Source of the DNA: an uncultured Planctomycetia bacterium
Lineage (GTDB): Bacteria; Omnitrophota; Gorgyraeia; Tantalellales; Tantalellaceae
Direction: 5' to 3'
DNA length: 64,000 nt
Assembly: GCA_964451815.1 (NCBI GenBank)
Contig: CAYVIW010000076.1
Span: 6,210 to 70,209, forward strand
In this document: positions 1-64,000 of the stretch, one piece after another
Numbering within the stretch: position 1 is the first letter of the stretch
How the letters are laid out: each line of letters starts with the position of its first letter
Position numbers and translations under genes: made by a program
The notes under the pieces: generated by a model
What the model was told of the DNA's origin: nothing
The model's input: only the letters and a program-made list of their open reading frames with translations
Databases searched by the model: none

Positions 1-323
1 ATATACACGTCGGTCTGAGGCACATACGCCTCAGGCTGATAATAATCATAATAGCTGACAAAATATTCGACCGCGTTATCCGGGAAGAACGAACGGAACT
101 CGGCGTAAAGCTGGGCCGCCAGGGTCTTATTATGAGATATCACCAGGGTGGGCCGGTTGAGCTTAGTTATTATGTTAGCCATCGTGAAGGTCTTACCGCT
201 GCCTGTAACTCCCAGAAGGGTCTGCATCCTGTTGCCGGAACTTATTGAGGAGACCATTTGCGCGATAGCCTCGGCCTGGTCGCCCGCGGGCTTTAGATCC
301 GTTATCAGATCGAACCGTTCCAT
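1..323 (-). CDS. uvrB: Excinuclease ABC subunit B, N-terminal fragment; the rest of the gene lies outside the window.
   Basis: The minus-strand translation from the ATG at 323 reads [22 protein letters not shown]...[15 protein letters not shown]...[41 protein letters not shown]. This is the canonical UvrB N-terminus with its Walker A motif. Its start overlaps the nadC stop in a TGATG arrangement. Confidence 0.85.
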
Positions 324-1219
324 CAAATGTCCTTGTATATTATCTCCATACTGAAGTCCACGGGCTTAACCGCGGCTGTCATATATCCGCTAGAAATGAT
401 GTCCACTCCCGTTGAGGCGTATTCCGCGACATTGCGCGGCGTTATGCCTCCCGAAACCTCCAGAAGCACGCTTTCTTTCTTACCGGCAGTATCCCTGCGC
501 TCAACCGCCTGCTTTATTGTCGAGGGCGTCATATTGTCCAGCATTATTACGTCCGGCTTCTCCGAAAGAGCGGAGTCGAATTCCGCGAGGGTCTCTACCT
601 CTATCTCTACCTTTACGTTCTTCTGCACAGAGGCCCTGGCGCGCCTGATCAATTCTTTTACCACCACAGAGGTGTCCGTGGTCTTCATCTGCATAGCCGC
701 GGCCCTTATGTGGTTATCCTTTATGAGCACCATATCCCACAGGCCTTTCCTGTGGTTGTAGCCGCCCCCTACCGTCACGGCATATTTCTGAAGATACCGG
801 TATAACGGTATGGTCTTTCTTGTGTCGTATATCATGACCCCCGTACCCGCAACGGAATCGACCATCTTTTTTGTCGCGGTGGCCACACCGCTCAAGAACC
901 CGAGAAAATTAAGAGCCGTCCTTTCGGCTTTGAGTATCGCCTGGGCATTACCTTCCACAAAGGCTATCTCCTGAGACGGGGCTATAGTATCACCATCCTT
1001 AACAGCCGGCCTGAATTTTAGCGCGCAGTCTACCGCGGCGAACACCCTCTCCACAATGTCTATTCCGCAGACCGATCCTTCCTGTCTGGATATTATAACG
1101 CCGTCGGCGTCGAGAAACCTGTCCAGCACGGACTGGCCCGTTATGTCACCCGTCCAGACATCCTCTCTAAGAGCGAAACGTATGATTCTATCCACACGCC
1201 TTTTGTCTATTTCCGTCAT
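323..1219 (-). CDS. nadC: Nicotinate-nucleotide (quinolinate) phosphoribosyltransferase.
   Basis: 298-aa ORF resembling QPRTase over its full length (…[19 protein letters not shown]…[16 protein letters not shown]…). Confidence 0.85.
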
Positions 1220-1220
1220 G

Positions 1221-1943
1221 TCAGTCCGCCCTCCCGCGTTCGATCTTTTTCTTAAGCGACTTTACCTCCGAGCGCGTAAGCCTGCGGTATTCCCCTCTCT
1301 TTATTCTCCCTATTGAAAGCCCGGCGTATCCCGTCCGTTCGAGCTCCACGACCCTGCTTCCCGCAAGATCGAACATCCTTCTTATCTGCCTTTTCCTGCC
1401 TTCATGCAGACTGATCCGGTAAACCAGCTTCCCCAAACGCTCTATCCCGCAAGGCGAGGTCTTCTTGCCGTCGATCTCGACACCGGAAGCTATCATTTTC
1501 AGAGCTTTTTCCTCCAGAGGATATTCGGTTCTCGCGATATACTCTTTTTCTATCTCAAAAGAGGGATGAGAAAGCCCGTGCGCGAGATCACCGTCGTTGG
1601 TCAGAATAATAAGGCCGGTGGTGTCCTTATCGAGCCTCCCCACCGGGTAAAGTCTTTCCTTGACGCCGCGGAACATATCGGTTATTTTTTTTCTGCCGTG
1701 GGTATCTTTTGCCGTCGATATGACGCCCCCGGGCTTATTTAAAAGAAAATACATCTTTTCTTCCTCGCTCTTAAGAGAAACCCCGTTAAGCGATATTTCG
1801 TGAAGTGAAGGATCCAGCTTAAGGCCTTTTTCCCTTACCACCCGGCCATCGACCTTTACCTTGCCTTTTTCTATAAGAGAGGCGGCGCTTCTTCTTGATG
1901 CCGCTCCTGCGTGGGCTAATATGGTCTGGAGACGTTTTTCCAT
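1221..1943 (-). CDS. Pseudouridine synthase of the RsuA/RluB family, with an S4 RNA-binding domain.
   Basis: N-terminal S4-like segment followed by the catalytic motif PVGRLDKDTTGLIILTNDGDLAHGL. Confidence 0.8.
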   Translation of the reverse strand: MEKRLQTILAHAGAASRRSAASLIEKGKVKVDGRVVREKGLKLDPSLHEISLNGVSLKSEEEKMYFLLNKPGGVISTAKDTHGRKKITDMFRGVKERLYPVGRLDKDTTGLIILTNDGDLAHGLSHPSFEIEKEYIARTEYPLEEKALKMIASGVEIDGKKTSPCGIERLGKLVYRISLHEGRKRQIRRMFDLAGSRVVELERTGYAGLSIGRIKRGEYRRLTRSEVKSLKKKIERGRAD

Positions 1944-1977
1944 CTTTTCCAGGGCCGGCCTGATCCGAAGGTCCGAC

Positions 1978-4668
1978 TCAAACCAGAGCGGCCAGGTTAT
2001 CTTTGAGGTTATCTATCTCGTTGCGGAACTTTTCCCGTTTGGACATTTCCTTTTCTATGACATCGCGGGGAGCTTTATCGAGAAAAGTTTTGTTGGAAAG
2101 TTTATTTTCAAGCCCCGAAAGGAATTTCTCTATCTGTTGTATCTTGATATCGACCCTTTTCCTTTCGACCTCTATGTCCACGGCGTTCCCAAGGGGTATA
2201 TAGAGTTTTATATTATCCACGAGCGCCGCGACAGACCTCTGCGGCCTTTCAACATCCGCCCCCGCGCCCGCGATCCTGCAAAGAGCGAGTTTTTCAAGAT
2301 AAACCGCGTTATTCTCTATAAGGGCCGGGTCCCCGACGTCCGGCGAGGAGAAAAAAACATCCAGTACTGCCTTGGGCCCTACGTTCCAGAACGCCCTTAT
2401 ATTCCTTATGGCCGTTATCATGCGGATGAGTTTCTCCATACCCTGGTAAGCTGCTTCGTCCGTATACTCCTTCTCCACAAGCGGCCATTCCGACATCATT
2501 ATCCATTCACACCCGGCTCCCGGGACCATCTGCCATATCTCTTCGGTGATAAACGGCATTATGGGATGCAGTAATTGCAGGGCTTTTTTAAGAACAGCGA
2601 TGAGCACCTTCTGCGTGGCGTTCTTATCGGAAGAAAGCTTTGATACCTCAAGATACCAGTCGCAATACTTATGCCAAATGAAGTCATAAAGATGCCCGGC
2701 CGCGTCGCTGAAACGGTACTTCTCAAGACTTTCGGTCACGTCCCCGGCGGTTTTGTTCAGATTATGCAGTATCCACCTTTCGGCAAGGCCCAATGAACTG
2801 TAGTCCAGTTCCTCATCCAGAACATTCTCATCAAGGTTCATCAGAACATACCTGGAAGCGTTCCATATCTTGTTGGCGAAATTCCTGCCGATATCGAATT
2901 TATCTTTAGAAAGAAAAACGTCCTGCCCCTGGCTCGTTATAGAAATTACGCTGAACCTCAGGGCATCACTGCCCACTTCGGCTATTATTTCCAGCGGATC
3001 TATCACGTTACCGAGTGATTTTGACATCTTAGTACCAGTAGCGTCCCTTACCGTACCGTGTATATAAACATCCCTGAACGGTATGCCGCCGATGAACTTG
3101 AGACCGGCCATTATCATGCGGGCCACCCAGAAGAATATTATTTCCTGGGCCGTAACAAGCGCCTTTGTCGGGTAAAAAACATCGAGCGTTCTGCTCTTTT
3201 CAGGCCATCCCATGGTCGAAAAAGGCCATAGCCATGAACTGAACCAGGTATCCAGAACGTCAGGGTCCTGCTCTAGATCGCTCCCGCCGCACGAAGGACA
3301 TTTTTCGGGCTTTTCCCTTCCCACAAAGACGCCTTCTTGCCCGGGCCGGGTTATATCAACTTCTCTAACATCCTTGTGTCCCAGACACTGCCTGCAATAC
3401 CACACAGGTATACGATGCCCCCACCATATCTGACGTGAAATACACCAGTCCCTGATATTATTCATCCAGTTAAGGTACACTTTGGTCCATCGCCCCGGAT
3501 AGAACTTTATATCGCCCTTTTCCACCGCTTCTATGGCCTCTCGCGCCAACGGCTTCATCCTAACGAACCATTGCTTTGAAAGGCGCGGCTCCACAATCAC
3601 GTGGCATCTGTAACAATGTCCAACGGCATGGGAATGGTCCTCCGACTTTACAAAAAGCTTACGCTGTTTTAGGTCTTCGATTATCACTTCACGGCATTCC
3701 AGCCTGTCCATGCCTTCGTAATCCTGGCCCAACGCGTTTATGGTCCCGTCGGGGTTCATGACATTGACATTTTCAAGCCCGTGTTTGAGCCCAAGCTCGA
3801 AATCTACGGGATCATGCGCCGGCGTGACCTTGAGGGCGCCTGTGCCGAACTGGGGTTCTACACTTTCATCGAAAATAAGTTTGAGCTCTCTTTTTATTAT
3901 GGGAAGTATAAGTGTCTTACCTTTTAGATGGGCGTATCTCGGGTCTTTCGGGTTAACCGCTACGGCAACATCACCCAGCATTGTCTCAGGCCTGGTGGTA
4001 GCGACCACCACATAATCCTCGTTCTCCGTCTCCAGCTTTTCTCTGCCCTTTACGGGATATTTTATGTAGTAGAGCATACCCTCAAGGTTCCTGTGTTCGG
4101 CCTCCTCGTCACTCAGGGCTGTCTCGCATCTGGGACACCAGTTAATTATGTAGTCCCCTTTGTAGATCAGGCCTTCCCCGTAAAGCCTGATAAAGACCTC
4201 CTTAACCGCTTCCGACAGGCCTTCATCCATAGTAAAGCGCGTGCGGTCCCAGTCGCAGGAACATCCCAGCCTCTTGAGCTGACGTATAATAGTGTTGCCG
4301 TATTCCTCTTTCCACTGCCACACTTTTTCCGTAAACTTTTCGCGCCCGATGTCGTGTCTCTTGAGCCCGCTTTTGGTCAGTTCTCTCTCCACTACATTCT
4401 GTGTAGCGATCCCGGCATGGTCCGTTCCGGGCATCCAGAGAGCCTCAAATCCCTGCATCCTTTTCCATCTTACCAGTATGTCCTGGATAGTATTGTTGAG
4501 CGCATGGCCCATATGGAGGATACCGGTGATATTCGGTGGAGGTATGACTATCGAATAGGGCGCTTTGCCGGAACTCTCATCGGCCCTGAAAAAGCCCTTT
4601 TCGGACCATGCGGAATATATTTTCTCTTCGGCCGAACTGGGATCGTATCTTGTGGGGATATCTTTCAT
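1978..4668 (-). CDS. valS: Valyl-tRNA synthetase.
   Basis: 896 aa carrying the class I HIGH motif (LHMGHALN) and KMSKS, with a typical ValRS N-terminus and C-terminal coiled coil. Confidence 0.95.
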   Translation of the reverse strand: MKDIPTRYDPSSAEEKIYSAWSEKGFFRADESSGKAPYSIVIPPPNITGILHMGHALNNTIQDILVRWKRMQGFEALWMPGTDHAGIATQNVVERELTKSGLKRHDIGREKFTEKVWQWKEEYGNTIIRQLKRLGCSCDWDRTRFTMDEGLSEAVKEVFIRLYGEGLIYKGDYIINWCPRCETALSDEEAEHRNLEGMLYYIKYPVKGREKLETENEDYVVVATTRPETMLGDVAVAVNPKDPRYAHLKGKTLILPIIKRELKLIFDESVEPQFGTGALKVTPAHDPVDFELGLKHGLENVNVMNPDGTINALGQDYEGMDRLECREVIIEDLKQRKLFVKSEDHSHAVGHCYRCHVIVEPRLSKQWFVRMKPLAREAIEAVEKGDIKFYPGRWTKVYLNWMNNIRDWCISRQIWWGHRIPVWYCRQCLGHKDVREVDITRPGQEGVFVGREKPEKCPSCGGSDLEQDPDVLDTWFSSWLWPFSTMGWPEKSRTLDVFYPTKALVTAQEIIFFWVARMIMAGLKFIGGIPFRDVYIHGTVRDATGTKMSKSLGNVIDPLEIIAEVGSDALRFSVISITSQGQDVFLSKDKFDIGRNFANKIWNASRYVLMNLDENVLDEELDYSSLGLAERWILHNLNKTAGDVTESLEKYRFSDAAGHLYDFIWHKYCDWYLEVSKLSSDKNATQKVLIAVLKKALQLLHPIMPFITEEIWQMVPGAGCEWIMMSEWPLVEKEYTDEAAYQGMEKLIRMITAIRNIRAFWNVGPKAVLDVFFSSPDVGDPALIENNAVYLEKLALCRIAGAGADVERPQRSVAALVDNIKLYIPLGNAVDIEVERKRVDIKIQQIEKFLSGLENKLSNKTFLDKAPRDVIEKEMSKREKFRNEIDNLKDNLAALV

Positions 4669-6257
4669 TTTTTCTTTTTTCTTGCCTCGTCCTTAACGAA
4701 CTTGTATTCTATCGAATCCTTAAGTGCCCGCCAGCTCGCTTCAATTATATTCTCCGAAACCCCTACAGTCCACCATGAATCGGTCTTATCCTGAGACTGT
4801 ATAAGCACCCTGACCTTCGCCGCGGTGCCCGCTTTTTCGTCCAGCACTCTCACCCTGAAATCGGAAAGATGCATCTCCTTAAGGGAGGGATAGAATTCTA
4901 TAAGGGATTTCCTTATGGCCTGGTCCATGGCATGAACCGGGCCATCGCCCAGTGATACGGTATGCCTGAACTCTTTATTTATTCTCATTTTGACCGTGGC
5001 TTCAGATATTATGGGACCATCCTGACGCCTTTCCACTATGACCCTGAAATCCTCCATCTGAAAATGTTCTACGAGCTTTTCCGAAGCGCGCCTCATCATC
5101 AGCAGCAGAGACGCCTCGGCCAATTCGAACTGGTAACCTTCCTTTTCCAGGTCCTGCACATTGCTCAGCACCTTCCTGGCCTCGTCAGAGGTTTTATCCA
5201 TCTTTATGCCCATCTCGCAGGCTTTGTCCACGATGCCCGATTTGCCCGAAAGCTCGGAGATCAACATCCTTCTCTGATTGCCCACACTCAGCGGATCTAT
5301 ATGCTCGTAGCTCCTGGGCGTCTTGAGCATGGCGTTAACATGTACCCCGGCCTTATGCGCGAAAGCGCTTTTGCCCACATATGGCTGGTTATCCTGCTGT
5401 TTCACGTTGCAGATGTCGGCTACATACATTGACGCCTCTGTAAGGTCCTTGAACTCGAATTCGGACAGGCAGTCCAGCCCCAGTTTAAACTTAAGTGCCG
5501 GAAGTATGGAGACGAGGTTGGCGTTGCCGCATCTTTCCCCGTACCCATTGAAAGTCCCCTGCACCTGCGCGCATCCAGCCTGTACAGCCGCAACGGAATT
5601 CGCCACCGCCATATCGGCATCGTTATGCACATGTATCCCCAGAGGCACTTTTATTTTCGCCGCTACTTCTTCCACTATCTCGAAAACCTGGCTCGTAAGA
5701 CTACCTCCGTTAGTATCGCAAAGCACCAGAACTTCAGATCCTCCTTCAGCCGCCGCCTTCAGGGTATCTATCGCGTATGCCGGATTTTCCCTGTACCCGT
5801 CAAAAAAGTGCTCCGCGTCGAAAAAAACATGCCGCCCTTTTTTCTTAAGATATCTGACCGACCCCTCGATCATATTAAGATTCTCTTTTAAGGTAGTCTT
5901 TAATACAAACCTCACATGCAAGTCCCAGCTCTTGCCGAATATAGTGACATGCTCCGTACCCGCTTTAAGAAGTTCCTTTATGACAAAATCTTCTGACTCT
6001 TTCCCTCCGGCTCTTCGGGTGCTCCCGAAAGCCGTAAGCTTGGAATTTTTGAGCTTAAGCTCCTTCTTTGCCAGTTTGAAAAATTCGTTGTCTTTGGGAT
6101 TCGAGCCGGGCCATCCTCCCTCAATATAATCAACTCCAAGCTCATCAAGTTTCTGGGCGATCCTAATCTTATCTTTTACCGTAAAAGAGATGCCCTCGAA
6201 CTGGGACCCATCCCTCAGGGTCGTATCATATACGAATATCTTCCGCTTTTTCTTCAT
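4665..6257 (-). CDS. 2-isopropylmalate / (R)-citramalate synthase (LeuA/CimA family).
   Basis: Catalytic domain of the HMGL-like (DRE-TIM) family (FVYDTTLRDGSQ…HVHNDADMAV) plus a C-terminal LeuA-dimer regulatory domain. I place the start at MKKKRK (ATG at 6257); the ORF-track extension upstream would overlap lysC. Confidence 0.8.
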   Translation of the reverse strand: MKKKRKIFVYDTTLRDGSQFEGISFTVKDKIRIAQKLDELGVDYIEGGWPGSNPKDNEFFKLAKKELKLKNSKLTAFGSTRRAGGKESEDFVIKELLKAGTEHVTIFGKSWDLHVRFVLKTTLKENLNMIEGSVRYLKKKGRHVFFDAEHFFDGYRENPAYAIDTLKAAAEGGSEVLVLCDTNGGSLTSQVFEIVEEVAAKIKVPLGIHVHNDADMAVANSVAAVQAGCAQVQGTFNGYGERCGNANLVSILPALKFKLGLDCLSEFEFKDLTEASMYVADICNVKQQDNQPYVGKSAFAHKAGVHVNAMLKTPRSYEHIDPLSVGNQRRMLISELSGKSGIVDKACEMGIKMDKTSDEARKVLSNVQDLEKEGYQFELAEASLLLMMRRASEKLVEHFQMEDFRVIVERRQDGPIISEATVKMRINKEFRHTVSLGDGPVHAMDQAIRKSLIEFYPSLKEMHLSDFRVRVLDEKAGTAAKVRVLIQSQDKTDSWWTVGVSENIIEASWRALKDSIEYKFVKDEARKKKK

Positions 6258-6270
6258 CTCATTCCCGCCT

Positions 6271-7524
6271 TCAGCCTTTTCCTGCCCGCTTTTTTCCGCT
6301 TTTCTTGCCGAGATCAAATGCTTTATGCACAGCGTTAACGGCTTTACTGGCAACCTTATCCTCTATTACACATGATATCTTGATCTCACTGGTAGAGATC
6401 ATCTCTATGTTGATCTTTTTGGAAGCGAGTGCCTTGAACATCCTGGCCGCTACACCTGAATGACTACGCATGCCTATTCCGACGACCGAAAGCTTGGCCA
6501 CTTTCCTGTTTACCTTAACCCCCTTAGCACCTATGCGACGGGCTATCGCTCTAACAACTTCCTCGGTCTTGACAAGGTCCTTTTTAGGCACGGTGAAAGA
6601 TATATCCGTGGCTCCGGTCCTTGAGATGTTCTGTACTATCATGTCTACATTTATATCGGCGCCCGCGAGATTCTCGAACAGCCTACTGGCCTCACCGGGC
6701 TTATCGGGAACATCGCACACGGTAATCTTGGCTTCGTCCTTGTTCACGGCGACTCCTCTCACCAGAACATCCTCCATACCCCTGACCTCCTTTGTGATGA
6801 CCGTCCCTTCTTCTCTGGAAATACTCGACCTTACATGCATTGGTACATTGAATTTGCTCGCTACTTCCATGCTTCTGGCCTGCATCACCTGCGCTCCTAA
6901 AGAGGCAAGCTCGAGCATCTCATCATAACTTATGGTCTGCAATTTTCGCGCTTCCTTGACAATACGCGGATCAGCCGTGTAAACGCCTTTTACGTCGGTA
7001 TATATCTCGCACAGCCCGGCTTTAAGTACCTTTGCCAGGGCCACCGCGGTCATATCAGAACCTCCCCGCCCAAGAGTGGTTATATCCTGGTCAAGATTGA
7101 CCCCCTGGAACCCGGCGACTATTACCACCTTGCCGGCATCAAGCTGCCGGCGTATTTTGCCGGTAGATATTTCTACTATCCTGGCTTTTGTATGGGAGGA
7201 ATCGGTCTTTATTCCGACCTGCGCGCCGGTAAGAGATATCGCCCCGACACCCAACCCGTTGAGCGCCATCGCCAGAAGGGCCACCGACATCTGTTCTCCC
7301 GTGGAAAGAAGCATGTCCAGTTCTCTTGCCGGGGGGTCCTTGCTTATTTTCATAGCCAGGTCCATAAGCTCGTCCGTAGTATCCCCCAGAGCCGAGACCA
7401 CCACCACAAGTTCATAGCCTTTTTTTCTGGTTTCAGCCACCCTGCGGGCAACACCCATTATGCGCCCGGTGTCAGCTACGCTGCTTCCGCCATATTTCTG
7501 GACTATTATACCTTTTTTCTTCAT
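6271..7524 (-). CDS. lysC: Aspartate kinase.
   Basis: KYGGSSV nucleotide-binding motif, amino-acid kinase fold and two C-terminal ACT domains. I place the start at the MKKKG ATG ending at 7524. Confidence 0.9.
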   Translation of the reverse strand: MKKKGIIVQKYGGSSVADTGRIMGVARRVAETRKKGYELVVVVSALGDTTDELMDLAMKISKDPPARELDMLLSTGEQMSVALLAMALNGLGVGAISLTGAQVGIKTDSSHTKARIVEISTGKIRRQLDAGKVVIVAGFQGVNLDQDITTLGRGGSDMTAVALAKVLKAGLCEIYTDVKGVYTADPRIVKEARKLQTISYDEMLELASLGAQVMQARSMEVASKFNVPMHVRSSISREEGTVITKEVRGMEDVLVRGVAVNKDEAKITVCDVPDKPGEASRLFENLAGADINVDMIVQNISRTGATDISFTVPKKDLVKTEEVVRAIARRIGAKGVKVNRKVAKLSVVGIGMRSHSGVAARMFKALASKKINIEMISTSEIKISCVIEDKVASKAVNAVHKAFDLGKKSGKKRAGKG

Positions 7525-7567
7525 ATATTCCTTTTTTAGCGGGCTTTTCACTTCCCCCGATTCAACT

Positions 7568-8773
7568 CTATTCCCCGTAATGTATAAGCATGCCCATAAG
7601 ATCGGAACCAGTCTTGATCCCCAGACTGCCTGCCTTAGCGGAAACTTCCGAAAAAACCGTGACCTCATCGGGAAGTATACCCTCGCCCGCCATGGCTACC
7701 GGTACCGGTTCTCCCGTATGGGTCCTTTTCTTTACGGGAGTCGGGTGGTCCGGTAATACCATTACCCTGTAGTCTGTGCCGGAATCGGTAAGCTCTTTGA
7801 TTATCTTACCGGCTATCTTACCGTCAAAATTCTCTATAGCCCTTATTTTTTCACGTATATCCCCGTTATGCCCCGCCTCGTCAGGAGCCTCAACATGCAC
7901 AAAGACCATATCGTCCTTTTCGAGAATATCAAGCGCGGCCTGAGCCTTGCCCTCGTAGTTGGTATCATAATATCCGGTCGCGCCGCGGACATCAGGCACC
8001 TGAAGACCCAGAATGCGGCCCAGGCCTTTTAAAAGATCCACGGCGGATATGATCCCCCCACTCACGCTATAGGCGTCCTCGAACTTCGGCATATCGGGCC
8101 GCTTCCCCTGGCCCCATAACCATATCATATTTGCCGGATTCTGTTTGAGATCTATGCGCACTTTATTTATATCGTTGTTCTCGAGGATGTCTTTTGACCT
8201 CTCCATTATCTGCACCAGTTCCGGAGACTTGGGAAAATGTTTTGATATGGATTTGTCAAGTAAATCGTGCGGAGGAAAACATTTTACATTGCTGAGATCG
8301 TCGGCTTCAGATCTGTCGGCGCATCGCACAACAAGAAGGTTCCGGTAACTTTTCCCGGCATAAAAATTGAATTTTTCACTCTCCAGCTCGCTCGACAAAA
8401 CGTCAACGAGAAAGGAACTCTCTTTTGTGGAAATATGTCCGGCGCTGTAGTCGACCATCTTGTCGTCGTGGCAGGTTATGGTATTGAACCTGAAGGCCAC
8501 ATCATTTTCACCCAGCTCCACTCCAAGATTAGCGGCTTCCAAGGGTCCCCGACCACAATAGTATTTCCTTGGGTCGTACCCCAGTATGGACAGATTAGCT
8601 ACATCGCTTGCCGGGGTCATTCCCTTTGGAACGTTCCTGGACAGACCCGTCACGCCTTTTCTGGCAATGGTATCCATGTTGGGAGTGTGAGCGACCTCCA
8701 TGCAAGTCCTGTCGTTAAGCTCTTCCAGCGGCAATCCCGCCATTCCGTCCGGAACAAGTACGATATACTTCAT
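7568..8773 (-). CDS. Cofactor-independent phosphoglycerate mutase (ApgM-type metalloenzyme) homologue; in this genomic context it is more likely a non-canonical homoserine kinase.
   Basis: 401 aa resembling the ApgM family (MKYIVLVPDGMAGLP…). It lies between lysC and thrC-hom, and no thrB is present in the window. Confidence 0.75.
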   Translation of the reverse strand: MKYIVLVPDGMAGLPLEELNDRTCMEVAHTPNMDTIARKGVTGLSRNVPKGMTPASDVANLSILGYDPRKYYCGRGPLEAANLGVELGENDVAFRFNTITCHDDKMVDYSAGHISTKESSFLVDVLSSELESEKFNFYAGKSYRNLLVVRCADRSEADDLSNVKCFPPHDLLDKSISKHFPKSPELVQIMERSKDILENNDINKVRIDLKQNPANMIWLWGQGKRPDMPKFEDAYSVSGGIISAVDLLKGLGRILGLQVPDVRGATGYYDTNYEGKAQAALDILEKDDMVFVHVEAPDEAGHNGDIREKIRAIENFDGKIAGKIIKELTDSGTDYRVMVLPDHPTPVKKRTHTGEPVPVAMAGEGILPDEVTVFSEVSAKAGSLGIKTGSDLMGMLIHYGE

Positions 8774-8790
8774 ATTAGTTGTCCTTGTTT

Positions 8791-9858
8791 TTATTCTAAG
8801 GCTGCTTCGTTCACCACCGCTTCGAGATCCGCGTCAACCACTACCGGAGGATCCAGGGTTTTTATGGCCCTGTCAGGATCCTTCAGTCCGTGACCGGTGA
8901 GCACACATACTATGTCGGTCTTTTGTTTGCTGTCCTTGACATCGTCAAAAAAACCTTCTCCCGATTTTTTAAGTATTCCAGCCACACTGGCCGCAGAAGC
9001 CGGTTCGGCGAATACCCCGCAGCCGGAAGCGAGAAGCCTGTACGCGTCTATTATCTCGTCGTCTGTAACCTTTTCGATTATACCTCCGGAGGTGTTCCTG
9101 GCCTCTTCCGCCTGTACCCAGCTGGCCGGATTACCTATTTTTATCGCGGTCGCAAGCGTCCGGGGGTCTTTGATGGGCCTGCCGTCAACGATCGGAGCGG
9201 AACCGGCGGCCTGAAAACCCAGCATTCTGGGAAGACCAGAGATCTTACCGGCATCTTTGTATTCCCGATACCCTTTCCAGTATGCCGTTATGTTACCCGC
9301 GTTCCCAACCGGCAGGGCGTGAAAAGCCGGCGCGTGAGACAGCCTGTCGCATATTTCAAAAGCCCCGGTCTTCTGACCCTCTATTCTGTAAGGGTTGATA
9401 GAGTTGACAAGCGTAACAGGATATTTGTCTGTTATACTTCTTACTATCTCCAAGGCCTGATCGAAATTGCCCCTTATCGCTATAACCTTAGCTCCATGCA
9501 TCAGGGCCTGTGCGAGCTTGCCCAGAGCTATCGCCCCCTCGGGTATCACTACCAAGCACTTTATCCCGGCTATTGAGGCGTAGGCCGCCGCGGAAGCCGA
9601 AGTGTTGCCGGTTGAAGCACAGGCTATTGCCCTGGAACCCTTTTCAACGGCCTTGGAAACGGCCATCGTCATACCCCTGTCCTTGAAACTGCCGGTAGGG
9701 TTGAGCCCCTCGAACTTCAGCCAAACGTTCACTCCCGGCCCGATCTTCTCCGCGATACGGTCCGCTTTTATAAGGGGCGTATCCCCTTCCTCCAGAGAAA
9801 TAACCGGAGTATTGTCTCCCACAGGAAGGTATTCTCTATATCTTTCTATTACACCCAT
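8791..9858 (-). CDS. thrC: Threonine synthase.
   Basis: PLP-lysine motif GSFKDRG and an overall ThrC-like sequence. Confidence 0.9.
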
Positions 9859-9862
9859 ACCA

Positions 9863-11164
9863 CTATCCTTCTATTCGTATTGCCGCGGTCTTAGCGGTCA
9901 CCCATTCCATAGCGTCTATTTCGGATATCGCTTTTCTCATATCGCCTTCTTTGACCTTATGGGTCATTATTACCACGGGTACTGTTTCTCCCTCGTTCCT
10001 TTCCTCCTGTGATACATTGGCTATACTGATGTTGTTGGTGGAAAGAACAGTAGATATACCCGCAAGTACCCCCGGCTTGTCTATTACAGAGAACCTCAGA
10101 TAATAAGCCAGGCTTATCTCTTCCATGCTCCGTATGCCATTGCCGGAAGAAGCGTAATTCATCCTGTACGGCAGGGGGTTGTCGCTGCCGGAATAAGCCA
10201 CATGCTCCGCTATCTCAACTATATCGCCTATGATCGAGCTTGCAGTAGGTTCTTTTCCCGCTCCCTTCCCAAAAAGAAGCGATTCTCCGATAAGATCGCC
10301 CCTAACGTATATTGCGTTATCAGCTCCGCGTACGTCAGAAAGAAGATGTGAAGATCTCAGAAGCGTCGGGTGCACTCTCAGCTCTATGCCTTTGTCGGAC
10401 TCTTTGGCGACACCCAGAAGCTTGACGCCGTATCCCCATTTTTTAGCGTTCGCTATATCCTGAGGCTCTATCGAGGAAATACCCTCGGTATGAACATCGC
10501 TGGCGTATACTTCCTGTCCGAAACACAGAAGCGCCAGTATCGCCAGTTTGTGGGCACTGTCAGCGCCGCTTATATCAAGCTCCGGATCTTTTTCGGCTAT
10601 CCCTTTCTCCTGGGCTATTTTTAACGCCTCGTCAAAAGAAAGCCCCTTTTCCTCCATCATGGTCAGGATAAAATTAGTGGTACCGTTAAGTATGCCATAG
10701 ACAGTGCTTATCCTGTTGGCCACAAAACTCTCTCTCAGCGTACGGATTATGGGTACAGCCCCGCAGACACTGGCCTCGAAGTTGACAAAAAGTCCCTTCT
10801 CCGACGCGGAACCGAATATCTCCTTCCAGCTTTCCGAAAGCAGGGCCTTATTTGCTGTAACAACATGCTTGCCGCTTTCAATAGCTTCGAGTATCATGCT
10901 CCTGGCGGGCTCTATGCCCCCCGCAAGCTCGACTATGATATCTATCCCGTCGTCAAGAATAAGATCTTTATAGGACATTGTCTTGACCGTTCCGTCGCCG
11001 GCACATGTCCTTTCTAAAGCGTTCTTATCCTTGTCGCACAGCGCCCTGATAACAAGCGAAACCCCGGTTCTCTCAGCTATAAGCGCCCCATTGCGGTTTA
11101 TGGACTCAACCACTCCGCTGCCGACGGTACCCAGGCCTATTATACCGATACTAACGCTCTTCAT
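9863..11164 (-). CDS. hom: Homoserine dehydrogenase.
   Basis: NAD-binding GLGTVGSGV, a catalytic domain and a C-terminal ACT domain. The start is trimmed to MKSVSIG because the extended ORF would run through the tRNA. Confidence 0.9.
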
Positions 11165-11232
11165 GATGTCCTCTCCCGGTCTGTCTCTGTCCTTCCTGCC
11201 CATGCCACGAATAGGACTCGTATTGAATAAAA

Positions 11233-11311
11233 TGGTCGGGACGGTGGGATTTGAACCCACGACCCCTAGTCCCCCAGACTAGTACGCTAAACCAGGCTGC
11301 GCCACGTCCCG
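11233..11311 (-). tRNA. tRNA-Pro with anticodon GGG and an encoded CCA tail.
   Basis: Folded by hand as a cloverleaf. The acceptor stem is CGGGACG/CGTCCCG and positions 8-9 are U8 and G9. The D stem is GCGC/GCGU and the anticodon stem CUAGU/ACUAG carries the loop CU-GGG-GG. The T arm is GUGGG-UUCAAAU-CCCAC, followed by discriminator A and CCA. Confidence 0.8.
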
Positions 11312-11316
11312 ACCGT

Positions 11317-12303
11317 TCATTCGTGATCCTCTTCTTTAGCTTCCCGCGTCATGAGTTCCTCTACCGCCAGCGCGGGCTCCTTACCCTCATATATGACCTC
11401 ATAGACTTTCCTGGTTATCGGCATTTCTACCGAATATTTCTTTGAAAGCTCAAACCCGGACATGGACGTAGCCATCCCTTCTACTACCATCTCCATCCCG
11501 GACATTATCTTTTCAATGCCGATGCCCCTGCCTACCTGTTCTCCGAACCACCTGTTTCGGCTATGGGAGCTTATGCATGTCGTAGCCAGGTCTCCCAGAC
11601 CGCTGAGACCCCGGAAAGTAGAGCTTTCGGCTCCCATCTTTACTCCCAGCCTCGTTATCTCCGCCAGTCCCCTGGTCAAAAGCCCGGCTTTGGAGTTGGT
11701 GCCGAATCCCATTCCGTCAGATATTCCAGCGGCTATAGCCACCACGTTCTTGAGTGCGCCGCCGATTTCCACGCCCTTAACGTCGGAAGACGTGTAAACA
11801 CGGAACGAACCAGTCATCAGCAGCCTTTGTATATCGTTCCTCACTCCCGTTGCCGAAGCTACAACAACAGTCGTAGGCATTCCCCTGGCTACTTCCCATG
11901 CTATACTTGGTCCCGAGAGCACGCTTATCTCATTTTGAGGGAAATGCTCCGCTAATATCTCGGACGGCCTTTTAAGGGATATTTTAGCAATGCCTTTTGT
12001 AGCGCTTATTATGTTCCCAAGATCGACATCTTTGAACCTTTGAGCCACACCGTTAAGATGTTCGCAGGGAACAACAAAAAATGTATGATCTGCCCCGTCA
12101 ATGTCGGAAACCTTTGAGGTAATAACAAGATCCGCCGGCAGAGATACACCCTTCAAAAACTTGATGTTTTCTCTTTGCTCTCTGATCTGATCGGCGTACT
12201 CCGGAAAAGCGCTCCACAAGATAACGTCTAACCCTTTTGAACGCATAAGGATAGACAATGCTGTGCCCCAACCGCCGTCGCCTATTACACATATCTTTCC
12301 CAT
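11317..12303 (-). CDS. gpsA: NAD(P)H-dependent glycerol-3-phosphate dehydrogenase.
   Basis: Starts MGKICVIGDGGWGTALS and resembles GpsA over its full length. Confidence 0.9.
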   Translation of the reverse strand: MGKICVIGDGGWGTALSILMRSKGLDVILWSAFPEYADQIREQRENIKFLKGVSLPADLVITSKVSDIDGADHTFFVVPCEHLNGVAQRFKDVDLGNIISATKGIAKISLKRPSEILAEHFPQNEISVLSGPSIAWEVARGMPTTVVVASATGVRNDIQRLLMTGSFRVYTSSDVKGVEIGGALKNVVAIAAGISDGMGFGTNSKAGLLTRGLAEITRLGVKMGAESSTFRGLSGLGDLATTCISSHSRNRWFGEQVGRGIGIEKIMSGMEMVVEGMATSMSGFELSKKYSVEMPITRKVYEVIYEGKEPALAVEELMTREAKEEDHE

Positions 12304-12320
12304 AACAGTTTAGGAGAGTT

Positions 12321-12334
12321 TATCATATATGATA
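12321..12334. promoter_or_regulatory. Perfect 14-bp palindrome TATCATATATGATA lying 18 nt upstream of the gpsA start codon.
   Basis: Read directly from the sequence. It overlaps the only -10-like hexamers ahead of gpsA, and no Shine-Dalgarno sequence is present. Confidence 0.4.
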
Positions 12335-12402
12335 TTTATAGTCAATCAATATGAACGTGGAGTGTGTAACATATTGTAGGCACTTTCTTGATAATTTCAC
12401 CG

Positions 12403-12488
12403 CTTGGGTAGGATCAAGTTGACAAGGACAGGTGTGGGATCAAAATCGGGACAGTTGTGGGACTAGCACAGGGACAGGTGTAGGATCA
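12403..12488. repeat. About 3.5 tandem copies of a 23-bp unit (GGACAG[G/T]TGT[G/A]GGA[T/C][C/T]A…), followed by an inverted partial copy at 12495-12506.
   Basis: Unit starts at 12426, 12449 and 12472 give a 23-bp period, with a partial unit at 12403-12416. The segment GAACCGTCCCTG at 12495-12506 is the reverse complement of the start of a unit. Confidence 0.6.
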
Positions 12489-12506
12489 TTTTCAGAACCG
12501 TCCCTG

Positions 12507-12554
12507 TTTCCAAAAAGAAAAAGAGAGGACCAGCTACGCGCCGATCCTCTCTTT
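12507..12554 (-). terminator. Rho-independent terminator candidate on the minus strand, downstream of the orphan ORF.
   Basis: A 10-bp stem (AAAGAGAGGA/TCCTCTCTTT) with a 15-nt loop at 12520-12554. On the minus strand it is followed by a UUUUUCUUUUU tract. Confidence 0.45.
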
Positions 12555-12702
12555 TGGAGGTAAGGACTGCATAATCATGCAGCCTTCGGGAGTTATCGTC
12601 TGACAGCCAGCTCCATCAGAGCCAGCTGGAATCTTATCATACTTATCTTTAAAAGAACCGCAAAGAACGTTATACAGTGGGGTGATCTGGTTTGCTTTTG
12701 TT

Positions 12703-13089
12703 TCATCGCTCTATCCCCCTGTCAGAAAGATCCATAACATTACCTTCAAGCTCTACCCTGAGCTCGTTCACATAAAATACACGGTAAGCCGCGTTTCCCC
12801 ACACCGCGAAGAATTCTCCCAGGACCTTGCATACTATCTTATTGGCCCCGGTCCGGGTGTCTATATTCCTGAGAACATGGCAATCTTTTTTTAAACCAGA
12901 CTTCTTTTGCCGCTCTATCCATTGTTTTAACTCTTTTACGTCTTCTGAGATGAATTTTTCACGGATATAATATTTACACACTCGCTTTTTATTTATCCGT
13001 GATTCCGTACGGTATACCGTCTCTTCCACGGATACCTCACGCTTTCTGGGGTTATGCCCGAGTATGTCGCGATGCACTATTCTTTTCAT
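12703..13089 (-). CDS. Hypothetical protein; an orphan ORF in the insertion between plsY and gpsA.
   Basis: 128-aa ORF that I could not assign to any family. It sits in AT-rich DNA with its own downstream terminator. The start is uncertain because the ORF track accepts GTG and TTG. Confidence 0.4.
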   Translation of the reverse strand: MKRIVHRDILGHNPRKREVSVEETVYRTESRINKKRVCKYYIREKFISEDVKELKQWIERQKKSGLKKDCHVLRNIDTRTGANKIVCKVLGEFFAVWGNAAYRVFYVNELRVELEGNVMDLSDRGIER

Positions 13090-13198
13090 CGTCCCCTACT
13101 TTTTAAATTGATTTAATAAGTTGCAATAAAAAAATTCCTTTCGGAACGACTAACACCTTTAGTATACTATATTGATGTGGATTTGCAAGTAAATTTTT

Positions 13199-13825
13199 TT
13201 AACTTTTTTTTACCTTAACTATCCTTTTCTCTTCGCCCTGAATAAGACGCTTTATATTCGACCTGTGCGAATATAGGCCAATGACGCACAAAATTGACAT
13301 AAATATAATATCAGTAAGGCTTTTTTGAAAAACAAGAGCCAAAACCGGTAAGGATGCCGCGGCAATTATGGACGCGAGAGAGACATACTTACCGATCATA
13401 AAGACCGCTACCCATATTATGAGTCCGGCAAGGAATATTCCGGGATATAAACCCGTCATAACTCCCGCGGTCGTAGCCACACCCTTGCCTCCCTTGAATC
13501 CCAGAAAACATGTCCATATATGTCCCGCTATCGCGGCCGAGGCGATAGCTATTATAAGTATGCCGCTTTCCGCCACAGGATCATCTGTCAGCATGCGTAC
13601 CACCTGAGGGAAGAGGGTCACCGGGATAAATCCCTTGATATAATCCAGCACAAGAACGATAATACCGGGTAATTTTCCAACGGTCCTGAAAACATTAGTG
13701 GCCCCAACGTTGCCGCTGCCATACTTTCTTATGTCTATGCCCTTCAGCATTTTTCCGAAAATATAAGCCGTTGGAATGGAACCTACTATGTATGCCGCGG
13801 CCACGGCCGCCAAAGCGAAGAACAT
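13199..13825 (-). CDS. plsY: Glycerol-3-phosphate acyltransferase PlsY.
   Basis: Starts MFFALAAVAAAYIVGSIPTAYIFGK…GSGNVGATN and is a multi-TM protein. Confidence 0.9.
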   Translation of the reverse strand: MFFALAAVAAAYIVGSIPTAYIFGKMLKGIDIRKYGSGNVGATNVFRTVGKLPGIIVLVLDYIKGFIPVTLFPQVVRMLTDDPVAESGILIIAIASAAIAGHIWTCFLGFKGGKGVATTAGVMTGLYPGIFLAGLIIWVAVFMIGKYVSLASIIAAASLPVLALVFQKSLTDIIFMSILCVIGLYSHRSNIKRLIQGEEKRIVKVKKS

Positions 13826-13844
13826 CTATTGATCCCCCTGTTTG

Positions 13845-15200
13845 CTATTTCTTTACCTTTCTATCTTTTCGGGACTTTGATAGGATCACCTTTATCGGTA
13901 TACCCGCAAGAGGCAGGTGCGCCCGAAGCTGGTTCTCTATAAAACTCATATGGGACGGCAACACATTTGACGGCTCCGACACAAAATATTTAAATTCTAC
14001 CGGTCTGGTACGGTGCTGGACCACATAAAGAAAATTAGGCCTCCTGGCACGTCTCGGCACCGGAACATCCGACGGATCGGACTTCTCGAATATCCTGTTC
14101 AGAAAAGGAGTGGATGCCTTTACATCAAGATTCGCGTCCAATACCTTAGCCATCTGCAGGCAGTCCATGACGTTACCTCCCGTGAGGGAAGAGATAAAAG
14201 ACAAGGGATATCTAACAAGACGGCTCGAAGCGTAAAACAGGTTCTTGCGGTATTCCTCAACCGATATACCCCCCACCTCTTCCGCCAGGTCCCATTTATT
14301 GACCGCGATAAGACAGGCTTTGCCGGAGTCCTCCACAAAGGAAAGTATACCTAAGTCATCCCTGGTCACACCGTCCTGGGCGTCAAGGAGCAATATTACC
14401 ACATCACTCCTTTTTATGGACTCTCTGGACCTCATCATGCTGAAAGAATCCACCACGGCCTTTACTTTTCTGTCGTGCCGGATACCGGCGGTGTCGATCA
14501 GCACATACTCATCATCCTGGTATGAAAAATTCGTATCGATGGAATCTCTTGTCGTACCCGGTATATCGCTCACTATAACCCTGTCACGCGAGAGCATGGT
14601 GTTTATGAACGAGGATTTCCCAACATTGGGCCGCCCTATGACCGCTATTTTCAAACGGCGCGCGTCAGAGCGCTCTTCCCTCAGGTCGGTCTCTTTGACC
14701 TTCTCCAGGAGATGGTTCTTGAGCTTTCGTATGCCTCTCCGGTGCGCGCATGAAACGTTCTTTGGATCACCGAACCCGAGTTGATAGAACTCGCAGGCGT
14801 CCTGTCCCAAAGTGTCGTTATCGGTCTTATTGGCTACTACCATTACCTCTTCGCTGAACTTTCTGAGCAGGGAAGCCATCTCGATGTCCGCGCCGGTGAC
14901 ACCTTGTATGGAATCTACGACCATCAGAACAATGTCGGCCTCTTCCATGGCACCGTATATCTGATCCTTGACCTTCATCGAGATATCGTCCTTGTCGGCC
15001 GCGGCATACCCACCCGTGTCCACTATCTTAACAGACCGGCCTCCTATTTTTATTACGGCCTCAAGGCGATCCCTTGTAGTACCTGATTGTTCCACCACTA
15101 CAGCACGCCGTTCACCCACAAGACAGTTAAAAAGTGAAGACTTCCCGACATTGGGCCTGCCAACTATACATATCGCGGGTAACTTGTTATGCTTTTCCAT
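13845..15200 (-). CDS. der: Ribosome-associated GTPase Der (EngA).
   Basis: Two tandem GTPase domains (GRPNVGKSS appears twice) followed by a KH-like C-terminal domain. Confidence 0.9.
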   Translation of the reverse strand: MEKHNKLPAICIVGRPNVGKSSLFNCLVGERRAVVVEQSGTTRDRLEAVIKIGGRSVKIVDTGGYAAADKDDISMKVKDQIYGAMEEADIVLMVVDSIQGVTGADIEMASLLRKFSEEVMVVANKTDNDTLGQDACEFYQLGFGDPKNVSCAHRRGIRKLKNHLLEKVKETDLREERSDARRLKIAVIGRPNVGKSSFINTMLSRDRVIVSDIPGTTRDSIDTNFSYQDDEYVLIDTAGIRHDRKVKAVVDSFSMMRSRESIKRSDVVILLLDAQDGVTRDDLGILSFVEDSGKACLIAVNKWDLAEEVGGISVEEYRKNLFYASSRLVRYPLSFISSLTGGNVMDCLQMAKVLDANLDVKASTPFLNRIFEKSDPSDVPVPRRARRPNFLYVVQHRTRPVEFKYFVSEPSNVLPSHMSFIENQLRAHLPLAGIPIKVILSKSRKDRKVKK

Positions 15201-15720
15201 TTATCTGAGACGATCCTATCCTTATGTAGTCAATGCCCGATACAATGGTAAGAACAACCGCTGTGTTCCATATCCACTCGGAATGAACAAATTCTAAAAG
15301 CACCGCTACAATGGTGCACATCTGGAAGAACGTGGTGATCTTGCTGACAGCGGTAGGCTTTATCTTTATCCCGCCGTTATTCAGATAGATAATAAGCGCC
15401 CCTAACACTATTATCACGTCCCTTGATATTATAATTACCGGGACATAAGCCGGCATTCTCAAGTGGTCCGGAAGCCCCGCGACAAGACTGAGGCTGACAA
15501 AGGCACTGAGGATAAGGATCTTGTCCGCTATCGGATCCATGATGGCGCCCAGTCTTGTCCTTTCGTTCCGAACCCTCGCAATGTAACCGTCAAGCGCGTC
15601 AGTTAAGGCCGCTACTACAAAAACGGCAAGCGCTATGTCCAGTTTATAATACAGTACGCTCGCCACAAAAACGGGCACAAGAATTATACGGATCACTGTT
15701 AGCCTATTCGCCCAATTCAT
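15187..15720 (-). CDS. pgsA: CDP-diacylglycerol-glycerol-3-phosphate 3-phosphatidyltransferase.
   Basis: CDP-alcohol phosphatidyltransferase motif DALDGYIAR…GAIMDPIADK. Confidence 0.85.
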   Translation of the reverse strand: MNWANRLTVIRIILVPVFVASVLYYKLDIALAVFVVAALTDALDGYIARVRNERTRLGAIMDPIADKILILSAFVSLSLVAGLPDHLRMPAYVPVIIISRDVIIVLGALIIYLNNGGIKIKPTAVSKITTFFQMCTIVAVLLEFVHSEWIWNTAVVLTIVSGIDYIRIGSSQINGKA

Positions 15721-16310
15721 GTCTGATCCCCTATTAATTTTATCCGGCTCGGGGGCCAGTGTATAACAAAGGCCCGACCGACCAGATTGCTGTCAGGGAC
15801 AAAGCCCCAGTACCTGGAATCCATGGAATTGGCGCTATTATCACCAAGCGCGTAAAAGCTGCCTTCCGGGACATACACCACGCTATCCTCCGCCCCGTAT
15901 TCCCCCCTGTTGTAATAGAAAAATTTACGTACCGGGCCTTCTTCGACCGGTCTTCCGTCTATGAATATATCTCCGTCGGATATCTCCACCGAAGAGCCTC
16001 CGCCTGCCACAAAACGCTTTACAAGATATTTTTTCTTCTCCGTGGGCGAAAGGAACACAACGATATCTCCTGTTCTGGGCTCTCTAAGATCGGGGAGCCT
16101 GATGCCGGTAAATGGTATTTTGGCCCCATAAACGAATTTATTGACGAATATCCTGTCCCCCGGTTTGAACGTAGGGTACATCGAGTTAGATGGTATCTTG
16201 AACGGCTGCGCGATAAAGGTGCGGATGAACATGGCCAGTACGGCAGCTATCAATATGGGTTTTATCCATTCTTCCCACCAGTATTTCCAGCTGGTCATAT
16301 GAGACTTCAT
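15717..16310 (-). CDS. lepB: Signal peptidase I.
   Basis: S26 family motifs (IPSNSMYPTF, GDNSANSMDSRYWG). I chose the MKSHMTS start because it abuts the lepA stop; the ORF track extends further to 16403. Confidence 0.85.
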   Translation of the reverse strand: MKSHMTSWKYWWEEWIKPILIAAVLAMFIRTFIAQPFKIPSNSMYPTFKPGDRIFVNKFVYGAKIPFTGIRLPDLREPRTGDIVVFLSPTEKKKYLVKRFVAGGGSSVEISDGDIFIDGRPVEEGPVRKFFYYNRGEYGAEDSVVYVPEGSFYALGDNSANSMDSRYWGFVPDSNLVGRAFVIHWPPSRIKLIGDQT

Positions 16311-18103
16311 GAAACCCTCATCGCTTTTAGAAAAGCCTCTTTCGGCACGTCCACCTTGCCTATTCTTCTCATCTTCTTTTTCCCTTCTTTTTGTTTTTCC
16401 CAAAGTTTTCTCTTACGCGTTATATCTCCTCCATAACACTTGCCGGTAACATGTTTTTTTAGAGCTGTTACGTTCTCCCTCGCGATAATATCGCCTCCGA
16501 CCGCGGCCTGTATAGCTATTTTGAACATATGCTTGGGTATAGTCTCCTTGAGCTTCTGCACAAGCTCTATACCTATCCTCCGGGCCTTGTCCCTGTGAAC
16601 TATCGTAGAGAGCGCGTCGCAAGAAACCCCGTTTATGAGTATATCCAGTTTGACGATACTGGACTTCCTGTAGCCTGTTATTTCATAATCCAGGGAACCG
16701 TACCCCTGTGTGGATGATTTTATCTTATCGTAAAAATCCACGATTATTTCGGAAAGAGGGATGTTGTAAGTAAGCTGCACTTTTTTAGGATCAAGATATT
16801 TGGTGCTAACAAAATCTCCCCGTTTCTCCTCGCATAACTTCATCAACGCGCCTATGTTATCTGAAGGGGCAAAGATGTAGCACCTTACAAAAGGCTCCTC
16901 GACACTCTCTATCCTCTCTTTTTCGGGATATTTTGTGGGATTATCCACCTCTATAACCTCGCCGGCGGACAAAGTCACCTTATAATTTACGCTGGGCGAC
17001 GAAGCGATGAGATCCAGAGAAAATTCCCTCTCAAGGCGCTCCTGCACTATTTCCATGTGAAGAAGGCCCAGAAAGCCGCACCTGAAACCGAATCCCAGTG
17101 CGGCGGACGTCTCCGCCTCATACATAAAGGAAGAGTCCGACAGCCTGAGCTTTTCCATGGCGCTTTTAAGGTCTTCATAATCCTCATTACTTACAGGATA
17201 TATCCCACTGAAGACCATCGGTTTTACCTGTTTATACCCGGGCAGGGGTTTCGTCGCGGGGCGTTCCACTTCCGTTACGGTGTCCCCCACAACGACCTCC
17301 CTGGCTTCCTTTATGTTACAGACCATATACCCTACCTGCCCGCACTCGAGGCTATCCATAGTAAACTCCCGAGGAGTAAAAACACCTACTTCCTTGACAT
17401 CATATCTGGCGTGCTTATTCATCATTTCTATCTGCATCCCGGAACTTATGCGCCCGTTCATTATCCTTATGTAAACTATGACTCCCCTGTATATATCGTA
17501 AGATGAATCAAAGATAAGGGCCTGAAGCGGAGAATCGGCGCTGCCTACGGGAGGATCTATCTCTCTGACTATCCTTTCAAGAAGTCCCGGAATACCCGTT
17601 CCGGCCTTGGCGCTTATGAGAGCTATGTCGTCATCACCGCTTCCCAGCATATCGTGTATCTGTCCCTTTACCTCATCGACACGGGAGCTCTTGAGATCTA
17701 TTTTGTTTATCACAGGTATTATTTTAAGATCGTGTTCCATGGCCAGGTAAAGGTTCGCCATGGTCTGCGCCTCAACGCCCTGTACCGCATCAACAACAAG
17801 AAGAGCGCCTTCACAGGCGGCTATGGACTTGGAGACTTCATATGAAAAATCCACATGCCCGGGTGTATCTATCAAGTTCAAAAGATATGTCTGACCGTCA
17901 TCGGCCGGGTACATTATGCGTATGGCGCTGGATTTTATGGTTATACCACGCTCCCGCTCCAGGTCCATGGAATCGAGAAGCTGATCCCTGAAAGCCCTGC
18001 CATCAACGGTTCCGGTGAGCTGTATCATTCTGTCGGCCAGAGTTGACTTTCCGTGGTCTATATGAGCTATTATGCAAAAGTTGCGTATTTTGGACTGGTC
18101 CAT
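16307..18103 (-). CDS. lepA: Elongation factor 4 (LepA).
   Basis: 598 aa with a translational GTPase G-domain (AHIDHGKSTL, DTPGHVDF) and a LepA C-terminal domain. Confidence 0.95.
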   Translation of the reverse strand: MDQSKIRNFCIIAHIDHGKSTLADRMIQLTGTVDGRAFRDQLLDSMDLERERGITIKSSAIRIMYPADDGQTYLLNLIDTPGHVDFSYEVSKSIAACEGALLVVDAVQGVEAQTMANLYLAMEHDLKIIPVINKIDLKSSRVDEVKGQIHDMLGSGDDDIALISAKAGTGIPGLLERIVREIDPPVGSADSPLQALIFDSSYDIYRGVIVYIRIMNGRISSGMQIEMMNKHARYDVKEVGVFTPREFTMDSLECGQVGYMVCNIKEAREVVVGDTVTEVERPATKPLPGYKQVKPMVFSGIYPVSNEDYEDLKSAMEKLRLSDSSFMYEAETSAALGFGFRCGFLGLLHMEIVQERLEREFSLDLIASSPSVNYKVTLSAGEVIEVDNPTKYPEKERIESVEEPFVRCYIFAPSDNIGALMKLCEEKRGDFVSTKYLDPKKVQLTYNIPLSEIIVDFYDKIKSSTQGYGSLDYEITGYRKSSIVKLDILINGVSCDALSTIVHRDKARRIGIELVQKLKETIPKHMFKIAIQAAVGGDIIARENVTALKKHVTGKCYGGDITRKRKLWEKQKEGKKKMRRIGKVDVPKEAFLKAMRVS

Positions 18104-18128
18104 TATATCACGTTCCCCGAACTTGGTT

Positions 18129-19562
18129 TCACGCTTTTCCCATCAGCCTGGAAGCGTATTTTTTGCCGAATTCTATATATTCCAGGGACCTCTTTCTGGA
18201 AGAGGTCTCACTGTATATCCTGAGCTTGGGCTCTGTACCCGACAGTCTCACCAGGAGCCAGCTGCCGTCCTCACATATAAACTTGGTCCCATCAGCGTCA
18301 TTTATACTGACCACTTCTTTATCCAGCACTTTTTTAAGAGGCTCTTTTTTGAGACCGCTGAGCAGCTTCTTCCGCTTGGATCCATCGAACAGCATATCGT
18401 TCCTCTCATAGACGAATTTACCGTACTTTCTGTCCAGCTCTTTTATTATCTCAGAAAGTTTATTTTTCCCGGCCGCCAGCAGCTCCATCACAAGAACAGC
18501 CGACATAAAACCGTCCCGGTCAGGAATATATCCTTTGAAAGTTATTCCCCCGGTCTCCTCACCACCGATCAATATGTCCTTTTCTCTCATAATATCGCAG
18601 ATATACTTGAACCCGACCGGGGTCTCGTAGGTATCAAGCCCGTATTCTTCGGCCATCTTTGTTATGAGGCCCGTACCGCATATGGTCTGGACTACCCCTC
18701 CCCGCATCTTCCTGTTACTGAAAAGATGCAGCAGCAGTATCGCCATAAGTTTGTGACCTGTAAGGACCTCTCCCTTCTCATCTACCACCGCTAGCCTGTC
18801 CGAATCCCCATCGGTAGCTATCCCGAGATCGTATTTTCCTTTCTTGACCTTATCCCTGAGCTGGGCAAGATTTTTCTCGTTGGGTTCGGGGGCTCTTCCG
18901 TTGAAACCCGGGTTGATATCGTCATAAATAAAATCCAGTTTAATTCCCGTTCCCTTAAGTATCTCTTCAAGGTGCCTCTGACCTGTTCCGTTCATCGAGT
19001 CCACAAGCACCTTGAGTCTGGCCTTTTTAAGGAGTTCTTTATCGGCGTACTTTTTGATGACCGCGATCTGATCCTTTACGAGATCCGCCTTAACTACAAG
19101 CTTCTTTTTAACAGCTTCGTCGAACGGCATCTTTTTTACGGGAGACCTTTCAAGTCCTTCCTCTATCTTGTCGATAATATCATTATTGGCGGATCCGGCG
19201 AAAAAACCCTTGTACTTTATACCATTATAGGCATAGGGATTGTGACTGGAAGTTATTATTACGCCGCCGGTAAGTTTTTTTTGATCGATGTATATACACA
19301 CCGAAGGGGTAGTGCTGTATCCGTCCCCAAAAACCACCTTTAGGCCGTTAGCGGCAAGTACCCCGGCGACGGTCTGGGCGTATTCCTTTGAAAGGAACCT
19401 GGTATCGTAACCTACCACAAGTTTCTTTTTCTTGTATATGGAACCTTTCTGGGATTTTACGAAATCAGCAATTGACTGCGCCACTATCTCAACATTTTTG
19501 AAAGTGAATTCCTTGCTTATTATCGCTCTCCACCCATCTGTACCGAACTTTATCTCAGACAT
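18129..19562 (-). CDS. Phosphoglucomutase/phosphomannomutase of the alpha-D-phosphohexomutase family.
   Basis: Active-site phosphoserine loop TSSHNP and the metal-binding loop DGDSDR. Confidence 0.85.
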   Translation of the reverse strand: MSEIKFGTDGWRAIISKEFTFKNVEIVAQSIADFVKSQKGSIYKKKKLVVGYDTRFLSKEYAQTVAGVLAANGLKVVFGDGYSTTPSVCIYIDQKKLTGGVIITSSHNPYAYNGIKYKGFFAGSANNDIIDKIEEGLERSPVKKMPFDEAVKKKLVVKADLVKDQIAVIKKYADKELLKKARLKVLVDSMNGTGQRHLEEILKGTGIKLDFIYDDINPGFNGRAPEPNEKNLAQLRDKVKKGKYDLGIATDGDSDRLAVVDEKGEVLTGHKLMAILLLHLFSNRKMRGGVVQTICGTGLITKMAEEYGLDTYETPVGFKYICDIMREKDILIGGEETGGITFKGYIPDRDGFMSAVLVMELLAAGKNKLSEIIKELDRKYGKFVYERNDMLFDGSKRKKLLSGLKKEPLKKVLDKEVVSINDADGTKFICEDGSWLLVRLSGTEPKLRIYSETSSRKRSLEYIEFGKKYASRLMGKA

Positions 19563-19580
19563 AAAACACCCTCCTGTTCA

Positions 19581-20243
19581 TTATCGTTTGTCTTGCTGCC
19601 GCGCCCCGCGAAGAGCGTTTATCGCTTCGGTATAGTCTTTCTCGCCAAAGACCGCTGTGCCCGCCACAAGAACATCAGCTCCCGCGTCCAGAACCCCACC
19701 AGCCGTCTTAGCGCTTATACCCCCATCTACCTGGATATGCCCTTTGAATTTCTTCCTTAACATCTCTATTTTGGGTATAATATGCGCCATAAATGACTGC
19801 CCACCGAAACCGGGTTCAACAGTCATCACAAGCACCATGTCTACCTGGTCCAGGACAGCCTCGAGCGCCGAAATATCCGTACCGGGTTTTATCGATACAC
19901 CTGCTTTTTTACCTCTGGTCTTTATTCTTTTTATTGTCTCAAGCGGCCTGTCACAGGCCTCGATATGAAATGTGATCATATCGCCACCGGCTATAGCAAA
20001 GCTATCGATATAACGCAAAGGATCGGTTATCATAAGATGCACGTCCACAAAAAGAGAGGTCACCGGCCGTATGGCCCTGACCACAAGAGGCCCTATTGTT
20101 ATATTGGGGACAAAAACACCGTCCATTACGTCCACATGGACCCAATCGGCCCCGGCCTTTTCCACCGCTTTTATTTCCTCTCCCAAACAACTGAAATCAG
20201 CGGACAATATACTCGGGGCGATAAGGACCTTATTTCCTCTCAT
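19581..20243 (-). CDS. rpe: Ribulose-phosphate 3-epimerase.
   Basis: Starts MRGNKVLIAPSILSADF…HVDVMDG; start trimmed to that methionine. Confidence 0.9.
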   Translation of the reverse strand: MRGNKVLIAPSILSADFSCLGEEIKAVEKAGADWVHVDVMDGVFVPNITIGPLVVRAIRPVTSLFVDVHLMITDPLRYIDSFAIAGGDMITFHIEACDRPLETIKRIKTRGKKAGVSIKPGTDISALEAVLDQVDMVLVMTVEPGFGGQSFMAHIIPKIEMLRKKFKGHIQVDGGISAKTAGGVLDAGADVLVAGTAVFGEKDYTEAINALRGARQQDKR

Positions 20244-20294
20244 ACCTGTCTCCTTATATTCCTGTTTTTCCTTTTGCCGGATCCGCGCCGGCAC

Positions 20295-21365
20295 TTATTC
20301 CGATACCATCATGAAAACCCTGTTTATATCATCCATTGTAACTAAGCCTACTACCCTTTCCTTGTTGATAACAGGCAGAGCGTGGCTGTTGTACCTCTGC
20401 ATGAGTTTCCGCGCGACCTCTAGAGTAGCCGTAGCCTTAACAGGAGGAATATCCGCGCGCATAACGTTCTTTACCGGGGCCTCCTGCCCCACTGAATGCA
20501 TGCCCCTCATAACTTCTTTACGGGTTATTATTCCCTTGAGAAGTCCGTTATCCATAACCGCGAAATCCTCCCGGTGGCTGTGGAATATAAGTTCCAGCAC
20601 TTTTTTTATGGGGGTTTCAGGCGTTACATGAACAAAATCCCTTGAAAGAACATCTTCGACCCTGTATCTTTTTATCGTTTCCTGCACCATTACCTGCATG
20701 CCTTCTCCTGACGCGGACATATAAATAAAGACCGCTATGATAAGCAGGAAAATATGCCCGTGAACGATACCGAAGTAAGCGAAAAGCAGAGCGAAAATAT
20801 GCCCCAACCTTACAGCCACCCTGGTAGCTTCTTTTCTTCCCAGCCTGTACGAGAGAGCGGCTCTCAACACCCTTCCCCCGTCCATGGGAAAAGCGGGTAT
20901 CATATTGAAAACGGCAAGCACAAGATTTATCCAGTATATGTGGGCCAGAACATTGAACTGCCCCGTGTATTCTGCCTGCCCGCTCATAACGCGCAGAGGG
21001 TACATCAGCGCTTCGGCCCCCAGAACAGCCCTGAGAGGATAATAGAACAAGATAACCACTATAACGTTCGAAAGAGGTCCTGCCAGGGATATAATAAGCT
21101 CCTGATACGGCTTGGTGGGCATCTCGGGCATGGCAGCCACACCCCCTATGGGAAGAAGCGTTATGGTCTTCACTTTTATGCCGAAATACGCGGCTGCCAG
21201 GCTGTGACATATCTCATGCACTGTTACAAAAAAGAACACGCCCACCACCAGAAAAAGACCGCTGGGCCCAAGCAGAAAAAAGAACAGGGCCAGAAGCAGA
21301 AGGAACGTTACGTGTATATTTATGTCTATGCCCATTACGCGGGCAAGGCGGTAAGAATTCCTCAT
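20295..21365 (-). CDS. Site-2 (M50) family membrane metalloprotease with C-terminal tandem CBS domains.
   Basis: HEICH zinc motif within transmembrane segments, followed by two CBS-like repeats. Confidence 0.8.
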   Translation of the reverse strand: MRNSYRLARVMGIDINIHVTFLLLLALFFFLLGPSGLFLVVGVFFFVTVHEICHSLAAAYFGIKVKTITLLPIGGVAAMPEMPTKPYQELIISLAGPLSNVIVVILFYYPLRAVLGAEALMYPLRVMSGQAEYTGQFNVLAHIYWINLVLAVFNMIPAFPMDGGRVLRAALSYRLGRKEATRVAVRLGHIFALLFAYFGIVHGHIFLLIIAVFIYMSASGEGMQVMVQETIKRYRVEDVLSRDFVHVTPETPIKKVLELIFHSHREDFAVMDNGLLKGIITRKEVMRGMHSVGQEAPVKNVMRADIPPVKATATLEVARKLMQRYNSHALPVINKERVVGLVTMDDINRVFMMVSE

Positions 21366-22654
21366 ATCTTACGCAGTTCCTTTTTTATGCGCGTTTTATA
21401 TTTATCCTCTATTCTGGATATCATCGCCAGGTTCACCCCTGAAGATCGGAATATCGATCCTGCCGCGTCCTTCACGTCCTCGCATGTTACAGCGTCTATC
21501 TTTTTAAGGATGCCATCAACTTCCGGTATGTCCCCGTGCACCATGAATCTGTCTCCGAGCCACATCATACGCGTGGAAGTTCCTTCTATTGCCAGCAGAA
21601 ACTGGCCTTTCATGTATTTTTTAGCCCTGTCCAGCTCATCTTCGGTGACCCCCAGATCTTTCATCTTTTTGATCTCGTCAAGTATCGCCATCACGGACTT
21701 CACGGCTTTCATATTATCGACACCCGCGTGAATATGTATCTCCCCGACATCACTGTGCCTTTTATAAGAGGAGGCCACGTCGTAACAAAGTCCGTACTTC
21801 TCTCTGAGCTCCTCGAACAGACGGGACGACATGTTGCCGCCGAGTATGACGTTCATGAGTTTTATAGCGAACCTTTGGGCCTCGGTCTTCCCCAGCGAGT
21901 GGAACCCCATTGCTATGTGTGCCTGCTCAGACCTGGCGCTTACAAACCTGGTCTTTGGCTCCCTCTGAAGGACCGAGGGTGTGGCAAAGGAAAAAGACCT
22001 GCCCTTCTTACGGTCAGAGAATCTCTCGAACGATATCCGCTGAAGTCGCTTGAAATCAAGCTTTCCCGCCGCTATCACCGATATGTTGCCCGGATGGTAC
22101 ATACTGTCCCTGAAACCCGCGAGGCGGGAGCGGTTCATAGCCTTTACTGTGGTCTCGGTACCGGTGAGGACCCTTCCCAAAGGGTCACCCGGCCACATCA
22201 GCCTTGCCAGTATCTCAATAGCATACTCGGCCGGCTGGTCGCGGTACATCTTTATCTCCTCACATATAACTAATTTTTCCTTTTTGATATCCTCGGGGTC
22301 GAACCTGGCGTTCATTACCATATCAGAGATAACGTCAATACCCAGTTCAATATGTTCAGCCGGGACTTTGACCATATAGCAGGTGACCTCATCGGAAGTG
22401 AACCCATTAAACGCGCCCCCGACACCTTCTATGGCCCATTTTAACTGTTTACAGCCTCTTTTTTCGGTACCCTTGAAAAGCATATGCTCAACGAAATGGC
22501 TTATTCCGCTATCTTTCTCGGATTCGTATCGTCCTCCCGCGCCTATCCAGACTCCCAGGGATACCGACGACATCCCCGGCATAGGCGAAGCTATTACGTC
22601 AAGACCGTTATCAGAAGTAATTCTTTTGTACATGTTATTTTCCTTTTTGATCAA
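21362..22654 (-). CDS. M16 (pitrilysin/insulinase) family zinc peptidase.
   Basis: Inverted zinc motif HFVEHMLFKGT…E, about 430 aa in total. Confidence 0.8.
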   Translation of the reverse strand: MIKKENNMYKRITSDNGLDVIASPMPGMSSVSLGVWIGAGGRYESEKDSGISHFVEHMLFKGTEKRGCKQLKWAIEGVGGAFNGFTSDEVTCYMVKVPAEHIELGIDVISDMVMNARFDPEDIKKEKLVICEEIKMYRDQPAEYAIEILARLMWPGDPLGRVLTGTETTVKAMNRSRLAGFRDSMYHPGNISVIAAGKLDFKRLQRISFERFSDRKKGRSFSFATPSVLQREPKTRFVSARSEQAHIAMGFHSLGKTEAQRFAIKLMNVILGGNMSSRLFEELREKYGLCYDVASSYKRHSDVGEIHIHAGVDNMKAVKSVMAILDEIKKMKDLGVTEDELDRAKKYMKGQFLLAIEGTSTRMMWLGDRFMVHGDIPEVDGILKKIDAVTCEDVKDAAGSIFRSSGVNLAMISRIEDKYKTRIKKELRKI

Positions 22655-22684
22655 GGACAGCCCTTAATTGTACCAGATATGTCT

Positions 22685-23095
22685 CTATCTTATGCTGTCC
22701 AGGTAATTCTGCAAAATGACCTGCGCGGCCATCTTATCTATGACCTTTCTGCGTTTATTCCTTCTGACAGAGGCCTTTATAAGTATGTCTTCGGCTTCTT
22801 TAGTACTGAGCCGTTCATCCCACAGAACCACGGTAAAAGCGCCGCGGCGTTCTATCTTTTCGGCGAACCTTCTTGAGGCAAGCGCCCGTTCTCCCTCGGT
22901 GCCGTCCATGTTCACCGGCAGACCGATCACTATCGTCTTCACTTCGGAGCCGCGCGCCATATCCTCTATTAGGTCTATCGCCTTATCGTCGCTTATCCTC
23001 TTTATTGTATCTCTTGGATGAGCAAAAAAACACATCTCGTCGCTTACGGCGACGCCTATATTCCTGGTTCCCAGATCAAGGCCCATTATTCTCAT
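22685..23095 (-). CDS. ruvX: Holliday junction resolvase-like nuclease YqgF/RuvX.
   Basis: Starts MRIMGLDLGTRNIGVAVSD, an RNase H-like fold. Confidence 0.85.
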   Translation of the reverse strand: MRIMGLDLGTRNIGVAVSDEMCFFAHPRDTIKRISDDKAIDLIEDMARGSEVKTIVIGLPVNMDGTEGERALASRRFAEKIERRGAFTVVLWDERLSTKEAEDILIKASVRRNKRRKVIDKMAAQVILQNYLDSIR

Positions 23096-23098
23096 GAT

Positions 23099-23902
23099 CT
23101 ACACACCGTGCACTGCCCTCGAGATAGAGTCGGCAAACTTACCTATCTTGCCGGGAATGGCCTTTTTGTTCCGGAGACCTCCTTCTATTATCTTTATTAT
23201 CGCGCTGCCGATTATAACACCGGCGGAAGATCCCGCGACGCTTCTGGCCTGTTCCGGGGTGGAAACGCCAAAACCCGCGCACACGGGCTTACTCGTAGCC
23301 TTAGCCAGTTTTTTAAGGTCTTTTTCAAGCCCCCCGGCCAGAGAGCTCCTGGCACCCGTAACACCCGTTAGAGAAACATGATATATGAACCCTTTCGATA
23401 TTGCCGCTATTTTTCTGAACCTGGCCATGGAGGTGGTAGGAGAGGTGAGCATTATTAGATGAAAACCCTCTTTCGCCGACGCCTCGGCCAGCGGAGCCGA
23501 TTCTTCCATGGGAAGATCCGGCACTATTATACCATCAGCTCCCGCTTTCTTAGCTTCCCGGGAAAACTTCGCCAGGCCATATGTGTTAACAATATTGTAA
23601 TAGGTCATGAACACCAGAGGCGTATCAATGACTTTCCTCAAAGACCTTACCAGATCAAAGGTCTTTTTTACGTTACAGCCCGCCTTAAGCGAACGTTCGA
23701 CCGCTTTCTGTATGGTCGGTCCGTCCGCCAGAGGATCGGAAAATGGTATGCCAAGCTCTATTATATCGGCTCCGTTCTCGGAAAGAGCCCTGGCTATTCT
23801 GCCGCTGGTAGACATATCCGGATCGCCCGCCGTAATGTAAGCGATAAAGGCCTTTCTATTACTTTTCCTCAGCTCCCGGAATTTCTCGTCGATCCTGTTC
23901 AT
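23099..23902 (-). CDS. trpA: Tryptophan synthase alpha chain.
   Basis: Resembles TrpA over its full length (…[17 protein letters not shown]…). Confidence 0.9.
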
Positions 23903-25116
23903 CTTCCCTCTCTTCGCCCTTTCCCCTCAAGGTTCTCCCTTATTATACCTATATCTTTATCCCCTCTTCCCGAGAGGCACACCACTATTATGTCCTTTTT
24001 TGATGTCTTTTTGGCAAGTTTGGGCAGATACGCTATGGCATGCGCCGACTCAAGCGCCGGAATTATGCCTTCTTCTTCTGAAAGCAGTTTCACTCCATAC
24101 ATGGCCGCGCTGTCATCCACCGATACGTAACTGGCCCTCTTGGTCTTTTTGTAAAAAGCGTGTTCGGGGCCCACACCCGGATAATCGAGACCGGCTGATA
24201 TCGAATGAGCCAGTTTTATCTGCCCGTCACTGTCCTGCAGGACCAGGCTCCTGCTTCCATGAAGAATGCCAGGTTTTCCCTTCAAAAGAGCCGCGCCGTG
24301 ATGTCCGCTGTTTATTCCCAGTCCGCCCGCCTCGACTCCAAGGAACTTCACTTTTTTGTCGTTATAGAACGGATGAAAAAGACCCAGGGCATTGCTGCCC
24401 CCTCCCACACAGGCCACAAGGAACGAAGGCAGCTTTCCTTCTTTTCGCGTTATCTGCACCCGGGCCTCTCTGCCTATGACCGATTGAAGATCCCTTACCA
24501 TTACCGGGTAGGGATGTGGTCCGGCAACCGACCCGATAACATAGAAAGTATCGCGCACATTGGTCACCCAGTCCCTTATGGCTTCGTTCATAGCGTCCTT
24601 AAGCGTACAGGACCCTGACTTCACGGGTATCACCCGAGCCCCCAGAAGCTCCATACGAAAGACATTGAGGCTCTGCCGCTCTATATCTTCGGTGCCCATG
24701 TATACATCGCACTTGAGCCCGAACAAGGCCGCCACGGTGGCTGTGGCTACCCCATGCTGGCCCGCCCCTGTTTCTGCTATCAGGCGCTTCTTGCCCATCT
24801 CGACAGCTATCAGGGCCTGCCCGATGGTATTGTTTATCTTGTGCGCCCCTGTGTGCAAAAGATCCTCTCTCTTAAGATATATCCTGCCACCTCCGAATTT
24901 TCGGGTGAGCTTTTCGGCGAAATACAGTGGAGTGGGCCTGCCGGCGTATTCTTTCAGATAATAAGCGAACCTTTTCCTGAAAGAAGATGACCGGCTTATC
25001 CTTTTATACGCCGCCTTGAGCTCTATCAAAGCGGGTATTAAGGTCTCGGGCACATATTCTCCGCCGAACTGGCCGAAATATCCCTTGTTATCGGGATAAC
25101 TACGCTTGTTTGGCAT
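23899..25116 (-). CDS. trpB: Tryptophan synthase beta chain (TrpB1 type).
   Basis: PLP-dependent fold with HTGAHKINN and GGGSNA motifs. Confidence 0.9.
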
Positions 25117-25762
25117 TTTTTATGAACTCCTTGATAAGCCCCGCGTCTTTATTGCCGGGGAATTTTTCAACACCACTCGAGACATCCACGCCGTAAGGCC
25201 GTATGGACTTTACGGCCTCGGCTACATTCGAAGCGTCAAGACCTCCTGCCAGAAAGAAAGGCCGGGACAACCGAGTCTTTTCTTTTACTATCACGTCCCA
25301 GTCAAACCTGAGCCCGGTTCCTCCCGGCATATAAGGATGGAACGTATCAAACACAAAATAATCCACGGCATCGTAATCTCCCGGCATGCAGGCCCCGTTC
25401 GGGATTATACTGTCGTAGACCTTGAAAACTTTCATTATGCTCGCGCCGGTCCTCTTTTTAATTAGGTCGCAATACTCGGGACTTTCCTCCCCCTGAAGCT
25501 GAATATGGTCCACCCCGCAGGTGGAAACTACAGATATCACCCTTTCTGGATCCTCGTCCTTGAAAAGCACCGTAGTACCCGCTGATCCGTCCATGCCGGG
25601 GGGCATACCCTTAAGTATGCGGGAGACATCATCTGGATGCACACATCTGGGAGTTCCCTTAACAAAGATGAACCCCAGATTGTCGGCCCCGTTCTCCCTG
25701 GCGCTTATGGCGTCCTCGAGACAGGTTATGCCGCAGATCTTTACTTTGACCATATCATTCAC
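25100..25762 (-). CDS. trpF: Phosphoribosylanthranilate isomerase.
   Basis: Starts VKICGIT…, a TIM-barrel enzyme. Confidence 0.85.
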
Positions 25763-25771
25763 CTTTTCCCC

Positions 25772-27127
25772 TCACCCCACGCGCGGTACGTCTTTCAGGG
25801 CATCCTGTATATATTCATCGGACAGCTCAAAATCCTTGAGCTCTCCGCTGAGATAGGCGTTATAAGAAGCGAGGTCGAAATGACCGTGTCCGCTGAACAT
25901 AAGGACTATACACTTTTCTTCTCCCGTCTCGCGGCACTTTACGGCCTCATCTATTACCGCTTTTATGGCGTGCGCTGTCTCCGGAGCCGGTACCGTGCCT
26001 TCTGTGCCGGCAAAAAGCACCGCGGCCTCGAAAACCGAGTTCTGATGATAAGACCTTGCCTCCATAATCCCCTGGTCCACCAGAAGGCTTACAAGCGGGG
26101 CCATACCGTGATACCTCAAGCCTCCGGAATGTATGTTCGGTGGAACGAAACCGTGCCCGAGCGTATGCATTAATATCAGGGGCGTAGTACGGGCCGTATC
26201 TCCAAAATCATACCTGTAGGGAGCTTTTGTAAGCGTCGGACAGGCGGTGGGTTCCGTGCCTATTATCTGTATATCGGCGCCGCCTAATTTATCCTTAACA
26301 AATGGGAAGGAGAACCCGGCAAAGTTACTGCCTCCTCCGCAGCACCCTATAAGGATGTCCGGGCTTTCACCGGCTATCTTAAGCTGTTTTTTTACTTCCT
26401 GCCCGACTATGGTCTGATGCAGAAGAACATGGTTAAGAACGCTCCCCAGAGAATATTTAACATCTTCGTTGCTTGACGCCATCTCGATCGCTTCGGAAAT
26501 GGCTATGCCCAGGCTGCCGGGAGTATCGGGCATCCTGGCCAGGATCTTTTTACCGGTTTCGGTCCTGTCGCTCGGAGACGGGTAAACCTTGCCGTTCCAT
26601 AAGTGCATAAGGAACTTCCTGTAGGGTTTCTGGTCATAACTGCATCTTACCATGTACACTTCACACTCTATGTCGAAAATATTGCAGGCAAAAGAAAGCG
26701 CGCTTCCCCACTGGCCCGCGCCTGTTTCGGTGGTTATTTTTCTCACGCCCTCTTTCTTGTTGTAATAGGCCTGGGCTACGGCCGTGTTGGGTTTGTGGCT
26801 GCCCGGAGGCGAAACACTTTCGTCCTTAAAATATATTCTCGCGGGGGTCTTAAGAGCCTTTTCGAGCCTCACGGCCCTTCTGAGCGGAGTGGGTCTCCAT
26901 ATACGGTATACGTCGATCAATTCGTCCGGTATATCTATATATCTTTCCTGGGACATTTCCTGTTCTATAAGTGACATGGGAAATATCGGAGCAAGATCTC
27001 CGGGACCGATAGGCTTCCCCGTGGCAGGGTTAAGCGGCGGTTTGAGCGGGACAGGTAGATCGGGCTGTATGTTATACCACGCCCTGGGCATATCTTTTTC
27101 GCTCAGCAATATCTTGGTATCTTCCAT
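25772..27127 (-). CDS. trpB2: TrpB2-type tryptophan synthase beta-like PLP enzyme, present as a second beta subunit.
   Basis: 451 aa with the extended N-terminus characteristic of the TrpB2 family (…[14 protein letters not shown]…[15 protein letters not shown]…). Confidence 0.8.
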
Positions 27128-27151
27128 TTTCCGTTCTCCCTTCTTTTTTGT

Positions 27152-27928
27152 CTATTCCCTTATGAGTTCCCTGACCTTGTCGACTATGTTATCAGCCCTC
27201 ATGAATGTCTCCCCGATGAGAACCGCGTTAACTCCCAGACTTTTAAGGAACATCACCTGCTCATATGTCTCTATACCGCTCTCTGAAACTATGACCTTGT
27301 TCTCCGGTATCAGACGTATCAGATGCTGGGTAACGGACACGTCAACGTTAAAATCATTAAGGTCCCTGTTGTTTATCCCGATGATGGACGCGGGTGTAGA
27401 CAAAACTTTTTCAACTTCTTCGACATTGTGTACCTCCATAAGCACATCCATCCCCAGGGTCTTGGCGAGCGAATAATAACGGTTCAGCTCTTCCGGCGTA
27501 AGGATATTAGCTATAAGCAGGATAGCGTCCGCGCCCGCGACAGCCGATTGGTATATCTGGTATTCGTCTATGATAAAATCCTTCCTGAGAACAGGTATGG
27601 TCACCCTTTCGGCTACCGTCTTCAGATATTCGAGTCTCCCGTCAAAGAATCTCTCGTCAGTAAGGATGCTGATCGCCGCCGCGCCGGCCGCGTTATAAGC
27701 CAGAGCTATCCTCAGCGGGTCGAAATCAACCCTCATGACCCCTTTTGACGGGGAGCTGCGTTTTATCTCCGCGATAAGGTTTATGTGGCCTTTTCTTGAG
27801 ATATTCTTCTTGAAAGAGCTTTTAATACAGAGGGATTCCGCTTTCTGTTTAAGATCGCTCAGGGACACGCCGGCCTGTGCCTTTTCGATCTCTTTTTTCT
27901 TTTCCTCTATTATTCTCGACAATATCAT
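27152..27928 (-). CDS. trpC: Indole-3-glycerol-phosphate synthase.
   Basis: Resembles TrpC (…EIKRSSPSKG…RKDFIIDEYQI…). Confidence 0.9.
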   Translation of the reverse strand: MILSRIIEEKKKEIEKAQAGVSLSDLKQKAESLCIKSSFKKNISRKGHINLIAEIKRSSPSKGVMRVDFDPLRIALAYNAAGAAAISILTDERFFDGRLEYLKTVAERVTIPVLRKDFIIDEYQIYQSAVAGADAILLIANILTPEELNRYYSLAKTLGMDVLMEVHNVEEVEKVLSTPASIIGINNRDLNDFNVDVSVTQHLIRLIPENKVIVSESGIETYEQVMFLKSLGVNAVLIGETFMRADNIVDKVRELIRE

Positions 27929-28971
27929 TTTCCCCCTTTTGCCCCTGATAGCGAAGCGCTTGTGATCTCGATTAACGCATTGAGTTTATTTAGCGCTTGC
28001 CCCGAATCTATTGAGGCGGCGGCTATTCTCATACCTTCTTTAAACCCGCGGGCCTTCCCCGCGGCCACAAGGGCCACACTTGAGTTCATCAGAACAATGT
28101 CCCGGCAGGCCCCTTTCTTCCCCGAAAGCACTCCGCGCAGTATGGAAGCGTTGGCTTTGGCCCCTCTGCCTTTTACACAGTCCATACTTCTCTTCTTCAC
28201 GCCAAAATCCGAAGGCCGAACGTTATATGTCCTGACCTTTCCGAGATTGAGCTCGCTTATTCTGGTACTGCCGGATATAGACACCTCGTCTATAGGGCCG
28301 TGGCCGTTGACCACAAAAGCTCTTCTGGAGCCGAGATGTTTGAGAACGTTAGCCATATCTTCAGTAAGGGAGGGGTTATATACTCCTATAACATGAAGAC
28401 GAGCCGAGGCCGGATTTGAAAGAGGCCCGAGTATATTGAACACAGTTCGTATGGCTATCTCCTTTCTAACGTGAACGGCGTGTTTCATCGCGGTGTGATA
28501 GATCGGAGCGAAAATGAACCCGACGTTTATATCCTTTATGGCCTTTTCGGTTATTTTTACGGGCGCGTCGATCCTGACCCCGAGCTCCTCCAGAACATCC
28601 GCGCTGCCGCAATGGCTTGAGGCGGAACGATTGCCATGTTTAGCGACCTTGACCCCGCAGGCGGCAACAACGAACGCTGACGCGGTGGATATATTGAACG
28701 TGTTCGATCCCGAGCCGCCTGTTCCACAGGTATCCAGAACATTCGAAGCGACGCCGTCCAATTTTACTTTTAACGCTTTTTGTCTCATTACGCGAGCGGC
28801 GCCGGCTATTTCATCCACTGTCTCGCCTTTTATCGCAAGGGCGGTTATAAAAGAACCTATCTGGGCCGGTGTGGCCTTGCCGCTCATGATAACGCTGAAA
28901 ACCGACCGCATTTCTTTCTCGGAAAGATCTTTCCCGCCAACTATTTTCTTTATAGCTTTTTTAATATCCAT
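27925..28971 (-). CDS. trpD: Anthranilate phosphoribosyltransferase.
   Basis: Motifs DTCGTGGSGSNTFNIST and KHGNRSASS. Confidence 0.9.
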   Translation of the reverse strand: MDIKKAIKKIVGGKDLSEKEMRSVFSVIMSGKATPAQIGSFITALAIKGETVDEIAGAARVMRQKALKVKLDGVASNVLDTCGTGGSGSNTFNISTASAFVVAACGVKVAKHGNRSASSHCGSADVLEELGVRIDAPVKITEKAIKDINVGFIFAPIYHTAMKHAVHVRKEIAIRTVFNILGPLSNPASARLHVIGVYNPSLTEDMANVLKHLGSRRAFVVNGHGPIDEVSISGSTRISELNLGKVRTYNVRPSDFGVKKRSMDCVKGRGAKANASILRGVLSGKKGACRDIVLMNSSVALVAAGKARGFKEGMRIAAASIDSGQALNKLNALIEITSASLSGAKGGK

Positions 28972-29031
28972 TCTCTCGCGCCTTGTCGATAGGGACGTTT
29001 AATATCGCTGTATTCTAAAACGAGCCGTATC

Positions 29032-29601
29032 TTATTTTTCAATATCCACGAAGTTCCGGAGGAGATTTTTCCCCTCAAGTGTCAATATGGACTCCGGATG
29101 GAACTGTACGCCCCACACAGAAAGTGCGGTGTGCCTCAGACCCATTATTTCACCGTCATCCGTCCAGGCAATTACCCGGAGTGGTTCTTTGACGGTGTCC
29201 GGTTTTACCACTAGTGAATGGTATCTTGTGGCCTCGAACGGCGAAGGCAGACCCCGGAAGATACCCTCTCCGTTATGGTGTATGCCACTGACCTTGCCGT
29301 GCATGATCTTGCTTCCCCTTACGATCTCGGCACCATGCGCCTCGGCTATGGCCTGATGTCCGAGACATACCCCCAATATAGGCACCCTGCCGGCGAACGA
29401 GCTTATTACATCCTTTGATATCCCGGCTCCGGAGGGACGTCCCGGCCCCGGAGATATTATGATCTTTTCGGGCGTCAGTGCCTCAATTTCCTCGAGCGTT
29501 ATCTTATCATTCCTTGAGACCTGAACTTTAAGCCCCATCTCGCCTATATACTGGACAAGGTTATATGTAAAAGAATCGTAATTATCGATCACCAGGATCA
29601 T
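29032..29601 (-). CDS. trpG: Anthranilate synthase component II (glutamine amidotransferase).
   Basis: Class I GATase with GVCLGHQ and the HPES catalytic triad region. Confidence 0.9.
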
Positions 29602-31076
29602 TTCAGACCTCTCTCGGCCGAATCTATCGCTTTCATCATGGCCATCGCTTTGTTAACTGTTTCCTGATACTCATTTTCCGCGACGGAATCGAGCACTATA
29701 CCCGCCCCTGCCTGGACATAAGCGGTATCGCCGCTTGTGACTATGGTACGGATGGTTATACACATATCGGTATTACCCGAAAAACTTATGTATCCCACGC
29801 ACCCGGCGTACGGGCCTCTGGTAACTTTTTCCAGCTCATCTATTATCTCCATGGCCCTCACCTTTGGCGCTCCGGTCACCGTCCCCGCGGGGAAGGTCGC
29901 TCTTATCAGGTCAAAAACGTCCTTATCTTCCATTAGCTTTCCGGAAACACCGCTGACTATATGCATAACGTGAGAGTACCTCTCTATGCTCATTATGTCG
30001 TGCGTTACCACGCTGGAATACTCGCATACCCTGCCTATATCGTTGCGGCCCAGGTCCACAAGCATTATATGCTCGGCCCTTTCCTTTGGATCGGCCAGCA
30101 GTTCCTTCTCGAGAAGAGCGTCGTCTTCCTCGGTGGCCCCCCTCTTTCTGGTGCCCGCGATAGGCCTGACCTCGACCACGCCGTCTTCACCTCTGACGAG
30201 TATCTCGGGAGAGGCTCCTATCATAGTGTCTTTTCCCATCTTAAGATAGAACATGTATGGTGAAGGATTTATTGATCTCAGCGCCCTGTATATCGAGAAT
30301 GTCGAGGCTTTTGTCCTGCGGGTGAACCGCTGGGAAAGCACCACCTGGATGACATCCCCGGATTTTATGTATTCTTTGGCTCGTTCCACTATCGAGCAGA
30401 ACTCCTCCCTGGTAAGATTGGACCCGGCCTCTTCCGACGGAGGATGGGTCTCATTTTCCTTATGCCCGGTCAGGGTGCGCTCCAGTTTTTGCGCTATCTT
30501 CTCTATCTTTACGCAGGCCTTATCATAAGTATCGGCCGGGGAGTCCTTCTCTACAAGCGAATTGGAAACTATCTTTATTTTATGGTCCACATGGTCAAAT
30601 ATAAGTATAGTGTCCGTGAGCATAAGAAGCATATCCGGCATATCAGTATCGTCAGCCTTGCGGCCGGGCAGATCCTCTATGAACCTGACCATGTCGTACC
30701 CGAGATACCCCACCAGACCGCCAGTGAACCGGGGAAGCCCTTTTACCGGAACAAACCTGAAGTGTGACATGTAGCGCCTGACTTCTTCCATCGGATCGCA
30801 TTCGGCCTTATGGGTGTCGACCCTGTCGCCGCGCGTGAATGTTATTGTCTCGCCCTTACTTTTTATTACCAGCGAAGGGCGGCTCCCGAGAAAAGAATAT
30901 CTCGCCGCGTTCTCTCCCCCCTCAACGGATTCCAGGAGGTAAGAATACTCTCCCTCCTCTATCTTCAAAAAGGCCGAAATAGGCGTCTCGAAATCGGCAA
31001 GGATCTCCTTGTAAACGGGAATAACGTTACCTTTTTGCGCCAGAGCTAAAAATTCTTCTTTAGAAGGGTAATACAT
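29598..31076 (-). CDS. trpE: Anthranilate synthase component I.
   Basis: Chorismate-binding domain with the LLES allosteric motif at the N-terminus. Confidence 0.9.
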
Positions 31077-31081
31077 TCTCT

Positions 31082-31489
31082 TTACTTTTTATCCTGTGGG
31101 TTTACATTTTCACGATATACCTGGTCCGGGTCGAACAATCTCTCGGCGTCTATCCGGATATCGCCTTGAGCATCCACCCGCCTGAAATAACAGCTGAAAT
31201 ATCCTTTGTGGCACGCGGCCCTCTCCTGGTCTACCTTGAAAAGAACAGAGTTATCCGCGCAGTCCACATAGACCTCTCTGACAGTCTGGACACATCCGGA
31301 AGTTTCGCCTTTTATCATTACACGGCCCTTTGAACGCCTGAAAACATGTACCTTTTTTTCTTTCATTGTCTTCTCCAGGGCTTCGCGGTCCATATAACAC
31401 AGTGTAAGGACCTCCAGCGTCCTGTGGTCTTGTATGACCGCGGGTATGAGCCCTTTGCTGTCAAAATTCAGTTTATCTATAAGAGCCAT
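31082..31489 (-). CDS. hisI: Phosphoribosyl-AMP cyclohydrolase.
   Basis: 135 aa resembling HisI (…[10 protein letters not shown]…SGCVQ…). Confidence 0.85.
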
Positions 31490-32288
31490 TACTTCCTCCT
31501 TTTTCTTTCCCGCCCGGGAAAAGGCCGTCCTGATCCCTTACCGCCACACCCTTCGCCCTTAGATATTTCTTTACATCTCCTATAGAGAACTCCTTGAAAT
31601 GGAACACTGATGCCGCCAGAGCCGCGTCGGCCTTACCCCGCACAAGGACCTCGGCGAAATGATCGAGTGAACCGCATCCGCCCGAAGCTATGACCGGTAT
31701 GTTAACCGCTTCGCTTATGGCTTTTGTCAGATCTATATCATAACCGTCTTTGGTGCCGTCCCGGTCCATGCTGGTGAGAAGTATTTCTCCCGCTCCAAGT
31801 TTCTCTACCTCGCGCGCCCATTTCACGGCTTCTATCCCCGCGCTTTCGCGGCCGCCGTTTATGTATACCTCCCAGCCGCCGCCCGCGGACGCCTTGGCGT
31901 CAATAGCCACTACCACACACTGCCTGCCGAATCTGGAACTCGCCTGGCTTATGAATTCCGGCCTTTTGACGGCGGAGGTGTTCATCGAGACCTTGTCGCA
32001 CCCCGCGTTCAGAAGCTCCCTTATATCTTCGTTGGTCGAGATCCCGCCGCCCACGGTAAAAGGCATGAACACCTCTTCGGCCACGCGCCTGACGACATCT
32101 ACCATGGTCTTTCTTTTTTCATGGCTTGCGGTTATATCAAGAAACACCAGTTCGTCGGCACCTTCGTCATTGTATATCCTGGCGTTCTCCACCGGATCGC
32201 CCGCGTCGCGAAGGTCCACAAAATTAACGCCCTTTACCACTCTGCCGTCCTTTACATCAAGACACGGGATTATCCGTTTTGCCAGCAT
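31473..32288 (-). CDS. hisF: Imidazole glycerol phosphate synthase, cyclase subunit.
   Basis: Begins [20 protein letters not shown]. Confidence 0.9.
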
Positions 32289-32997
32289 CTATTGCCTCCC
32301 TCAGGTCTATGGTGCCCTCGTAAAGGGCCCTGCCGATAATGACGCCCGAAAGCCCCTTCGCTTCCAGGGTTTTAAGCTTGATAACGTGGTCTTTTGTCTT
32401 GACCCCTCCCGCCGAGATTATCTTTATCCGGGAAATGTCGAGTATACTTTCGATACTTTCCATATTCGGACCGGCCAGCATGCCGTCACTTTTAATATCT
32501 GTATATATCATCTCCTTTACCCCGAAACCGGCAAACCACCCGAGAACGGTGGGAACGTCTATATCCACCGAGTCTTCCCAGCCCCCGACGCTTGGTCTGA
32601 AGTTTTTGACATCAAGGCTGAATATTATCTTTTCGCCGAAATCATCAACACAGTTATGCGCGAAGTTTATGTCTGTAAAGGCCTTGGACCCAAGGACCAC
32701 CCTGCTTACCCCTTTGTCGATAGCGCCGCATATATCTTCACGGGTTCTGTAGCCGCCTCCGGTCTCAACGGGTATATCGACAGCCTTAACTATAGACTCT
32801 ACCACTCCCAGATTTACCGGCCTTCCCTCTTTTGCCCCGTCAAGGTCCACTATGTGAAGAAGGGAGGCACCCATCTCCTGCCATTTTAACGCGGCCTCAA
32901 CGGGAGATATATTGTAGACCATTTTGCGGTCATACTCACCCTGCTTAAGCCTGACCGTCTTTCCGCCTATAAGGTCTATCGCTGGTATTATTTTCAT
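32257..32997 (-). CDS. hisA: ProFAR isomerase.
   Basis: Begins [17 protein letters not shown]. Confidence 0.9.
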
Positions 32998-33602
32998 ATT
33001 CTTGAAAAATTCTCCAATATTTTAAGCCCTTTATTCTGAGACCTCTCAGGATGGAACTGTACGGCGAACACATTGTCTTTCCACAATACCGACGTATAAT
33101 CAACCCCGTAAGATGTAAAGCCAGACACATACCTTTCTTCCGCCGACCGGCAGTAGTAAGAATGAACAAAATAAAAATATGCCCCGTCATTTATGCCCTT
33201 GAACAGGGGGCACTCCCGATTAAGCAAGGTAACGGTGTTCCACCCTATCTGCGGGACCTTCAACCCTTTCACCGGAGGGAAGATCTTAACTTCCCCCGGG
33301 ACAAGTTTCAGACACTCACATCCTCCTGATTCCTCGCTGGTATCAAAAAGAAGCTGAAGCCCCAGACATATACCCAGAAAAGGCTTGCCGGCGGATATGC
33401 TACGCTTTATGCTCTCTGTATACCCTCTGAGGTTAAGGGCCTCCATGGCGTCTTTGGATGACCCTACCCCGGGTAGGACCACCCTGTCGGCTTTGTCAAG
33501 ATCCTCCGGGCTCGTACACACCTTGACTTCCTCGCCTATATATCTAAAAGCATTATATACGCTTCTCAAATTCCCCCCGCCATAATCTATTATCGCTATC
33601 AT
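32994..33602 (-). CDS. hisH: Imidazole glycerol phosphate synthase, glutaminase subunit.
   Basis: Begins MIAIIDYGGGNLRSV…GICLGLQ. Confidence 0.9.
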   Translation of the reverse strand: MIAIIDYGGGNLRSVYNAFRYIGEEVKVCTSPEDLDKADRVVLPGVGSSKDAMEALNLRGYTESIKRSISAGKPFLGICLGLQLLFDTSEESGGCECLKLVPGEVKIFPPVKGLKVPQIGWNTVTLLNRECPLFKGINDGAYFYFVHSYYCRSAEERYVSGFTSYGVDYTSVLWKDNVFAVQFHPERSQNKGLKILENFSRI

Positions 33603-33614
33603 CCGTCCTCCAAC

Positions 33615-34250
33615 CTACAGTATGCCCTTGCTCGACGGTATCTCACCGGCGCGGCGAGGGTCTATGCCGGTGGCTTTATCCATAGCCATGCCGAAGGCTT
33701 TAAAAACGGCCTCAAAATAATGGTGCATGTCGCCTTTGCCCGAAACTTCCACATGCAGATTTATGGCCATCTTCTTCGAGAAACTTTCAAGAAAGTCCTG
33801 TCCGTAATGCACAGAATACCCCTCTTCGTCCTTTATCGGTGTCTCGACCCCCGAAATATCAAAAACGAACGCCGGGCGGTTGGAGATATCCACAGAGACC
33901 CTGGCCATGGCAGCGTCCATGGGCGCGTCAGCCGAAGCGGTCCTGGCTATACCTCTGCAGTCCCCGAGAGCCTCCCTGAAAGCCTCTCCCAAAGCTATGC
34001 CGATATCCTCGTTAAGATGGTGATTGTCCACATGCGTATCGCCTTTGGCGGTAAGCTCAATGTCAAAATAACCGTGATACGCGAAAAGAGTAAGCATATG
34101 GTCCAGAAATCCTATGGTAGTTGAGATCGAACTTTCACCTTTACCGTCAACATTCAGAAGACCTATCCCTATCTGGGTCTCTTTGGACTTCCTGGCGTAC
34201 CCTTTGATCTTTCTTTCTTTCCTCGCTTTTTCCCTACCGAAGATACCCAT
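33615..34250 (-). CDS. hisB: Imidazoleglycerol-phosphate dehydratase.
   Basis: FLDHML and HH…E motifs. The start may be shorter than the ORF-track call. Confidence 0.85.
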   Translation of the reverse strand: MGIFGREKARKERKIKGYARKSKETQIGIGLLNVDGKGESSISTTIGFLDHMLTLFAYHGYFDIELTAKGDTHVDNHHLNEDIGIALGEAFREALGDCRGIARTASADAPMDAAMARVSVDISNRPAFVFDISGVETPIKDEEGYSVHYGQDFLESFSKKMAINLHVEVSGKGDMHHYFEAVFKAFGMAMDKATGIDPRRAGEIPSSKGIL

Positions 34251-34313
34251 ATGTTCTTCCTCCCCAATTATCTACAGATCGGGACTCTTTGACCCCCTCT
34301 GCGACAAAGTCCT

Positions 34314-35537
34314 TTATTCGCACCTTACATTGACCGAATTCCAGTGCTCTTCCAGCTTTTCCAACTCCGTAAGCTCTCTTATCCAGCCTGACGATCCCGT
34401 AAGCGCCTTTCTGGAATAAGATATTATGTGTGAGCTTTTCATGAAACTCCTGAGATTGAGCCCCGAAAAATATCTGGCCGTCCCTCCGGTCGGCAGAACA
34501 TGGCTCGGACCGGCTATATAATCGCCTACAGCGACGGGCGAGTACTGCCCCAGAAATATGGCGCCGGCGTTAGTTATTCTTTTGAGCAGCCTTTTTGGGG
34601 ACCTCAGCATAAGCTGCAAGTGTTCCGGAGCTATCAGATTGGATACCTCGGCGGCGTCCTCAAGGTTCCTGACTTTTATTATATATCCTCTCAGGTTCTT
34701 ATCCCCGCGAAGCGCTTCGAATATTTTTTTCGATGGTGTAACAAGTATGGAAAGCCCCCTGTGATGCTCCGCCTGCGCCATTATATCGCTTTTCAGATAC
34801 TCGATATTAGCGTAGTTATTAGCTATTATAAGCACCTCGCTCGGCCCGGCAAGCATGTCTATGTCACAGCGGCCGAACACCTGACGCTTTGCCTCGGTAA
34901 CATATTCGTTGCCCGGGCCCACTATCTTGTCAACTCTCGGAACGGTCTTTGTCCCGAAGGCGAGGGCTCCTATCGCCTGGGCTCCTCCTATTTTGTATAT
35001 CTCATCCACGTTCAGGAGATTGGCCACGACCAATATATGCGGGTCTATGCTGTTGTATTCATTGGGCGGCGATACCATTATTATCTTTTTTACTCCAGCT
35101 ATCTTGGCCGGGAGCACAGTCATATATACGCTGGATACAAGAGGCACGGTCCCGCTCGGAACATAGACCCCGACCTTCTCGATGGGCGCGAACTTCTCGC
35201 CGAGCTCTATACCATTTTCATGCCTTATGGTCCATGACTTGGGAAGCTGGTTCCGGTAGAACTTGTTTATATTCTGTATTATCTCTTTCAGTGTGTTAAC
35301 CATCTCGGGCCTTATATCCTGATAAGCCCCGCTTATCTCTCTTTCTGTTACGCGCAATTCCTTTCGGAGCATGTCCACCCGGTCGAATCTTCGTGTATAC
35401 TTTATAAGAGCTTTGTCCCCTTCTTCTCTTACGTCTTCAAGTATCCTTGCCACTTTTTTCTCCAGACGCGCTCTGCCCTGGTCGGACCTCGAAACTATCC
35501 CATGGAATGCTCTACTTCCCAACTTGACACTTTTCAT
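34314..35537 (-). CDS. hisD: Histidinol dehydrogenase.
   Basis: 407 aa resembling HisD; its start lies 1 nt after the alaS stop. Confidence 0.85.
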   Translation of the reverse strand: MKSVKLGSRAFHGIVSRSDQGRARLEKKVARILEDVREEGDKALIKYTRRFDRVDMLRKELRVTEREISGAYQDIRPEMVNTLKEIIQNINKFYRNQLPKSWTIRHENGIELGEKFAPIEKVGVYVPSGTVPLVSSVYMTVLPAKIAGVKKIIMVSPPNEYNSIDPHILVVANLLNVDEIYKIGGAQAIGALAFGTKTVPRVDKIVGPGNEYVTEAKRQVFGRCDIDMLAGPSEVLIIANNYANIEYLKSDIMAQAEHHRGLSILVTPSKKIFEALRGDKNLRGYIIKVRNLEDAAEVSNLIAPEHLQLMLRSPKRLLKRITNAGAIFLGQYSPVAVGDYIAGPSHVLPTGGTARYFSGLNLRSFMKSSHIISYSRKALTGSSGWIRELTELEKLEEHWNSVNVRCE

Positions 35538-35538
35538 T

Positions 35539-38238
35539 TTATCCTCTTTTTTCTATGTATCCCCTGGCTTCTTCTATGGCTTTCGCCAGAGACCCGGGTG
35601 ATCTTCCCCCGGCCTGGGCGAAATTATCTTTTCCTCCGCCTGAGCCCTCAATGCTTGACGCGGCCGAACACACTATCTCCCTGGCGCTTATGCCCCGCTC
35701 GACCAGTTCAGCCGGCACAGCACACACAAGATAAGCTTTTTCTCCGTCTTCGGCTCCGATAACCACCACCGCGTCAGGCGCGGCTTTTTCCAAATAGGAA
35801 GCGGCTTTCCTCAAAACCTGCATATCCGAGTGCTCAAAAAGACAAGAAACGAACTTTATACCGCCCACTGATCCGCCGGCGGCGAGGGCATCATCCATCC
35901 TGAGCTTAAGCTGCCGGAAGTCATCCGATCGTTTCTCTTTCCGCGCTCTTTTTGCGGCTTTTTCTGTTTTTTCCTTTATCTCAGCGAGACGGGGCTTGAG
36001 ATCGGACCTGAAAGAAGCTATAACACGCCTGTCCACAGAGACCCTGCCGTCTATAATATTCTGGGCGGCGCTCATTATATCTTCTTCTCCCGGGTCCGGA
36101 ACATAATACTCTCCGTTCTTTATTTCCGTCGTGAGGGCTTTGAGCTCTTCTCTTATCCATAACTCGGCGGCCTCGCCCGTCGCGGCCTCTATACGCCTTA
36201 TGCCGCTGGCGACCGAGCTCTCCGAGGTTATAACGCAAAGCCTTATCTCTGATGTGTTGTCGACATGCGTACCCCCGCAAAGCTCTTTTGACCTTTCCCC
36301 TACCGTTATGACCCTTACCATATCGTCGTATTTATCACCGAAAAAAGAAAGCGCGCCTTCCTCTTTGGCCTGGTTTATGCTTTTGACCTCTTTGCACACC
36401 TCCAGGCATTCTTCTATCCAACCGTTGACGAGCTCCTCTATTTTTGACATCTCCCTTTCAGAAAGTTTCTTCATATGGGTAAAGTCAAACCTGAGATGCC
36501 TGTGATCGACCAGGGAGCCCGACTGTTTTACGTGGCTGCCCAGAACCTTCCTCAGCGCGGCCTGAAGCAGATGTGTGGCCGTGTGGTTCATCGCTGTCCG
36601 GGATTTTTTTTCGTCGTCAAGATCGATCCGCGCTTTATCGCCTCTTGTGAACCTGCCCTCATCGACCCGGACCTGATAGACCTTTCTTCCATCGGACTCA
36701 AAAGTGTTAAGTATGGACATGCGTCCGCCGGGTCCGGCGATACTCCCTTTATCTCCCACCTGCCCTCCGGCCTCCGGATAGAACACCCCACTCTGGGGAG
36801 ACGTGACAACTTCCCCTTCTTCCCCCTCTTCCAACATCTCGGCTGGTTTACCGTCTTTGACCACAAACACGATCTCGGCATCGAGGGGTAGATCTTCGGA
36901 ATACGCGGGCCTGGGCGAATGCGTGAAAAGATCGGGTCGAAAAATGAACTCTCCCGCCATATCGCTTCCCTTGCGCGACTGTTCTCTTCTTTTTTTCATG
37001 AAGGCCTCGAACTCTTTCAGGTCCGCTTTCGCGCCCTTTTCCCCGCACATTTCGGTAATAACATCCACAGGCATGCCGTAGGTATCGACCAACATGAATA
37101 CCTGCTCCCCGCTGAGCGACCTGGCTCCGGATGAGAGCATCTCTTCCAGTACCGGCATCGCGCCTCGCAGGGTGTAGTTAAAACGTCTTTCTTCCTCCTC
37201 CACTATCGCGGCTATATGCTCCCGTTTTTCCTGGACCTCCGGAAATATGCCGCTGAATATTCCGGCGACCACCGGCACTATATTGTACAGGAAAGCTTCT
37301 CCCCCCGTATTCCCTTTGAGCCAGGCCCGTCTTATGAGCTTCCTGACCACATATCCTCTTTTCTCGTTGGACGGTGAAACCCCGTCGGCAATAGCCATTG
37401 TGGCAGCCCTTATATGATCGGCTATCAGGTTCAACTCAAAAGCGGGACGCTCCCCGGTGGTCTTTTTTATTCCCTCTATTATCGGAACAAAGAGATCTGT
37501 CTCGAAATTGGTCTTTACGCCCTGCACTACCGAACACATCCTCTCAAGCCCCATACCGGTATCTATGTTCCTGGCGGGCAGAGGGGTGAGATGCCCGTCG
37601 GGCTGTCTTTCGTACTGGGTGAAAACCAGGTTCCAGACCTCCACGAATCTCCCGCAATCACAAGCTGGTCCACAATCCGGTCTTCCGCATCCCGCATCCT
37701 TCCCCCAGTCATAGAATATCTCCGAACATGGTCCGCAAGGACCGTTAGGGCCTTTTTCGGGAGCGTCGGCCGGCCAGAAATTATCGTGATCCCCCAGCTT
37801 TACCACCCTTTCGGCGGGCACACCCACCCCGCTGACCCATATTTCAAAAGATTCATCATCTTTGTCATGCACCGATACCCATAGCTTTTCGGCAGGGATG
37901 TTCATTACCCCGGTCATGAACTCCCACCCCCACATTATGGCCTCTTTTTTGAAATAATCACCAAAAGAAAAATTGCCGAGCATCTCAAAAAAGGTATGGT
38001 GCCTGGGGGTCCTGCCCACATTCTCAAGGTCGCCTGTACGCAGACATTTCTGACTGGACACGGCACGGGTATAGGTTATGTTCCTTCCCATGAACTGTTC
38101 TTTGAACTGGTTCATCCCCGCACCTGTGAAAAGAAGCGTAGGATCTTTAGCGGGCACAAGAAGATCACTGGGCACTATGGTATGGCCCTTGTTCCCGAAA
38201 AACTGGAGAAACTTCTCTCTTATCTCTTTTGAGGTCAT
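35539..38238 (-). CDS. alaS: Alanyl-tRNA synthetase.
   Basis: 899 aa with class II AlaRS catalytic, editing (HxxxH…CGGTH) and C-Ala domains. Confidence 0.95.
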   Translation of the reverse strand: MTSKEIREKFLQFFGNKGHTIVPSDLLVPAKDPTLLFTGAGMNQFKEQFMGRNITYTRAVSSQKCLRTGDLENVGRTPRHHTFFEMLGNFSFGDYFKKEAIMWGWEFMTGVMNIPAEKLWVSVHDKDDESFEIWVSGVGVPAERVVKLGDHDNFWPADAPEKGPNGPCGPCSEIFYDWGKDAGCGRPDCGPACDCGRFVEVWNLVFTQYERQPDGHLTPLPARNIDTGMGLERMCSVVQGVKTNFETDLFVPIIEGIKKTTGERPAFELNLIADHIRAATMAIADGVSPSNEKRGYVVRKLIRRAWLKGNTGGEAFLYNIVPVVAGIFSGIFPEVQEKREHIAAIVEEEERRFNYTLRGAMPVLEEMLSSGARSLSGEQVFMLVDTYGMPVDVITEMCGEKGAKADLKEFEAFMKKRREQSRKGSDMAGEFIFRPDLFTHSPRPAYSEDLPLDAEIVFVVKDGKPAEMLEEGEEGEVVTSPQSGVFYPEAGGQVGDKGSIAGPGGRMSILNTFESDGRKVYQVRVDEGRFTRGDKARIDLDDEKKSRTAMNHTATHLLQAALRKVLGSHVKQSGSLVDHRHLRFDFTHMKKLSEREMSKIEELVNGWIEECLEVCKEVKSINQAKEEGALSFFGDKYDDMVRVITVGERSKELCGGTHVDNTSEIRLCVITSESSVASGIRRIEAATGEAAELWIREELKALTTEIKNGEYYVPDPGEEDIMSAAQNIIDGRVSVDRRVIASFRSDLKPRLAEIKEKTEKAAKRARKEKRSDDFRQLKLRMDDALAAGGSVGGIKFVSCLFEHSDMQVLRKAASYLEKAAPDAVVVIGAEDGEKAYLVCAVPAELVERGISAREIVCSAASSIEGSGGGKDNFAQAGGRSPGSLAKAIEEARGYIEKRG

Positions 38239-38266
38239 ATCGCTTTCACTTTCTGTTATCAGCCGT

Positions 38267-39322
<1,056 letters not shown>

Positions 39323-39363
39323 AGCGTTCCTCCTGTGGATTTTCCTCTTAATATTACTGACTT

Positions 39364-39392
39364 ATTATACTTACGCAGCCTCACGATTGCAA
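39364..39392 (-). promoter_or_regulatory. Consensus sigma70-type promoter candidate for recA.
   Basis: Read on the minus strand as TTGCAA-17 nt-TATAAT, with the -10 at 39364-39369 and the -35 at 39387-39392, about 40 nt upstream of the recA start codon. Confidence 0.5.
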
Positions 39393-39472
39393 AGAAAATA
39401 TACCCGCGCACTGCCCCCTACTACTATAGACACATTTTCGGGGAAAAACCTTTCACTTTTTTATGGATATTT

Positions 39473-40057
39473 TTATCCGGAAAGCTCAAAAGACGCCAAA
39501 GGGGTGTGTACAGCGCCTGCCGAGGTGAGTTCAGATCTGAATATAACTATTTTATCGACGGTGCTTTTTGCCGGCTCCACTTTTACTTTCAAGGCCGCAT
39601 TTTTGAGATCTCTTCTTCCTTTCCCGCTTCTCACTCTGCCCAGCGTAAGATGCGGCCGGAACTTTCTTCCCTCCGCGGGAAAACCTTCCCCTGCCAGACG
39701 ATCATCAACCGCTTTAGCGAGGTTTTCCGCCTCACGCCCCCCTGCGCCAATATCCGCCCATACCACTTTTACGCGGTCCCAGTCGGGAAAAACCCCTACC
39801 CCGCTCAGAACCATATCGAAAGGCGCTGTACGTGAGGCTATCTCTCCGAGATGCCGTCCGATATTTTCAGTTTCTTTCCCGGAAATATCCCCAAGGAATT
39901 TAAGGGTAAGGTGCATCGCGCGGGAGCGTATCCACTTCACGTCCGCTCCGGACCTTTTCAGGTCCCGGGCCACGCGGGAAAGCTCCTCTTTGACTTCCTC
40001 CGAGAGTTCTATCGCTATAAAAACACGTATTTTACGATCTTTCCCGCCTGTGACCAT
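39473..40057 (-). CDS. thpR: RNA 2',3'-cyclic phosphodiesterase (ThpR/LigT, 2H family).
   Basis: Two H-x-T-x motifs (HLTLKF and HLTLGR). Confidence 0.8.
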   Translation of the reverse strand: MVTGGKDRKIRVFIAIELSEEVKEELSRVARDLKRSGADVKWIRSRAMHLTLKFLGDISGKETENIGRHLGEIASRTAPFDMVLSGVGVFPDWDRVKVVWADIGAGGREAENLAKAVDDRLAGEGFPAEGRKFRPHLTLGRVRSGKGRRDLKNAALKVKVEPAKSTVDKIVIFRSELTSAGAVHTPLASFELSG

Positions 40058-40072
40058 ACATTTCCGTCAGGA

Positions 40073-40546
40073 CTATATTCTATCCGCCAGAAGCCTAAAT
40101 ACAGCCTCGGCGAACTTCTCCTTGTTCCGACGCCTTCCGCCCTTGTAAAGAACCTTTTCCGAATAACACTCTCCCTCTGTTACAACGGCTATATAGGCAA
40201 GGCCTACGGGCTTTTTCAGGCTACCCCCGGAAGGACCGGCTATGCCGGTCACGGCGGCTGAAAAGTCGCTGTCCATAAGGGCCTTAACGCCTTTTGCCAT
40301 CTCTTCAGCGGTCTGTCGGCTTACCGCCCCGTGCTTTTTTATTATATCGCCAGGCACTCTCAAAAGTGAGATCTTTATATCGTTGGAATAAGCTATTACC
40401 CCTCCCCTGAAATACACGGAGCTCCCGGCGGCATCGGTTATCCGGCTGGAAATTAGCCCACCGGTGCATGATTCTGCCAGGGCCAGGGTTTTACGCTTCT
40501 TTTTCAGAGCAGCGGCTATCTTTTTTTCGGGAGGTCGGACGCTCAT
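40073..40546 (-). CDS. pncC: CinA C-terminal-domain protein / NMN amidohydrolase PncC.
   Basis: LALAESCTGGL motif; 157 aa. Confidence 0.8.
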   Translation of the reverse strand: MSVRPPEKKIAAALKKKRKTLALAESCTGGLISSRITDAAGSSVYFRGGVIAYSNDIKISLLRVPGDIIKKHGAVSRQTAEEMAKGVKALMDSDFSAAVTGIAGPSGGSLKKPVGLAYIAVVTEGECYSEKVLYKGGRRRNKEKFAEAVFRLLADRI

Positions 40547-40559
40547 AGGGGATGCCCGC

Positions 40560-40602
40560 TTAACCTGGTTAGATCAACCTGCTCGGTCTAACCGGGTTGA
40601 TC
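40560..40602. repeat. Degenerate copy of the palindromic element TTAACCTGGTTA[A/G]ATCAACC… that also occurs at 53053.
   Basis: 20 of its first 21 nt are identical to 53053-53073, and the remainder is a diverged AACC(A/G)GGTT(A/G)A arm. It lies in the 80-bp gap between the smc stop and the pncC start. Confidence 0.55.
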
Positions 40603-40625
40603 TTATGATCCGTTTAAAAAAGGGA

Positions 40626-43600
40626 CTATACGGCCGCGCCTACGGTCGCTTTTTCTTTTATCTCGTTCTCTTCGGCGAACTTAACGGAAACCATTTTGGA
40701 CACGCCCTTCTCTTCCATGGTTATACCGTAAAGTACGTCCGCGAGTTGTATGGTCATTCTGTTATGCGTAATTATTACGAACTGGGAAAGCTTCAGAAAT
40801 TCCTGGAGCACGCGGCAGAACCTAACAACATTGGACTCGTCAAGCGGAGCGTCGATCTCGTCCAGCACGCAAAAGGGGCTGGGGTTCACCTTGAATATGG
40901 CGAATATAAGGGCTATAGCCGTCATCGCCTTTTCGCCTCCGGAAAGCTGCATTATGTTGTGAAGTTTTTTGCCGGGAGGGCGCACTACTATATCTATGCC
41001 GCACTCGAGAACGTTGTTCTCGTCTTCAAGGACAAGATCGGCCTTGCCCCCGTTGAAAAGCATGCGGAAATAATCGTTGAACTCTTTCTTGATAGCCTCG
41101 AACGATTCCATGAACTTCTTCTTTGTGGTCCTGTTTATTTTCTGTATGGCCTGCATAAGCTGCTCTCTGGCCGATTCCAGGTCTTCCCGCTGTTTTGAAA
41201 GGAACCCGAACCTCTCTTCTAACTGTTTATGTTCTTCCATCGCCCCCAGGCTCACGTCGCCCATGCGCTCCAGCTGTTCCTTTATGTCCTTTATCTGGGA
41301 TAAAACACCGTCCCAGTCGGCCCCGGGATCTATCTCGACCTCTACGGACGATATGTCGACCTTGTAAGAATCCATCATCTTTTCGACGATCGAAGCCCTC
41401 TTGAACTCTATCTCTTTCTTCATTATGTCAACATCCCGCGCTTTGTCCCTGGCTGATTCCAGCTCCTGCTCGCATGATCTCAACTCTTCCTGCGCGCGGT
41501 TTATCCGAACAGCGAGGGCATCTTTTCTCTCTTTCTTCTCGAATATCTCCGCATTACGCTCCTCGAGAGCGGAGTTCAACTCCACATTATGTCCTTCCAG
41601 ACAAACCGTCTCTTCTTCAAGGTCTCTTATCCTCTGGCCGCTTTCGTTGATCCGCGCTCTCCTTTCTTCCACATCGCTGTCCACCCTCTGGAAAGACCTT
41701 CTTTCTCTTTCGAGATTGTCCGCGAGGTTCTCCTCTTCTTTTCTCATGGCGGAAAGTTCGGCCTTAAGGTCCGACATGCAGAAAAGCGTCTCTTCTCTCC
41801 TTACGGAATTTTCTCTTATCTCCTCCTGGGCCCTGTCTATAGATTCCTGGAGCTCTCTCTGCCGTTTTTCTACCTCCACAAAGGTCTGTTCATACCTTTC
41901 CTTATCCTCGTTGAGCTGGCGAAGTACGTCCCGTTCCTCCTCTATCTCGGCCTCAAGGATAAGTACCTCTTCGTTTATGGAATCCATCTTTTCTTTGACC
42001 GACGATTTTCTGGAAGATACCTCCGCCAGCCGCATCTCCCTTTCTCTAAGCTCCGCCTCGAGACGTTCCTTTTTAGATAACGATGCCTTGAACCACTCTT
42101 CGAGCTGATCTATCGATACCGTCAGTTCTCTTACAGCCTCTTCCACTGAACTCTCTTCCTGTTTCATCTGCTCGAGTTTTTCGCGCCTTCCGAAAAGAGG
42201 GATCGTCTCCTTGGACGAAAAATTCCTGCTTCTGAAAATACCTTTCTGATACACTTCACCACGCTCTCCTATTATCCTGCCCCCGAAAGAAGGCTGGCTG
42301 TCAAGAAAAGAACGCGCGGTCTCGAAGGAGACCGTGACAAGGATATCGCTGAAAAACTCTCTGATGGCTGTATCATAAGGCTCCCGCGCCGTTATTACCT
42401 CGGATATGCCGCCGAGCGGGCTGTTGCCGCTGACAACGGGCGAATCTCCCCCGGAAAGGAATTTTTGTATATCGCCGAGTATTATAAGGTTTACGCTTTC
42501 CATGGCGTTTTCGGCCAGATACCCTATAACCCTGTCGGCGGTGTCCCGGCTGTCCACAACAAGAGCGTGAGACGCGTCTCCCAGTACTGATTTAACTGAC
42601 TCCTCATAACTCTCACGTACGTTTATGATCTCCGAAAGTATCCCCTTGACCCCGGAAAACCGGGGGTCTCCGGACTCAGCCCTTTTCATTATATCCTTTA
42701 CGCTTTCTCCCATGCCTTCCCGCTCGGATATAAGTTTCTCTAGAAACTCCCGGCGTGGTTTTATGCGGTTCAGATGCTTTTCCTTCTCAGCTCTGTCGGA
42801 AACAAGCAGAGCCTGCCTCTGTTGTCTTGCGACATACTCATCGCTGAAAACCCTGTATTCATCTTTTTTCTCCCCAAACCCGGCCGTGGCCAGAACCAGT
42901 TCCTCTTCTATCCCGCGCATCTTTTCGGCGACGTTATCCTTCTCGGCCTGGACATTGTTCCTCTCAAGTTTTAGACGCCTTTCTCTGGAAAGAGCGTTCT
43001 GTATATCCGCGCCGTTCTTTATCAAGGCGTTCTTGGTCCGGGTCTCTTCAGATACTATGTCCACTATCTTTTCCCTGTTCATTTTGAGCTCATGCCTGTG
43101 CGTCTCAAGACTTGAAGTAACGGCCTTTATGTTGTCTTCGGCCGCGGACAGCGCCTCTTCTTTGTTCTGACGCCTTCCCGAAACATCCCGGAACCTCTCT
43201 TCCAGTTCATCAAGACGCGTTTTCATGCTGTCTTTCCGCTCGGTGGCCTGCTCTATCTCCCAGTCGAACCTCTCCACCTGCTTGCGGAGCTCTTCAACCC
43301 TTTCTCTGTTAACCTCTATTGTGTGCCTGTTCTTATCTATATCGGTAGAAAGCCTCATTACCTCGTTCTGTGAATTGTTGAGGTCTTCCGAGAGAGAATT
43401 GAACTCACCCCGGGCATTAAGAAGCATCGCCGACATCTCCTCTACTTTTCGTGCCAGTTCTTCCGAGGTTTCCCTTATCTGCCTGTTCTTGTCTACGAGC
43501 GAAGTATCATCGGTGCTTAGCTCTCTGTATTTTTTTACAGACAGCTTTACCTCGAGCGTTTTGAGCTGCTCAAAACGTGCTTTGTACCTTTCCGCTTTTC

Positions 43601-44228
43601 GGGCCTTTCTTTCTATGGAGTTTATCTGCCTCTCGACTTCGCGGATAATATCGTTTATCCTGAGAAGATTGTCCCGGGTCTTCTCAAGTTTCATAAGAGC
43701 TTCGCGTTTTTTTGTTTTATATCTTGTTATGCCGCTGGCCTCCTCAAAAACATAACGCCTGTCTTCGGGCTTTGAGGAAAGTATCATATCCATACGGCCC
43801 TGCTCCACTATAGAGTAGGAACTTGTGCCTATACCGGTACCCATGAGAATATTCTTTATATCCATAAGACGTACCGGGGTCTTGTTGAGAATATACTCGC
43901 TTTCACCGGAGCGATAAAGCCGGCGGCTTATCGTGACTTCGTCAAAATCCACCGGGAGGGATCTGTCCTCGTTGGAAAAAGTAAGCGCTACCTCGGCAAA
44001 ATTAACTGGCTCATATTTATCGGTCCCGTTGAATATGACGTCCTGCATGGACGAAGACCTCATGCTTTTTGTCGACTGCTCCCCGAGCACCCACTTTATG
44101 GCATCAACAATATTGCTTTTACCGCATCCGTTGGGGCCGACGACCGCGGTGACGCCCGGCTCGAACTTGAGTTTTGTCTTGTTAAGAAAAGACTTGAACC
44201 CTACTATCTCAAGCTTCTTGAAATACAT
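40626..44228 (-). CDS. smc: Chromosome segregation protein SMC.
   Basis: 1200 aa with an N-terminal Walker A (GPNGCGKSN), long coiled coils, a hinge region, and a C-terminal signature motif and Walker B. Confidence 0.95.
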   Translation of the reverse strand: MYFKKLEIVGFKSFLNKTKLKFEPGVTAVVGPNGCGKSNIVDAIKWVLGEQSTKSMRSSSMQDVIFNGTDKYEPVNFAEVALTFSNEDRSLPVDFDEVTISRRLYRSGESEYILNKTPVRLMDIKNILMGTGIGTSSYSIVEQGRMDMILSSKPEDRRYVFEEASGITRYKTKKREALMKLEKTRDNLLRINDIIREVERQINSIERKARKAERYKARFEQLKTLEVKLSVKKYRELSTDDTSLVDKNRQIRETSEELARKVEEMSAMLLNARGEFNSLSEDLNNSQNEVMRLSTDIDKNRHTIEVNRERVEELRKQVERFDWEIEQATERKDSMKTRLDELEERFRDVSGRRQNKEEALSAAEDNIKAVTSSLETHRHELKMNREKIVDIVSEETRTKNALIKNGADIQNALSRERRLKLERNNVQAEKDNVAEKMRGIEEELVLATAGFGEKKDEYRVFSDEYVARQQRQALLVSDRAEKEKHLNRIKPRREFLEKLISEREGMGESVKDIMKRAESGDPRFSGVKGILSEIINVRESYEESVKSVLGDASHALVVDSRDTADRVIGYLAENAMESVNLIILGDIQKFLSGGDSPVVSGNSPLGGISEVITAREPYDTAIREFFSDILVTVSFETARSFLDSQPSFGGRIIGERGEVYQKGIFRSRNFSSKETIPLFGRREKLEQMKQEESSVEEAVRELTVSIDQLEEWFKASLSKKERLEAELREREMRLAEVSSRKSSVKEKMDSINEEVLILEAEIEEERDVLRQLNEDKERYEQTFVEVEKRQRELQESIDRAQEEIRENSVRREETLFCMSDLKAELSAMRKEEENLADNLERERRSFQRVDSDVEERRARINESGQRIRDLEEETVCLEGHNVELNSALEERNAEIFEKKERKDALAVRINRAQEELRSCEQELESARDKARDVDIMKKEIEFKRASIVEKMMDSYKVDISSVEVEIDPGADWDGVLSQIKDIKEQLERMGDVSLGAMEEHKQLEERFGFLSKQREDLESAREQLMQAIQKINRTTKKKFMESFEAIKKEFNDYFRMLFNGGKADLVLEDENNVLECGIDIVVRPPGKKLHNIMQLSGGEKAMTAIALIFAIFKVNPSPFCVLDEIDAPLDESNVVRFCRVLQEFLKLSQFVIITHNRMTIQLADVLYGITMEEKGVSKMVSVKFAEENEIKEKATVGAAV

Positions 44229-44239
44229 TTTTCCTCCCC

Positions 44240-44446
44240 CTATTTTCCGGCCTGTGAATTGCCTTCTATTATGCTTTTAAGATGCTCTATCTCTTCTTCA
44301 GTATATTCCCTGTAGCTGTTTATCGGATTGCGCCGAGGCTCAGGGAAGATGCCTTTCTTTTCATAGTTTATTACCGTACCCCGGTATATCCCGAGTATAT
44401 CGGCAACTTCCTGAACAGTATATTTTCTTGTTCCGTTAGCTATCAT
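44240..44446 (-). CDS. Small MerR-family helix-turn-helix DNA-binding protein.
   Basis: 68 aa; the segment YTVQEVADILGIYRGTVINYEKKGIFPEP…YTEEEIEHLKSI matches the MerR HTH pattern. It ends 11 nt before smc. Confidence 0.6.
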   Translation of the reverse strand: MIANGTRKYTVQEVADILGIYRGTVINYEKKGIFPEPRRNPINSYREYTEEEIEHLKSIIEGNSQAGK

Positions 44447-44833
44447 GATCCGGATTATAGTTTGATGACCTTTGTATATGTTTGAATGCCTTTGATTAAG
44501 TTTGTTAGAGTATATATGGCTTTGGTGTTCTTGTCAAGGTCTTAAGAAAAAAATATCACCGCTTTGGGATCCTCGCTAAGATCACTAAGACTAAAATCCT
44601 CTAATATAAGGGTATTCGGGTAAACAGCGGTATATTTTCGAGAGGCACCGTGAAGAGAGCAAGCATGGTCCCGCCCTGCGATATTATGACAATGGCGGGT
44701 TGCGGGCGGAACGTTGAGGACGATTTCCTCGCAAAATCGTACATCCCCTCGAGAATATACTGCTGTTTACCCTTGTTCTTTAGATAAGTAGTAAAATACC
44801 AAGGGACACTCATGGATCAAAGGGATAGTATCG

Positions 44834-46057
44834 CTACTTCTTGAGGACTTTTTTGAATTCCTGCGTGAGCATCGGGATGACCTTGAAGATATCGCCAACT
44901 ATGCCATATGTGGCTATTTTGAATATAGGAGCTTCGGGATCTTTGTTTATGGCGACTATCGTACCGGAAGACTGCATTCCTATAAGATGCTGTATCTGCC
45001 CGCTTATGCCGCACGCTATGTAAAGTTTGGGACACACTGTCTTTCCGGTCTGCCCGACCTGATGGGAATAGGGTATCCAGTCCGCGTCAACAGCCGCGCG
45101 CGAAGCCCCCAGTGCGCCGTTAAGAGTGAGAGCGAGGTCTTTTATCATGCCGAAGTTCTCCGCCCCGCCAACTCCCCTGCCGCCGGAAACTATTATATCG
45201 GCCTCGGCCAAATTAACCGTCTCCTCTATCTCCTCCACTATATCCATAAGCCGGGTACGCGAAACGAAAGCGTCTTCGGGGAACTCTTCCTTTATGATCT
45301 CGCCTTTGCGGGCGGGGTCAGGGTCTGATTCTTTCATTACCTTGTGCCGGACTGTGGCCATCTGAGGTCTGTGATTGGGTGATATTATGGTCGCCATGAT
45401 ATTCCCGCCGAAAGCCGGACGGGTCTGAAGCAGTATCTTCTCTTTCTCGTCAATGTCAAGACCGGTACAGTCGGCGGTAAGACCGGCCCCCAAAGTCACG
45501 GCAACGCGCGATATAAGGCTTCTACCTATAACGGTGGCGCCGCAGAGAACTATCTCGGGCTTGTATTTAGAAACAAGCCCTGTAAGGACTTTTGTGTAAG
45601 GATCGTCCAGATACCCCTTGAGCTTCGGCGAATCCACAAGATAGACCTTGTCGGCTCCCCTGGCGATAAGCTCAGCGCACTCTCCCTCTACATTCTCACC
45701 CAGCAATACAGCGCAAAGGTTCGAGCCTAGCCGGTCGGCGAGTTCTCTGCCTTTTCCCAGAAGCTCAAAAACCACCGACTGGACTTTTCCCTTTTTTTGT
45801 TCGGCGAAAACCCAAACATCTTTGTAAAGTGAAAAATCTACCTTACTCTCCGGTTCTTTCTTTTCGATCACTATAGCCTGGAACTTGCACGCTTCCGCAC
45901 ATGCCCCGCAAAGCGTACATTTTGTAAGGTCTATTACGGCCTTCCTATCTTTCATCTCTATGGCGCCGAAAGGACAAACCTTTACACAAAGCGTACAACC
46001 CGTGCATTTATCTATCAAAACTTTTATCGCGTCACTTCCCACTCTATCTCCTGTCAC
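44834..46057 (-). CDS. etfA: Electron transfer flavoprotein alpha subunit with an N-terminal 2x[4Fe-4S] ferredoxin domain.
   Basis: Two CxxCxxCxxxCP motifs at the N-terminus, followed by an EtfA FAD-binding region. Confidence 0.85.
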   Translation of the reverse strand: MTGDRVGSDAIKVLIDKCTGCTLCVKVCPFGAIEMKDRKAVIDLTKCTLCGACAEACKFQAIVIEKKEPESKVDFSLYKDVWVFAEQKKGKVQSVVFELLGKGRELADRLGSNLCAVLLGENVEGECAELIARGADKVYLVDSPKLKGYLDDPYTKVLTGLVSKYKPEIVLCGATVIGRSLISRVAVTLGAGLTADCTGLDIDEKEKILLQTRPAFGGNIMATIISPNHRPQMATVRHKVMKESDPDPARKGEIIKEEFPEDAFVSRTRLMDIVEEIEETVNLAEADIIVSGGRGVGGAENFGMIKDLALTLNGALGASRAAVDADWIPYSHQVGQTGKTVCPKLYIACGISGQIQHLIGMQSSGTIVAINKDPEAPIFKIATYGIVGDIFKVIPMLTQEFKKVLKK

Positions 46058-46093
46058 TGATCCGTCAACAAAGGTGGCAGACTATAAGCCCTG

Positions 46094-46885
46094 TCACCCG
46101 ATAATTACATCCTTCAATAAACCCGCGAGTTCTTTAGCTATCTCATCGGGCTCCCCTTCTATTATCTGTCCGCCTCCTCTGGGCGGGGGGGTAAAAACTT
46201 TCACAACGCGCGTGGGAGACCCGTCCAGCCCTATTTTATCATCATCACAGAGCAGGTCATCCGCCGTCCATACCGGTATTTCCGCTTTCTTGGCCCTCAT
46301 CTTGCCCTTCAGAGAAGGAAGGCGAGGCTCATTTATCTCTTTTACCACAGTGAACACGACCGGCAGGGGTGTTTCTATAATATCATATCCCTCCTCTGTC
46401 ATGCGTTCGACCAGGGCCTTTTGCGCGTCTATTTTCTCTATCTTTTTCACATATGTGACCTGGGGAATATCAAGATGCATCGATATCCCGGGGCCTACCT
46501 GCGCGGTATCTCCGTCGGATGCCTGTTTGCCGCAAAATACCACCCCATGATCACCTATTTTCCTGATAGCCTGAGCGAGAGTATAGCTGGTTGCCCAGGT
46601 ATCGCTTCCGGCGAACTTCCTGTCGCTTACAAGAACAGCGCTGTCACAGCCCATGGATATGGCTTCACGCAGAGCTTCAGATGCCTGCGGTGGACCCATG
46701 CTTATCGCTACCACCTCGGCCCCCTCTCCAAACCGCTCCTTAAGACGCAGAGCTTCCTCTATGGCGTACATATCGAAAGGATTTATTACCGACTCCACGC
46801 CTTCTCTTTTGAGCGTGTTGGTAACGGGATCTATCTTAACATCTGTGGTGTTGGGAACCTGTTTTATGAGTACAAGTATTTTCAT
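46094..46885 (-). CDS. etfB: Electron transfer flavoprotein beta subunit.
   Basis: Begins MKILVLIKQVPNTTDVKID…. Confidence 0.9.
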   Translation of the reverse strand: MKILVLIKQVPNTTDVKIDPVTNTLKREGVESVINPFDMYAIEEALRLKERFGEGAEVVAISMGPPQASEALREAISMGCDSAVLVSDRKFAGSDTWATSYTLAQAIRKIGDHGVVFCGKQASDGDTAQVGPGISMHLDIPQVTYVKKIEKIDAQKALVERMTEEGYDIIETPLPVVFTVVKEINEPRLPSLKGKMRAKKAEIPVWTADDLLCDDDKIGLDGSPTRVVKVFTPPPRGGGQIIEGEPDEIAKELAGLLKDVIIG

Positions 46886-46981
46886 GGCTTTTTGGTCTTA
46901 CCCCTGTGAACGCAAACTCATGGGCTATGCCGCAGCTTACGTTCCTACCAGAGCTTACTCCGCTTCCTTCAAAACTCCCGT

Positions 46982-48136
46982 TTACTTCGCCAGCCCTTGC
47001 TTTATAAGCGCCGACGCTATGACACTGCGCTGTATCTGGTTAGTCCCTTCATATATCTGGGTTATTTTGGCGTCTCTCATGAGCTTCTCGACAGGGTACT
47101 CCTTCATATAACCGTATCCCCCGAAAAGCTGAACGGCGTCGGTCGTAACTTTCATCGCCGTATCTGAGGCAAAAAGCTTGCACATTGCCGAAACTTTAGC
47201 TATGTTCTTAGCTCCAGAATCGACCATCCTCGCGGCCGAGTATATCATGGCTCTCGAGGCCTCGACCTGTGTCGCCATATCCGCCAGCATCCACTGTACT
47301 CCCTGGAAAGACGATATCGACGCTCCGAACTGTCTTCTTTCATGGGTATATTTCACAGCTTCGTCAACGGCCCTCTGAGCTATACCTACAGCCTGAGCCG
47401 CCACGCCGGGCCTTGAGTGGTCGAAAGTCTTCATGGCCACAATGAACCCGAGCCCTTCCTTGCCCAACAAATTCTCTTTAGGTATCTTACAATCGGTAAA
47501 AATTACCTCTCTTGTGGCCGACCCTCTTATGCCGAGCTTATCTTCTTTTTTACCGAAACTTACTCCCGGGGTATCCTTGTCCACAATAAAAGCGCTTGCG
47601 CCGCGGGCGCCTTTAGACCTGTCGCTCATAGCTATAACTGTATACACCTCGGCTTCCCCGCCATTGGTGATCCATTGCTTCGTACCGTTAAGTATGTAAT
47701 GGTCTCCATCTTTTTTAGCGGTGGTCTTTATCCCGCCGGCGTCCGAGCCGGCTTCGGCTTCGGTAATGCAGAACGCCGCCAGCTTTTTCCCCGACGCTAT
47801 GTCAGGCAGATATTTTGCTTTCTGCTCTTCGTTAGCGTACAAAAGTATCGGATATGTACCGAGACCCGTAGCCGCAAAAGCAAGAGCTATTCCCCCGCAT
47901 CCCCATGAAAGCTGCTCGGTCGCTATGGCCATCTCAAGAACCCCGCCGCCCATGCCGCCGTATTCCTCGGGTATATAAACTCCACATATGTCTGACTCGG
48001 CGAAGATCTTAACTATGTCCCAGGGGAACTCGTTCTTCTCATCGTACTCAGCGGCGACCGGCTTTATCTTTTCCTCCGCTATCTGGTGGCAAAGTTCCTT
48101 TATCATCTGTTGTTCTTCGGTCAAGAGATAATCCAT
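46982..48136 (-). CDS. Acyl-CoA dehydrogenase (short-chain/butyryl-CoA type).
   Basis: ACAD fold; I placed the start at MDYLLTEEQQ. Confidence 0.85.
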   Translation of the reverse strand: MDYLLTEEQQMIKELCHQIAEEKIKPVAAEYDEKNEFPWDIVKIFAESDICGVYIPEEYGGMGGGVLEMAIATEQLSWGCGGIALAFAATGLGTYPILLYANEEQKAKYLPDIASGKKLAAFCITEAEAGSDAGGIKTTAKKDGDHYILNGTKQWITNGGEAEVYTVIAMSDRSKGARGASAFIVDKDTPGVSFGKKEDKLGIRGSATREVIFTDCKIPKENLLGKEGLGFIVAMKTFDHSRPGVAAQAVGIAQRAVDEAVKYTHERRQFGASISSFQGVQWMLADMATQVEASRAMIYSAARMVDSGAKNIAKVSAMCKLFASDTAMKVTTDAVQLFGGYGYMKEYPVEKLMRDAKITQIYEGTNQIQRSVIASALIKQGLAK

Positions 48137-48235
48137 TTGGGTCTCCTTGTTTTTTCCTGAACCTGGTCCGCTCAAGGCGTTCAGCTTAAAATATTCGTTT
48201 TCCCGCGAGAAAGTCCGAAGCGTTTAAAGGGCAAA

Positions 48236-49495
48236 TTACTCTTTGAACTTTTTCAGGGTAAGAGTAACGTTATGCCCGCCAAACCCAAGAGAGTTACTTA
48301 TGGCGATATCAACCCCGGCTTCCCGCGCGACATTAGGCACGTAATCCAGATCGCAATCGGGATCGGGATTCTCGTAGTTTATGGTAGGAGGTATAACGCT
48401 ATGCTTTATCGCAAGCGCGCAAGCTATGAGCTCTGTAGCGCCTGTAGCTCCCAAAAGATGCCCGGTAACTCCCTTTGTGGAGCTTACCGGCATATCGTAA
48501 GCCCGCTGACCGAACACCTTCTTAATAGCGCCGGTTTCCATTTTATCGTTAAGTATTGTAGACGTTCCATGAGCGTTTATGTAGTCCACATCCGAGGGGT
48601 CTACGCCCGCGTCCTTAAGTGACCCTCTCATGCATCTTACAGCCCCGTCCCCTTCGGGGTCTGGGGCCGTCATGTGATAGGCGTCCCCGCTCATCCCGTA
48701 GCCGGCGATCTCACAGTATATTTCCGCGCCGCGCTTTCTGGCGTGCTCGAGTTCTTCCAGAACTACCACACCGGAGCCTTCGCCCATTACGAACCCGTCC
48801 CTGTCCCGGTCAAAAGGCCGCGAAGCATGCTGCGGATCATCGTTGCGCATGGAAAGAGCTTTTAACGCGCAAAACCCACCGAATCCCATTTTGGTTATGG
48901 CCGCTTCGGACCCGCCCGCCACCATTATATCGGCTTCGCACCTCTGTATTATTTTGAAAGCGTCCCCTATAGAATGGCTGCCGGTAGCACACGCGGTTAC
49001 AGCCGAAGAATTCGGCCCCTTGAACCCGAGCTCTATGGATACCATTCCCGAAGCCATATTGACTATCAGCATCGGGATAAGGAATGGCGATATCTTAGAG
49101 GCCGCTTTGGCTTCGTCGTCCGAACGAATATACTTCTCATGCTCGGCTTCAACCGTATGAAGGCCTCCTATTCCTGAACCTATATATACGCCCGCTTTTT
49201 CCTGGATGATTTTATCCCGATCAAGACCGCTATCCTCCACGGCCATCTTAGCGGCGGCTATGGCGAACTTAACGAACTTGTCGAGACGCCTTTCCTGTTT
49301 CGGGTTCATATACCGCTTAGCGTCGAAATCCTTTACCTCCGCGGCTATGCGGGAGTTAAAGGGGGAGGGATCAAAAACGGTAAGGCGTGTCACACCTGTC
49401 TTACCATTGATGAGGGAATCCCAGTAATCTTTGACGTTGTTCCCTACGGGAGTAACAGCGCCTACTCCCGTAAGGACTACTCTTCTTTTGGACAT
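48236..49495 (-). CDS. fabF: 3-oxoacyl-ACP synthase II.
   Basis: Cys-His-His ketoacyl synthase motifs. Confidence 0.9.
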   Translation of the reverse strand: MSKRRVVLTGVGAVTPVGNNVKDYWDSLINGKTGVTRLTVFDPSPFNSRIAAEVKDFDAKRYMNPKQERRLDKFVKFAIAAAKMAVEDSGLDRDKIIQEKAGVYIGSGIGGLHTVEAEHEKYIRSDDEAKAASKISPFLIPMLIVNMASGMVSIELGFKGPNSSAVTACATGSHSIGDAFKIIQRCEADIMVAGGSEAAITKMGFGGFCALKALSMRNDDPQHASRPFDRDRDGFVMGEGSGVVVLEELEHARKRGAEIYCEIAGYGMSGDAYHMTAPDPEGDGAVRCMRGSLKDAGVDPSDVDYINAHGTSTILNDKMETGAIKKVFGQRAYDMPVSSTKGVTGHLLGATGATELIACALAIKHSVIPPTINYENPDPDCDLDYVPNVAREAGVDIAISNSLGFGGHNVTLTLKKFKE

Positions 49496-49521
49496 CTTAA
49501 TTTTCGGAAGGTTGCTGACTC

Positions 49522-49764
49522 TTATTTACCGGCGGCTTTTTCTTCTATGTAAGCGATAGCTTCGCCTACCGTAGTAAGCTTTTCCGCGTCTTCATCAGGT
49601 ATCTCAGCACCAAACTCCTCTTCGAGAGCCATTACCAGCTCCACAGTATCGAGGGAATCCGCTCCAAGATCGTCGATGAATTTGGCGTCATCTTTAACTT
49701 CCTCGATCTTTACACCAAGCTGCTCAGCTACGATCGATTTTACCTTTTCAGCTATCTCTGACAT
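49522..49764 (-). CDS. acpP: Acyl carrier protein.
   Basis: [17 protein letters not shown] motif. Confidence 0.95.
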
Positions 49765-49869
49765 TTTTCCTCCTTTTATATTACAGTTAGGTAAAACTGC
49801 CTCTCAAATATCCGCTACCTGTATCAACTATTAACCTATGTCGCTTCGCTCCATAAGTTATGGTCTCGT

Positions 49870-50613
49870 TTACATTACCATCCCGCCGTCTATTTTTATG
49901 ACCTGCCCCGTTATATAAGAAGAGCTTTCGCTTGCCAGGAAAAGCGCCAGCCTGGCTACATCTCGAGTCTCTCCCATGCGCCCCAGCGGTATCAGGCTTA
50001 AAAGACTTTCCCGGGCTTCTTCTCCCAGCTTATCGGTCATATCTGTCTTTATAAAACCGGGCGCTATGGCATTAGCCGTTATATTACGCGACCCAAGTTC
50101 CTTGGCGACGGTCTTTGTCAAAGCTATAAGGCCGCCCTTGCTTGCCGAATAATTGGCCTGACCCGCATTGCCCATGACCCCTATTATAGAGGCCATGTTT
50201 ATTATTCTTCCCGACCTGGCTTTCATCATGGGGCGGGTAACGGCTTTTATGCAGTTGAAGGCGCCTTTAAGATTAACATTAATAACGGCGTCCCATTCGT
50301 CTTCCGACATCCTCATAATAAGATCATCTCTGGTGATGCCGGCATTGTTGACAAGTATATCCAATGTGTTGAAATTGTCAAGGGTTTTCTTGACAAAATC
50401 GTTCACTTCAACGGCGCTTGTTACATCTACCTTTCCCGTCATAACCTTGCGTCCGGTCGCCGACTCTATTTCACTTTTAGCGGCGGCAAGGTCCGACTCG
50501 TTTACGTCACATATGGCTATATCCGAACCGTTCTCGGCGAAAAGCATGGCGATATCTCTGCCTATGCCCCGTCCTCCTCCGGTTATAAATGAGACCTTAT
50601 CTTTAAGAAACAT
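49870..50613 (-). CDS. fabG: 3-oxoacyl-ACP reductase.
   Basis: SDR family protein with a GGGRGIG cofactor-binding motif. A GGAGGTG ribosome-binding site precedes the ATG at 50613. Confidence 0.9.
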   Translation of the reverse strand: MFLKDKVSFITGGGRGIGRDIAMLFAENGSDIAICDVNESDLAAAKSEIESATGRKVMTGKVDVTSAVEVNDFVKKTLDNFNTLDILVNNAGITRDDLIMRMSEDEWDAVINVNLKGAFNCIKAVTRPMMKARSGRIINMASIIGVMGNAGQANYSASKGGLIALTKTVAKELGSRNITANAIAPGFIKTDMTDKLGEEARESLLSLIPLGRMGETRDVARLALFLASESSSYITGQVIKIDGGMVM

Positions 50614-50728
50614 TAGCACCTCCGTATTTTCCGCACATAATTGTAACAGCATTGAATATTTTGTCAAGCGATTTTGCCGCGCAAGCTTCAAATAAAGGCT
50701 TTTTATATAAGCCGGGAAGTTATTATGT

Positions 50729-51217
50729 TCAGTAGAAGAGGTCTTCGTACGGGTCTATCCTGAGATAAAAGATCCTGTATTCGCCGTCCTCGTCCTCGGC
50801 AAAGATACACCTTATACCCGTTTCAGCATTCTCGGAAAATTCCGCTTTATAGGCAAGAAGCGGATAACGCCTGATCGGATCGGATCTTTCGAGTAAAAAT
50901 TGTTTGGAAACATAGTCCCCGTATTCCGCCTTATATCCATGGACCCATAACGCCCTGAAAGCTCTTTCAGACATCTTGCGCCTGCGGCTGGAAAAGTTTT
51001 TTATAAAGCCTTGATAGTCCTGTCTGTTATAGGCTTTTAATGCCATCTCAAGAAGGGGCTCATGATCCTGTCTGAAAACCATCCATTCCTCTTGGGTAAA
51101 ATTTTCCGAAGAATTCGCCCCGCTTTGCGCCACGCAAGTACGAGGAACGGCGGTTATCCAGCATACCGTTAATACAAAGCCCGCCAGGATCGACACGTAA
51201 ATACTCGTTCTTACCAT
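50729..51217 (-). CDS. Hypothetical secreted protein.
   Basis: N-terminal signal peptide; no confident family assignment. Confidence 0.5.
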   Translation of the reverse strand: MVRTSIYVSILAGFVLTVCWITAVPRTCVAQSGANSSENFTQEEWMVFRQDHEPLLEMALKAYNRQDYQGFIKNFSSRRRKMSERAFRALWVHGYKAEYGDYVSKQFLLERSDPIRRYPLLAYKAEFSENAETGIRCIFAEDEDGEYRIFYLRIDPYEDLFY

Positions 51218-51297
51218 ATCATTCCCTTTGAAAAAATTATGTTCTTATATGAGATCAACACATACAGCGCGCACCGCATATTCTACTACCGGGGCGA

Positions 51298-52860
51298 TCA
51301 GTTTTCAAGCATCTCGGAAAACCCACCTCCGGTATAAGCGTCTATATAAGCCGTAAGCTCTTCTATTCTGGAAAGTCTGGTCTTAAGGCCGGAACCATCC
51401 TCTTCAGTTAGGGACCGTGCCTCTTTTATCAGTTTTTTCCTCTCAAAATACAACCTGGTTACATCCTCAAGAATATTATTCCTGAGCTGGACCATGAGCT
51501 TGCTCCTGGTGTCGATCGACGTCTGAGAGGGATTCCAGATAATATTCCCCAGATCCCATACCATGGTAGCCTTCCAGTCGTTCCTCCTGTCGCGTGGACC
51601 ATCCACTATATATGTTCTGGTCGCGCTCTTGTATATTTCCAGATTGTCATTATAGACTTCCCCATAGGCAACAGTAAGCCTGGGGAGCACGGCGTTCCAC
51701 CTGGCGCCCCGCCTCCAACCTTTTATTTTGTCCGGGCTCACCTCGGCATACTCTATGGCCATCTTCTGTGTGGTTGTTATATCCGGACCGGCGGGCGGGA
51801 ATCGAAAACCGGAAGATGAGTTTCTGAATTCGGTGCCATAACCGAACGTGTTCAATTCCCGCGTATATACTTTCCTCTCGGTTGTTATCAGGATATTGCA
51901 GGCACCTTTTTCATCCATGTGAATATCAAGGCCCGTTATGTCCCCTTCCGCCGAAGCCTCGAATATCGAGGTCCACGCGCGGGATACGGGATCTCTCAAA
52001 AAAACCTTGTTCCGGACCGCCGCCATTATGCCCGCCCTCGTTCCGATAGCCATGTTGATCCCCGAAGATGACAACCCATCGACATTGATGTGTTCAGACT
52101 TTTCAGTAAGAGCGTCAAAAAGAACGATCCCCCTTTTGGTGGAAACAACAACCCCTGAAGGGTATCCCACCCCTACATACCTTATGGGCGGCAGGTCAGG
52201 CTCTTCATCTTCCGTTCTATCTTCAAACTCGGAACTATCTCCGTCTGAAACGATGAAATACCTTTTCCATTCCATGGCTCCATCACCTGAATACATAAGG
52301 TCTTCCCCACAAGCCGCGTAGATGACACCGGAGTCTGACACGACGCTTTCTATCTGCCCGGACCTGGGTCCCGTGAAGACAGGCCGTAGGTCCTTGCCCT
52401 CCACAATGAACATCTCATCCACAGTCCACACAATGATCTTGTCTCTGTTCGCGACGAATTCCACCCCCCTGAGACCTTTTTTACCCGGTATATGCCGCCA
52501 TGCCTTACGGGAATGCCCCGCGTTGCCGGGAATAGTATTTATGAACAACCCTTCCATGGTCGCGGCGAGCACTCTTTCCCCCGCGAAAACTATCCCTGTA
52601 ACATGGACATTCCCCGCGGGTAAAGCGGCTTTCTCCCAGTTCTTTCCCCGGTCAATAGTATAGTAAAGCCCGTCTTGTGTTCCTATGTATACCATATCAC
52701 TGCCACTGACGCCTTTTACGCATGTAAGAACAGAGCCTCTTCCTATATTAGCGGTAATATCCTCGAACCCATAAACATTAATGGCACCCGCGAACAATAT
52801 AAAAAACAATAAAAACCGTCCCACGAGCGCCTTGGCCTTTTTCCTTCCCGTCTTTTCCAT
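51298..52860 (-). CDS. Hypothetical secreted protein with BNR/Ycf48-like beta-propeller repeats and a C-terminal coiled coil.
   Basis: Signal peptide followed by repeats resembling the BNR motif S-x-D-x-G-x-T-W (TIDRGKNWE, YSGDGAMEWK). Confidence 0.5.
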   Translation of the reverse strand: MEKTGRKKAKALVGRFLLFFILFAGAINVYGFEDITANIGRGSVLTCVKGVSGSDMVYIGTQDGLYYTIDRGKNWEKAALPAGNVHVTGIVFAGERVLAATMEGLFINTIPGNAGHSRKAWRHIPGKKGLRGVEFVANRDKIIVWTVDEMFIVEGKDLRPVFTGPRSGQIESVVSDSGVIYAACGEDLMYSGDGAMEWKRYFIVSDGDSSEFEDRTEDEEPDLPPIRYVGVGYPSGVVVSTKRGIVLFDALTEKSEHINVDGLSSSGINMAIGTRAGIMAAVRNKVFLRDPVSRAWTSIFEASAEGDITGLDIHMDEKGACNILITTERKVYTRELNTFGYGTEFRNSSSGFRFPPAGPDITTTQKMAIEYAEVSPDKIKGWRRGARWNAVLPRLTVAYGEVYNDNLEIYKSATRTYIVDGPRDRRNDWKATMVWDLGNIIWNPSQTSIDTRSKLMVQLRNNILEDVTRLYFERKKLIKEARSLTEEDGSGLKTRLSRIEELTAYIDAYTGGGFSEMLEN

Positions 52861-52921
52861 TTTTTCACTCCTTTTTTAGTTTTGACCTTGACATAAACAC
52901 TGCCTTTGATAGAATGTATCT

Positions 52922-53006
52922 ATCAATAAAAACGCGGGTCCGACTCCGGATCCTTCGCGTTACAAGGCGGGTGAATATCCCCTACCATCACCCGCCTTTG
53001 ATTTTA
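52922..53006 (+). ncRNA. Candidate small RNA, predicted from an orphan promoter and terminator with no ORF between them.
   Basis: On the plus strand, TTGACA (52888-52893), a 16-nt spacer, then TGATAGAAT (extended -10, 52907-52915). About 85 nt downstream is an 11-bp perfect stem (52964-52974 pairing with 52988-52998) followed by a T-tract. Confidence 0.3.
52964..53006 (+). terminator. Strong plus-strand intrinsic terminator: AAGGCGGGTGA, a 13-nt loop, TCACCCGCCTT, then TTTGATTTT.
   Basis: The 11-bp GC-rich perfect stem and U-tract are read directly from the sequence. Confidence 0.55.
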
Positions 53007-53052
53007 ATCATTTTTTAATTTTTTGTCAATATTTTTTTCATCTTTCATCAAG

Positions 53053-53093
53053 TTAACCTGGTTAAATCAACCAGGTTAAAATAACCAGGTTAA
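53053..53093. promoter_or_regulatory. Operator-like repeat array: an 11-bp perfect inverted repeat (TTAACCTGGTT, AAATC, AACCAGGTTAA) followed by a third direct AACCAGGTTAA copy at 14-bp phasing.
   Basis: Lies immediately upstream of the bgl -35 hexamer. The individual arms are themselves near-palindromic. Confidence 0.55.
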
Positions 53094-53104
53094 GATTGGG
53101 CGCT

Positions 53105-53132
53105 TGATAGTCCGCATAACTAAGTGTATAAT
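53105..53132 (+). promoter_or_regulatory. Promoter candidate (TTGATA, 16 nt, TATAAT) for the beta-glucosidase, implying a leaderless transcript.
   Basis: The -10 ends 6 nt before the ATG at 53139, and there is no room for a Shine-Dalgarno sequence. Confidence 0.45.
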
Positions 53133-53138
53133 CGTGTT

Positions 53139-54413
53139 ATGGGTGCTAATTCTGACAGGTTTCCAGGCGGGTTTTTATGGGGAGCGTCTACTTCGGCTTA
53201 CCAGGTGGAGGGCGGGAACACTTACTGCGACTGGTACGAGTGGGAGGCGGCCGGGAACTCCCAGATGTGCGGCGAGGCCTGCGGCCATTACCGCCTTTAC
53301 CCTGAAGACTTCGCCATGGCGAAAGAACTGGGCCACAATGCCCACCGCCTTGGTCTCGAATGGAGCCGGCTTGAAAAGACCGAAGGCGTGTGGGACAGCG
53401 CCGAATGGGACCATTACAAAAAGGCGCTGGATAAGCTTCTTGAATTCGGGATAGAACCTTTTCTGACCCTCAACCACTTTACTATGCCGCTCTGGCTGTC
53501 AAAAAAGGGAAGCTGGCTGAGCGATGAGTCGCCCTTTTTTTTCGCGCGTTTCGCCGAGAAGGCGTCACGCGAACTGGGCAGCCGCGTAAAATACTGGATA
53601 ACCATCAACGAACCCAACATACTTGCCACTCTCGCCTACTTCTGGGGGCAGTGGCCGCCCTGCCACAAGGATTTCAGCGAAACTCAAACCGTCCTCATTA
53701 ACATGCTGAAAGGCCATGCCCTGTCATACGCGGCTATAAAAGGATCCTCATCCGAAGGCGTAAAGCCTCTTGTGGGTGTGGCGAAAGCCGTGACAGCGTT
53801 CCACCCCTGCCGCCGTTCATCTCTTCAGGACCGTCTGGCGGCACATCGGAGAGACCGTTTCCATAACCATAGTTTCATATCGTCACTTCTCAGCGGACGC
53901 GTGGAACTGGCCGGAAGGAAAGAAAAACTGCCCGGCGCGGGAACGCTTGACTTTATCGGTCTCAATTACTATTTCAGGCAGTTCATACGCAATGACCGGC
54001 CTTTTTCTAAAGACCCCTTCGGCGAGGTTTGTTCCACCAGCCACCATCCGGGCTCGGGCGCAATAACCGATATGGGCTGGGAAATATATCCCCGCGGGCT
54101 CTATGAAGTAGTGAAAAGTTTCAGCAGATACCGCCTGCCTCTTTTTGTGACAGAGAACGGCATAGCCACAAGAGATGACGACACCAGAAAAGATTATATA
54201 AAAAACCATCTTCTAGCGCTTCTTAAAGCCATCAGCGAGGGCTCTCCAGTTAAAGGATATCTCCACTGGTCTCTTCTTGATAACTTTGAGTGGGATTCGG
54301 GATACAGCAAAAAGTTCGGGCTTGTAGAGGTGGACTTCGACACACAGAAACGAACTATCCGCGACTCGGCAAGATACTACAGCCAGGTTATCCGATCGGG
54401 AGAGGTGTTATAG
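53139..54413 (+). CDS. Glycoside hydrolase family 1 beta-glucosidase.
   Basis: GH1 signatures: FLWGASTSAYQVEG, the acid/base catalytic motif ITINEP and the nucleophile motif VTENG. There is no signal peptide. This is the only plus-strand gene in the window. Confidence 0.9.
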   Translation: MGANSDRFPGGFLWGASTSAYQVEGGNTYCDWYEWEAAGNSQMCGEACGHYRLYPEDFAMAKELGHNAHRLGLEWSRLEKTEGVWDSAEWDHYKKALDKLLEFGIEPFLTLNHFTMPLWLSKKGSWLSDESPFFFARFAEKASRELGSRVKYWITINEPNILATLAYFWGQWPPCHKDFSETQTVLINMLKGHALSYAAIKGSSSEGVKPLVGVAKAVTAFHPCRRSSLQDRLAAHRRDRFHNHSFISSLLSGRVELAGRKEKLPGAGTLDFIGLNYYFRQFIRNDRPFSKDPFGEVCSTSHHPGSGAITDMGWEIYPRGLYEVVKSFSRYRLPLFVTENGIATRDDDTRKDYIKNHLLALLKAISEGSPVKGYLHWSLLDNFEWDSGYSKKFGLVEVDFDTQKRTIRDSARYYSQVIRSGEVL

Positions 54414-54429
54414 TAGACTCTACTTCCTT

Positions 54430-55371
54430 TCAGGCGAATATTCTCTCGTATTCCGCCTGTATCAGATCAAGCTCCTGGGTGCTGAGCTCAAGTTCCACCG
54501 CGCTCACATTATCCTTGAGCTGATCCGAAGTACGGCAGCCCACTATGCAGGATGGCACTATCGCGCGTGCCAGGACCCACTTTATCGCGACATGCGATAC
54601 CTGCGCTCCGCGCTCATCGGCTATTTCCTTGAGCACCGATACCATCTTTTTCGCCTTGCTCCAGTTAGGCTCCTTGTAGAACTGATAGAAAAAATCCTTA
54701 ACGTCACCTTTTTTTATCTCGGGAGGGTCGTTATATTTACCGGTGAGTATGCCGCCCCCCAGCGGGCCATATGGCAGTATGGAGATGCCTTTTTCTTCGC
54801 AGAAAGGCATCAGCTCACTTTCTATCCGCCTGTCCAGAAGCGAGTACTGGACCTGGTTGGTCTCTATCTTAGCGTATTCCATAGCCTTGGCGGTTTGCTT
54901 TTTGTCAAAATTGGATACGCCTATATGCCGTATCTTACCTTCTCTAACGAATTTATTGAGTTCGTCAAAAGTTTCCTTATAAGGCGTGGTGTCACTGGGC
55001 CAGTGGCACTGGTAAAGATCTATTGTCTCCACACCAAGGCGCCTCAGGGAGTTTTCAAGGTCCTTCCTGATAAACGCCGGACTCAGATCGACAGCTAATG
55101 CCCCGTCTTTTATCTTGAGCCCGCATTTTGTCGCTATCACAAGTCCTTCTCTCTTGCCTTTAATGGCCCGGCCTATTACCTCCTCGGACCTTCCGCTACC
55201 GTAAATGGGAGCGGTGTCTATAAAGTTCACACCGCTCTCAACGGCTTCCTCCACAACCCTCTGGGAAACCTTGTCGTCTACCTCCCCCCAGCAATCGCCT
55301 CCGAACACCCATGTGCCCAGACATATCTCCGACACTTCAAATCCCGTATCACCAAGTTTTTTGTATTTCAT
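54430..55371 (-). CDS. Aldo/keto reductase.
   Basis: AKR fold; I placed the start at MKYKKLGDTGFEVSEICLGTW. Confidence 0.85.
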   Translation of the reverse strand: MKYKKLGDTGFEVSEICLGTWVFGGDCWGEVDDKVSQRVVEEAVESGVNFIDTAPIYGSGRSEEVIGRAIKGKREGLVIATKCGLKIKDGALAVDLSPAFIRKDLENSLRRLGVETIDLYQCHWPSDTTPYKETFDELNKFVREGKIRHIGVSNFDKKQTAKAMEYAKIETNQVQYSLLDRRIESELMPFCEEKGISILPYGPLGGGILTGKYNDPPEIKKGDVKDFFYQFYKEPNWSKAKKMVSVLKEIADERGAQVSHVAIKWVLARAIVPSCIVGCRTSDQLKDNVSAVELELSTQELDLIQAEYERIFA

Positions 55372-55494
55372 AGTTTGCCTCCCTGTGATCAATATTATAC
55401 ACCACATCCGCGGAGAATGTGAAAACCGCCATGAAAAAAGTAGCACTATACCACAGACGCTTTATCCAACTCACACAACTACAATAAGTTGCGA

Positions 55495-55561
55495 CCTAAA
55501 CATGGGTGAACGCTCCCACTGCCGATCTATGATAAAAATGACAGGAATACCCATGTTTAGG
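55495..55561. repeat. 13-bp perfect inverted repeat pair (CCTAAACATGGGT and ACCCATGTTTAGG) separated by 41 bp, with a third partial copy at 55581-55590.
   Basis: Read directly from the sequence. It lies in the 376-bp gap between the aldo/keto reductase start and the stop of the giant gene. Confidence 0.6.
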
Positions 55562-55747
55562 TCACAAGTCCTTCAAAATAGGATGTTTAGATAAAGCGTC
55601 CTTAGGTTCAAGTAACTAGTGCAACACCCGTAGTCTGTTATAATGGCAGATGAAAGGAGTTGCTTATGAATAAAAATGGGGGCACGTTAAAAGGTTAATT
55701 TTCCAGACGGCACAAGTAGACTCTGGTGTCTGCGGTGTTTTGTGATA

Positions 55748-58700
55748 TTACAGCGAGGTATAGACCGCTTCCATGGCGCTTATGTAGTCCCGTATCTCCT
55801 CGTAGTTTATAAGTGTTATCCTTACAACTAAAGCCCCGGTAAAAAGTTTTGCCAGAAGCTCAGCCGGATTTTCTCTATATTGCGAAACTACCCCCATATC
55901 CAGATAACCGGCTCTTCCGAAATGTTCTATCATCTCACTAGCAAGATAACGCATGAACGGATCGTCCTGTTCCATTCCGAAATGAACCTTCAACCTTGTG
56001 TAGTTAAGAGACTGGGTAGCAAAGTGAAGGAGCCTTGGAATATTCTCAAAATGGCTTGCCGAACCCTCGTTCTGGCTAAAAGACACTTTTATCCGAGACT
56101 TAAAATCTCTGAATTTTTCCGTGTCCAGTAGACTGTTAACTTGGTCCCTTGTTGCCTCATTAACACAGTTTATAAGCGCCGCAGGAAACTGCTTTTCGCT
56201 CTTTAACATCTCATCTATAACACGTTCAAGCATTTTCTCGACCAGTTTTCCGTCAAACGAATGATAAGAAGTGTTGATGCCTTCTCTTGTGTACTTACGC
56301 GACATTTTTCGACCGTATCTCTCGGTGGTACTTTCGGAATAATAGTTGTCATTCTCATTACAGACGATATTGCGCACTCCTTTCCTCACGTTGTCTTGCA
56401 TGAACCTTATTTCTGTAGTAAGGGCCAAGTTGCCAGCTGGATCCATGTGGTCCTGGAGGCCATACAGAAATATACTTGGCCCTATCCGCCCGGCAATGTT
56501 AAAATCAATTTTCTGGTCTCTGATCTTTTCGAAATTATGTTTTATCAGGTTTTCTTCATCTCTTGTAAGTTCGCGTAGCTCTATTTCCTTCTGCGTTTTA
56601 TTAAGTTCGTTGATAAACCCTTCATCCCCTATATTCAAGGCTCTGTCAAAGTCCATAACTCCTCTCTCTATCATGACCTCAAGCCCTATCCTGGGCTCCT
56701 CGCCTACACCTTTGGCAACTGTATGGGCGTTTATCCCGCTCACAGCAAGCCCAGGCGAACCATGTATCATCTCATGCGCCAGCGCCATAGCGTGGGCCTT
56801 CGCTTTGGGGCTTTTCATACCTAAAAGCTCCTGATTAAGATATATAACCCGTTCACCCTCGATGACCCCGAAGTGACCCATGACCCTTTCATCCATGGCT
56901 ATGGCCTTTACAGTTATTTTCTTGTCTGTTATTTCCTGGATGATCTTAAGTATCTCTTTTCTTTCGTCTTCGGTCAGAGTACTCGGAATACCGTCCTTCG
57001 GCTTCATAAGATCTTCCAAAGTCTCGGCCAAACCACTTAGGTCGGGGCTTTCAGGTGTTATACGCACCTTCACCTCGGTACTTACCTCTGCCCCTGGATC
57101 CTTGTGCGACACCACAAGAAAACCGTTTTCCTCTCTTGTGGTAAATCCTTCTGTTTTAAGTTGTCCATCCGACCCCATGAACTTTCCGATATTGCCGGCA
57201 ACTGGGGCTAAATCCGACGCGGCAGGGGACAACAACCTCTCATATTCTTTTCTTTCTAATCTCCCGGGCTTCTCAAAAACCTTAATGTATTTTGGTTCAA
57301 ATATCCAGTCTTCTCCATGATCCGCCAACAATCTCTTGAAATAATTTGCCTTTTGCATTGTTTCGATCAGTTGGTCCGCATGGGCCTCTTTATCCTCGAC
57401 TGTGGCCATGGTGTCCAACCCTGGCAATAAGTATGCACCCATTTCCAACCAAGTGAAAACAGTGCTCCACTCCCCCGGGGCCTTCATTTCCAATAACCCT
57501 GCTTGACCAGTGACGAATCTCCCTTTTTCTTCGGAAAGCTTCTTGTCGGAAAGCTCCTGGTCCAGCCTGTAATGCTCATTAAAAAGACGCATCAACTCTT
57601 CTCTCTGCTCATCTGGAACCTCCAACATATTTGTCGCAAAATGACCTTGTCCACTTAAAAGCACATGCAAAATAAGCTGACCAGTGTCCCTCACATCTAG
57701 CGCTTCTTCCACTCCCCCCTTTTCTACATAATTTTTTGCAAATCGGGCTGCTTTTGGCAGATCCATCTTCTGCTGCTCATGCTGCTGTAGAAATAAACTT
57801 ATATTATCGTGTGCTAGGAGTCCACCTTCTGCAGCTAAAGCCGGATTGATAAAATTGTCAGCGATACTATTCCACATATGACGCGGGTAAACTCCCTCTT
57901 GAGCCAACAGCTGGTAAAACATAGACCAGTCTCTAACTATAAGGCGTTTCTTTCCCTCTGCCTTCTTTTCCTCTGCCTTCTTTTCCTCTGCCAAAATGTG
58001 TTCCCTTAGATAATAAGCCTTCCGGAAAAGGTTATCTATGATCGTGAGCACTTGTTCCTCAGTCGCCTCTTCTCCCTGGGATATTAACTGAGCTACTATA
58101 TCGCCCGCTATATTACCTGCGAGATGGTCAGTTGCCATTTTTTTTATGACTTCTTCAACCCAACCGCCTTCGAATCCGGCCGTCAGAACTACCGCATTTA
58201 TGAGTTCAGGTGTTATTGGGTTTTCGGACGACAAGATCTCATCTATGTCTTCAACACTAGTAGCGCCTATAAATGCTGGTAACAAGCGTTTCTCGAAAGT
58301 ACCGAACAAAAGATCTATCTGTTGCTCAAAGGACAATTCCCCGTGATACCCGTTGTAAAGTAAATACATAAAGAGCTGGCTTACACTGTCTGGTCTTAAG
58401 TCCTCTTTCGGCTTTAACAATTGCTCCATATTGCCGGCATCGATCGGGTCGGACTCCAAAAGATTCAGCAAGTATTCGCTGTCTTCATCGCCTATCATGA
58501 TCCTGCCCGATTCCAACTCTACTGCAATAGCATTAATATATGCCGTCACCTTCTCGACATCTTCCAAACTGCCTATCCTCTCTCCGACCTTTTCCCTTAA
58601 TTGCCCCATGGCTTCTTTGTCTGCGAACCAGCCCCCCAGATAACTCCATGCTTCTTCAAGGTTTCTGCTTTTCAGTTTCTCGATCGTCTCATTTACCGAT

Positions 58701-61700
58701 TTCCTATTAAGTCCAAGTTCCCTAAAATCTGGACCCTCTGCAATATTTTTTAGTTCTTCTAACCACGAATTGATCCGTGTTTCTCCGGCTTCACCTACAA
58801 ACGCCGAATTAAGGTCATTGACCATCTCGGCGGTTACTTCTGGCTCTTCAACTTCTAACAGGTCTCTTAATTTTTTATTCCTCTGGACCTCGTTCATGTT
58901 TTCGCCCTCAGTTAAGGCAATGTACATCGCCCAAATAGCTATCTTACTATTTTTATCCAGACCCGAGATAAGAGCATCTGCCGTGCCCTGTCCAAGAAAT
59001 TTTCTGAACTCAACATTAGCTTTTGCAGAATCCCTTATGATGTCTTTTTCCGGGTCCTCATCAAGAAGAAGCGAAACAAACTTACCCAGGTCACTCAGAA
59101 AAGTATCGTCGCTGTCAGCGGGCGTTTCACCCTTGGAGAGATCTTTTACAGCATTCTTTACTCTGTTATGGTGATCTCCTTCATATTTCTTATCTTCGAG
59201 ATGTTCGCGGAGAGATTTTCCATATGCGATATCGAATATCGTGGTTGCCAGACCGTACAGATCTGTTTTTTGCCCATATATACGGCTCTCTGTAGCTTCT
59301 CTTGGCAACCTTCCCGGTGTCCCCTTCGTTGCCGCCATTTCTACTCCTTTGCCTTCGGGATCATAGAGAGCTATGCCGAAATCCCCCAGTTTAATTTTAG
59401 GGTTTCCCGCATCATCAAGCGTTACAAAAATATTATCAGGCTTGATATCCGCGTGTATAACCCCCTTCTCATGCAAAGATCGAACTATCTGAACAAGCTG
59501 GTGTATTATCTGCTCTTTTTGTCTGGGGTTGAGCTCTCGCCCCTGGGTTTTTAGTTCATCGAGAAAAGACCGAAGGGACTTACCCCCGTGTTCCATAACC
59601 AGATAATCATGCTTTCTGCCATCTGCTCCCTCAAAACTGCCTGACTCAATGATGCCTATTGTGCCTCTATTCCCTGAAAGATACCTCATCACCAATACTT
59701 CTCTTATCCTAGAGACATTGTTCATTAAAAAGTTATTCCCTGTCCCGGCAGGATCGACTACTGTAGCATCGGAATCATAATAATGCTGACGATCGAAGAT
59801 CTTGACCGCTACTTCTTTTTTTTCGTCTCCGATCTTAGCCCCATAAACGGACGCGAACCCGCCTTTGCCCAGAAACCTGTTTTGAAAACGGAACGGATTA
59901 CGGTAAAAATTAAAATCGATTTTATTCCCGGAATACCCCATTATCCATTTCCAGTTTTTAGGTATTTGGGATACTTCAAGGGTTAATTCAGAGCCGATCC
60001 TGGGAGGACTGTCTGACTGCTGGTTTATCAACACGTCTGATAAAACCTGTCCGATCTCCCGATCAGGGAAAAAACCTGTTTCGGAAGATTTTTCGGTTAC
60101 CTCCGGAAAAACTATGGCGCTGAGCAGCTCAAGTTCTGCCTGAAGTTGCTCGTTTGTCATTCTGGTTAGATCCCTGCTGAAAACAATACGGAAAAGGTCC
60201 TCCCATTGTTGAGGCGTAAGCTCGGGTGTTTTAGAGCTAATAACCTTTTTGAGCCATGGGGCCTTCTTCGCGATCGCTTCATCAAGCGTGAGATCTAACG
60301 GGTCCACCGGGGTCTCCACTGCCGGACGCCTAGCCAGATAATCTCTCCGGGCGGTCCGCCTCTCCTCATCGGTCATGGACCAGACAGGTTTGTCCAGAAG
60401 ATCCGGGACCCGGGAAAGATCAACTTCTGTCTCTCCTCTTAAAAAGGCCTCTTCCACTCTCTCCGCGAAAAAATGATCGCCGTATATGCCGGCTATTATT
60501 TCGTGCAGGATCACCGCATCACGCTCATCACCTGTAAGATCGGCATTGATCCTTATTCCTCTCCCACCTGCATGTCCGCGGAAAGAAATGCCCTCTACCG
60601 TCCTCGCCAGGCTTTCACCTTGGCTGTTTTTCCCCACTGCCAGTATATCTATTTCGTCGGCTACAGCACCTAACCCAGCTTCACCAAGCCAATTTTTGAG
60701 CTTCGCCATAATTCCCTCAATATCACCTATGTCATTGAAAGCCCCTTCCGGCAGTTTTTCCATCTCAGCGTCCACATACTGCTGATGTACGGCGTCCATG
60801 AGAGCTCTTCTTGATACCACAACAGGAGAGTCCTCCATGCCCTTTATTTTGACAGAAAGCTCAGTATCGCTTACATCTATGCCGGCTATCCCCGCCTGTA
60901 AAGCTTCAAGTCCCCGTTCCTTTAGTATGAAACTCCGAAGCACGACCGATGTTCTCCAATTATCAAGACCTTCGGCGCCCCAGACATCCTCTCCAAGATT
61001 ATTGAGCATGCTGGCTATCTGCATCATGGAGCTCTGTGCCAGGGCCGAGCTCAACATCTGCTGAATGTCTGCGGTCTGGCCGGCCAAAAGGTCAAAATAC
61101 GGGTTCACATAATCCTTCTCCATGGTGAACTTGGGCATTATGGATACATAAGAATAACCCTGTTCTTCGAAAAGCGCGCAGAGGTTCTCGGTATGGAACC
61201 CTCCTGTCATTATTATTGCCGCTTCCCCTCCCGCCGGGACCTCCGAAAAAAGCATGTTCTCCACAAAAGCCTCATCACGTGCGAACGAATACTCATAGAA
61301 CATCATTATCTCGGCAAGATAATTATCGAGCCGAGAAATCCCCGGGGAGGGTCGTGCGGTAATGCCGTATCTGGGACCTTCTCTCGCGATAAATTTCAGG
61401 AAACGTTCAGCACTAAAAGAATCTTTGTTAGATTTGTAATAGGCAAAATCATTCTTGGTAAGCATTATCTTGAATATATTGTCTGTTAACGCCAGGTTCC
61501 TTGAAAGGATGTCCAGCTCCCTCTCCGTATCGCTGCGGAACAAAGGCTCCTTAACTGCTCTTTCGAGATCATCGAGTTCCTCCATGACCTTGAACCGGTC
61601 CACCGCGTCAAAAAGCGAAACATAAACTATGTAACCCGAAAGGGCCGGATAACCCGAAATATCAAAGCCGCATTCCCGCGCCTTTCCTAGGAGATAGTTA

Positions 61701-62656
61701 TAGAACTCTTTCAGCGATATGCGCTTTGTCTTGAACTTCACCGTAGTTGAGACAAGCTCTCTCATCTCCGCCGATGAGAGGATGGACTTCATGCGGTCAA
61801 TAAGAACGGTCCTCTCGGCATTGGCCTTTCGGAAATCAACGCTATCTTCCTTCTCCATGGCCTGAGCTATCAGGTAGATATTCGGGAAGGTCTTAACCGA
61901 AATACCCCTTTCCCTGGCGTTCTTTATCATAAAAGACAGGTATTCCCTGAACTCCATGTTGCCGGCCTTGTAAGAGCTGTAAGCCATGTCCATTTTCAGA
62001 AGGTCCGGTGTAAATATGTGACGTTTGAGATTATTAAAGATATGGCGCAGCTCCTTAAGGTACCCTTCTACCTCTTCCTTATAACGCAAAGAGTCGCGGT
62101 ACACCGCCAGGTTTTTCAGGTAAAGCTCTCTGTCCTCTATGCCCCATAGAGACACCCTGTCGAGGTTGTTTATGGCGTAGAACTCGGCTCCGTTAACCTC
62201 GCCCCTTTTCAGGAAATACTCTGCCACCTCGCGCCGTATCTCACCGCCCGAGATATTAGTGAAAACCGTAAGATCGTACTCCCCGGCTCCGCCTTCGAGG
62301 TTCAGCATGCTAATGCCATATTCCTTGTTTAGATAATCTATTACTCCGGATACCTTCTGCTGCGCGAAATAGTTACAATGCGCGTCCTGGATATGTATAA
62401 CGGTTCTCGCGGCATCACCCCTTTGGGAATACCTGACCTCTCCGAGATGCGCGGGCATGGTAAAGGTCTCAACATCCAGCGAGGCGTACCCTCCTGGGGA
62501 ATGAAGATCTTCCAGATCAACGTCAAACATAGCGTCCGACGCACCGAGCATAGCCTCCGAATCAAGAGTCAGACAGGAGATAAAGAAAACCGCGGAGACC
62601 GCGATCGCCGTCATCCTCATAAATATCCCTGTCTTTTTTCCGAAGATCATCTTCAT
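55748..62656 (-). CDS. Giant predicted secreted multidomain protein of 2302 aa. It combines an N-terminal signal peptide, a TraB/GumN/Tiki-like domain, a eukaryotic-like Ser/Thr protein kinase domain, a long alpha-helical region, an HExxH (HEMIH) zincin-like motif and an unassigned C-terminal domain.
   Basis: A GGAG ribosome-binding site precedes the ATG at 62656, and the N-terminus is a hydrophobic signal sequence. TraB-like motifs include IIMTGGFH…GY. The kinase region (about 59100-59900) has the Gly-rich loop LGKGGFASVYG, the VAVK lysine, HADIKPDN and GDFG. ALAHEMIHG lies at about 56762-56790. Confidence 0.7.
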   Translation of the reverse strand: MKMIFGKKTGIFMRMTAIAVSAVFFISCLTLDSEAMLGASDAMFDVDLEDLHSPGGYASLDVETFTMPAHLGEVRYSQRGDAARTVIHIQDAHCNYFAQQKVSGVIDYLNKEYGISMLNLEGGAGEYDLTVFTNISGGEIRREVAEYFLKRGEVNGAEFYAINNLDRVSLWGIEDRELYLKNLAVYRDSLRYKEEVEGYLKELRHIFNNLKRHIFTPDLLKMDMAYSSYKAGNMEFREYLSFMIKNARERGISVKTFPNIYLIAQAMEKEDSVDFRKANAERTVLIDRMKSILSSAEMRELVSTTVKFKTKRISLKEFYNYLLGKARECGFDISGYPALSGYIVYVSLFDAVDRFKVMEELDDLERAVKEPLFRSDTERELDILSRNLALTDNIFKIMLTKNDFAYYKSNKDSFSAERFLKFIAREGPRYGITARPSPGISRLDNYLAEIMMFYEYSFARDEAFVENMLFSEVPAGGEAAIIMTGGFHTENLCALFEEQGYSYVSIMPKFTMEKDYVNPYFDLLAGQTADIQQMLSSALAQSSMMQIASMLNNLGEDVWGAEGLDNWRTSVVLRSFILKERGLEALQAGIAGIDVSDTELSVKIKGMEDSPVVVSRRALMDAVHQQYVDAEMEKLPEGAFNDIGDIEGIMAKLKNWLGEAGLGAVADEIDILAVGKNSQGESLARTVEGISFRGHAGGRGIRINADLTGDERDAVILHEIIAGIYGDHFFAERVEEAFLRGETEVDLSRVPDLLDKPVWSMTDEERRTARRDYLARRPAVETPVDPLDLTLDEAIAKKAPWLKKVISSKTPELTPQQWEDLFRIVFSRDLTRMTNEQLQAELELLSAIVFPEVTEKSSETGFFPDREIGQVLSDVLINQQSDSPPRIGSELTLEVSQIPKNWKWIMGYSGNKIDFNFYRNPFRFQNRFLGKGGFASVYGAKIGDEKKEVAVKIFDRQHYYDSDATVVDPAGTGNNFLMNNVSRIREVLVMRYLSGNRGTIGIIESGSFEGADGRKHDYLVMEHGGKSLRSFLDELKTQGRELNPRQKEQIIHQLVQIVRSLHEKGVIHADIKPDNIFVTLDDAGNPKIKLGDFGIALYDPEGKGVEMAATKGTPGRLPREATESRIYGQKTDLYGLATTIFDIAYGKSLREHLEDKKYEGDHHNRVKNAVKDLSKGETPADSDDTFLSDLGKFVSLLLDEDPEKDIIRDSAKANVEFRKFLGQGTADALISGLDKNSKIAIWAMYIALTEGENMNEVQRNKKLRDLLEVEEPEVTAEMVNDLNSAFVGEAGETRINSWLEELKNIAEGPDFRELGLNRKSVNETIEKLKSRNLEEAWSYLGGWFADKEAMGQLREKVGERIGSLEDVEKVTAYINAIAVELESGRIMIGDEDSEYLLNLLESDPIDAGNMEQLLKPKEDLRPDSVSQLFMYLLYNGYHGELSFEQQIDLLFGTFEKRLLPAFIGATSVEDIDEILSSENPITPELINAVVLTAGFEGGWVEEVIKKMATDHLAGNIAGDIVAQLISQGEEATEEQVLTIIDNLFRKAYYLREHILAEEKKAEEKKAEGKKRLIVRDWSMFYQLLAQEGVYPRHMWNSIADNFINPALAAEGGLLAHDNISLFLQQHEQQKMDLPKAARFAKNYVEKGGVEEALDVRDTGQLILHVLLSGQGHFATNMLEVPDEQREELMRLFNEHYRLDQELSDKKLSEEKGRFVTGQAGLLEMKAPGEWSTVFTWLEMGAYLLPGLDTMATVEDKEAHADQLIETMQKANYFKRLLADHGEDWIFEPKYIKVFEKPGRLERKEYERLLSPAASDLAPVAGNIGKFMGSDGQLKTEGFTTREENGFLVVSHKDPGAEVSTEVKVRITPESPDLSGLAETLEDLMKPKDGIPSTLTEDERKEILKIIQEITDKKITVKAIAMDERVMGHFGVIEGERVIYLNQELLGMKSPKAKAHAMALAHEMIHGSPGLAVSGINAHTVAKGVGEEPRIGLEVMIERGVMDFDRALNIGDEGFINELNKTQKEIELRELTRDEENLIKHNFEKIRDQKIDFNIAGRIGPSIFLYGLQDHMDPAGNLALTTEIRFMQDNVRKGVRNIVCNENDNYYSESTTERYGRKMSRKYTREGINTSYHSFDGKLVEKMLERVIDEMLKSEKQFPAALINCVNEATRDQVNSLLDTEKFRDFKSRIKVSFSQNEGSASHFENIPRLLHFATQSLNYTRLKVHFGMEQDDPFMRYLASEMIEHFGRAGYLDMGVVSQYRENPAELLAKLFTGALVVRITLINYEEIRDYISAMEAVYTSL

Positions 62657-62977
62657 ATCCTTCTCCGTTATCCTAAACTCTCCGCCATTTGCTCTTCCCC
62701 GCCGTTCTTCCCCCTAAACACTTTGTAAATGTCTTTAATAAGCCAGGATACAAAAACCCCTTGGCCTAACTTAATGTAAATCCGCGTTTTACGGCACCTG
62801 CCATAGTTTTCCCTGTCCATATATAGTTTATCTCCATATATTGAACTTGGCAAACTTTAATCCTTGCTTTTTTAAATGCTAACAAAAGACCTCTTTTCTC
62901 GCCAAATATTAGTTTCATGCCGCATCTTCTCCATTCTTTGTTTTTGCTCGTAACTATATGCCATGCCATCAAACATT

Positions 62978-64000
62978 TTATAGAGATCTCCTCACGGCCA
63001 GAAAAGTTTCATGTGTCTCCCTCCACCTCTCGAGGTTCTTTCTTTCCATTGCCGGCAAAGCAGTTATTCCTTTCAGAAAATTATTGACCACGACCATGGG
63101 CTCACCCTCAAATACGCTTGAGTTAGGGGCCATGGTCACCGACCTTATGTGTGAAACAATACGCCCGGCAACCGCCCTTGCACGCTCATGATCTATTTTG
63201 CCGTCAGGTCCGTCCAATAGCCTGTCATAGTTAAGGAGCTCCCTGCCGATATCAGCGTGATGCATTTCGTTCACCAGGCCGGTGGGATCCATTCCATCTA
63301 TTTTGACTATCCGCACTCTGTCTTTATATGGAAGATCCAGCCCCTCAAGCGCGCTTACACCTAGATCGTACTTATCGTGCGGTATAAAGACTATTGCCCG
63401 AGCATCCTTTTCGGGTGCTCTCGCCATAGCATTACCCATCTGAACCAATGTGGTCCTGAAAGTTTCTTTTAAGTTGTCTTCAAGCATATCTTCGTCATAA
63501 ACATATCCGTTTATACGGATGTCGCCTGTGTAGCCTTGAGACCTTCTATACTCCCTGGATATAGCGGAGGTCACAGCTGTTTTTTGATTGCTCGGCCTGG
63601 CCTTATCTCTGTGGGTCGGCGTTATTATCCAATCGGCAAACCCGTTATTGATGTCATCGGCAGCGTCGAGAGCCGCTCTCATCTGTACGATCATCTTCTG
63701 GTCCAACGGGTCAACTGGAATATCCCTGTAGGCAAGATCTTCTCCGACAGACGCGGGTATTTCCGTAATGGTTGCGACCATGTCCTCCCCGACCGGGGCG
63801 GCGATTTCCTGGGTAGTTATAGCGCCGGGAACTGACATTCCGGCATCTTGCGGGACCCCGGCCGGGGAAGCCACATCCTCTCTAATCTCTTCCAACACTT
63901 CATTGTTCAGCCTTTCTATGACATCGGCTTGAGGCCATCTTGTTGCCGACAAATACCCCTTCTCTTCAAAGTGAGATAATGCCGTGCCCTTCCCTTCCCT
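62978..64000 (-). CDS. Hypothetical protein, partial; the ORF remains open to the end of the window and its N-terminus lies outside.
   Basis: The reading frame contains no stop codon between 62978 and 64000, and the track's start at 63952 is a TTG. I could not assign a family. Confidence 0.5.
   Translation of the reverse strand, partial: REGKGTALSHFEEKGYLSATRWPQADVIERLNNEVLEEIREDVASPAGVPQDAGMSVPGAITTQEIAAPVGEDMVATITEIPASVGEDLAYRDIPVDPLDQKMIVQMRAALDAADDINNGFADWIITPTHRDKARPSNQKTAVTSAISREYRRSQGYTGDIRINGYVYDEDMLEDNLKETFRTTLVQMGNAMARAPEKDARAIVFIPHDKYDLGVSALEGLDLPYKDRVRIVKIDGMDPTGLVNEMHHADIGRELLNYDRLLDGPDGKIDHERARAVAGRIVSHIRSVTMAPNSSVFEGEPMVVVNNFLKGITALPAMERKNLERWRETHETFLAVRRSL

Follow-up and report, generated by a model that had tools for sequence, protein, structure and literature searches.

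Gene block and neighbourhood

Within the 64-kb window (i.e., the whole stretch of DNA that was analysed), hom, thrC, a homK (thrB2) candidate, lysC, cimA, and valS form a single compact co-directional block on the minus strand, as judged from open reading frame (ORF) coordinates, with hom as its first gene (Table 1). Protein identities were assigned using NCBIfam and Pfam profiles; for valS, the identical gene in L001 carries the tRNA-synt_1, Anticodon_1, and Val_tRNA-synt_C families. In the direction of transcription, the intergenic gaps amount to 4 nt (hom-thrC), 17 nt (thrC-homK), 43 nt (homK-lysC), and 13 nt (lysC-cimA). As the start of valS overlaps the stop of cimA by 4 nt, valS is probably co-transcribed with the cimA block. 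A scan of the minus strand from hom to valS detected no terminator-like sites, and a tRNA-Pro(GGG) gene situated 68 nt upstream of hom provides the 5′ boundary of the block.

Table 1. Features of the threonine-synthesis locus and its flanks (window coordinates, given in the direction of transcription for protein-coding genes)
Feature	Coordinates	Strand	Assignment and basis
tRNA-Pro(GGG)	11233-11311	minus	ARAGORN; Rfam RF00005, 59.7 bits
hom	11164-9863	minus	homoserine dehydrogenase with C-terminal ACT domain; NF004976, 494.7 bits; PF03447, PF00742, PF01842
thrC	9858-8791	minus	threonine synthase; TIGR00260, 316.7 bits (cut-off 167.1); PF00291
homK/thrB2 candidate	8773-7568	minus	401 aa; PF10143 (PhosphMutase) and PF01676 (Metalloenzyme)
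lysC/ask	7524-6271	minus	monofunctional aspartate kinase, two ACT domains; NF005155, 588.2 bits; PF00696
cimA	6257-4665	minus	citramalate synthase; TIGR00977, 734.9 bits (cut-off 450)
valS	4668-1978	minus	valyl-tRNA synthetase; ORF coordinates and families of the identical gene in L001

Automatic ORF calls begin too far upstream for two of these genes (lysC at 7668, hom at 11260), with the extended hom frame reaching into the tRNA-Pro(GGG) gene. The sequence GGAGAGG lies 5 nt ahead of the hom ATG at 11164, and AAAGGAA precedes the lysC ATG at 7524. It is sensible to prefer the locus limits of 6271 and 11164 that were given in an earlier note on this DNA. The same note had described the candidate as tightly packed between aspartate kinase and the thrC-hom pair, which the gaps and common strand bear out. 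It had also placed a citramalate synthase directly upstream; cimA does directly adjoin lysC, but on its downstream side with respect to transcription. Citramalate synthase affords a threonine-independent route to 2-oxobutanoate, and the block consequently couples threonine and isoleucine supply only loosely.

ThrC acts on O-phosphohomoserine, and the note had stated that the window contains no thrB. This was upheld by two types of search. A Pfam scan that took in every minus-strand ORF of 100 aa or longer (50 in total) and the single plus-strand gene, leaving stretches of no more than 605 bp each between them, returned no GHMP kinase, and E. coli ThrB queried against the 64-kb window via phmmer (--max) and tblastn gave a best E-value of 0.57. 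The same Pfam scan detected neither a second phosphoglycerate mutase (PGM) gene in the window nor cobD or any other aminotransferase gene in the block or window.

Family assignment of the homK candidate

The product of the gene at 8773-7568 is an ApgM-family homologue, as had been proposed, and its best-scoring NCBIfam model is NF003242 (543.5 bits, cut-off 426), which bears the name of cofactor-independent PGM. It likewise surpasses the trusted cut-off of TIGR02535, a model named "proposed homoserine kinase" (527.3 bits versus 446.3, across residues 1-397 of 401), as well as the cut-off of TIGR00306 (512.7 bits versus 320). It fell short of two PGM equivalog models, NF003104 (329.6 bits versus 489) and NF003160 (214.4 versus 468). 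The PGM name of NF003242 does not decide the matter, since this model also takes the validated HomK protein BT2402 of Bacteroides thetaiotaomicron VPI-5482 with 582.5 bits; BT2402 attains 604.9 bits on TIGR02535. The score difference between TIGR02535 and TIGR00306 is +14.6 bits for the candidate and +94.5 bits for BT2402. This margin is an unreliable discriminator, as the Lys-bearing homologue P0145 displays +13.2 bits (another, P0137 from Pacearchaeota, displays −18.2 bits) and the validated DET_RS08350 of Dehalococcoides mccartyi is reported to be classed by TIGRFams under TIGR00306 rather than TIGR02535 (10.1101/2024.10.14.618325). HMM scores alone thus fail to separate the candidate from PGMs.

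The existence of a family of non-orthologous homoserine kinases, to which the earlier note had pointed, is borne out by TIGR02535 and by published genetics. Mutants in BT2402 require threonine (GapMind 2020, PMC7311316), and ThrB2 and thrB show complementary occurrence across gut genomes (PMC9026213). An initial complementation attempt with BT2402 was negative, leaving open "another role in threonine synthesis" (PMC7311316); an E. coli thrB::kan strain was later rescued by both BT2402 and DET_RS08350, albeit weakly for BT2402 (an OD increase of 0.14 after 47 h) (GapMind 2026 preprint, 10.1101/2024.10.14.618325). At the position proposed to govern specificity, PGMs are reported to carry Lys nearly always; the role of the Glu found there in HomK was based on a predicted complex (10.1101/2024.10.14.618325).

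With the BT2402 sequence retrieved via its published cloning primer, alignment of the candidate (401 aa) with BT2402 (407 aa) revealed 41% identity over the full length. The key residues D9, S56, E295, D342, and H343 of the candidate match D9, S56, E299, D346, and H347 of BT2402, and its second metal site of D298, H302, and H352 matches D302, H306, and H356; relative to BT2402, the catalytic Ser56 and the seven other metal-site residues are all retained. Over residues 1-124, identity to DET_RS08350, of which an N-terminal portion was available, is 47%. Opposite E295, the solved PGMs 3kd8 and 2zkt carry Lys, as seen in the metal-motif segment (HVEAPDEAGH in the candidate, NIKATDVAGH in 3kd8, HFKPTDAAGH in 2zkt); the PGM-type Lys ahead of the DxxGH metal motif (H-x-K-x-x-D) is accordingly absent from the candidate. 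Fold and catalytic machinery are those of ApgM, with a phmmer E-value of 1.5e-62 to 3kd8 and, for an AF2 model with a pLDDT of 92.3, Foldseek TM-scores of 0.81-0.87 to 2zkt.

Among Omnitrophota relatives with proteins 71%, 68%, and 64% identical to the candidate, the order hom-thrC-homK-lysC-cimA-valS is kept; the contig of the 64% relative stops after lysC, so there the order covers hom-thrC-homK-lysC. Across the Omnitrophota clade (n = 121), all eight key residues are invariant save for three gaps at D9, with Glu at the E295 position in every member (121/121). A wider set of 152 sequences, composed of the 150 top-ranking representatives from a 50% clustering together with the candidate and BT2402, has Glu at this site in 130. 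Sequence, key residues, fold, and the gene order kept among relatives together place the gene product in the HomK family. The locus fits the pattern suggested for it, from the TIGR02535 cut-off through the Ser, metal ligands, and Glu to the conserved hom/thrC adjacency. By its sequence, the product is an ordinary member of an already described enzyme family that replaces homoserine kinase.

Proposed reaction and competing readings

We consider it probable that this gene encodes HomK (ThrB2, TIGR02535) and that its product makes O-phosphohomoserine, the reaction being assigned on the analogy of BT2402 and DET_RS08350. The protein would be a two-metal enzyme of the alkaline phosphatase superfamily with an archaeal-type ApgM fold. 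In a ping-pong transfer, a donor would transiently phosphorylate Ser56, from which the phosphate would then move to the γ-hydroxyl of L-homoserine, with Glu295 (in place of the mutase Lys) suited to the amino group of homoserine. Homoserine would be supplied by Hom from the head of the block and aspartyl phosphate by the aspartate kinase whose gene follows homK after 43 nt, and the resulting O-phospho-L-homoserine would pass to ThrC, encoded 17 nt upstream. In the view of the describing authors, who proposed phosphoserine or PEP, the donor for HomK is probably something other than ATP (10.1101/2024.10.14.618325). Of the "homoserine kinase" role put forward in the earlier note, homoserine phosphorylation would thus stand by analogy, with the enzyme probably acting as a phosphotransferase with a non-ATP donor rather than as an ATP kinase. 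To the identity of that donor, the locus itself gives no new clue.

The name given to such proteins by NCBI and JGI implies a genuine glycolytic ApgM-type PGM that by chance resides in a threonine operon. The ApgM fold with its full catalytic machinery, the passing of TIGR00306 and NF003242, the PGM name of all named homologues, and the want of another PGM gene in the window would each agree with this. However, opposite Glu295 the solved PGMs carry Lys, as PGMs are reported to do nearly always, the two equivalog models were failed, NF003242 also accepts BT2402, and the position between thrC and lysC is kept across the clade with no adjoining glycolytic gene; moreover, 64 kb is too short a stretch in which to expect the glycolytic PGM gene. 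We thus regard a purely glycolytic role as improbable. Still harder to credit is a bifunctional enzyme, with PGM activity alongside homoserine phosphotransfer from 2-PG, 3-PG, or a 2,3-BPG-like intermediate. The PGM catalytic core is complete, phosphoglycerate would be the most obvious donor by homology, the window again offers no other PGM, and one enzyme for two tasks might be an advantage in the small genomes of Omnitrophota; yet Glu in place of Lys would be expected to make anionic phosphoglycerate a less favourable substrate, and no feature of the window favours two activities. Furthermore, glycerate kinases do not preferentially co-occur with HomK (53% of HomK genomes versus 67% of ThrB genomes), and D. 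mccartyi possesses a separate PGM in addition to HomK (10.1101/2024.10.14.618325). It is similarly very doubtful that a HomK-type protein is the sole PGM homologue in small-genome Omnitrophota, drawing phosphate directly from glycolytic phosphoglycerate; were this so, threonine synthesis would be coupled to lower glycolysis without ATP.

A further reading holds that the protein acts on another amino-acid-like substrate (forming L-threonine O-3-phosphate, or handling phosphoserine) and is needed only indirectly for threonine synthesis. Glu-bearing homologues that adjoin cobD have indeed been proposed to form L-threonine O-3-phosphate (10.1101/2024.10.14.618325), and the negative BT2402 complementation of 2020 (PMC7311316) would be in keeping with an indirect role. 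Against this, thrB complementation by two family members was later reported, and cobD-linked proteins score higher on TIGR00306 than on TIGR02535 (10.1101/2024.10.14.618325), which the candidate does not. Neither block nor window holds cobD or another aminotransferase gene, and the conserved neighbours are precisely a producer of homoserine and a consumer of phosphohomoserine; we accordingly deem a different substrate most unlikely.

Assignment as homK is of practical value chiefly for annotation, as close homologues with a name in public databases are all called cofactor-independent phosphoglycerate mutase, likely because NF003242 bears the PGM name and captures BT2402. With such labels, metabolic reconstructions of Omnitrophota would wrongly show threonine synthesis as incomplete and might list a PGM that is not one. 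Treating the gene as homK closes the threonine-synthesis gap. The Omnitrophota clade also provides many natural sequence variants with which to approach the question of the phosphate donor of HomK.

Comparison with characterised systems

In both this locus and that of BT2402, thrC and a gene for homoserine dehydrogenase are co-directional neighbours of the homK gene. The arrangement here (hom-thrC-homK-lysC) differs from thrA-BT2402-thrC of B. thetaiotaomicron in that hom and ask are separate rather than fused as thrA, and in that homK follows thrC instead of preceding it. The phylum differs as well, since the closest homologues bear names that point to Candidatus Omnitrophota. With ApgM enzymes (TIGR00306; 2zkt from P. 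horikoshii, 3kd8/3idd from T. acidophilum), the candidate shares the same two-domain fold at about 34% identity, including the Ser nucleophile and Asp/His metal ligands; it is set apart from them by Glu295 in place of the Lys of both solved enzymes, by failure on NF003104 and NF003160, and by lying within a threonine operon and not in glycolytic surroundings.

Relative to canonical ThrB, a GHMP kinase (TIGR00191/PF00288), the proposed product O-phospho-L-homoserine and the slot adjoining thrC are the same, whereas sequence and fold are unrelated, with the candidate carrying only PF10143 and PF01676 and no GHMP domains. ThrB uses ATP; for HomK, a phospho-enzyme intermediate and a different donor have been predicted (10.1101/2024.10.14.618325). 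ThrH of Pseudomonas aeruginosa, a phosphoserine:homoserine phosphotransferase of the HAD superfamily, is likewise of unrelated fold and has been described as non-homologous to HomK; it nevertheless offers an earlier example of homoserine being phosphorylated without ATP, through phosphate transfer from a phospho-amino acid, and has been cited as an analogy for HomK (10.1101/2024.10.14.618325).

The threonine block and its surroundings

All genes of the hom-valS region lie on the minus strand (ORF listing), and the ApgM-like central gene, here called homK, is separated from thrC by 17 nt and from lysC by 43 nt. Spacers of 4 and 13 nt divide hom from thrC and lysC from cimA, respectively, and a 4-nt overlap joins cimA to valS. 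This bears out the tight packing described in the earlier note; the placement there of citramalate synthase "directly upstream" has the direction reversed, as cimA lies downstream of lysC by transcription. A consensus scan found no terminator-like site on the minus strand inside the hom-valS block, and Rfam at gathering thresholds returned tRNA only, with no regulatory RNA before hom or lysC. A lysine riboswitch between homK and lysC was considered and rejected, the 43-nt spacer being too short.

Features of the window, with coordinates in window positions
Feature	Coordinates	Strand	Remark
tRNA-Pro(GGG)	11311-11233	-	Rfam; 68 nt upstream of hom
hom, ACT-domain homoserine dehydrogenase	11164-9863	-	NF004976, 494.7 bits
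thrC, threonine synthase	9858-8791	-	TIGR00260, 316.7 bits
homK, ApgM-like central gene	8773-7568	-	NCBIfam and Pfam profiles
lysC, aspartate kinase	7524-6271	-	NF005155, 588.2 bits
cimA, citramalate synthase	6257-4665	-	TIGR00977, 734.9 bits
valS	4668-1978	-	ORF coordinates
trp operon, trpE-G-D-C-?-F-B-A	31076-23099		two tryptophan-synthase-beta-type PALP genes
PALP gene, 451 aa	25772-27127	-	inserted between trpC and trpF
PALP gene, 405 aa	23899-25116	-	usual one, before trpA
ORF, 2302 aa	55748-62656	-	sole Pfam match a central Ser/Thr protein kinase domain (residues 926-1204); ~2000 residues without annotation
ORF, 128 aa	12703-13089		between plsY and gpsA; no Pfam or NCBIfam match
ORF, 324 aa	62978-63952	-	no significant Pfam/NCBIfam match
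ORF, 520 aa	51298-52860	-	no significant Pfam/NCBIfam match; weak glycosylhydrolase family match (E = 7.6e-5), far under cut-off
ORF, 162 aa	50729-51217	-	no significant Pfam/NCBIfam match
605 bp between smc and etf genes	44229-44833		free of ORFs of 100 aa or more; nothing from Rfam (gathering thresholds)

The boundaries proposed earlier for the cluster (6271-11164) and for the central gene (7568-8773) proved correct, since the longest ORFs of hom and lysC are over-extended at the 5' end; that of hom (GTG at 11260, 465 aa) overlaps the tRNA-Pro(GGG) gene. For the identical contig, this over-long hom also appears in several public gene calls.

A Pfam scan covering all minus-strand ORFs of 100 aa or longer, plus the single plus-strand gene, detected neither a GHMP kinase nor a second phosphoglycerate mutase (PGM) in the 64-kb window. 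Searches with E. coli ThrB (from NC_000913.3), by phmmer --max against all six-frame ORFs and by tblastn, gave a best E-value of 0.57; window stretches without ORF coverage reach at most 605 bp. The claim that thrB is missing thus holds by both approaches for these 64 kb. Gene content here includes nadC, a pseudouridine synthase gene, gpsA, plsY, der, lepA, alaS, recA and smc, together with trp and his operons and etfAB with an acyl-CoA dehydrogenase gene.

The minus strand carries 50 of the 51 genes assigned in the window, and GC skew stays below zero in all 2-kb bins; this would fit a single long replichore segment with co-directional genes. Within the trp operon, the 451-aa PALP gene may encode a TrpB2-type paralogue. 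A family-less ORF of 116-128 aa also occupies the plsY/gpsA site in relatives of 68-71% identity, and gene calls of fetched contigs L001-L004 and L006 place a 37-aa ORF just downstream of the 128-aa ORF. Past the low-coordinate end of the window, the same contig from a JGI metagenome (L001, 20560-20931) carries, after uvrB, a gene for a 123-aa protein with a MamF_MmsF (magnetosome protein) domain.

Family assignment and profile scores

The central protein contains the Pfam domains PhosphMutase and Metalloenzyme and exceeds the cut-offs of (i) NF003242, "cofactor-independent phosphoglycerate mutase" (543.5 bits, cut-off 426), (ii) TIGR02535, "proposed homoserine kinase" (527.3 bits, cut-off 446.3), and (iii) TIGR00306, the apgM subfamily (512.7 bits, cut-off 320); it falls below the cut-offs of both PGM equivalogs NF003104 and NF003160. 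Its full-length matches among solved structures are archaeal-type PGMs only (3kd8/3idd, E = 1.5e-62; 2zkt, E = 8.3e-61), with bacterial iPGM, phosphopentomutase and alkaline phosphatase as more distant matches, and its AlphaFold2-predicted model (pLDDT 92.3) superposes on 2zkt with TM 0.81-0.87. Domains, TIGR00306 score and fold uphold the ApgM-family identity originally assigned to this product. To our knowledge, the HomK family has no solved structure.

HMM scores alone do not separate HomK from PGM. The margin of TIGR02535 over TIGR00306 is +14.6 bits for the central protein, +94.5 for BT2402 (the HomK member of B. thetaiotaomicron), and +13.2 and -18.2 for the Lys-bearing homologues P0145 and P0137; as Lys-bearing homologues give similar margins, this measure was dropped as a classifier. 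BT2402 is itself taken by the NF003242 equivalog, at 582.5 bits (cut-off 426), and the PGM name is therefore no evidence of mutase function. NF003242 is likely the source of that name on all Omnitrophota homologues, and family members would be uniformly mis-named across the phylum.

Conservation among relatives

The 120 closest database proteins share 64-92% identity with the central protein and, where named, are labelled "cofactor-independent phosphoglycerate mutase" from Candidatus Omnitrophota. Ser56, Glu295 (the proposed specificity position) and the other six key residues are kept in all 121 sequences (these and the central protein), save three gaps at D9. Across a wider set, made up of the best 150 representatives at 50% clustering, the central protein and BT2402, Glu occupies the E295 column in 130 of 152; Lys-bearing representatives number two, P0137 being from a Pacearchaeota archaeon. 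Relatives with 71% and 68% identity show the full hom-thrC-homK-lysC-cimA-valS order on their contigs, and the short contig of a 64%-identity relative shows hom-thrC-homK-lysC; the organism's own contig is present in several JGI metagenomes. A neighbour-joining tree of 146 sequences (outgroup 2zkt and 3kd8) placed the central protein and BT2402 among Glu-bearing sequences; being unbootstrapped and poorly rooted, it was set aside as evidence.

A minority of the 150 representatives lack catalytic residues (e.g., Ser/Thr/Glu at D9, Thr/Ala/Gly at S56, Leu/Arg at H302) and have A, D, N, G or H, not Glu, at position 295; these could be paralogues that are inactive or have another specialisation. 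Eight representatives of 974-1123 aa (P0135, P0136, P0138, P0156, P0166, P0167, P0202, P0226) begin with an intact HomK-type domain that keeps Glu and every catalytic residue, followed by a charged linker and C-terminal regions of ~600 aa that are homologous to each other; P0136, from a Clostridia MAG and the one read, adds a hydrophobic stretch resembling a membrane helix. These were rejected as Rosetta-stone clues to function, since they are unfused to threonine-pathway enzymes and their C-terminal parts have no Pfam match.

Proposed function and comparison with known HomK proteins

TIGR02535 was put forward by TIGRFams curators as a homoserine kinase replacement. B. thetaiotaomicron BT2402 mutants require threonine, and a first complementation attempt was unsuccessful (PMC7311316). 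The name ThrB2 comes from Ashniev et al., who showed in gut genomes that the family's occurrence complements that of thrB and that its genes co-localise with thrC, hom and asd (PMC9026213). A 2026 GapMind preprint then renamed it HomK, upon rescue of E. coli thrB::kan by BT2402 (weakly) and by the divergent DET_RS08350; identified catalytic Ser56 and metal ligands in BT2402; proposed Glu299 as a HomK mark, as against Lys, almost always, in PGMs, the role of Glu being read from a predicted complex; and argued for a donor other than ATP, and probably other than phosphoglycerate too, with phosphoserine suggested (10.1101/2024.10.14.618325). Our literature search for Omnitrophota and homoserine kinase found no paper. 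Among annotated genes adjoining the block, Pfam revealed no serA, serC, serB, glycerate kinase or PEP-related gene as a donor clue.

Homology, key residues, fold and conserved context support the homoserine kinase-type reading first suggested for this gene, from which we infer reaction and mechanism: with good confidence, the central protein is most likely a HomK-type homoserine phosphotransferase. Hom would supply homoserine; Ser56 of the two-divalent-metal enzyme would take phosphate from a donor and hand it to homoserine, whose amino group would lie near Glu295; and ThrC would convert O-phosphohomoserine to threonine. Aspartate kinase, co-encoded in the same transcription unit, would feed the pathway, and citramalate synthase, next in line, would open a threonine-independent route to isoleucine. 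A true PGM would agree with the NF003242 name and the archaeal-type structural matches, and is highly improbable with Glu in place of the Lys of PGMs. We hold two further readings, a bifunctional PGM/HomK and a phosphotransferase with some other amino-acid-like substrate, to be very unlikely as well.

Comparison with BT2402 favours the HomK-type assignment. BT2402 was located by the first 28 nt in the preprint's primer table, an exact search of species-representative genomes returning one B. thetaiotaomicron contig, on which the 407-aa ORF (L008:2050-3273) has precisely the 3' end predicted by the reverse primer and is flanked by thrA (an ask-hom fusion) and thrC. The preprint's second-metal ligands (D274, H278, H325) are N, E and V in the sequence fetched here; by homology alignment, they are D302, H306 and H356. 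Globally, BT2402 and the central protein are 41% identical, with D9, S56, E299, D302, H306, D346, H347 and H356 of the former aligned to D9, S56, E295, D298, H302, D342, H343 and H352 of the latter. The N-terminal 124 residues of DET_RS08350 (124 codons of gBlock text in the preprint's supplement) are 47% identical to the central protein, the Glu position lying outside the compared part. In contrast, the solved PGMs 3kd8 (NIKATDVAGH) and 2zkt (HFKPTDAAGH) have Lys opposite E295 of the central protein (HVEAPDEAGH), which, judged by its sequence, is an ordinary member of an already described family.

What the first reader, a model, noticed from the sequence alone, without database searches (positions are those of the whole stretch)
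12304..13198. An ~0.9 kb AT-rich insertion between the normally adjacent plsY and gpsA, carrying an orphan ORF, its own terminator and repeat arrays
plsY and gpsA are usually neighbours. Here they are separated by 895 bp containing a 128-aa ORF of no recognisable family. Its features are worth a closer look. A minus-strand terminator hairpin sits 150 nt past its stop. Two further perfect hairpin-forming palindromes lie at 12566-12583 (CTGCAT-AATC-ATGCAG) and at about 12605-12630 (CCAGCT…AGCTGG). A block of 23-bp tandem repeats follows. This resembles a small accessory cassette, such as a toxin or an Abi-like single-gene module, or the remnant of a mobile element. Alternatively the structured 12540-12700 stretch could encode an RNA.
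Basis: seen in the sequence. Interest (0 to 1): 0.5.

Follow-up and report, generated by a model that had tools for sequence, protein, structure and literature searches.

The report
Conserved small operon behind plsY
What looked like a foreign insertion between two lipid-synthesis genes is an old operon specific to the phylum Omnitrophota, encoding an unknown 128-aa protein and a 37-aa hydrophobic peptide and ending in a conserved structured RNA tail; in sister lineages the same gene sits behind a c-di-GMP-type riboswitch, and its function is still unknown.

Summary
Homologues of the ORF lie directly after plsY in every related locus fetched (44 of 44 that extend upstream). All source-named members are Omnitrophota, protein identity falls to about 15-20%, and dN/dS is 0.07-0.12. 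No viral, plasmid or phage relatives were found.

The unit has its own sigma70-like promoter and a conserved AT-rich leader with an invariant TTTAAAAAG box. It carries ORF128, a basic protein of a new family (confident AF2 model, no convincing fold match).

An 80-nt 3' RNA element follows, absent from Rfam. The other palindrome is its hairpin, which shows covariation. The hairpin is flanked by unpaired CUCCC and ACCUCC, which resemble the anti-Shine-Dalgarno sequence, and is followed by the terminator.

Sister subfamilies lack the peptide but keep a CCUCC loop, and several carry a c-di-GMP-I-clan riboswitch in the leader.

The 23-bp repeats are lineage-specific filler in a hypervariable spacer. 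The functions of both proteins remain inferred.

The parts
13161..13188 (-). Sigma70-like promoter of the unit (TTGCAA-16 nt-TATACT), starting 11 nt after the plsY stop codon
   Evidence: Consensus scan. The -35 CTTGCA and -10 TATAMT are conserved in 18 aligned leaders, with T, A, T, A and the final T invariant. No transcription start has been mapped.
13128..13154 (-). Leader segment GTTAG - small hairpin TTCC/GGAA - T7 run
   Evidence: GTTAG, AAAGG and the T-run are conserved columns in A9. The segment looks like a terminator in some loci only. Its role is unresolved.
13098..13121 (-). AT-rich inverted repeat ACTTATTAAAT-CA-ATTTAAAAAGT; the right half TTTAAAAAG is the invariant leader box
   Evidence: Inverted repeat I14. 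TTTAAAAAG is invariant or nearly so in all 18 leaders aligned. It is also present upstream of the riboswitch in subfamily 2. It occurs once in the 64-kb window.
12703..13089 (-). ORF128: a 128-aa basic (pI 9.7) soluble protein, founder of an Omnitrophota-restricted family without Pfam or PDB relatives; SD AGGGGA at 13092-13097
12593..12706 (-).
   Evidence: ORF listed. Found in all 20 subfamily-1 loci with enough downstream DNA, exactly 37 aa in 16, each with its own SD, with K20 and E32 invariant. In the C-terminal half dN is 0.10-0.15 while dS is 1.4 or higher, or saturated. The best 19-residue Kyte-Doolittle window is 1.55-2.17 and the hydrophobic moment is low. No Pfam match.
12587..12592 (-). 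Unpaired C-rich 5' flank of the 3' element (CUCCCG, directly after the TAA stop codon)
   Evidence: Conserved columns in A5. Unpaired in the MFE and centroid folds of all 12 orthologous elements folded.
12562..12586 (-).
   Evidence: Each orthologue folds into this hairpin despite different stem sequences. 7 of 9 modelled pairs show changes on both sides.
12556..12561 (-). Unpaired ACCUCC (part of the invariant CCUUACCUCC, 12556-12565), an anti-Shine-Dalgarno-like motif
   Evidence: C36, C37, T38 and C39 are invariant and T34, A35 and C40 nearly so (numbering of the window row) in 14 lineages. Unpaired in the folds. Exact match at 12556-12565(-).
12506..12555 (-). Intrinsic terminator: 16-bp hairpin (12519-12555) plus U-run
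   Evidence: Terminator scan. 96% of cells are paired and 10 of 12 pairs show compensatory changes. The whole element has a z-score of -6.3 against shuffles.
12515..12594 (-). The whole 3' RNA element as matched by covariance model R1
   Evidence: 84.2 bits, and the only match below E 0.1 in the window. There is one copy per locus at the same site in 16 sources at E 1e-4 or better. L044 and L020 were not in the training set. No Rfam family matches.
12346..12505 (.). Hypervariable spacer between the terminator and the gpsA promoter; holds the three 23-bp direct repeats (cores 12425-12441, 12448-12464, 12471-12487); not part of the conserved unit
   Evidence: Cannot be aligned with the closest relative L044, although the flanks are 90-100% identical. 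The spacer is almost absent in L003 and L004 and has different content in L001, L006, L009, L010 and L024. The repeat motif is absent from all 45 loci. No folding signal, z = +0.41.
12317..12345 (-). gpsA promoter (TTGACT-17 nt-TAAACT with a TG extension), the boundary of the unit
   Evidence: Consensus scan. Identical in L044. ATTGACTAT...ATATATGYTAMACT is conserved in all loci where gpsA follows.

Best explanation
The 895-bp gap is not an insertion. It is an ancestral, vertically inherited transcription unit found so far only in Omnitrophota, and it always sits directly behind plsY.

**Order on the minus strand**
1. A sigma70-like promoter.
2. A conserved AT-rich leader with an invariant TTTAAAAAG box.
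3. ORF128, a basic soluble alpha+beta protein of a family with no known relatives.
4. ORF37, a 37-aa basic hydrophobic peptide, probably membrane-inserted, that overlaps ORF128 by ATGA.
5. An 80-nt 3' element: a covarying hairpin flanked by single-stranded CUCCC and ACCUCC.
6. A strong intrinsic terminator.

**Shown:** conservation and synteny, coding selection on both ORFs, the RNA structure with covariation, and the riboswitch in sister loci.

**Inferred mechanism:** the unpaired C-rich motifs act as anti-Shine-Dalgarno sequences. They pair with G-rich ribosome-binding sites, either those of the operon itself (ORF37 above all) or those of other mRNAs. Protein output would then be set after transcription.

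Several sister lineages put the same gene under a c-di-GMP-I-clan riboswitch, and the gene never leaves plsY. The products therefore most likely act in a second-messenger-linked envelope or membrane programme.

The 23-bp repeats are lineage-specific filler in a hypervariable spacer and play no part in the conserved unit.
For: **Synteny**
- A homologue follows plsY in every fetched locus that extends upstream. This covers three subfamilies down to about 15-20% identity.
- The downstream neighbour varies: gpsA, an adenosine-specific kinase-domain (PF04008) gene, NIL-Fer4 or an Ala_racemase_N-domain (PF01168) gene.

**Coding**
- ORF128 has dN/dS 0.07-0.12.
- The C-terminal half of ORF37 has dN 0.10-0.15 against a dS that is saturated or nearly so.
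- ORF37 keeps a fixed 37-aa length in most loci and has its own SD in every one, while its offset from the ORF128 stop codon ranges from -24 to +36 nt.

**RNA element**
- Model R1 finds one copy per locus.
- 88% of cells are paired, against 44-59% when the partners are slid.
- 17 of 21 pairs show compensatory changes.
- The covariation score is 0.58, against 0.27 shuffled.
- z-scores run from -3.5 to -7.4.
- There is only 1 substitution across the R1 match between the window and L044, where ORF128 dS is 0.74.
- The C-rich flanks are invariant and unpaired.

**Anti-SD reading**
- The partition function pairs the ORF37 SD with ACCUCC at p of 0.57 or more in 7 of 14 lineages, and with CUCCC in 2 more (MFE structures).
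- Subfamily 2 has no ORF37 but keeps an invariant CCCCUCCUU in the apical loop of its terminator hairpin. That loop is complementary to the unusual GGAGGGGGA and GAGGGGGA SDs of L028, L030 and L027.

**c-di-GMP link**
- L027 carries RF01051 at 42.4 bits, above the gathering score of 35.
- L034, L035, L033, L032 and L026 carry matches to the same clan at E 6e-7 to 0.04, in the same leader position.

**Not mobile**
-.
Against: - In the window's own sequence the partition function does not pair the ORF37 SD with either C-rich motif. It pairs the SD with an internal CCCC in ORF37 instead.
- Any SD is complementary to CCUCC by construction, so complementarity is not specific evidence.
- There are no expression, processing or translation data.
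- The window's lineage has no riboswitch, so the c-di-GMP link is by homology only.
- The Rfam matches other than L027 are below gathering scores.
- ORF128 has no fold or sequence relative, so the biochemical role of both proteins is a guess.
- Linkage to plsY could be historical, because the unit has its own promoter and terminator.
- The R1 alignment is fitted to the model and the sequences are related, so both inflate the pair statistics.
- L013 and L024 have ORF37 but lack the element.
Confidence: 0.5

Rival explanations
1. The 3' element works mainly in trans. It would be released or accumulate as a small RNA derived from the 3' UTR (hairpin plus terminator), and its unpaired C-rich seeds would bind the Shine-Dalgarno regions of other mRNAs, as the C-rich regions of RoxS/RsaE do. 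ORF128 and ORF37 would then be unrelated passengers or co-regulated products.
For: - The architecture (unpaired C-rich motifs around a hairpin, followed by a terminator) matches C-rich sRNAs. [quoted passage not shown]
- Nucleotide conservation is extreme, loops included.
- The motif is kept in subfamily 2, which lacks ORF37.
- In the window itself, cis pairing with the ORF37 SD is not predicted.
- CCUUACCUCC is complementary to extended SDs of the GGAGGUAA type, and near-matches occur on gene strands in the window.
Against: - No internal promoter or processing site has been identified.
- There are no target predictions and no expression data.
- The element directly abuts the ORF37 stop codon in all lineages, which fits a cis role as well.
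- There is no Rfam relative.
Confidence: 0.2
2. ORF128 is a nucleic-acid-binding autoregulator. The invariant AT-rich inverted repeat in the leader, the 3' hairpin, or both would be its binding sites, as happens with ribosomal-protein or phage coat-protein feedback. The C-rich motifs would then be protein contacts rather than pairing partners.
For: - All family members are basic, with pI 9.3-9.9.
- The TTTAAAAAG box co-occurs with the family across all three subfamilies, is unique in the window, and is conserved in sequence rather than by covariation.
- A box-like sequence also follows the promoter of the separate downstream RNA in subfamily 3.
Against: - There is no recognisable DNA- or RNA-binding domain.
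- No binding data exist.
- The left half-site is poorly kept in L012 and L015, which is unusual for a dimer operator.
Confidence: 0.15
3. ORF37 is a type I toxin-like membrane peptide. Its mRNA would be kept translationally inert by 3' anti-SD sequences, as in hok or aapA1. ORF128 would act like mok, an upstream frame to which toxin translation is coupled.
For: - ORF37 is a small, hydrophobic, basic peptide of 37 aa.
- It overlaps the upstream ORF by ATGA.
- C-rich anti-SD-like motifs lie at the 3' end of the mRNA, and the SD is predicted to be sequestered in many lineages.
- In aapA1 the full-length mRNA fold blocks translation until its 3' end is processed (PMC5416894; PMC6733600).
- A promoter-like site on the opposite strand at 12419-12446 (10 of 12 matches) could give an antisense RNA across the terminator.
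Against: - There is no conserved antisense promoter. That site lies in the spacer that is not conserved, and L003 and L004 have no room for one.
- The locus is single-copy, syntenic and phylum-wide, not patchy.
- ORF128 is far more conserved than a coupling frame needs to be.
- Subfamilies 2 and 3 keep ORF128 and the C-rich RNA without any peptide.
- Two conserved lysines sit in the middle of the hydrophobic stretch.
Confidence: 0.08
4. One reading: a recently acquired accessory cassette (toxin or Abi-like) or the remnant of a mobile element inserted between plsY and gpsA.
For: - GC content is somewhat lower than in the neighbours.
- The unit has its own promoter and terminator.
- It is an orphan ORF without a family.
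- Repeats lie next to it.
Against: - The unit is conserved at the same site in all relatives, under strong purifying selection.
- There are no mobility genes or terminal repeats.
- No defence-system match is reproducible.
- There are no viral, plasmid or phage homologues.
- The repeats lie outside the conserved unit.
Confidence: 0.02

Closest known systems
Type I toxin mRNAs with intramolecular anti-SD control (hok/mok/sok; aapA1/IsoA1 of Helicobacter, PMC5416894, PMC6733600)
   Same: A short hydrophobic basic peptide ORF. C-rich sequences near the 3' end of the mRNA that can mask the SD. Translational overlap with an upstream frame.
   Different: No conserved antisense RNA. The locus is single-copy and syntenic across a phylum. 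The upstream frame is a well-conserved 128-aa protein. Sister clades keep the RNA motif without the peptide. Toxicity has not been tested.
C-rich-motif small RNAs (RoxS/RsaE; PMC5419742) and sRNAs derived from 3' UTRs
   Same: Unpaired C-rich motifs beside or inside hairpins, followed by an intrinsic terminator. Complementary to G-rich ribosome-binding sites.
   Different: No sequence or Rfam relationship. No evidence for a separate transcript. Targets are unknown. The motif directly abuts a stop codon.
c-di-GMP-I (GEMM-I, RF01051 / clan CL00126) riboswitch-controlled genes
   Same: Orthologues of ORF128 in subfamily 2 carry an aptamer of this clan in the 5' leader.
   Different: The window's lineage has no aptamer. 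Only L027 passes a gathering score. Whether the aptamers are the canonical type or the GGC variant, and which ligand they bind, is not resolved. The regulated protein family is uncharacterised.
UTRA / chorismate-lyase-like ligand-binding fold (e.g. 2pkh, 3cnv, 3ddv, 2ogg, 1fw9)
Small membrane-protein modulators such as CydX (37 aa), KdpF, AcrZ and MgtS (from general knowledge, not tested here)
   Same: Size, hydrophobicity, and being encoded next to genes for membrane enzymes.
   Different: No homology. The partner is unknown. The peptide is present in only one of three subfamilies.

Membership tests
Mobile element / recent insertion cassette | Presence/absence polymorphism at the site among related genomes | tested here: not met
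   A homologue is present directly after plsY in every locus that extends upstream.
Mobile element / recent insertion cassette | Mobility genes or terminal direct or inverted repeats bounding the cassette | tested here: not met
   No such ORFs are present. No bounding repeats were found. There are no viral, plasmid or phage relatives.
Anti-phage defence / Abi single-gene module | Reproducible match to a defence-system protein model | tested here: not met
   The PADLOC CARF4 hit has E 0.0017 and occurs in only 2 of 59 family members.
Type I toxin-antitoxin | Small hydrophobic peptide of fewer than 60 aa | tested here: met
   ORF37 has a best 19-residue Kyte-Doolittle window of 1.55-2.17 and a pI of 10-12.
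Type I toxin-antitoxin | Conserved antisense RNA antitoxin with its own promoter | tested here: not met
   The only opposite-strand promoter-like site (12419-12446) lies in the spacer that is not conserved. L003 and L004 have no spacer.
Type I toxin-antitoxin | SD sequestered by intramolecular anti-SD pairing | tested here: inconclusive
   Pairing is predicted in 9 of 14 lineages but not in the window itself. These are thermodynamic predictions only.
Type I toxin-antitoxin | Toxicity of the peptide on expression | not testable with these tools
   Needs an experiment.
c-di-GMP-I riboswitch (RF01051) | Covariance-model score at or above the gathering score in the 5' leader | tested here: not met
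   The window at 12200-13300 has no match even at E up to 10. The feature is met in the sister locus L027 (42.4 against 35 bits). It is sub-threshold but significant in five more loci.
Any Rfam family (3' element) | Covariance-model match | tested here: not met
   Only chance-level miRNA and snoRNA hits, with E 0.57 or higher. The whole-window scan at gathering thresholds finds only a tRNA.
Intrinsic (Rho-independent) terminator | GC-rich hairpin followed by a U-run, with a conserved stem | tested here: met
   16-pair stem plus a U-rich tail. 10 of 12 pairs show compensatory changes.
C-rich-motif sRNA (RoxS/RsaE type) | Independent or processed stable small transcript with demonstrated SD targets | not testable with these tools
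   Only the architecture (unpaired C-rich motifs plus a terminator) could be shown.
PilZ c-di-GMP receptor domain (considered because of the riboswitch link) | PF07238 match, or RxxxR ... D/NxSxxG motifs | tested here: not met
   No PilZ hit in 59 members. The RKRDxSxxE stretch lacks the glycine and the motif spacing.

The most novel reading that the evidence does not exclude
The hairpin followed directly by unpaired ACCUCC would be a mimic of the 3' end of 16S rRNA (a helix-45-like hairpin plus the anti-SD tail). Together with ORF128, and in some lineages ORF37, it would form an Omnitrophota-specific translation-control device. The device would sponge SD-containing mRNAs or factors that bind the anti-SD tail. 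It would be switched by c-di-GMP in the riboswitch-bearing lineages and coupled to membrane-lipid synthesis through its fixed position behind plsY.
Probability: 0.05. Interest if true: 0.8.

Novelty: new variant of a known kind. Interest (0 to 1): 0.45.

Why it matters
Omnitrophota are uncultivated, and very few of their lineage-specific genes have any functional handle. This work defines four things:

- A phylum-wide, single-copy protein family with no known relatives and a confident predicted structure.
- An unannotated, conserved 37-aa peptide.
- A structured RNA motif that is absent from Rfam and exposes anti-SD-like sequences.
- A link between this gene family and c-di-GMP-type riboswitches.

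Riboswitch-controlled genes of unknown function are among the better leads to new second-messenger outputs. An anti-SD-type 3' element conserved across a phylum would extend a control principle known mainly from toxin mRNAs and Firmicute sRNAs. It is also a useful negative result for the scan: the apparent insertion is core genome, and the eye-catching repeats are not part of it.

Tried and rejected
- **Family searches.** Pfam, PHROGs, PADLOC and NCBIfam on ORF128 and on 59 family members gave nothing reproducible. The CARF hit was rejected as spurious.
- **Solved structures.** A PDB sequence profile search gave only two zinc-finger chains (PRDM9) at E 0.023 and 2.2, judged chance.
- **Fold searches.**
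  - The second model, from 73 sequences, was good but still had no fold match.
  - The afdb50 library was not available.
- **Internal duplication of ORF128.** Not detected by hhalign.
- **PilZ idea.** Rejected: no Pfam hit and the motifs do not fit.
- **Leader peptide in the 5' leader.** Rejected, because there is no conserved start codon or frame.
- **Type III TA or retron readings of the repeats.** Rejected: the repeats are not conserved, are not upstream of the ORF on its strand, and show no folding signal.
- **Second sigma70 promoter using the AT box as a -10 element.** The spacing to the TTGNNN is only 14-16 nt and the final T is missing. Left open.
- **ORF37 homologue search.** Pfam gave nothing.
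- **Rfam on the structured RNAs of subfamily 3.** Nothing.
- **Literature search for c-di-GMP-I-GGC and for Omnitrophica riboswitches.** Nothing that bears on this family.
Full report
**Observation**

All genes in the region are on the minus strand: der 13845-15200, plsY 13199-13825 and gpsA 11317-12303. The 895-bp gap is real. So are the 128-aa ORF at 12703-13089, the terminator hairpin at 12555-12519 (148 nt past the stop codon), and the palindromes CTGCAT/ATGCAG (12567-12582) and CCAGCT/AGCTGG (12607-12629).

The three 23-bp direct repeats at 12422-12501 are also real.
- They are degenerate, at 68-76% identity to the reference copy, and TRF does not call them.
- Their 17-nt core matches three times, against 0.15 expected.

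GC content is only modestly lower than in the neighbours.

Its ATG overlaps the ORF128 stop codon as ATGA.

**Not an insertion**

ORF128 has nine close homologue clusters at 50-90% identity. All their contigs show the same order: lepA-lepB-pgsA-der-plsY-[ORF128]-[37 aa]-gpsA-hom-thrC.

- A scan of one genome per GTDB species gave 18 loci. Their titles are Omnitrophota MAGs, MAGs labelled "uncultured Planctomycetia", and the Candidatus taxa Omnitrophus magneticus, Tantalella remota and Makaraimicrobium thalassicum. plsY lies immediately upstream wherever upstream DNA exists.
- A profile search of 1.8 billion representative proteins found 70 clusters. Apart from a few fragments and two long proteins with weak partial matches, they are single-domain proteins of about 100-155 aa.
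- A second search returned only proteins named as Omnitrophota, or unnamed.
- Distant members at about 15-25% identity still follow plsY, but der and gpsA are no longer adjacent. The downstream gene is then an adenosine-specific kinase-domain (PF04008) gene, a response regulator, a NIL-Fer4 gene or an Ala_racemase_N-domain (PF01168) gene.
- Even within subfamily 1, gpsA is not the downstream gene in L008 and L023.
- The family is single-copy in the window.
- It has no viral, plasmid or phage relatives.
- dN/dS for ORF128 is 0.07-0.12.

**The proteins**

ORF128 has no Pfam, PHROGs, NCBIfam or PDB sequence relative.
- A weak PADLOC CARF hit recurs in only 2 of 59 members.
- With a 73-sequence alignment, AlphaFold2 gives pLDDT 85.4, and all five models score 83-85. 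The order of elements is b(2-8) b(17-27) b(30-47) a(51-64) b(69-77) b(82-97) b(100-116).
- Foldseek finds nothing better than E 0.019, and hhalign sees no internal repeat.
- All subfamilies are basic, with pI 9.3-9.9.

ORF37 is present in all 20 subfamily-1 loci that have enough downstream DNA.
- It is exactly 37 aa in 16 of them.
- K20 and E32 are invariant, with the pattern K-[LI]-x-h-[ILV]-[KR]-x-Q-h-h-h-h-E.
- Every locus has a proper SD, although the start lies anywhere from 24 nt before to 36 nt after the ORF128 stop codon.
- Its C-terminal half has dN 0.10-0.15 against a dS of 1.4 or higher, or saturated. Its N-terminal half evolves fast, with dN/dS of about 0.5-0.9.
- It is hydrophobic with a low helical moment, and basic.
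- It is therefore a real coding gene, probably for a small membrane peptide.
- It has no Pfam match. Subfamilies 2 and 3 lack it.

**The 3' RNA element**

Directly after the ORF37 stop codon, 14 lineages share this order: (U)AACUCCC-RAGG-[hairpin]-CCUUACCUCC-[long terminator hairpin].

- Each orthologue folds the same way, with z-scores of -3.5 to -7.4. The CUCCC and ACCUCC flanks are unpaired.
- Covariance model R1 finds exactly one copy per locus at this site in 16 sources at E 1e-4 or better. These include L044 and L020, which were not used to build it. There is no other match below E 0.1 in the 64-kb window.
- On the model-fitted alignment, 88% of cells pair, against 44-59% for slid partners. 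17 of 21 pairs have changes on both sides. The covariation score is 0.58, against 0.27 for shuffles.
- Two caveats apply. The alignment is fitted to the model, and the sequences are related.
- Against the closest relative, L044, there is only 1 substitution across the R1 match. ORF128 synonymous sites have dS 0.74 over the same comparison.
- No Rfam family matches.

The second lies in codons 27-33 of ORF37.

Subfamily 2 has a differently built 3' element. It is a long terminator hairpin whose apical loop of about 20 nt carries an invariant CCCCUCCUU.

**The leader**

Eighteen leaders share these features:
- a sigma70-like promoter just after the plsY stop codon (window 13188-13161);
- GTTAG...AAAGG followed by a T7-8 run;
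- an AT-rich inverted repeat whose right half, TTTAAAAAG, is invariant.

The box occurs once in the window.

- **Subfamily 2.** A c-di-GMP-I-clan aptamer is inserted between the box and the SD.
  - L027 scores 42.4 bits against the gathering score of 35.
  - L034, L035, L033, L032 and L026 give E values of 6e-7 to 0.04.
  - L028 and L030 lack the aptamer.
- **Subfamily 3.** These loci have a different structured leader with no Rfam match.
- **The window.** Its leader has no aptamer.

**The repeats**

The alignment with L044 is 90-100% identical up to the end of the terminator. It resumes at 100% from the gpsA promoter. In between it collapses.

- The spacer is nearly absent in L003 and L004.
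- It carries unrelated, often palindromic, sequences in L001, L006, L009, L010 and L024.
- The 23-bp repeat motif occurs in none of the 45 loci.
- The spacer has no folding signal, z = +0.41.

The repeats are therefore lineage-specific content of a hypervariable spacer upstream of the conserved gpsA promoter (12345-12317). A role as binding sites cannot be excluded, but conservation does not support it.

**Mechanism**

Shown:
- a conserved, autonomous two-gene unit with structured 5' and 3' untranslated regions;
- exposed, invariant C-rich motifs;
- riboswitch control in sister lineages.

Inferred:
- CUCCC and ACCUCC are identical to the core of the 16S anti-SD, so they are complementary to ribosome-binding sites.
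- The partition function pairs the ORF37 SD with ACCUCC at p of 0.57 or more in 7 of 14 lineages, and with CUCCC in 2 more. It does not do so in the window itself, where the SD pairs with an internal CCCC.
- In subfamily 2 the loop UCCCCCUCC is the exact complement of the unusual SD GGAGGGGGA of L028. It is also largely complementary to those of L027 and L030.

I therefore favour anti-SD-type post-transcriptional control. It may act in cis, as in hok or aapA1 mRNAs (PMC5416894, PMC6733600). It may act in trans, as with C-rich sRNAs such as RoxS (PMC5419742). The two cannot be separated here.

The riboswitch association and the unbroken linkage to plsY point to a role in a second-messenger-linked membrane or envelope programme. 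This is association only.

**Verdict**

The insertion interpretation is rejected, and the RNA alternative is half right. What is there is a previously undescribed, phylum-restricted operon with an RNA motif absent from Rfam. It is moderately interesting and its biochemical function is unknown.

Noticed in passing
window 11236-11311 (-): A tRNA gene (RF00005, 59.7 bits) lies between gpsA and the homoserine dehydrogenase gene. The mechanical ORF 9863-11260 (GTG start) overlaps its first 25 nt, so the true hom start is probably further in (about residue 29-33 by homology).
   Followed up: partly
L027 3828-3914; L034 1329-1415; L035 1376-1440; L033 635-724; L032 1351-1440; L026 3847-3930: Aptamers of the c-di-GMP-I clan (GEMM-I) lie in the 5' leaders of ORF128-family genes of subfamily 2. 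The GGC-variant model scores about as well as the canonical one, so ligand specificity is open. Each aptamer is followed by a hairpin GCCGGGUUGCC...GGUAACCCGGC that could be the expression platform.
   Followed up: partly
L036 about 1878-2045; also L037, L039 and L042 downstream of the ORF: Subfamily-3 loci carry a separate unit after the ORF. It has a TTGACA-17-TATACT promoter, a box-like TTTAAAAAG and an RNA of about 110 nt. The hairpin loop of that RNA shows UGGAGG, which is SD-like and the complement of the CCUCC motif of subfamilies 1-2. A terminator follows. There is no Rfam match. Their 5' leaders share another unmatched motif (CCCCACCAGCCA ... GGCCGGGUUGCC ... GGYAACCCGG).
   Followed up: partly
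L027 about 4385-4620 (and L034, same sequence): Two to three tandem copies of a unit of about 75 nt (GGTATAGGAAAATATAAATACGATACCACTGCGAAAATCACCTTTTATAGTTATCGCCGAAGGCGATTTTCTTGT) are inserted between the ORF stop codon and the conserved 3' element.
   Followed up: no
Spacers after the terminator: L006 5600-5911, L009 3590-3657, L010 3585-3700, L024 430-520; also the leader of L022: The spacer between the unit's terminator and the next promoter is a hot spot for unrelated palindromic, REP- or MITE-like repeats. Examples are GTGCCAGGCAC-type hairpins and CAACCTCGTAGGTTGAACC repeats shared by L022 and L024. In L006 a block of about 90 nt is repeated at the contig end.
   Followed up: no
window 12419-12446 (+): The best promoter-like match in the region (TTGACA-16-CAAAAT, 10 of 12) lies inside the 23-bp repeats on the opposite strand and points into the terminator and ORF37. 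It is not conserved in any relative.
   Followed up: partly
window 12593-12650 and 12515-12594 compared with L044: Between the window and its closest relative, synonymous divergence is 0.74 in ORF128. It is only 0.08 in the C-terminal half of ORF37, and there is 1 substitution across the 3' element. By contrast, the first 18 codons of ORF37 differ at 18 positions. This reflects either RNA-level constraint reaching into the coding region or a recent recombination patch.
   Followed up: partly
window 12304-12345 (-): The gpsA promoter (TTGACT-17-TAAACT with TG) and its short leader are almost invariant across lineages. The leader (CTCTCCTAAACTGTT before ATG) has no recognisable Shine-Dalgarno sequence.
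   Followed up: no

Follow-up and report, generated by a model that had tools for sequence, protein, structure and literature searches.

Two intergenic sites in a 64,000-nt stretch of DNA (the window) carry near-identical palindromic elements, one beside a CinA/PncC-domain gene and the other beside a β-glucosidase gene, which raises the question of why two such loci should share an upstream sequence. A reading of the DNA without database searches, referred to here as the sequence-only reading, had offered two answers: an operator shared by a small regulon or a REP/MITE-like repeat family. Our analysis argues strongly for the second. Both sites are very probably copies of one REP family in the genome of a Candidatus Omnitrophota bacterium, and they resemble each other through membership in a family associated with a REP-associated tyrosine transposase (RAYT) rather than through a regulator common to cinA and bgl. 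The uncultured source organism is one detected in sediment metagenomes of JGI. The window proteins matched Omnitrophota loci best, the window fabG is 78% identical to that of the MAG JBDRIH01, and the named homologs of GH1 and the RAYT were all from Omnitrophota, as were most of those of CinA. From these protein homologs, the organism appears to belong to the Omnitrophota.

The repeat itself was readily recovered at both places: TTAACCTGGTTAG begins a stretch at 40560 that reads TTAACCTGGTTAGATCAACCTGCTCGGTCTAACCGGGTTGATC, and TTAACCTGGTTAA begins one at 53053 that reads TTAACCTGGTTAAATCAACCAGGTTAAAATAACCAGGTTAAG. The two 21-mers from which the similarity had been noticed were said to differ by one base; two differences were counted, at positions 13 and 21. 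The copies extend beyond these 21-mers, as had been observed, and the size of about 45 bp given for them was an underestimate, each copy measuring approximately 62–65 bp (Table 1). The core of each consists of three palindromic units at 14-bp spacing, with the form (T)TAACCWGGTTA(A), i.e., a small palindrome (T)TAACC-W-GGTTA(A). The double-stranded form of this motif considered for any protein binding is TTAACCWGGTTAA. In copy A, the array comprises AACCTGGTT at 40562, a degenerate AACCTGCTC at 40576, and AACCGGGTT at 40590, while that of copy B comprises AACCTGGTT at 53055 and AACCAGGTT at both 53069 and 53083. A repeat finder paired the copies over 39 nt in direct orientation (77%) and over 63 nt in inverted orientation (71%). 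Pairing in both registers implies an element longer than the one first described, and its asymmetric left arm reveals its polarity, which for copy A is the minus strand, the direction of smc and cinA.

Exact matches to AACCWGGTT occur six times in the window against 0.26 expected, a number that was reached in none of 100 shuffles. Single units with one mismatch are also found, with 26 in the window against 10.5 expected. One of these, near 48160 (AACCTGGTC), is the weaker site that had been reported upstream of the acyl-CoA dehydrogenase gene; as it has neither a second unit nor a profile match, we do not count it as a member of the family.

Table 1. Coordinates of the two putative REP copies, their units, and the neighboring promoter-like sites in the window.
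Feature	Position	Strand	Basis
REP copy A, whole	40557..40621	-	nhmmer, 64.3 bits on the - strand vs 23.9 on the +
Copy A, intact palindromic unit TTAACCTGGTTAG, nearest cinA	40560..40572	.	sequence
Copy A, middle unit, degenerate, TCAACCTGCTCGG	40574..40586	.	sequence; register set by alignment
Copy A, third unit CTAACCGGGTTGA	40588..40600	.	sequence
REP copy B, whole	53033..53095	+	nhmmer, 62.9 bits on the + strand
Copy B, left arm, followed by the three units	53033..53052		
Copy B, unit 1 TTAACCTGGTTAA, perfect palindrome	53053..53065	.	sequence
Copy B, unit 2 TCAACCAGGTTAA	53067..53079	.	sequence
Copy B, unit 3 ATAACCAGGTTAA	53081..53093	.	sequence
Promoter-like site TTGACA-17-TAAAAT, leftward to the 520-aa gene	53001..53029	-	promoter scan; three species
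Promoter-like site TTGATA-17-TATAAT for GH1 β-glucosidase	53104..53132	+	promoter scan; three species

The genomic contexts of the two copies had been interchanged in the sequence-only reading: it is the copy at 40560 that adjoins cinA/pncC, and the copy at 53053 that precedes the promoter of the GH1 β-glucosidase gene. Of the 79 nt that separate the smc stop codon (40626–40628) from the ATG of cinA/pncC (40546, minus strand), copy A takes up 65, lying 4 nt past the former and 13 nt upstream of the latter. Beyond the CinA/PncC-domain gene come thpR/ligT, recA, and alaS, all likewise on the minus strand. The remaining 13-nt spacer, GCGGGCATCCCCT, indeed contains no Shine-Dalgarno sequence, as had been remarked. 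In the smc-cinA spacer as a whole, neither a promoter nor a terminator was predicted. Copy B is located in a 278-nt gap between divergent genes, one on the minus strand for a 520-aa protein of unknown family, the other for the GH1 β-glucosidase (ATG at 53139). It sits exactly between two divergent near-consensus promoter-like sites, with its left end abutting the -35 box of the leftward site and the rightward site beginning 9 nt to its right; both promoter-like sites are conserved in three species.

The evidence that connects these copies to a transposase lies outside the window. At one related locus (L076), an ORF of 188 aa that is bracketed by elements encodes a Y1/IS200-like transposase. 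A repeat is found 18 nt upstream of this gene, and on its 3′ side a unit starts 8 nt past the stop codon, in a repeat that overlaps the 3′ end of the gene. The homologs of this transposase form a single family, all named members of which are Omnitrophota. One of them, P0059, and the window's cinA were detected in an identical set of four JGI samples (9 contigs each), and the window and the RAYT contig are similar in G+C content (0.50 against 0.49). Together with the shared repeat, this co-occurrence suggests that the RAYT contig belongs to the window's organism. On either side of the P0059 gene lies AAAAATTTGAT(C/T)TTTTATCAAATCAACCTGGTTAA(ATC/TTT)AACCAGGTTGATTTAACCAGGTTGAA, which aligns with the window element, left arm included. 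Each RAYT-flanking copy consists of a short left-arm hairpin and a 41-nt palindrome, TCAACCTGGTTAAATCAACC-A-GGTTGATTTAACCAGGTTGA (20+1+20), which is in turn made up of three self-palindromic units at 14-nt spacing; both copies share one polarity. This is the best-preserved form of the element, with a predicted folding energy as single-stranded DNA of -22.7 kcal/mol (z -9.2). The single-stranded folds of the window copies are weaker (z -2.6 to -3.8).

An independent profile was built from only the two RAYT-flanking copies on contig MLSed_10001421 (L140), which is unlinked to the window. On the 64-kb window, this profile retrieved copy B (E = 5e-12, plus strand) and copy A (E = 6e-8, minus strand), and no further site below E = 1. 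A 23-mer, AACCTGGTTAAATCAACCAGGTT, is identical in copy B and the RAYT flank. Across the 41-nt core, copy B matches the RAYT-flanking copy at 36/41 positions and copy A at 34/41, while the two window copies match each other at only 32/41. On this alignment, the pattern is star-like, with each window copy nearer in sequence to the RAYT-flanking copy than to its counterpart in the window.

The assignment of the transposases themselves was supported by curated models. P0059, P0001, and P0055 scored 91.4, 83.8, and 83.2 bits, respectively, against the NCBIfam model NF047646 (“REP-associated tyrosine transposase”; cut-off 80), and all three fell below the cut-off on the IS200 model. The best solved relative of the family profile was E. 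coli TnpA-REP (PDB 4ER8, 1e-9), with the HUH and Tyr motifs aligned, and the motifs SHVHL and RYIDLNP are present. In the HMMER alignment, IWQPRF of the E. coli protein corresponds to FWEDRF here, which places a Glu instead of a Gln after the conserved Trp. This change falls in a region that has been tied to recognition of GTAG (PMC6006769); we regard it as only a hint.

Units of the AACCWGGTT type flank four RAYT loci (L076, L123, L127, and L141). At a fifth (L142), which encodes the most divergent protein, the flanks contain mainly a variant unit, TAATCAGATTA. The arrangement with flanking repeats was found at 5/5 related transposase loci in Candidatus Omnitrophota. Read at the four RAYT loci with called gene tables (L123/L140, L127, L141, and L142), the gene order spoVG-UPF0102-Mg_chelatase(ComM-like)-RAYT was shared by all. 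These transposases, with conserved synteny to the ComM-like gene, represent four lineages at 48–65% identity, which by published criteria (PMC5581495, PMC6006769) fits a vertically inherited RAYT that is apparently single-copy.

To place the repeat family more widely, the pattern AACCWGGTT-N5-AACCWGGTT, i.e., two adjacent units, was scanned for in one genome per species, covering 185,579 species. At least 113 stretches were found, among these at least 24 in Omnitrophota, with at least 13 in the single MAG JBDRIH01, which points to an enrichment in this phylum. The other matches listed included ordinary terminator hairpins in Pelosinus and Saccharibacteria, a separate G+C-rich hairpin family in Gaiellaceae/Thermoleophilia, and arrays with a 14-nt period in Polyangia and Acidobacteriota. 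In a metagenome collection, the trimer pattern gave 3 loci, none from the window's organism, whose samples are evidently outside this collection. At an unrelated metagenome locus (L131), a trimer lies between divergent promoter-like sites, as copy B does. For the window's own organism, 4 copies were found in the 84.6 kb sampled, 2 of which flank the RAYT.

In JBDRIH01, the sampled part of the MAG contains at least 21 copies of a 31-nt core, ATCTAACCAGGTTAGTTTAACCTGGTTAGAT. In this core, 26 positions are invariant and 4 more are conserved at 90% or above. It forms a 14-bp stem with a 3-nt loop, for which a stable fold is predicted as single-stranded DNA (dG -25.7, z -12). The flanks of the core vary between copies yet stay complementary, thereby lengthening the stem. 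Double changes were seen at eight stem pairs, and neither the observed covariation nor the observed pairing was reached in any of 500 shuffles. The two orientations of the loop both occur beside genes of either direction.

The positions of the elements relative to genes were classified in 306 kb of Omnitrophota DNA, of which a crude ORF call gave 90% as coding. By the same crude call, 39/41 element clusters were found outside ORFs, 36 in scored gaps and 3 at locus ends. The gaps that contained them were co-directional in 27 cases, divergent in 4, and convergent in 5, against a background of 157, 22, and 22. Such background-like proportions indicate the behavior of a dispersed repeat, not of a promoter-bound operator. 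Outward promoter-like sites were found within 40 nt of elements in 10 cases against 0.9 expected from the whole-genome density. As 6/10 of these sites derive from three orthologous loci, and as the baseline ignores the denser promoters of intergenic DNA, no promoter adjacency is claimed on this basis.

At the smc-cinA junction, the presence of the element varies among relatives. In the relative with 85% CinA identity, the element is found at the same place and in better condition, and short-read contigs of this genome end inside it. The relative with 66% CinA identity has an smc-cinA spacer of 21 nt that contains an AAGGA ribosome-binding site and no element; the same repeat family is present in this genome around its own RAYT. 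Similarly, no element was found at the junction of the relative with 73% CinA identity, which has an unrelated 298-nt insert there. The absence from two relatives indicates that copy A is a lineage-specific insertion. Copy A differs from the RAYT-flanking core at 7 positions, 6 of which are transitions, consistent with decay by point mutation. As such, copy A is probably passive, decaying cargo without a dedicated function, though it lies in the place of the cinA ribosome-binding site.

Copy B presents a different picture. Over the whole 278-nt intergenic region, identity is 90% with a species whose GH1 is 79% identical and 80–83% with one whose GH1 is 75% identical, whereas third codon positions in the flanking genes are only 54–68% and 36–50% identical, respectively. 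Copy B is kept in both loci compared (L143 and L144), with the three units invariant and only the second linker varying, in species where synonymous sites are near-saturated. Conservation so far above that of neutral sites indicates that copy B is old and under purifying selection, and hence that it was probably co-opted, although its conservation might in part reflect constraint on the whole regulatory region. In a 68% relative, different palindromes are found at the corresponding places, TACCCGGT..TACCGGGTA and GTACCCGGTAC. A host function, in the form of a regulatory role, is possible for the bgl copy alone.

These observations bear directly on the alternative that the units are operators of a shared regulon, bound by one dimeric transcription factor that would co-regulate the cinA-recA, β-glucosidase, and transposase genes. 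Operator sites are expected to be confined to promoters and to be conserved at orthologous promoters. The structure of the units, each a 13-bp palindrome, suits such a role, as does the placement of copy B between the -35 boxes of two divergent promoters, with its units invariant across three species that share only 36–68% identity at third codon positions; the matching trimer at L131 points in the same direction. We nevertheless consider a shared operator very unlikely. Two relatives lack the cinA copy at the orthologous junction, and in the window itself the middle unit of this copy is no longer intact. Elements also occur on the 3′ side of the RAYT gene, as well as in gaps between convergent genes, where no promoter lies. 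The near-identical 31-nt copies of JBDRIH01, with flanks that covary to keep the hairpin, differ from a degenerate operator, and outward promoter-like sites are not clearly enriched once orthologs are counted once. Finally, no regulator gene was found linked to the elements. As the origin of the similarity between the two window sites, the small regulon thus gives way to the other option of the sequence-only reading, the REP/MITE-like family, in which the copies are homologous to RAYT-flanking repeats and, in relatives, are multi-copy, hairpin-forming, and intergenic.

A function at the RNA level, with the hairpins serving as terminators, attenuators, processing barriers, or mRNA stabilizers between genes, would account for the stable hairpins predicted and for the location of most copies between co-directional genes, where they often fill short spacers; copy A in particular lies inside a probable smc-cinA co-transcript. 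This reading is very unlikely, however. An intrinsic terminator closes a transcription unit with a G+C-rich hairpin and a subsequent T-run, and a terminator scan was empty at both copy A and copy B, the hairpins of which have no following T-run. Folded as RNA, the smc-cinA spacer is unexceptional (z -1.2). Copy B is probably not transcribed from the flanking promoters, since it lies upstream of both -35 boxes; intrinsic termination was rejected on the same grounds. Moreover, the occurrence of both loop orientations beside genes of either direction in JBDRIH01 speaks against a role in the transcript, and the association with a transposase gene would be left unexplained. It is extremely unlikely that the similarity is due to chance or that the elements are MITEs descended from a classical (DDE) insertion sequence. 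By our own estimate, the significance of one 20-mer that recurs with one mismatch in 64 kb is weak when taken by itself (E about 0.2), but chance is at odds with the count of exact units in the window and with the E-values that the independent profile gave for both copies. A DDE-type MITE has terminal inverted repeats that match a full-length insertion sequence and is accompanied by a target-site duplication. The sole transposase found beside the repeats is the Y1/HUH RAYT, and no direct target duplications were apparent in the 21 aligned copies, the flanks of which are complementary and not direct repeats.

Several further candidates were considered and rejected. A LexA/SOS box is a palindrome that related genomes keep upstream of recA (and lexA); the motif is absent from the smc-cinA-thpR-recA locus of the relatives with 66% and 73% CinA identity, so that copy A does not qualify as the box of a recA operon. 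A parS or other chromosome-organization site beside smc is opposed by the tandem architecture, the copy number, and the link to a transposase. The resemblance of ATCTAAC...GTTAGAT to the R″/R′ boxes of an integron attC site is countered by housekeeping neighbors, the lack of an integrase, and hairpins that are too short. No evidence was found for a DNA-uptake sequence. A phage origin was dismissed after a scan of viral contigs for the motif gave 0 matches. A search for known RNA families returned only a tRNA at the gathering threshold, and nothing significant near either region at a relaxed threshold. CCWGG was counted 182 times against 198 expected; it is thus not avoided, and effects of Dcm/EcoRII-type recognition of this sequence were likewise set aside. 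A literature search for the motif string gave only chance matches in unrelated sequences.

If both sites are indeed copies of a RAYT-associated REP family, their history can be outlined by analogy to E. coli TnpA-REP (PMC3333891, PMC3479197). The HUH/Tyr transposase would recognize the hairpin formed by the palindrome in single-stranded DNA, and would cut and rejoin the DNA beside it. By the same analogy, copies would thereby be seeded, over evolutionary time, into intergenic DNA that tolerates them. Copy A would have inserted into the smc-cinA spacer in the lineage that comprises the window and the relative with 85% CinA identity. Copy B would be an older insertion that became fixed between two divergent near-consensus promoters and was then probably co-opted, possibly as a site for protein binding or as a structure responsive to supercoiling. 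Three observations count against the REP reading: the lack of a 5′ GT[AG]G or CGTC tag, the low copy density in the window's organism, and the shared polarity of the two RAYT-flanking copies, which is not the inverted arrangement often described. In addition, the conservation of copy B counts against a purely selfish or neutral repeat, as such a repeat does not predict it.

The family shares much with the REP/RAYT system, or “REPtron,” of E. coli and Pseudomonas (PMC3333891, PMC3479197, PMC5581495). In both, short hairpin-forming palindromes occupy intergenic regions with any arrangement of genes. As in that system, the transposase gene, apparently single-copy and vertically inherited, has copies immediately on its flanks and encodes a Y1/HUH protein that scores above the cut-off of the curated RAYT model; the units occur in tandem clusters, as in BIMEs, and copies are present or absent at orthologous sites. 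In the described REP superfamilies, however, the hairpin foot bears a conserved 5′ tetranucleotide, GT[AG]G or CGTC (PMC3733652, PMC6006769), and neither GTAG, GTGG, CGTC, nor their complements were found in the consensus of the window family or of the JBDRIH01 family. The Omnitrophota family therefore has no such guide tetranucleotide at the hairpin foot. It also differs in consisting of self-palindromic units of 9–13 nt at a strict 14-nt period, in its host, which belongs to an uncultured, small-genome phylum, and in its copy number, which appears to be low in the window's organism. As in REPINs, inverted pairs of units fold into one long hairpin, which is thought to be the unit mobilized by the RAYT, in populations that are vertically inherited (Bertels & Rainey, PMC3116915). 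Unlike REPINs, in which two REPs are separated by a longer spacer, the hairpin here is only 31–41 nt with a 3-nt loop, and each of its arms is itself palindromic. Operators of dimeric helix-turn-helix regulators, including the lineage-specific LexA/SOS boxes that precede recA operons, are likewise palindromes near promoters or start codons, and one copy does precede cinA-thpR-recA. In contrast to such operators, the Omnitrophota elements are multi-copy, near-identical, extended by hairpins, and also found outside promoter regions, and, in contrast to LexA/SOS boxes, the site is not retained by relatives at their recA operon. In the literature that was searched, no paper combined RAYT or REPIN with Omnitrophota.

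Two extensions of the REP reading are put forward only tentatively, and we consider them doubtful. One is that copy B was exapted as a cis-regulatory module. It would then be a candidate binding platform for a double-stranded-DNA-binding protein at the divergent promoters of the β-glucosidase and 520-aa genes or, alternatively, a cruciform acting as a sensor of the negative supercoiling that divergent transcription produces. The other is a cross-phylum class of RAYT/REP systems based on AACCWGGTT and lacking the GT[AG]G guide. This class would be defined by the arrays with a 14-nt period, which occur in Omnitrophota, in Acidobacteriota loci, and, in a Polyangiaceae MAG, next to a RAYT-like gene.

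For the annotation of this and related genomes, the similarity between the sequences upstream of cinA and bgl should not be taken as a sign of co-regulation. The repeats also matter for assembly, as genomes of this kind break at them, exemplified by the contigs of the relative with 85% CinA identity. The element is of an ordinary kind, and its description does not overturn the current understanding of REP sequences. Rather, it extends the range of hosts with vertically inherited RAYT systems by an uncultured, small-genome phylum, with a repeat architecture that is atypical for REPs in its self-palindromic units, its strict 14-nt period, and its lack of a GT[AG]G tag. Within a single window, the two copies of this family illustrate contrasting fates, one a decaying insertion (copy A) and the other a copy under purifying selection at a promoter region (copy B).

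Between the beta-glucosidase gene (bgl) and the divergent gene encoding a 520-aa protein, the entire intergenic region (window 52861-53138) is 80-90% identical to its counterparts in two other species (L143 2224-2500 and L144 2231-2500), while the third codon positions of the flanking genes are just 36-68% identical across the same three loci. Judged by these alignments, the region is far more constrained than the surrounding coding DNA. Within it, a near-consensus promoter precedes a pair of conserved hairpins, and a T-rich tract trails the second of them. This segment (52888-53010) is a candidate small RNA or leader of approximately 85 nt that would run antisense to the 520-aa gene's 5' UTR. 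The + strand is the one favored by G-U pairs in the hairpins, and the element is kept in both L143 and L144. No match to it was found in Rfam. The bgl gene itself appears to be leaderless, as the interval between its TATAAT box and its ATG leaves no room for a Shine-Dalgarno sequence. The coordinates of these and other features are listed in the table.

Coordinates of features in the window and in loci of other genomes
Feature	Location	Strand	Details
bgl start and promoter box	window 53127-53141		TATAAT ends 53132; ATG at 53139
Near-consensus promoter	within window 52888-53010	+	TTGACA-16-TAGAAT with TG extension
Long imperfect hairpin	window, arms 44618-44645 and 44745-44772		arms 28 nt, 89% complementary, 99 nt apart
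Insert in smc-cinA gap	L136 199-496		298 nt; relative with 73% CinA identity
GAACCTGGTTC-NNN-GAACCAGGTTC hairpins	L018, L028, L032, L058, L071, L077, L086 and others		Gaiellaceae MAG DASREW01, other Thermoleophilia
RAYT-like ORF	L109 6314-7201	minus	Polyangiaceae MAG JBNKBE01; NF047646 62.6 bits, below cut-off

The bgl intergenic region of one relative carries an insertion of a second type of palindromic repeat, AAAGTGTCCCC ... GGGGACACTTT (L145 2350-2450), and another relative has a repeat resembling it in its smc-cinA gap (L136, about 420-480). The insert in this gap contains a segment that looks structured, a clear terminator hairpin, and, right before cinA, a TATAAT promoter. Directly preceding smc in the window is a 68-aa ORF (44240-44446, minus strand), which looked MerR-like when judged by eye. 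The 387-nt gap upstream of this ORF (44447-44833) contains the long imperfect hairpin, for which Rfam gave no match, even at a relaxed threshold. Elsewhere in the window, a 23-nt unit (ACAGGGACAGGTGTGGGATC...-like) is present three times in tandem in an intergenic stretch (12422-12501), and a 2302-aa protein (55748-62656, minus strand) has a Ser/Thr kinase domain in its central part; over its N-terminal 530 aa, it shares 36% identity with an ORF of an Omnitrophota MAG (L011).

Lone AACCNGGTT units were also detected inside coding regions, at 19808 (ribulose-phosphate epimerase gene), 37624 (alaS), and 51452 (520-aa ORF). As these have neither adjoining units nor profile support, they are probably due to chance. 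On an unrelated metagenome contig (L131 3194-3321), a T-A-A trimer of AACCWGGTT-type units lies between two divergent promoter-like sites, a layout shared with the repeat copy upstream of bgl. Hairpins belonging to a separate family, rich in G+C (GAACCTGGTTC-NNN-GAACCAGGTTC), were found at 12 loci in a single Gaiellaceae MAG (DASREW01); no transposase was found in the examined stretches carrying these hairpins.

AACCWGGTT arrays with a 14-nt period are also present in three Acidobacteriota loci (L010, L026, and L037). In the Polyangiaceae locus (L109 5658-7967), 12 and 11 AACCNGGTT core units lie on the two sides of the RAYT-like ORF, most of them CTAACCAGGTTA(A/G)C and some in tandem runs, again with a 14-nt period. 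The core therefore adjoins a RAYT-like gene, albeit one with a sub-cut-off NF047646 score, in a second phylum. Within the family, the RAYT at L142 9900-10700 is the most divergent (48-53% identity), and its flanks carry mainly an altered unit, TAATCAGATTA or TAACCTGATTA, with one canonical unit left downstream. This pairing of a divergent transposase with a changed flanking unit suggests that protein and repeat have co-evolved.

Follow-up and report, generated by a model that had tools for sequence, protein, structure and literature searches.

A conserved cassette of face-to-face promoters predicted to encode a small antisense RNA upstream of a beta-propeller gene in Omnitrophota

The intergenic region in front of a beta-propeller gene in Omnitrophota carries a plus-strand promoter and terminator, flagged in an earlier note on this DNA, which most likely produce a non-coding RNA of ~85 nt. 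A second promoter faces the first from beyond the terminator, and we favour, with somewhat better than even confidence, a reading in which the small RNA (sRNA) is the cis-antisense partner of the start of the propeller-operon mRNA. The window, the whole stretch of DNA that was analysed, is 64 kb long. In each of 18 Omnitrophota lineages the entire module is found as a single copy immediately before the propeller orthologue, and the propeller protein itself is 31–76% identical across them.

Architecture of the predicted transcript

The near-consensus promoter proposed in the earlier note, TTGACA with a 16-nt spacer, is present on the plus strand at 52888–52915 (TTGACA-16-TGATAGAAT), and its hexamers are conserved. 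By sequence match, this promoter, P(+), comprises the -35 hexamer TTGACA at 52888–52893 and an extended -10 element, TG-A-TAGAAT, at 52907–52915 (TG at 52907–52908, TAGAAT at 52910–52915); it agrees with the consensus at 11 of 12 hexamer positions, with the extended -10 TG on top. Promoter-like matches are common locally, 13 against 7.6 expected by chance in the 6 kb scanned, and such a match alone is weak evidence; P(+) rises above chance level because it is conserved in 18 lineages. The -35 hexamer is TTGACA in 13 lineages and TTGACT in four, with L001 the sole divergent case, and a -10 element of the TGnTAAAAT type occurs in 17 of the 18 (L023 has no TG). The distance between the two hexamers is fixed, while the sequence of the 16-nt spacer varies between lineages.

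With the start placed 7 nt past the -10 box and the end at the end of the U-tract, the predicted sRNA extends over 52922–53006 of the plus strand. Folding of 52922–53010 gives -35.4 kcal/mol (z = -5.9), a value equalled by none of 200 shuffled sequences. The predicted 5' end (52922–52930, AUCAAUAAA) is A-rich and single-stranded, with the lineage consensus RUCAAUAAAAA; a purine is conserved at the first position, and in most lineages UCAAU comes next. The 5' hairpin that follows on the plus strand in the predicted fold, hairpin 2 (52931–52961), consists of an outer stem AACGC/GCGTT, an inner stem GGGTCCG/CGGATCC, the loop ACTC and a 3' bulge TTC. The ACGCG...CGCGU stem and the TCCGGA palindrome that had been noticed in the interior are both present, and together they make up this hairpin. 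A third leader hairpin, TTGATAGA/TCTATCAA at 52906–52926, was rejected: elsewhere just 3–5 bp of it are left, with variable spacing, and the pairing is probably an incidental result of conservation in the TTGAT (-10) and RTCAAT (+1) motifs. An alternative pairing between the two main hairpins, involving one repeat and one inverted pair, was likewise set aside, as it is confined to close relatives of the window.

Stem and fold identify hairpin 1 (52964–52998) as the predicted sRNA terminator; read on the minus strand, it is the 5'-terminal hairpin of an mRNA. Its arm AAGGCGGGTGA (52964–52974) pairs perfectly with TCACCCGCCTT (52988–52998) over 11 bp, seven of them G-C, and its fold energy is -19 kcal/mol (z = -4.7 against shuffles). 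The loop is 13 nt long, and for that reason the hairpin was not listed by a consensus terminator scan, which allows loops of 3–8 nt. The core stem GCGGGTGA/TCACCCGC is identical in all 18 lineages. The 5' half of the loop is variable among these lineages and the 3' half invariant, the latter forming with the 3' arm an invariant C-rich block on the plus strand (52980–52996, CCCTACCATCACCCGCC, consensus CCCTACCCTCACCCGCC). The U-tract of the terminator, TTTGATTTTA, lies at 52997–53006 of the plus strand, and the final six bases double as the -10 box of a promoter opposing P(+). The tract behind the hairpin is interrupted (TTTGATTTTAATCATTTTTT), and at least five of eight bases there are T on the plus strand in every one of the 18 lineages. 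The claim of a very strong terminator with an 11-bp perfect GC-rich stem and a T-tract thus stands, corrected for the 13-nt loop and the interruption of the tract.

The opposing promoter and the propeller mRNA

Beyond the terminator lies a promoter on the minus strand, P(-), which the earlier note had missed and which is as good a match as P(+). It reads TTGACA-17-TAAAAT from 53029 to 53001, with the -35 hexamer at 53024–53029, a 17-nt spacer and the -10 hexamer at 53001–53006, each on the minus strand and identified by sequence match. The -35 hexamer is a perfect TTGACA in 18 of 18 lineages, and the spacer, 16–18 nt long, is free to vary in sequence. The -10 element is TAnnAT, mostly TAAAAT, TATAAT or TACAAT, and ends 5–7 nt ahead of GCGGGTGA in all 16 lineages scored; the hexamer is likewise found in L036 and L037. 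P(-) is the sole good promoter found for the propeller gene, and it is directed through hairpin 1 and hairpin 2 into that gene (51298–52860, minus strand), which encodes a BNR/Ycf48-like protein of 520 amino acids with a signal peptide, heads the minus-strand gene array and is the constant neighbour of the element. Sequence searches of Pfam, NCBIfam and the PDB returned nothing usable on the identity of this protein.

The conservation of P(-) beyond the terminator places the predicted start of the propeller mRNA near 52995, from where the transcript would cross both hairpins. The 5' leader deduced from P(-) is ~135 nt long (52861–52995, minus strand), and on the minus strand hairpin 1 begins 0–2 nt from the mRNA 5' end so deduced. 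Over its first ~72 nt the leader is exactly complementary to the sRNA, and the DNA encoding the leader contains P(+). The overlap of the inferred start sites is ~70–72 nt in the lineages computed and covers 52922–52995 in the window. The Shine–Dalgarno sequence and ATG of the propeller gene (~52860–52875) fall outside it: the ribosome-binding site is ~120 nt into the leader, and the overlap ends ~50 nt short.

This arrangement revises parts of the earlier description. The promoter–terminator pair had been called an orphan, divergent from the propeller gene; with P(-) beyond the terminator, the predicted sRNA is instead antisense to the first ~72 nt of the leader. The statement that the terminator only makes sense as an sRNA 3' end was too strong, the same hairpin being the 5'-terminal hairpin of the predicted mRNA. 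The remark that nothing else is transcribed on the plus strand for 50 kb upstream is essentially right, as 323–52860 is an unbroken series of minus-strand ORFs. A function as bidirectional terminator for a minus-strand gene was discarded, since no gene ends at the element; a minus-strand gene begins there.

Conservation and linkage

In ten of the 18 lineages the locus was found through the propeller protein, a route that is unbiased for the RNA; the remaining lineages came from a DNA pattern scan, with one match per contig. The metagenome pattern scan gave 12 matches, 11 of them at this locus, the twelfth (L026) being a GC-rich match by chance. Tblastn placed the propeller orthologue immediately downstream of the element at each locus with a sufficiently long contig. 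Mean column identity is ~78% over 100 nt, in lineages where the identity of the flanking protein falls to 31–34%. The covariance model recovers exactly one copy per locus, with scores of 79–110 bits, and no second copy in 244 kb, where all other matches were to the opposite strand of the same hairpin; a repeated or mobile element was rejected on this ground. The element is absent from distant propeller homologues set in other gene neighbourhoods (L033, L034 and L035).

The synteny AKR-GH1-element-propeller-fabG is conserved and chromosomal, and points away from residence on a plasmid, phage or transposon. Two lineages break it in informative ways: in L014 the GH1 gene lies on the upstream side of the element and runs in the same direction as the propeller gene, which leaves P(+) facing the GH1 3' end, and L011 has two unrelated genes, a toxin–antitoxin pair, between element and GH1. 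In both, the element remains beside the propeller gene. The proposed tie to a "bgl operator array" did not hold: the element tracks the propeller gene and not GH1, as L014 and L011 demonstrate, and the AACCAGGTTAA repeats are confined to the three closest lineages.

The strand that carries the structure

Hairpin 2 covaries across the 18 lineages, with five of its ten pairs altered on both sides, whereas hairpin 1 is almost invariant and therefore uninformative on covariation; the comparison across related genomes proposed in the earlier note thus bears out both the conservation of the module and the covariation within it. On the plus strand the consensus fold has 20 pairs and its covariation term is -1.07; on the minus strand the values are 18 pairs and -0.11. 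Reading the plus strand, 98.8% of alignment cells pair, six pairs are altered on both sides, and none of 500 shuffles matches the score. The G.U wobbles of hairpin 2 on the plus strand become A.C mismatches on the minus strand. There are 18 G.U cells (five positions) on the plus strand and three on the minus strand, those three all in the doubtful outermost pair, although the lineages are phylogenetically related and cell counts overstate the number of independent events. Counted by position, five plus-strand wobbles stand against no reliable one on the minus strand (sign test, roughly p = 0.03). The stability of hairpin 2 is greater on the plus strand in 15 of 18 lineages.

Among the eight bases behind hairpin 2 on the minus strand, 10 of 18 lineages have at least five U and seven have three or fewer (e.g. 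L014, L023 and L027). The A-rich 5' end of the sRNA, which corresponds to this U-tract of the mRNA, is thus kept in about half of the lineages, an observation that also fits attenuation in the mRNA sense. A minus-strand G-quadruplex was considered and rejected: three G3 tracts are conserved, and the fourth (GG) is missing in L001, L010, L014 and L023.

Coding potential and known RNA families

The statement that no ORF lies between promoter and terminator fails literally, as an ATG ORF of 34 codons spans 52914–53018, and holds in the sense that no gene does. This plus-strand ORF begins within the -10 box and is present only in the window and its closest relative, and for these reasons it is not taken as a gene. 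A 21-codon minus-strand ORF is also found in the window. No conserved ORF was detected: the 34- and 21-codon frames are absent from 14–16 of the 16 lineages checked, and changes in loop length shift the reading frame. A type I toxin–antitoxin system was rejected, no small toxin ORF being conserved.

The Rfam search suggested in the earlier note gave no match for the element. Against Rfam 15, with E up to 10, the best scores in 52500–53400 were 9–18 bits, compared with thresholds of 40–229, and all of them were on the minus strand; riboswitch families gave no match at the same limit. At gathering thresholds, a tRNA was the sole Rfam match in the whole window, and a tRNA/tmRNA scan found only tRNA-Pro (11233–11311). 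The element combines four sequence features of an independently transcribed sRNA gene: its own sigma-70-type promoter, a sense terminator, compensatory and wobble changes on the plus strand, and no conserved ORF. The proposal of a short non-coding plus-strand transcript from ~52922 to ~53006 consequently gains comparative backing for its promoter, its terminator and the strand of its structure, and remains a prediction from sequence.

A model of convergent transcription and antisense control

In the model that we favour, P(+) would drive the synthesis of an ~85-nt RNA that begins with an A-rich segment, continues into the covarying hairpin 2 and closes with the GC-rich terminator hairpin; the -10 box of P(-) would encode the U-tract. 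P(-) would drive an mRNA that covers the beta-propeller gene and those following it, starting inside the terminator hairpin; transcription of the opposite strand across the sRNA gene is accordingly a prediction from this promoter. The sRNA would then act as a cis-encoded antisense regulator of the propeller operon in two ways. One is transcriptional interference: the predicted start sites are only ~72 bp apart, so polymerase leaving either promoter would hit or cross the other, by collision or run-through. The other is pairing of the sRNA with the mRNA leader, which would unfold the hairpin that protects the mRNA 5' terminus and form a long duplex, the expected substrate of RNase III-type decay. 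Classical occlusion of the ribosome-binding site does not apply, because the overlap stops before it.

Pairing between sense and antisense leaves the invariance of the hairpin 1 stem and half of its loop unaccounted for, and this invariance, kept up in 18 lineages where identity of the adjacent protein drops to 31–34%, implies a putative third partner. We tentatively suggest, as a possibility with a good deal less than even chances, that the invariant hairpin is the recognition site of a conserved partner—a protein, a small ligand or a universal RNA—and that the module is a bistable switch. If so, the third partner would decide which of the facing promoters wins, and a sensor-coupled switch would stand at the head of a ~50-kb co-directional array that begins with the secreted propeller and fatty-acid synthesis genes. 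As a sub-variant of the same tentative idea, the C-rich loop of the sRNA might also act in trans on G-rich ribosome sites or on the 3' domain of 16S rRNA.

Alternative explanations

The functional molecule might instead be the mRNA leader on the minus strand, with a 5' hairpin whose G-rich loop, GGGUAGGGGA, binds a protein or ligand, and an attenuator (hairpin 2 with its U-tract) gating the operon, P(+) being secondary or incidental. The element does always come directly after a perfectly conserved promoter and ahead of one and the same gene, its invariant block begins at the inferred mRNA +1, an invariant stem and loop are typical of a specific binding site, and the U-rich tract behind hairpin 2 on the minus strand is there in 10 of 18 lineages. 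We nevertheless regard this explanation as rather unlikely: the wobbles and compensatory paths fit the plus strand only, giving A.C mismatches on the minus strand, and a full P(+) footprint in 17–18 lineages is hard to call incidental. The attenuator is not common to all members, its U-tract being weak or absent in seven of 18; a non-exhaustive search found no antiterminator pairing in the window fold, the one candidate, GCGGGU/ACCCGC (using CCCGC of the hairpin 2 3' arm), is not conserved, and riboswitch families gave no match with E as high as 10. An sRNA acting mainly in trans is less probable again. Its C-rich loop and 3' arm (CCCUACCCUCACCC) would bind G-rich targets such as Shine–Dalgarno regions or a conserved RNA, its site opposite the propeller leader being secondary. 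Such a role would explain why hairpin 1 keeps its stem and the 3' half of its loop unchanged, in lineages with 31–76% identity in the adjacent protein, while hairpin 2 covaries freely, an invariance that cis pairing by itself does not need; propeller genes often bear G-rich ribosome sites of the GGAGGGG type, and C-rich loops acting on ribosome sites are an established sRNA mechanism, as in RsaE/RoxS. Yet the sRNA gene is strictly bound to its locus and overlaps the propeller leader in every lineage. Moreover, the complement GGTAGGGG occurs four times in the window (three extra) against 2.4 expected, never near a start codon, and no target was found in the 64-kb window.

Two further explanations fit the data poorly. 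The plus-strand transcript could be the 5' leader of the GH1 beta-glucosidase gene, with a BglG/LicT-style attenuator and hairpin 1 as its terminator, given that P(+) and GH1 share a strand, with GH1 downstream, both in the window and in most relatives, and that terminator/antiterminator leaders are frequent for GH1 genes in other bacteria. This is very improbable: GH1 has a promoter of its own (TTGATA-17-TATAAT, 53104–53132) immediately ahead of its start codon, the gene orders of L014 (GH1 upstream) and L011 (two genes between) contradict it, and the hairpins, 4–5 nt apart, cannot exclude each other in the way that a RAT and its terminator have to. Least credible of all is that the element has no dedicated function, as a by-product of AT-rich intergenic DNA and a structural hairpin, or that it encodes a small protein or type I toxin. 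The local abundance of promoter-like matches (13 against 7.6 expected) speaks for the former and the 34-codon plus-strand and 21-codon minus-strand ORFs of the window for the latter. Against them stand ~78% column identity over 100 nt where the flanking protein drops to as low as 31–34%, hexamers that are conserved while spacers vary, and the absence of these ORFs from 14–16 of the 16 lineages checked together with frame shifts caused by changes in loop length.

Significance

Omnitrophota are uncultured, mostly ultra-small bacteria. Neither a literature search nor Rfam turned up a described regulatory RNA from the phylum, and the element has good support as a candidate new RNA family, with a clear anatomy, 18 diverse examples and a covariance model. 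If the model holds, it is an unusually clean natural case of a minimal face-to-face promoter cassette of ~140 bp, in which a single stretch of DNA serves one transcript as terminator U-tract and the other as -10 box, and the start of each transcript would fall roughly at the end of the other. The cassette would control, or at least mark, the beginning of a long gene array in which core lipid-synthesis genes are found. Because the whole of it measures ~140 bp, it is directly testable in a heterologous host. Should the invariant hairpin have a dedicated partner, the module would open a way into the regulation of a phylum that so far resists cultivation.

Comparison with known systems

Stabilising hairpins at the 5' terminus of a bacterial mRNA protect it against 5'-end-dependent decay, and the position of hairpin 1 at the inferred 5' end of the propeller mRNA resembles that of stabilising hairpins of the ompA leader type. 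Those hairpins, however, are neither invariant in sequence nor partnered with a dedicated antisense RNA gene. With RsaE/RoxS and the hairpins of S. aureus RNAIII the predicted sRNA shares an unpaired, conserved C-rich loop motif and an intrinsic terminator. In contrast to these RNAs, it matches none of their Rfam models, comes from another phylum and carries its C-rich block in the terminator loop and arm; membership in an RsaE/RoxS-like group was rejected for want of a family match and because the loop complement is neither enriched nor near start codons in the window.

In form the predicted sRNA is close to countertranscripts of mobile elements. IS10 RNA-OUT (paired with RNA-IN), R1 CopA (with CopT), pT181 RNAI and ColE1 RNAI are highly structured, terminator-ended RNAs of ~70–110 nt. 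Each of them has a strong promoter opposing that of its target mRNA, and each shows full complementarity to the target's 5' leader. The sRNA predicted here is likewise short, structured, terminator-ended and antisense to a leader. The resemblance does not extend to sequence, as the Rfam search revealed no homology to known countertranscripts. In contrast to them, the present element is chromosomal, single-copy and vertically conserved in a fixed neighbourhood, with no transposase or replication gene. Its overlap ends ~50 nt short of the ribosome site, out of reach of occlusion in the style of IS10 or hok/sok, and part of its sequence is invariant, which mobile-element countertranscripts do not need.

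In the arrangement of its promoters the cassette recalls prgQ/prgX of the Enterococcus plasmid pCF10 and pR/pL of coliphage 186, where two strong convergent promoters are separated by some tens to about two hundred base pairs, each transcript crosses the other promoter and a short terminated RNA is among the products. Those systems are lifestyle switches of a plasmid and a phage with known protein regulators, whereas no regulator gene is linked to the present element, and the genes putatively under its control encode a secreted propeller protein followed, in most lineages, by fabG-acpP-fabF.

Results

The plus-strand promoter of the element comprises a -35 box TTGACA (52888-52893), a 16-nt spacer ending in TG (52907-52908) and a -10 box TAGAAT (52910-52915), recognized by sequence and promoter scan and matching the near-consensus promoter claimed in the earlier note. 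The predicted small RNA would start at the A at 52922, 7 nt past the -10 box, with nine A-rich, single-stranded nucleotides (AUCAAUAAA). Hairpin 2 follows (52931-52961, plus strand), with an outer stem AACGC/GCGUU, an inner stem GGGUCCG/CGGAUCC containing one G.U pair, a loop ACUC and a 3' bulge UUC. Two unpaired nucleotides (52962-52963) lead to hairpin 1 (52964-52998, plus strand), the conserved core stems being 4 nt apart; its perfect 11-bp stem AAGGCGGGUGA/UCACCCGCCUU closes a 13-nt loop and is followed by UGAUUUUAAUCAUUUUUU. The 89-nt small RNA stretch folds at -35.4 kcal/mol (z = -5.9), and hairpin 1 by itself at -19 kcal/mol; it is absent from the consensus terminator scan solely because the loop limit of that scan is 8 nt. 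The strong terminator described earlier thus holds as regards the hairpin, but its T-tract is interrupted. Upstream of the plus promoter, minus-strand ORFs run continuously over 323-52860, which essentially bears out the claim that nothing else there is transcribed on the plus strand. GC skew is negative throughout these ~52 kb. The claim that no ORF is present needs correction: a mechanical 34-codon plus-strand ORF occupies 52914-53018. It begins within the -10 box and is not conserved, being found only in the window and the related locus L008; a 21-codon minus-strand ORF occurs in the window only, and in other lineages the frame is shifted by differences in loop length. Judged by this pattern, the plus-strand RNA is non-coding.

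The same promoter scan reveals a minus-strand promoter of equal quality, overlooked in the earlier note, with a -35 box TTGACA (53029-53024), a 17-nt spacer and a -10 box TAAAAT (53006-53001); it detects no second good minus-strand promoter ahead of the propeller gene (51298-52860, minus strand). Transcripts from this promoter would start near 52995, within the 5' arm of hairpin 1, and would cross hairpin 1, hairpin 2 and the plus-promoter DNA before reaching the Shine-Dalgarno sequence and ATG (52860) of the propeller gene, which encodes a 520-aa beta-propeller protein with a signal peptide. The two promoters therefore face each other, with predicted start sites ~72 bp apart. Given these start sites, the propeller mRNA would have a ~135-nt leader whose first ~72 nt are exactly complementary to the plus-strand RNA. 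The -10 box of the minus promoter also encodes the plus-terminator U-tract (52997-53006).

In the JGI sediment metagenome 3300001533, contig MLSed_10000456 matches the window sequence, and all named relatives of the propeller protein belong to Candidatus Omnitrophota. Upstream regions were reached by two routes. The route via the propeller protein, unbiased as to the RNA, gave the window and the related loci L008 (76% identity), L010 (45%), L011, L014 and L017 (41%), L032 (36%), L037 and L001 (34%) and L036 (33%). One metagenome pattern scan anchored on hairpin 1 gave 12 matches, 11 of them at the propeller locus, one per contig, and the other a chance match (L026). Both routes combined yield 18 distinct lineages. 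On every contig long enough to show it, the element is found directly upstream of the propeller orthologue, in the conserved order aldo-keto reductase, GH1 beta-glucosidase, element, propeller, usually a 162-aa protein, and fabG-acpP-fabF. It was not found at three more distant propeller homologues with other neighbours (L033, L034, L035). The covariance model built from the alignment (R1) identifies exactly one copy per locus (79-110 bits) and no further copies in 244 kb save the reverse strand of the same hairpin. In L011 a two-gene cassette with an AbiEii-family toxin (1470-2701) separates GH1 from the element, which still adjoins the propeller gene. In L014 (1473-3000) GH1 points in the same direction as the propeller gene and overlaps the aldo-keto reductase gene at the latter's end; a GC-rich terminator of its own (GCGGGGACGGCCCCGC and a T-run) stands immediately ahead of the module's minus promoter.

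Several features of individual loci accompany this arrangement. In L020 and L032 (2905-2965 in the latter) a GC-rich hairpin with a perfect 15-bp stem, CAGGCACACCCCGGG...CCCGGGGGTGTGCCTG, is inserted into the part of the propeller leader that runs from the plus promoter to the ribosome site; this insertion may be a small repeat element. Among the homologues lacking the module, L034 has a c-di-GMP-I riboswitch match (2401-2551) ~450 nt upstream of the propeller gene, barely over threshold at 35.6 bits, where the gathering score is 35; behind it come a terminator, a small ORF and a further long hairpin. These features point to elaborate leader control of the propeller gene family in other clades too. 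Several independent assemblies break within 15-50 nt of the module, L019 beginning at the minus-promoter -10 box and L018 and L009 just before its -35 box; the hairpins may be difficult to assemble, or the contigs may derive from transcripts.

In the alignment consensus the conserved blocks fall exactly on the promoter hexamers and the two hairpins; the sequence in between is variable. The plus -35 box is TTGACA or TTGACT in 17 of the 18 lineages, with a 16-nt spacer of unconstrained sequence in 16 of them; a TG extension and a TAAAAT-type -10 box are likewise present in 17 of 18, and in most lineages the transcript would begin with a purine followed by UCAAU. The minus -35 box is a perfect TTGACA in all 18 lineages, with a spacer of 16-18 nt and a -10 box ending 5-7 nt ahead of an invariant GCGGGTGA. 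By this phylogenetic footprint both promoters are real. An ATCAA motif lies 5-6 nt past the minus -35 box (53010-53029; consensus TTGACAAAAAATCAA for all 18 lineages, the window having TTAAA there) and is met again at positions +2 to +6 relative to the plus-promoter start (RTCAAT; 52922-52927); a protein may bind the two copies as half-sites, or they may be a mere preference in the initially transcribed sequence.

A DNA hairpin reads as a hairpin on both strands, but a G.U pair on one strand is an A.C mismatch on the other. In the consensus fold, the plus strand forms 20 pairs with a covariation term of -1.07, against 18 pairs and -0.11 for the minus strand, where A.C or C.A cells stand in place of G.U. 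Under one fixed structure there are 18 G.U cells on the plus strand and 3 on the minus strand, the latter all in the doubtful outermost pair; since the sequences are related, these cell counts are not independent, and by position wobble occurs at five places on the plus strand and reliably at none on the minus strand. The conservation and covariation that the earlier note proposed to look for are both present among the 18 lineages: in the model-fitted alignment 98.8% of cells pair and six pairs have changed on both sides. The full G-C, G.U, A-U series is displayed at two positions, one in inner hairpin 2 and one at the base of hairpin 1 (columns 65-95). Neither the covariation score nor the paired fraction was reached in any of 500 shuffles, and sliding the partners by one column lowers pairing to 45-48%. 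In 15 of 18 lineages hairpin 2 is more stable on the plus strand. All 18 have a U-rich tail after hairpin 1 on the plus strand, whereas hairpin 2 has one on the minus strand in only 10 and essentially none in 7. The comparative evidence that the plus-strand RNA is the structured, selected molecule is good but not overwhelming.

GH1 (53139-54413, plus strand) has its own promoter, TTGATA-17-TATAAT (53104-53132), which ends too close to the ATG at 53139 to leave space for a Shine-Dalgarno sequence, as also in L008, and the gene appears to be leaderless. Three AACCAGGTTAA-type palindromes in 14-bp register (53050-53093) separate the minus and GH1 promoters, and a lineage-specific regulator probably uses them as an operator array. 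L008 retains them and L010 has four, but the other lineages lack them, and they lie outside the conserved module. Beyond the module, a 2302-aa ORF with protein-kinase domains (55748-62656) agrees with the giant proteins reported for Omnitrophota.

Discussion

Anatomy, conservation, single-copy status, propeller linkage and the plus-strand sense of the structure are shown by these comparisons. The best-supported reading, which we hold to be moderately probable, is a cis-encoded antisense small RNA in a cassette of face-to-face promoters. Polymerase from either promoter would have to cross the other, and with start sites only ~72 bp apart mutual transcriptional interference would be expected, as in the pR/pL promoters of coliphage 186 and prgQ/prgX of pCF10; the polymerase making the small RNA would also have to transcribe through the open-complex region at the minus promoter before terminating. 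Stem-loops at the 5' end of an mRNA protect against 5'-end-dependent decay, and hairpin 1 would occupy such a protective position at the very 5' end of the propeller mRNA. Pairing with the small RNA would open it and give a duplex of ~72 bp, of the kind that RNase III typically cleaves. Direct occlusion of the ribosome site is unlikely, because the overlap stops short of it.

All 18 lineages share one and the same core stem of hairpin 1 (GCGGGUGA/UCACCCGC) and one plus-sense loop block, CCCUACC, whereas variation is seen in hairpin 2, in the linker and in the 5' half of the loop. The invariance does not stem from the search, since the RNA played no part in finding ten of the lineages, nor can sense/antisense complementarity account for it, being automatic. 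Constraint on both strands could slow covariation, yet hairpin 2 varies in the same situation, which implies a third partner for hairpin 1. In the minus sense, the loop GUAGGGGA(A) and 3' arm UCACC..CCUU of hairpin 1 (52964-52998) bear an apparent likeness to helix 45 and to the 3' tail of 16S rRNA in E. coli, a region to which the small RNA loop would accordingly be complementary. The stem, for its part, seems similar to a Shine-Dalgarno/anti-Shine-Dalgarno duplex lengthened by one base pair. The likeness could be coincidence.

The location and invariance of hairpin 1 would also fit a protein- or ligand-binding 5' hairpin with an attenuator, acting in the mRNA sense only; the strand asymmetry of the structure, the U-tract missing in many lineages and the conserved plus promoter make this unlikely. 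More doubtful still is a mainly trans-acting small RNA with a C-rich loop: it would account for the invariance, but no target was identified, and complements of the loop occur in the window at chance frequency, none near start codons. Neither of these excludes the cis-antisense model, with which both are compatible. That the plus transcript is the leader of GH1 is highly improbable and is excluded by the facts that GH1 has its own promoter, lies upstream of the element and co-directional with the propeller gene in L014, and is separated from the element by two genes in L011. Chance, or a small protein, is scarcely credible and excluded by the conservation pattern.

The Rfam search also proposed in the earlier note matched no family to the module, and we found no described Omnitrophota small RNA in the literature searched. 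The predicted RNA, classified as a chromosomal cis-antisense small RNA, belongs to a familiar class of mechanism and is a solid, easily tested candidate for a new RNA family in an uncultured phylum; the design of the module is unusually compact and symmetric, with an unexplained invariant hairpin. In working mode the module is like the countertranscript systems IS10 RNA-OUT, CopA and pT181 RNAI and like convergent-promoter switches, but unlike them it lies off mobile elements and leaves the ribosome site uncovered.
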